A stretch of 6,324 nt of DNA. It comes from a virus. How positions within the stretch are numbered: position 1 is the first letter of the stretch; each line of letters starts with the position of its first letter. Under the pieces are notes generated by a model. That model saw only the letters and a program-made list of their open reading frames with translations. It was not told the DNA's origin and searched no databases. This document shows positions 1 to 6,324 of this stretch, piece after piece. The stretch lies in IMG/VR virus record IMGVR_UViG_3300045988_001352, positions 1-6,324 of that record; one strand, 5' to 3'. A program made the position numbers and the translations under genes.

Positions 1-141
1 AGTAAAATTGGTGTTGCTTCTGCAGTTTCTACTAATTCTGCTTCGGTTCCTTTCTTCGCTTTAGAGGCTTCTGCTTCTAATACTGTTCCCGTTGGTTCTA
101 CTCTTCGTGTTGATTTGTCTACTTTGCAATCTCAGTTCACT
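1..141. repeat. Terminal direct repeat, left copy. It is identical to 6184..6324 and marks a circular genome assembled with overlap.
   Basis: A base-by-base comparison of 1..141 with 6184..6324 shows 141/141 identity. The offset is 6183 nt, which is divisible by 3, so the capsid reading frame is preserved across the junction. Confidence 0.97.
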
Positions 142-933
142 GTTCTTGCACTTCGTCAGGCTGAAGCTCTTCAACGTTGGAAAGAAATCAGCCAATCTGG
201 TGATAGCGACTACCGCGAACAAATTCGTAAACATTTTGGTGTGAACTTGCCTCAAGCTCTTTCCAATTTGTGTACCTATATTGGTGGTATTTCTCGGAAT
301 CTTGACATCAGTGAGGTTGTGAATAATAACCTTGCTTCAGAAGGAGATACTGCTGTTATTGCCGGTAAGGGTGTCGGTACTGGTAATGGAACCTTTGAAT
401 ATACTACTAACGAGCATTGTGTCGTTATGTGTATTTATCATGCCGTTCCTCTTCTTGATTATTCTTTGACCGGTCAGGATGGTCAGTTACTTGTTACTGA
501 TGCTGAGTCTCTCCCGATTCCGGAGTTTGATAATATTGGTATGGAAGTTCTTCCTATGACGCAAATTTTCAATTCTCCACATGCTTCTATTGTTAATTTG
601 TTTAATGCCGGTTATAATCCTCGTTATTTCAATTGGAAAACTAAGCTTGATGTTATCAACGGTGCGTTTACTACTACCCTTAAGTCTTGGGTTTCTCCGG
701 TTACTGAATCTCTTCTTTCCGGATGGTTTGGCTTTGGATACGCTGAAGGTGATGTTAATCAAGGTAATAGGGTTGTTTTGAATTATAAGTTCTTTAAGGT
801 TAACCCTTCTGTTCTTAATCCTATTTTTGGCGTTAATGCCGATTCTACTTGGGATACTGACCAATTGTTGGTTAATTCCTATATCGGTTGTTATGTTGCC
901 CGTAATTTGTCTCGTGATGGTGTACCTTACTAA
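1..933 (+). CDS. VP1: Major capsid protein (Microviridae VP1/F family), C-terminal 310 codons. It is 5'-partial at the window edge and continues from 5266..6324 through the circular junction.
   Basis: Frame 1 is open from base 1 to TAA at 931..933. The ORF-track start at 115 is only an internal TTG. The translation (..LRQAEALQRWKEISQSGDSDYREQIRKHFGV..YHAVPLLDY..) resembles the conserved core of microvirus capsid proteins. It is in frame with 5266..6324 once the 6183-nt circle is closed. Confidence 0.93.
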   Translation, partial: SKIGVASAVSTNSASVPFFALEASASNTVPVGSTLRVDLSTLQSQFTVLALRQAEALQRWKEISQSGDSDYREQIRKHFGVNLPQALSNLCTYIGGISRNLDISEVVNNNLASEGDTAVIAGKGVGTGNGTFEYTTNEHCVVMCIYHAVPLLDYSLTGQDGQLLVTDAESLPIPEFDNIGMEVLPMTQIFNSPHASIVNLFNAGYNPRYFNWKTKLDVINGAFTTTLKSWVSPVTESLLSGWFGFGYAEGDVNQGNRVVLNYKFFKVNPSVLNPIFGVNADSTWDTDQLLVNSYIGCYVARNLSRDGVPY

Positions 934-947
934 ATTTTGTTTTGATT

Positions 948-1430
948 ATGATTGGAAAATTTAATTCTTTGAATAGTTCGGAACAAGGTTCTGTACTTGT
1001 TCCCGATGTTAACCCGGATGCTTTTGCAGTTGCTCCCGAGTTTGATTCTACTGAGGAACTTCGTGTTGAGATTGACGATTCTGACGAAACTCGTCCTGTT
1101 CGTTACACCTCTGATGTCCGTTTGCTTCTTCATACCAAAGACTTGGCTTCTCGTGCTGGTCTTGCCATTGCTTCCAAGTTCGGACAAAGCAGGCAATCTG
1201 CGTCCCAGATTCAGCAGATTATGGATAAGATGTCTGATAATGACCTTTTGGCAACGGTTCGTTCTCGTCATGTTCAGTCTCCTTCTGAGATTATTGCTTG
1301 GTCTAAAGAGTTGTCGGCTTATGCTGAAAATCTTGAATCCCAGGCTCAAGCCTTGATTGATGCTGAAAATGCTAAACAAGAAGCAGAAAAAGCGGCTGCT
1401 GCTCCCGCTGATACTGCTTCCTCTGAATAA
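948..1430 (+). CDS. Hypothetical acidic protein of 160 aa. It is a possible internal scaffolding protein, judged by position and composition only.
   Basis: The ORF lies between the capsid and pilot genes. ATG at 948 is preferred over the TTG at 942 used in the track. It shares the T-rich third-position codon style of the flanking genes. It is D/E-rich with an Ala/Glu-rich C-terminus. Its stop overlaps the VP2 start (TAATG at 1428..1432), which suggests translational coupling. I recognise no family motif. Confidence 0.7.
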   Translation: MIGKFNSLNSSEQGSVLVPDVNPDAFAVAPEFDSTEELRVEIDDSDETRPVRYTSDVRLLLHTKDLASRAGLAIASKFGQSRQSASQIQQIMDKMSDNDLLATVRSRHVQSPSEIIAWSKELSAYAENLESQAQALIDAENAKQEAEKAAAAPADTASSE

Positions 1431-2491
1431 TGGGTCTTTTAGGTTCAATCGCTGGTGGTCTTCTCGGTATTGGTTCTTCCTCTATGCAGAATGCGCAGAA
1501 TAGACAAAATGTCCGAGAGACCAATCAGATGAACTATAAGATAAATCAGATGAACAATCAGTTCAACGAGCGTATGGCTATGCAGCAGCGCGATTTCCAG
1601 GAAAATATGTGGAATAAGGAAAACGCATATAATACTGCTTCCGCGCAACGCCAACGTCTCGAAGAAGCTGGTTTGAATCCTTACATTATGATGAATGGTG
1701 GTTCTGCTGGTACTGCCCAATCTGTTGGCTCTGGTGCCTCTGCTTCTTCTGCCGGTTCTGCTGTCATGCAGCCTTTTCAGGCGGATTATTCAGGCATTCA
1801 GCAAGCTATTGGCTCTGTATTTCAGTCGCAGGTTCAGCAGGCACAGGTTTCTCATTTACAAGGCCAGAAAAATCTTGCAGACGCTCGGGCCATGCAGGCT
1901 CTTTCTTATGTTGATTGGTCTAAAATGACTAAGGAAACTCGAGAGTATTTGAAAGCTACCGGATTAGCTCGTGCTCAGCTTGGTTATTCTAAGGAAATGC
2001 AGGAACTTTATAATATGGCTTTTGCCGGACGTCTTTTGCAGGCTCAAGGTACTTCCCAATTGCTTGATGCTGAAGCTAAGACGGTTCTTAACAAGTATCT
2101 TGACCAGCAGCAGCAGGCTGATTTGAATGTTAAGGCCTCTGAGTATTATAGTCAGATGTCTCATGGCCATTTGAACTATAATCAAGCGAAAAAAGTTCTT
2201 GCTGAAGAAGTCCTTACTTATGCCCGTGCTAAAGGTCAGAAAATCAGTAATAAGGTTGCTGAAGCTACTGCTGATTCTCTAATTCGTGCTTCTAATGCTT
2301 CTAATCATTCGAATGCTGAATTTGAGCTTGAAGCTGCTAAATTTAATCGTGAGCGCGCTCGTTCTCGTAGTATTGAGGATTGGTATCGTTCTCGTAATGA
2401 AGGTAAGAAATATAAGTATTATGATGCCGATAAGGCTGTACATTATGGTACGTCTATTGGTAATACTATAGGAAACTTTCTGCCCTGGTAG
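1430..2491 (+). CDS. VP2: DNA pilot / minor capsid protein (Microviridae VP2, H-like), 353 aa
   Basis: The N-terminus is Gly-rich and hydrophobic (MGLLGSIAGGLLGIGSS). It is followed by a Q/N-rich segment and the motif NKENAYNTASAQRQRLEEAGLNPY, typical of gokusho/alpavirus VP2 pilot proteins. The central region is long and predicted helical, rich in Q, A and K. The gene sits directly downstream of the capsid module. Confidence 0.85.
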   Translation: MGLLGSIAGGLLGIGSSSMQNAQNRQNVRETNQMNYKINQMNNQFNERMAMQQRDFQENMWNKENAYNTASAQRQRLEEAGLNPYIMMNGGSAGTAQSVGSGASASSAGSAVMQPFQADYSGIQQAIGSVFQSQVQQAQVSHLQGQKNLADARAMQALSYVDWSKMTKETREYLKATGLARAQLGYSKEMQELYNMAFAGRLLQAQGTSQLLDAEAKTVLNKYLDQQQQADLNVKASEYYSQMSHGHLNYNQAKKVLAEEVLTYARAKGQKISNKVAEATADSLIRASNASNHSNAEFELEAAKFNRERARSRSIEDWYRSRNEGKKYKYYDADKAVHYGTSIGNTIGNFLPW

Positions 2492-2513
2492 TACTTTTGT
2501 TTGTTGTGTGTTT

Positions 2514-2546
2514 ACCCGGCTCGTAGTGATACGCGTCGGGTTTTTT
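2514..2546 (+). terminator. Rho-independent terminator downstream of VP2
   Basis: ACCCGGCTCGTA (2514..2525) pairs with TACGCGTCGGGT (2530..2541). That gives 12 positions with one mismatch and one G-T pair, closed by a GTGA tetraloop. T2541 closes the stem and begins the T run 2541..2546. The structure starts 23 nt after the VP2 stop codon. Confidence 0.7.
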
Positions 2547-2720
2547 GCTGCTTGGAGTAACTTCCGGCAACCGCGCGTAGCGTGGTTATACACCTCCTTG
2601 AATTCCGGGACGTTAGGACTGGAATCAGAGCCGCCAGGCTATAGTACTGCCTTCCTTAAAGCTTGACGTTTGCAACGCGTAGGCAGTTTTCCAGTGAGCT
2701 TCTCTCTCCCGTCGCTGCTA
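2547..2720. other. GC-rich, hairpin-dense non-coding segment. It is a candidate complementary-strand (minus) origin or attachment/structured element.
   Basis: There is no credible ORF. My hand count gives about 53% G+C over 2511..2720, against about 40% in sampled coding sequence. Three stems are visible. AACCGCGC (2569..2576) pairs with GCGTGGTT (2580..2587) around a GTA loop. TTCCGG (2562..2567) pairs with CCGGGA (2605..2610) and encloses that hairpin. AGCC (2629..2632) pairs with GGCT (2637..2640). The segment lies between the terminator and the promoter, so it is probably largely untranscribed. Confidence 0.45.
2646..2690 (+). terminator. Second stem-loop followed by TTTT. It may be a backup terminator or part of the structured element.
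   Basis: ACTGCCT (2646..2652) pairs perfectly with AGGCAGT (2681..2687). T2687 closes the stem and begins the T run 2687..2690. The 28-nt interior contains a nested CGTT-TGC-AACG mini-hairpin (2667..2677). Confidence 0.35.
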
Positions 2721-2776
2721 TACCCCTAAAAATATAAAAATGTAAATTGGCGAAGCTACATGTGTTTGCCCGAAGG

Positions 2777-2801
2777 GAAAGCTATTTACCTCATAGCTTT
2801 C
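2777..2801. repeat. Perfect 9-bp inverted repeat with a 7-nt spacer
   Basis: GAAAGCTAT (2777..2785) and ATAGCTTTC (2793..2801) are exact reverse complements. The spacer is TTACCTC. Related AAGCTA/TAGCTT copies flank it at 2753..2758 and 2854..2859. Confidence 0.6.
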
Positions 2802-2892
2802 AGTTTCTCCTTGTCTTATATACGCAAACTCACAGACCAGCCTGCCACCCATATAGCTTATTATTATTTTATGTTAATAATTCATATGAGCA

Positions 2893-2925
2893 TTTGGTAT
2901 TTCTGAATTTTTATTTATACATTTG
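2893..2925 (+). promoter_or_regulatory. Candidate Bacteroides-type (sigma-ABfr) promoter: -33 TTTG and -7 TAnnTTTG
   Basis: TTTG lies at 2893..2896 and TACATTTG at 2918..2925, an exact match to TAnnTTTG. They are separated by 21 nt. The site is in the AT-rich part of the intergenic region, 17 nt upstream of the first ATG of the downstream gene string (2943). Confidence 0.5.
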
Positions 2926-2942
2926 TTCTGTCTTTAAAAACA

Positions 2943-3140
2943 ATGTCTAATTTAAAATTCAAGTTTATGGAAAAGTGTTATTTATGCTCTGTGCAATCTA
3001 AGTTGAATCCCAATCAGAACGAAACTATTCTTGTTCCTGTTGACGAAGTTTCTGCATTTGTTTCTTCGCATCTTCGTCCTGATTGCGTACTTATTATTTC
3101 TCATTGTTCAACCTTTAAAGCAATTCCTGATGAAAAGTGA
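2943..3140 (+). CDS. Hypothetical small protein of 65 aa with Cys/His pairs
   Basis: It begins with ATG and is the first ORF after the predicted promoter. Its codon style (ctt, gtt, cct, tct) matches the other phage genes. It contains CxxC (CYLC) near the N-terminus and HLRPDCVLIISHC near the C-terminus. I recognise no family. Confidence 0.5.
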   Translation: MSNLKFKFMEKCYLCSVQSKLNPNQNETILVPVDEVSAFVSSHLRPDCVLIISHCSTFKAIPDEK

Positions 3141-3219
3141 AACTAAATCAAAGATTTGGGCTGCTGTTATTGCGGCTGCTATTAGCCTCCTTACGTCTAT
3201 TTCTAAAATATTTATGTAA
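3130..3219 (+). CDS. Putative 29-aa single-pass membrane peptide (MKSETKSKIWAAVIAAAISLLTSISKIFM), a holin-like or lysis-accessory candidate
   Basis: This is the only ATG in the 3031..3219 frame apart from the codon just before the stop. The upstream part of that ORF is a TTG-started, F/L-rich +1-frame artefact. The peptide has a charged N-terminus followed by a hydrophobic stretch of about 17 residues. It overlaps the end of the preceding ORF by 11 nt and ends 15 nt before the peptidase gene. It is very short, so it remains speculative. Confidence 0.35.
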   Translation: MKSETKSKIWAAVIAAAISLLTSISKIFM

Positions 3220-3234
3220 GTTAAGTCGTAAGTC

Positions 3235-3543
3235 ATGAATCCGGCATTAATGAAATTTATTGAATGGCTCCTTCGTTGGAATATTCATTTCTCTGTTACT
3301 TCTGCTCTTCGTACTAAGAAAGAGAATGAAGCGTGTGGAGGTTCTGTTAATTCCCAGCATTTAACCGGTGATGCTGTTGATTTGAAACCTCTTGATATTT
3401 CAGTGGATGAATTATTTAAGAGAATCAAAGATTCAGGTTTTGAATTCGACCAACTTATAAAGTATCGAACTTTTGTTCACATTTCTTTTGCACGTTGTCG
3501 CAAGCCTCGTCGAATGGAACTTAATTTTACTGATAGAAAATGA
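3235..3543 (+). CDS. Peptidase M15 family (LAS-type zinc D,D- or L,D-peptidase) of 102 aa, a putative endolysin
   Basis: The translation contains the M15 signature ..TSALRTKKENEACGGSVNSQHLTGDAVDL.. This matches the S-x-H-x2-G-x-A-x-D pattern (H42-x6-D49), with a distal FVHIS (H82) as the third zinc ligand and a conserved Arg26. The stop overlaps the VP4 start (ATGA at 3540..3543). Confidence 0.82.
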   Translation: MNPALMKFIEWLLRWNIHFSVTSALRTKKENEACGGSVNSQHLTGDAVDLKPLDISVDELFKRIKDSGFEFDQLIKYRTFVHISFARCRKPRRMELNFTDRK

Positions 3544-5237
3544 TTACTAAAGAATTGCAGAATAAGTTAGTGACTCGTTGTCAGAATCCTCGTACTGTTG
3601 CCAACAAGTATACACATGAACCCGTTGTTGTTTCTTGTGGTTCTTGCCCTTCGTGTATTCTTCGTCGTTCCGGTATTCAGACTAACCTGCTTACTTCTTA
3701 TTCTGCTCAGTTCCGTTATGTATATTTTGTTACTCTTACTTATGCTCCTCAGTTTCTCCCTACGTTGGAAGTTTCGGTTGTTGAGACTTGTACGGACGAT
3801 ATTGCGGATGTTTCCGTTGTTCCCGATATTAATGGCTTGGACGCTTGTGACCCTAATACTTATTTGTTTGGTTTTCGTAGCGTTCCTCGTTCCTCTTCTG
3901 TTAGATTGAAAAGTTCTACTGTAGAACGTACCTTTAAAGACCCTGAGGTTAGATTTACTTATCCTATGAAATCTAAGGATTTATTGTCTATTCTTTGTAA
4001 GATTAACCATAATGTTCCTAATAGAATTCCTTATATTTGTAATCGTGACCTCGATTTATTTTTGAAACGTTTAAGAAGTTACTACCCAGATGCAAAATTA
4101 CGTTACTACGCTGTATCAGAATACGGCCCTACCAGTTTCCGCCCGCATTGGCATTTGTTATTGTTTTCCAATTCCGAACGATTCTCGGAAACTGTTCTTG
4201 AAAATGTATCTAAAGCTTGGTCTTACGGTCGTTGTGATGCGTCATTGTCGAGAGGATTCGCAGCACCGTATGTTGCGTCGTATCTTAATAGCTTTGTCGC
4301 TTTACCCGACTTTTATACTCAGATGCCAAAAGTGGTGCGCCCTAAATCCTTCCATTCCATTGGATTTACAGAATCAAATCTCTTTCCTCGAAAGGTACGA
4401 ATTGCCGAAATTGACAATGTTGCCGATAAGTGTCTTAATGGCGTCCGCGTTGAGCGCAATGGATATTTTCGCACAATTAAACCTTCTTGGCCGTATCTCC
4501 TTCGACTATTCCCCCGATTTTCGGACCCTATTCGTAAATCTCCATCGAGTATTTACCAATTACTTTCTGCTGCGTTCACAGCGCCCGAACGAGTCATTCG
4601 TAGCGGATGTGCTGATATAGGATGTGATCCGTTTGGTGAACGTTCCAAACAAAGTATTTTGTCTTTTTGTAAGTGTTATTTAAATTATGTAGATAATTAT
4701 GGAAAGTCAAATGAATGTAGGAATTTCCTTTCTCCTAAGGCGAATCTACCGCATAGTGATATTCTCATTCTTACTGAATGTCGTTTGTACGATGGTGTTG
4801 ATTTGGAAATTACTCATCGTCTCTCCCGCGTATACCGCTTTTTCCTCGGAATTTCGAAATTTATTCGAATATATTCTCCAGATGGATGCTCAGAACTCTT
4901 TTGGTCCAGCGGCACTCCTGGAGGAGACCTCTTCTGTCGAGAAAGATTCTTACGAATAATTTCTGAAAAGATATTTGGTTTTTGGAAACGTTATGATTAT
5001 AACCGTCTTGTAGACTTTTATCAGACTTTGGAGGATTCCAATGATAAAGATTTGGTCGATTTTGAGATTCGTAACTATTCCTTCCGTTATAATAGAACTG
5101 TTCGTGACAAGGAAAAACCTTACCATGAATTGCCTCTTGTTCGTCGTTTGGTTACCGCTTCATTGATGAAATGTCGGGATAAGGTCAAACATAAGAAGGC
5201 TAATGATTTGTTTGGTATTTACTCTTATCAGGACTAA
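3540..5237 (+). CDS. VP4: Rolling-circle replication initiator (Microviridae VP4 / A-like HUH endonuclease), 565 aa
   Basis: The N-terminus has a C..NP...x..CGSCPSC Cys cluster. Motif 1 is FVTLTY (nt 3726..3743). Motif 2 is the HUH motif RPHWHLLLF (HWH at nt 4146..4154). Motif 3 has two tyrosines, APYVASYLN (Y at 4269..4271 and 4281..4283), to be compared with YVAKY in phiX174 protein A. Confidence 0.93.
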   Translation: MITKELQNKLVTRCQNPRTVANKYTHEPVVVSCGSCPSCILRRSGIQTNLLTSYSAQFRYVYFVTLTYAPQFLPTLEVSVVETCTDDIADVSVVPDINGLDACDPNTYLFGFRSVPRSSSVRLKSSTVERTFKDPEVRFTYPMKSKDLLSILCKINHNVPNRIPYICNRDLDLFLKRLRSYYPDAKLRYYAVSEYGPTSFRPHWHLLLFSNSERFSETVLENVSKAWSYGRCDASLSRGFAAPYVASYLNSFVALPDFYTQMPKVVRPKSFHSIGFTESNLFPRKVRIAEIDNVADKCLNGVRVERNGYFRTIKPSWPYLLRLFPRFSDPIRKSPSSIYQLLSAAFTAPERVIRSGCADIGCDPFGERSKQSILSFCKCYLNYVDNYGKSNECRNFLSPKANLPHSDILILTECRLYDGVDLEITHRLSRVYRFFLGISKFIRIYSPDGCSELFWSSGTPGGDLFCRERFLRIISEKIFGFWKRYDYNRLVDFYQTLEDSNDKDLVDFEIRNYSFRYNRTVRDKEKPYHELPLVRRLVTASLMKCRDKVKHKKANDLFGIYSYQD

Positions 5238-5265
5238 TAATTTTTAATTTTAAAATGTTTTTTTT

Positions 5266-6324
5266 ATGGCTTCTTACACTGGAATGTCCAATCTCCAGAA
5301 CCACCCTCACCGTTCTGGATTTGACATTGGACGTAAAAATGCATTTACTGCAAAGGTTGGTGAGCTTCTTCCCATCTATTGGGATATTTCCATGCCCGGA
5401 GATAAGTATAGGTTCAATGTCGAGTATTTTACCCGTACTCAGCCCGTTGAATCTTCTGCTTATACCCGGTTGCGTGAATACTTTGATTTCTATGCTGTGC
5501 CGTTGCGCCTTCTCTGGAAGTCTGCTCCTTCCGTGTTGACTCGTATGCAGGATGTTAATCAGATTCAAGCTTCGTCTTTTTCTCAAAACTTAAGTCTTGG
5601 CTCTTATTTGCCCTCATTTCCTCTCAATTTGTTCAATTCTGTTCTTACTCGTATGAATGGAACAAGTACGAATCCTGGCTATACCAATTCGTTAACAAAT
5701 ATGTTTGGTTTTTATCGTTCTGATTTGTCCTATAAGTTGTTATCTTATCTTGGCTACGGGAATATTATTTCTGTCGATCCTTCTTCTGGTAATCGTTGGT
5801 GGTCTACTTCTTTAAAGGTTAGTGATAATTCAAAGAAGTATACTCAGCGATATATTCAGAATAATTATGTAAATCTTTTTCCTCTCTTGGCTTATCAGAA
5901 AATATATCAGGATTTTTTTCGTTGGTCGCAGTGGGAATACTCTAATCCATCTTCTTATAATGTGGATTATTATGACGGTGCTATCCCTTCTTTGATAAGC
6001 TCTCTTCCTGCTCACGATTCTGATTATTGGAAATCCGATACAATGTTTGACCTCAAATATTGTAATTGGAACAAGGATATGTTGATGGGTGTTCTCCCGA
6101 ACTCTCAGTTTGGCGATGTCGCTGTTATTGATATTTCTGATTCTGGCGCTTCTGATATTGTTTTAGGTCCTGCTACCGCAAAGAGTAAAATTGGTGTTGC
6201 TTCTGCAGTTTCTACTAATTCTGCTTCGGTTCCTTTCTTCGCTTTAGAGGCTTCTGCTTCTAATACTGTTCCCGTTGGTTCTACTCTTCGTGTTGATTTG
6301 TCTACTTTGCAATCTCAGTTCACT
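5266..6324 (+). CDS. VP1: Major capsid protein (VP1/F family), N-terminal 353 codons. It is 3'-open at the window end. The last 141 nt duplicate 1..141, and the CDS continues to 933 on the circle.
   Basis: ATG at 5266 is followed by an uninterrupted frame-1 reading frame to the window end, which I translated by hand. The N-terminus is MASYTGMSNLQNHPHRSGFDIGRKNAFTAKVGELLPIYWDISMPGDKYRFNVEYFTRTQPVESSAYTRLREYFDFYAVPLRLLW, the hallmark N-terminal block of gokusho/alpavirus capsid proteins. It is absent from the ORF track only because there is no stop inside the window. Confidence 0.93.
   Translation, partial: MASYTGMSNLQNHPHRSGFDIGRKNAFTAKVGELLPIYWDISMPGDKYRFNVEYFTRTQPVESSAYTRLREYFDFYAVPLRLLWKSAPSVLTRMQDVNQIQASSFSQNLSLGSYLPSFPLNLFNSVLTRMNGTSTNPGYTNSLTNMFGFYRSDLSYKLLSYLGYGNIISVDPSSGNRWWSTSLKVSDNSKKYTQRYIQNNYVNLFPLLAYQKIYQDFFRWSQWEYSNPSSYNVDYYDGAIPSLISSLPAHDSDYWKSDTMFDLKYCNWNKDMLMGVLPNSQFGDVAVIDISDSGASDIVLGPATAKSKIGVASAVSTNSASVPFFALEASASNTVPVGSTLRVDLSTLQSQFT
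6184..6324. repeat. Terminal direct repeat, right copy (identical to 1..141)
   Basis: See the left copy: 141/141 identity at an offset of 6183 nt. Confidence 0.97.

What the first reader, a model, noticed from the sequence alone, without database searches (positions are those of the whole stretch)
2492..2942. Large non-coding block with a GC-rich hairpin cluster between terminator and promoter: candidate minus-strand origin
Microvirus genomes are extremely compact, with genes here overlapping by ATGA and TAATG. Yet 451 nt, about 7% of the genome, is non-coding. Its 5' half (about 2514..2720) is about 53% G+C by hand count, against about 40% in sampled coding sequence. It folds into several strong stems: 2514..2541, 2562..2610 enclosing 2569..2587, 2629..2640 and 2646..2687. 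It lies after the terminator and before the promoter, so its function is probably at the DNA level. ssDNA replicons need a folded signal on the packaged strand to prime complementary-strand synthesis. Known examples are the phiX174 PriA/n' hairpin, the G4 and M13 minus origins, and plasmid sso elements. The apex of the 2569..2587 hairpin carries TAGCGT (2578..2583), identical to the CS-6 hexamer of ssoA-type single-strand origins. A single hexamer match is weak evidence. Other possibilities are a host-derived attP segment or a structured RNA.
Basis: partly seen in the sequence, partly recalled or inferred. Interest (0 to 1): 0.65.

Follow-up and report, generated by a model that had tools for sequence, protein, structure and literature searches.

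The report
Conserved folded-DNA origin-like module in microviruses
The long gene-free stretch of this small single-stranded DNA phage holds a conserved, strand-specific cluster of DNA-type hairpins, shared as a swappable cassette by very different gut microviruses, which most likely tells the host where to start copying the incoming single strand.

Summary
Positions 2492..2942 are a real non-coding block of a circular 6183-nt microvirus genome, and this block is more conserved than the flanking genes.

Its core (2551..2728, + strand) is a five-helix element found once each in 74 microvirus genomes. In the aligned set, 99.9% of cells are paired and 11 of 30 pairs show compensatory changes. The TAGCGT/CS-6 match is not conserved either.

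There is no Rfam family, tRNA, conserved ORF, dif-like site, host copy or plasmid copy.

The hairpin caps are DNA "mini-hairpin" motifs (GCGNAGC, CCG(N)NAGG, CCCGNAGGG). These are the motifs known from the primase sites of G4, St-1 and alpha3 and from RSF1010 ssiA. No conserved Bacteroidetes-type promoter lies upstream. The element sits between a conserved terminator-like hairpin and a conserved TAnnTTTG promoter box.

The element is shared by phages whose Rep proteins are almost unrelated. In a second clade it lies antisense to the genes, but there the codon third-position skew is mirrored, so the element is always on the T-rich strand.

Best reading (about 0.55): a host-dependent signal on the packaged single strand for complementary-strand synthesis. 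This is a new family of a known kind, and the function is inferred, not shown.

The parts
2492..2942 (.). Whole intergenic block between the pilot-protein gene (stop at 2491) and the first small early ORF (ATG at 2943).
   Evidence: ORF list and sequence. Across 63 related genomes, per-position majority conservation is 0.85-0.99 for 2511..2880, higher than the flanking coding sequence at 0.5-0.8.
2514..2546 (+). Hairpin 0: CCCGGCT-CGTA-GTGA-TACG-CGTCGGG followed by TTTTTT. It looks like the intrinsic terminator of the late operon.
   Evidence: DNA fold -8.4 kcal/mol, z = -2.6. Conserved in 62 genomes, with compensatory changes in 4 of 6 outer pairs and a conserved T-run.
2551..2728 (+). Core conserved element: a five-helix multi-branch fold closed by P1.
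   Evidence: Covariance model R1 scores 203 bits here. One copy each occurs in 74 microvirus loci and none in non-microvirus contigs. 99.9% of cells are paired, 11 of 30 pairs have compensatory changes, and slid controls give about 33%.
2565..2568 (+). P1 5' strand (CGGC), pairing with 2714..2717 (GCTG). This is the closing helix.
   Evidence: All 69 sequences pair here, but only one-sided G-C/G-T changes occur, so support is weaker.
2569..2587 (+). P2 hairpin AACCGCGC-GTA-GCGTGGTT with an invariant G-T pair. The cap GCGTAGC (2575..2581) is a DNA mini-hairpin motif.
   Evidence: Compensatory changes at 3 pairs. The cap is GCGNAGC in 63 of 69 copies with N = T/A/C/G, and one copy has GCGAAAGC.
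2588..2596 (+). Invariant unpaired joiner ATACACC(TC).
   Evidence: Invariant columns; tabulated.
2597..2628 (+). P3 hairpin (CTTGAATTCCGG ... CTGGAATCAG) with a bulged A, an invariant G-T pair and a C-GTTA-G cap (2611..2616).
   Evidence: 4 pairs with compensatory changes, for example 25 of 69 T-A to C-G at one pair and 33 of 69 at the apical pair. The apex is GTTA, GTA or GATA in 35 copies.
2629..2640 (+). P4 mini-hairpin AGCC-GCCA-GGCT.
   Evidence: All 4 pairs show compensatory changes. The cap is CCG(N)NAGG in 64 of 69 copies and CACGNAGTG in 3.
2641..2665 (+). Conserved unpaired segment ATAGTACTGCC...GCTTG.
   Evidence: Near-invariant A, AGTA and T positions, and an invariant CTT.
2666..2680 (+). 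P5 short helix (ACGT/GCGT) around a loop that holds the invariant CAACGCGTA.
   Evidence: C-G/T-G alternation at two pairs, and an invariant CAACGCGTA.
2681..2713 (+). Variable, pyrimidine-rich segment.
   Evidence: Alignment; tabulation.
2714..2728 (+). P1 3' strand and the tail GCTGCTATACCCC, followed by an A-run.
   Evidence: Conserved as GCYGCTAWACMCC. A similar TATA(T)ACC tail plus A-run ends the unrelated modules of Dulem virus 245 and Dulem virus 262.
2745..2880 (+). Block 2, a second conserved non-coding module. It contains the mini-hairpin GGCGAAGCT (2749..2757), a long-range helix 2761..2769 with 2824..2832, the mini-hairpin CCCGAAGGG (2769..2777), the hairpin 2777..2801, and the invariant CACAGACCAGCC.
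   Evidence: Conservation of 0.92-0.99. RNAalifold gives a three-way junction with a 23 of 54 compensatory change in the 2777..2801 stem, and the CCCGNAGGG loop has N = A/T/G. The small GGC/GCC stem covaries as GAC/GTC and GGT/ACC. mar63 carries TGACTTTGC/GCAAAGTCA, a compensatory version of the long-range helix. Block 2 is absent from the six carriers whose genes lie on the opposite strand.
2918..2925 (+). TACATTTG, a Bacteroidetes-type -7 promoter box (TAnnTTTG) 18 nt before the ATG at 2943.
   Evidence: A TAnnTTTG box lies downstream of the element in 63 of 66 related genomes, in most of them about 180-183 nt from the element's end. The sigma-70 scan finds no promoter in 2300..3100.

Best explanation
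The core element (2551..2728), probably working with the neighbouring hairpins, is a cis-acting signal that functions as folded single-stranded DNA on the packaged strand.

Proposed mechanism: after entry, most of the genome is coated by host SSB. This region instead folds into a fixed multi-helix shape held by exceptionally stable GNA/GNNA mini-hairpin caps. The fold stays SSB-free and displays invariant unpaired segments (ATACACC, ATAGTACTGCC, CAACGCGTA, CTATACCCC). A host priming enzyme (primase, a PriA primosome or RNA polymerase) recognises it and lays down the RNA primer for complementary-strand synthesis.

Because it depends on the host and not on the phage Rep protein, it behaves as an exchangeable, orientation-dependent cassette, like the sso elements of rolling-circle plasmids.

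Shown here: conservation, strand-specific covariation, DNA-type loop motifs, absence of coding and promoter signals, and cassette distribution.

Inferred: that the fold forms in ssDNA, that it is a priming site, and which host enzyme reads it.
For: 1. Structure is under selection on one strand. 99.9% of cells are paired and 11 of 30 pairs are compensatory. Invariant G-T pairs in P2 and P3 would be A-C mismatches on the other strand.

2. The hairpin caps are the DNA mini-hairpin motifs: GCGNAGC in 63 of 69 copies, CCG(N)NAGG in 64 of 69, plus CCCGNAGGG and GGCGAAGCC in block 2. In the P4 tetraloops the third base is usually a pyrimidine (GTTA 28, GTCA 10, GCCA 6, against GNRA 5), which fits the DNA rule and not the RNA GNRA rule. 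The review PMC13037366 reports the following. Only GNA or GNNA loops closed by C-G give these DNA hairpins (Tm 70-76 C). The RNA version is far weaker (39 C). They occur at the primase sites of G4 (GCGAAAGC), St-1 and alpha3 (GCGTTAGC), and in RSF1010 ssiA (CCGAAGG). The G4 record shows that motif in the annotated complementary-strand origin.

3. All three strict motifs on the + strand of the whole genome fall inside 2574..2777.

4. The element lies in a transcriptional gap. A conserved terminator-like hairpin lies upstream. A conserved TAnnTTTG box lies downstream in 63 of 66 genomes. Only 12 of 74 copies have such a box upstream of the element.

5. It is not tied to Rep. Near-identical copies (186-190 bits) occur in L104 and L114, and diverged copies in mar45, mar40 and mar49. 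The mar45 Rep matches the window's Rep only at 29% identity over 66 aa.

6. Orientation follows the strand, not the genes. In 57 genomes with genes on the element strand, coding-strand AT3 skew is -0.48 to -0.62. In the 6 with genes on the other strand it is +0.43 to +0.60. Every stretch of DNA similarity between the two groups is an intergenic module, and every one is inverted relative to the genes.

7. The pattern generalises. In non-coding gaps of 34 non-carrier genomes with T-rich coding strands, mini-hairpins are 79 on the coding strand against 13 on the other. In 52 genomes with A-rich coding strands they are 5 against 19. Coding regions show no bias. Fisher's test on distinct sequences gives p = 6e-5.

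8. NNT codon excess in ssDNA phages is attributed to C-to-T deamination of the packaged strand (PMC3278643).
Against: - No experiment or direct strand information is available; the function is inferred.
- The core's predicted fold energy is not better than shuffled sequence.
- There is no sequence homology to any characterised minus origin; R1 finds nothing in G4.
- For the six antisense carriers, the model requires that the strand complementary to the genes is the packaged one. This contradicts the textbook positive-sense description of Microviridae and rests on composition alone.
- Cultured phiMH2K has an A-rich coding strand, yet its one GAAA-capped intergenic hairpin is on the coding strand. 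The T-rich rule is therefore not proven to be general.
- Effectively only two or three independent lineages carry the element.
- Many relatives lack it and carry other modules.
Confidence: 0.55

Rival explanations
1. A structured non-coding RNA, either a gene or a UTR element, transcribed from the element strand. It would act in trans on the host or phage, or in cis on mRNA stability or translation.
For: Covariation and conserved G-U-compatible pairs fit RNA as well as DNA. Occurrence in both orientations relative to the genes is what a self-contained RNA gene would allow. Rfam holds only described families, so a miss does not exclude a new one.
Against: - No conserved Bacteroidetes -7 box lies upstream: 12 of 74 copies have one, against 63 of 66 for the downstream gene promoter.
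- In the main clade the element starts about 5 nt after a conserved terminator-like hairpin and T-run.
- The loops are GNA triloops and GNYA tetraloops closed by C-G. These are stable in DNA and weak in RNA, rather than GNRA or UNCG.
- RNA fold z = +0.12.
- In the antisense carriers it would need an unrecognised antisense promoter, and it overlaps the 3' end of Rep.
- It does not explain why orientation tracks third-position skew.
Confidence: 0.15
2. The plus-strand (rolling-circle) origin or another Rep- or packaging-linked site. Rep would nick or bind within the element, for example near the invariant CTTG or the TATACC tail, and that would define the packaged strand.
For: - Such a site would also be strand-specific and would make orientation coincide with the packaged (T-rich) strand.
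- An invariant CTTG(A/C/G) recalls the CTTG-ATA nick context of phiX174 and pC194 (my own knowledge, not tested).
- A TTTAACA-N5-TTTAACA direct repeat abuts the element in all six antisense carriers.
Against: - The same element, at 80-82% nucleotide identity, serves phages whose Rep proteins share only 29% identity over 66 aa. Rep-specific origins normally co-vary with their Rep.
- The base after CTTG is not conserved.
- Block 2 and the TTTAACA repeats are each restricted to one Rep clade, so they are better candidates for Rep-linked sites.
Confidence: 0.1
3. A recombination or attachment site (XerCD/dif-like attP, possibly folded ssDNA as in CTXphi), or DNA captured from the host.
For: Related Bacteroidales proviruses are flanked by dif-like sites and encode no integrase (PMC3091885).
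Against: - The best match to the bacterial dif consensus anywhere in the genome is 21 of 28, the same as shuffled sequence, and it is not in this block.
- No helix is long enough to form a 28-bp dif duplex.
- Two pattern scans of 185,579 species genomes found no copy, apart from one chance match.
- There was no plasmid hit.
Confidence: 0.04
4. An unannotated small protein gene. ORFs 2508..2666 (+) and 2279..2593 (-) overlap the region, and GenBank annotates a hypothetical protein over the 3' end of the element in Dulem virus 257.
For: These ORFs exist in this genome, and one relative carries an annotation.
Against: Element lengths vary by 1-2 nt steps. At most 9 of 74 copies are stop-free in any one frame. 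Substitutions are compensatory across helices rather than codon-periodic.
Confidence: 0.01

Closest known systems
Primase-dependent complementary-strand origins of phages G4, St-1, alpha3 and phiK (Bullavirinae)
   Same: - Both lie in the largest intergenic region of a microvirus, on the gene-sense strand in this window.
- Both are a cluster of G+C-rich hairpins over roughly 140-180 nt.
- The hairpin caps follow the GCGNAGC/GCGNNAGC mini-hairpin type: G4 has GCGAAAGC, St-1 and alpha3 have GCGTTAGC. Here the caps are GCGTAGC, CCGCCAGG and CCCGAAGGG, and one relative even has GCGAAAGC.
- A TACTGC string lies just 3' of a capped hairpin in both. This is a lead only.
   Different: - There is no detectable sequence or model homology.
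- The architecture differs: five helices closed into a junction here, against three independent hairpins in G4.
- The presumed host is Bacteroidetes-like, whose primase specificity is unknown.
- The CTG is not invariant here.
- Priming was not tested.
Single-strand origins (ssoA, ssoT, ssoU, ssoW) of rolling-circle plasmids
   Same: Both are non-coding, folded, strand- and orientation-dependent, host-specific and independent of Rep. Both are exchanged as cassettes between replicons with different Rep proteins, and several unrelated types occupy the same position.
   Different: - The defining ssoA motifs are absent: the CS-6 TAGCGT is not conserved and no RS-B was identified.
- No plasmid copy was found.
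- The sso types are known from Gram-positive hosts.
RSF1010 ssiA/ssiB and other ssi signals; N4 virion-RNAP hairpin promoters; ssDNA promoters of conjugative plasmids
   Same: All are short ssDNA hairpins capped by CCGAAGG, GCGGAGC or similar mini-hairpins and read by a primase or polymerase. The exact string CCGAAGG caps P4 in 8 copies.
   Different: Those signals are single hairpins of 40 nt or less, recognised by plasmid- or phage-encoded enzymes. Here the fold is a 178-nt multi-helix element, and the window encodes no polymerase or primase.
phiX174 primosome assembly site (PriA n' site) and the M13/Ff minus origin
   Same: They have the same biological role (the start of complementary-strand synthesis on the packaged strand) and the same kind of location, in an intergenic region.
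   Different: No sequence relation was found. No sigma-70-like folded promoter is present. PriA or RNAP dependence cannot be judged from sequence.

Membership tests
G4-type (primase-dependent) complementary-strand origin | Lies in an intergenic region on the packaged strand. | tested here: inconclusive
   The intergenic location is shown. The packaged strand is only inferred from T-rich third positions.
G4-type (primase-dependent) complementary-strand origin | A cluster of stable hairpins carrying GCGNAGC/GCGNNAGC-type mini-hairpin caps. | tested here: met
   P2, P4 and block-2 caps. Motif definition from PMC13037366. G4 sequence.
G4-type (primase-dependent) complementary-strand origin | Sequence or structure homology to the G4, St-1 or alpha3 origin. 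| tested here: not met
   Model R1 with filters off finds nothing above noise in G4.
G4-type (primase-dependent) complementary-strand origin | Primer start at a conserved 5'-CTG-3' just 3' of hairpin I. | tested here: inconclusive
   TACTGCC follows P4, but the CTG varies (TTG, CTC) in some copies. The trinucleotide used by Bacteroidetes primase is unknown.
G4-type (primase-dependent) complementary-strand origin | SSB-resistant, DnaG-dependent primer synthesis in vitro. | not testable with these tools
   Biochemical assay needed.
ssoA-type single-strand origin | A conserved CS-6 hexamer TAGCGT in a terminal loop. | tested here: not met
   The hexamer is present at 2578..2583, but it spans the loop and the stem. 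Its first base is T, A, C or G across copies, and G becomes A in distant copies.
ssoA-type single-strand origin | An RS-B recombination/RNAP-binding site. | not tested
   No reference sequence was at hand. There was no plasmid similarity at all.
M13/Ff-type minus origin | Folded hairpins that mimic a sigma-70 -35/-10 promoter. | tested here: not met
   No sigma-70-like site in 2300..3100 on either strand. This scan reads linear sequence only.
Known structured RNA families (Rfam 15) | A match to a curated covariance model. | tested here: not met
   No hit in the block at E <= 10, even with lax filters on 481 nt. No tRNA or tmRNA.
XerCD/dif-like attachment site of Bacteroidales microviral proviruses | A 28-bp dif-like sequence. 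| tested here: not met
   The best score is 21 of 28, equal to shuffles, and lies outside the block.
Intrinsic transcription terminator (hairpin 0 only) | A G+C-rich stem-loop followed directly by a T-run on the sense strand after the last gene of an operon. | tested here: met
   2514..2541 plus TTTTTT, conserved with covariation. The simple scan missed it because of its internal mismatch.

The most novel reading that the evidence does not exclude
The intergenic cassette, not the genes, defines which strand a microvirus packages. A whole clade of gut microviruses would then package the strand antisense to its genes, making them 'negative-sense' Microviridae. This clade comprises mar45, mar40, mar49, L062, L104, L114 and about 50 IMG/VR relatives.

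In that clade the shared intergenic modules are inverted relative to the genes. The codon third-position skew is the mirror image (A-rich instead of T-rich). DNA-type mini-hairpins in non-coding DNA sit on the non-coding strand.
Probability: 0.4. Interest if true: 0.85.

Novelty: new member of a known kind. Interest (0 to 1): 0.7.

Why it matters
How microviruses outside the phiX174/G4 group start complementary-strand synthesis is unknown. Published work only notes unassigned hairpins (PMC9865509). This element gives a precisely bounded candidate, supported by covariation, for the abundant gut microviruses that carry Bacteroidetes-type promoters. Its boundaries are clear enough to clone and delete.

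Its DNA-type loop grammar offers a simple sequence test for telling ssDNA signals from RNA structures in ssDNA replicons.

The strand rule it reveals is that modules and mini-hairpins always lie on the T-rich strand. This makes the polarity of packaged DNA in uncultured microviruses directly testable. If it holds, the assumption that all Microviridae are positive-sense would fall.

Tried and rejected
- **Rfam.** Searched the whole window and the block alone with lax filters; only noise.
- **tRNA/tmRNA.** None.
- **Sigma-70 promoter scan.** None in the block. The terminator scan flagged only 2777..2801.
- **Fold energy.** Not significant for the core, so it is not used as support.
- **CS-6/ssoA link.** Rejected because the hexamer is not conserved.
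Not conserved.
- **Coding potential.** Rejected.
- **dif-like site.** Rejected.
- **Host origin.** Two genome-collection scans gave zero hits and one chance hit.
- **Metagenome scan.** Added only one more phage copy.
- **Plasmid search.** Nothing.
- **Independent RNA promoter.** A Bacteroidetes -7 box upstream of the element occurs in only 12 of 74 copies.
- **Homology to other modules.** None to G4 or to the modules of Dulem virus 245 and mar63.
- **Whole-genome mini-hairpin counts.** Uninformative: 117 against 109. Only the non-coding subset is asymmetric.
- **phiMH2K polarity.** I could not obtain the phiMH2K paper to check how its polarity was determined.
- **Similarity to the phiX174 origin.** Strings such as TTAATAA and A-AGACCA in block 2 recall it, but I judged this too low in complexity to count.
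Full report
**What the window is**

The 6324 bases are a circular microvirus genome of 6183 nt with 141 nt repeated at the ends. All genes are on the + strand:
- major capsid protein, 5266 through the junction to 933;
- scaffold protein, 948..1430;
- pilot protein, 1430..2491;
- two small ORFs, 2943..3140 and 3137..3238;
- an M15 peptidase, 3235..3543;
- the replication initiator (Rep), 3540..5237.

Positions 2492..2942 hold no gene. G+C reaches 0.52 in 2501..2700 against about 0.40 elsewhere. So the basic observation is correct.

**Is the block more than chance?**

Fold energy alone says little. The whole block folded as DNA has z = -2.7. The conserved core has z = -0.84 as DNA and +0.12 as RNA.

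Conservation says much more. The block is found at about 84% identity in Dulem viruses 236 and 257 and bajarodmic viruses 1134 and 410. Part of it is found at 70-72% identity in much more distant marmot microviruses. Across 63 related genomes, positions 2511..2880 are 0.85-0.99 conserved, more than the flanking coding sequence.

A pattern scan of IMG/VR, a second scan with a different part of the element, and a covariance model (R1) recovered exactly one copy in each of 74 microvirus-sized loci. None was found in the larger contigs that matched the pattern by chance.

**Anatomy of the core (2551..2728)**

- P1: 2565..2568 with 2714..2717. This helix closes a junction.
- P2: 2569..2587.
- P3: 2597..2628.
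- P4: 2629..2640.
- P5: a short helix, 2666..2680.
- Invariant unpaired segments: ATACACC, ATAGTACTGCC, CAACGCGTA and the tail CTATACCCC.

On 69 aligned copies, 99.9% of cells form a pair and 11 of 30 pairs have compensatory changes. When partners are slid by one to three columns, pairing drops to about 33%. Two G-T pairs are invariant, so the fold exists on this strand only.

The TAGCGT hexamer spans the loop and the 3' strand of P2. It varies among copies, so the CS-6/ssoA link is dropped.

**What flanks the core**

Upstream, hairpin 2514..2541 plus a T-run is conserved with covariation and looks like the terminator of the late operon.

Downstream lies a second highly conserved module, block 2 (2745..2880). 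It forms a three-way junction made of:
- a small GGCGAAGC(C/T) hairpin whose stem covaries;
- a long-range helix, 2761..2769 with 2824..2832, which has a compensatory version in mar63;
- a CCCGNAGGG mini-hairpin;
- the 2777..2801 hairpin.

A TAnnTTTG box at 2918..2925, 18 nt before the next ATG, has a counterpart in 63 of 66 relatives. This identifies a Bacteroidetes-type promoter.

**What it is not**

- It encodes no conserved protein. Lengths differ by single nucleotides, and at most 9 of 74 copies are open in any one frame.
- It matches no Rfam family, tRNA or tmRNA.
- It has no dif-like site.
- It has no copy in 185,579 species genomes beyond one chance match.
- It has no copy in plasmids.

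**DNA or RNA?**

Three lines of evidence point to DNA.

First, the loops.
- P2 is capped by GCGNAGC in 63 of 69 copies with N free, and once by GCGAAAGC.
- P4 is capped by CCG(N)NAGG in 64 of 69 copies. Its tetraloops are mostly GTTA, GTCA or GCCA rather than GNRA.
- Block 2 adds CCCGNAGGG and GGCGAAGCC.
- These are the "mini-hairpin DNA" motifs. According to the review PMC13037366, only GNA or GNNA loops closed by C-G form them, and they melt at 70-76 C as DNA but near 39 C as RNA.
- The same review places them at the primase sites of G4 (GCGAAAGC) and of St-1 and alpha3 (GCGTTAGC), in RSF1010 ssiA (CCGAAGG) and in N4 hairpin promoters.
- The G4 record shows the motif inside the annotated complementary-strand origin.
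- In the window, all three strict instances on the + strand of the whole genome lie in 2574..2777.

Second, transcription signals. The element begins a few bases after the terminator-like hairpin and ends about 190 nt before the promoter box. Only 12 of 74 copies have any TAnnTTTG box within 130 nt upstream.

Third, distribution. Copies 80-82% identical to the window's occur in L104 and L114, and more diverged copies in mar45, mar40 and mar49. The window proteins detect nothing in L104 or L114 by tblastn. The mar45 Rep matches the window Rep only at 29% over 66 residues, although both carry the same Rep Pfam domain. A signal read by host enzymes can be shared in this way; a Rep-specific origin would not be expected to.

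Variants also exist that keep the 5' half but carry a different 3' half (L038, L062, L077 and Dulem virus 262). Dulem virus 245 has an unrelated module at the same place with four mini-hairpins and a similar TATATACC tail followed by an A-run. This is the behaviour of interchangeable cassettes, as with plasmid sso elements.

**The orientation puzzle**

In six carriers (mar45, mar40, mar49, L062, L104, L114) the element lies on the strand opposite to all genes. At first sight this refutes any function on the packaged strand.

Those genomes, however, have mirror-image composition. Third codon positions on the coding strand have an A-over-T skew of +0.43 to +0.60. The 57 genomes with genes on the element strand have -0.48 to -0.62. 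The element is therefore always on the T-rich strand.

Both clades use the same TAnnTTTG promoter type. Opposite codon endings are thus unlikely to reflect different tRNA pools. T-rich third positions in ssDNA phages are attributed to C-to-T deamination of the packaged strand (PMC3278643).

All nucleotide similarity between the two groups is intergenic and inverted relative to the genes. This includes a separate 98-nt module shared by mar49 and mar63.

I then tested a prediction on genomes that do not carry the element.
- In 34 relatives of Dulem virus 245 (T-rich coding strands), mini-hairpins in non-coding gaps are 79 on the coding strand against 13 on the other.
- In 52 relatives of mar45 (A-rich coding strand in 51 of them), they are 5 against 19.
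- Coding regions show no bias.
- Fisher's test on distinct hairpin sequences gives an odds ratio of 14 and p = 6e-5.

The simplest reading is that the T-rich strand is the one that exists single-stranded, and that the mar45-like clade packages the strand antisense to its genes.

Caveats remain. This rests on composition and motifs only. The lineages are few. The cultured phage phiMH2K has an A-rich coding strand but carries its one GAAA-capped intergenic hairpin on that strand.

**Mechanism proposed**

On the incoming single strand, the element folds and its mini-hairpin caps keep it folded and free of SSB. Its invariant unpaired segments are presented to a host priming enzyme, which starts the complementary strand.

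Shown here: conservation, strand-specific covariation, DNA-type caps, lack of coding and promoter signals, independence from Rep, and the strand rule. Inferred: folding in ssDNA in vivo, priming, and the identity of the enzyme.

I give this 0.55. Other readings:
- a new non-coding RNA, 0.15;
- a Rep- or packaging-linked site, 0.10 (block 2 and the TTTAACA repeats of the second clade are better candidates for that role);
- an attachment site, 0.04;
- a protein gene, 0.01;
- the remainder is unassigned.

**Comparison with what is known**

The element works most like the primase-dependent origins of G4, St-1 and alpha3, and like plasmid sso cassettes. It is not a member of either family: it has no homology to G4 and lacks a conserved CS-6.

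No paper in the searchable library describes it. The nearest reports unassigned intergenic hairpins in other microvirus clades.

I rate it a new member of a known kind, with a more novel possibility attached: packaging polarity set by the cassette, and so negative-sense microviruses.

Noticed in passing
L118 (mar45), L119 (mar49), L062, L104, L114, L127-L192: A whole clade of microviruses has strongly A-rich third codon positions on the coding strand (AT3 +0.36 to +0.76 in 51 of 52 genomes). This is the mirror image of the window's clade (-0.48 to -0.62). Their non-coding mini-hairpins lie mainly on the non-coding strand. They may package the strand antisense to their genes.
   Followed up: partly
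window 2745..2880: This is a second non-coding module (block 2), even more conserved than the core (0.92-0.99). It forms a three-way junction with two GNA mini-hairpins and an invariant CACAGACCAGCC. It is present in mar62 and mar63 but absent from the antisense carriers, so it may be the Rep-linked part of the origin region. Strings such as TTAATAA and A-AGACCA recall the phiX174 origin, but this was not tested.
   Followed up: partly
L119 (mar49) 4584..4681 and L125 (mar63) 4269..4364: A separate 98-nt GC-rich intergenic module (88% identity, containing GCCGCTTGCGGC) is shared by two otherwise unrelated microviruses. It too is inverted relative to the genes.
   Followed up: no
L006, L007, L009, L062, L104, L114, just 5' of the element: A direct repeat TTTAACA-N5-(T/A)TTAACA lies immediately upstream of the element in all six antisense carriers. 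Further upstream, on the gene strand, is the TAnnTTTG promoter box of the small ORFs. The function of the repeat is unknown; it could be Rep binding.
   Followed up: no
L038, L062, L077 (3' half replaced); L008 (Dulem virus 262); L003, L030, L036: The element is modular. Some genomes keep the 5' half (leader, P2, P3) but have a different 3' half. Dulem virus 262 shares 43 nt at 100% identity with the window and then diverges. An extra GTCGC-TT-GCGAC module is inserted after the element in several genomes.
   Followed up: partly
L124 (Dulem virus 245) 3581..3971: A relative without the element has, at the same position, an unrelated module with four C-GNA-G mini-hairpins (CGGCGAAGCCG, CTCGAAGAG, GGCGAAGCC, CCCGTAGGG), a pyrimidine-rich stretch and a TATATACC tail followed by an A-run.
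   Followed up: partly
L002 1671..1874; L006 1271..1345; L007 1032..1070: GenBank annotations overlap the element. A 'hypothetical protein' in Dulem virus 257 covers its 3' end and is probably spurious. The annotated Rep ORFs of mar45 and mar40 run 73 nt and 33 nt into the element on the other strand.
   Followed up: no
L111 2922..3037: One genome has a second, weak match to the element model (28 bits) next to its full copy. It could be a partial duplication.
   Followed up: no
window 3235..3543: The phage encodes a 102-aa Peptidase_M15_3 protein (Pfam E = 1e-13), presumably a cell-wall hydrolase used for lysis. Its stop overlaps the Rep start (ATGA).
   Followed up: no
L120 (phiMH2K) 2786..3031: The cultured Bdellovibrio phage phiMH2K has an A- and C-rich coding strand (AT3 +0.40, GC3 -0.56), unlike Chp2, SpV4 and the window. 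Its GC-rich intergenic hairpins, including CGTCGAAAGACG, are nevertheless on the coding strand. This conflicts with a simple rule that the T-rich strand is the packaged one.
   Followed up: partly
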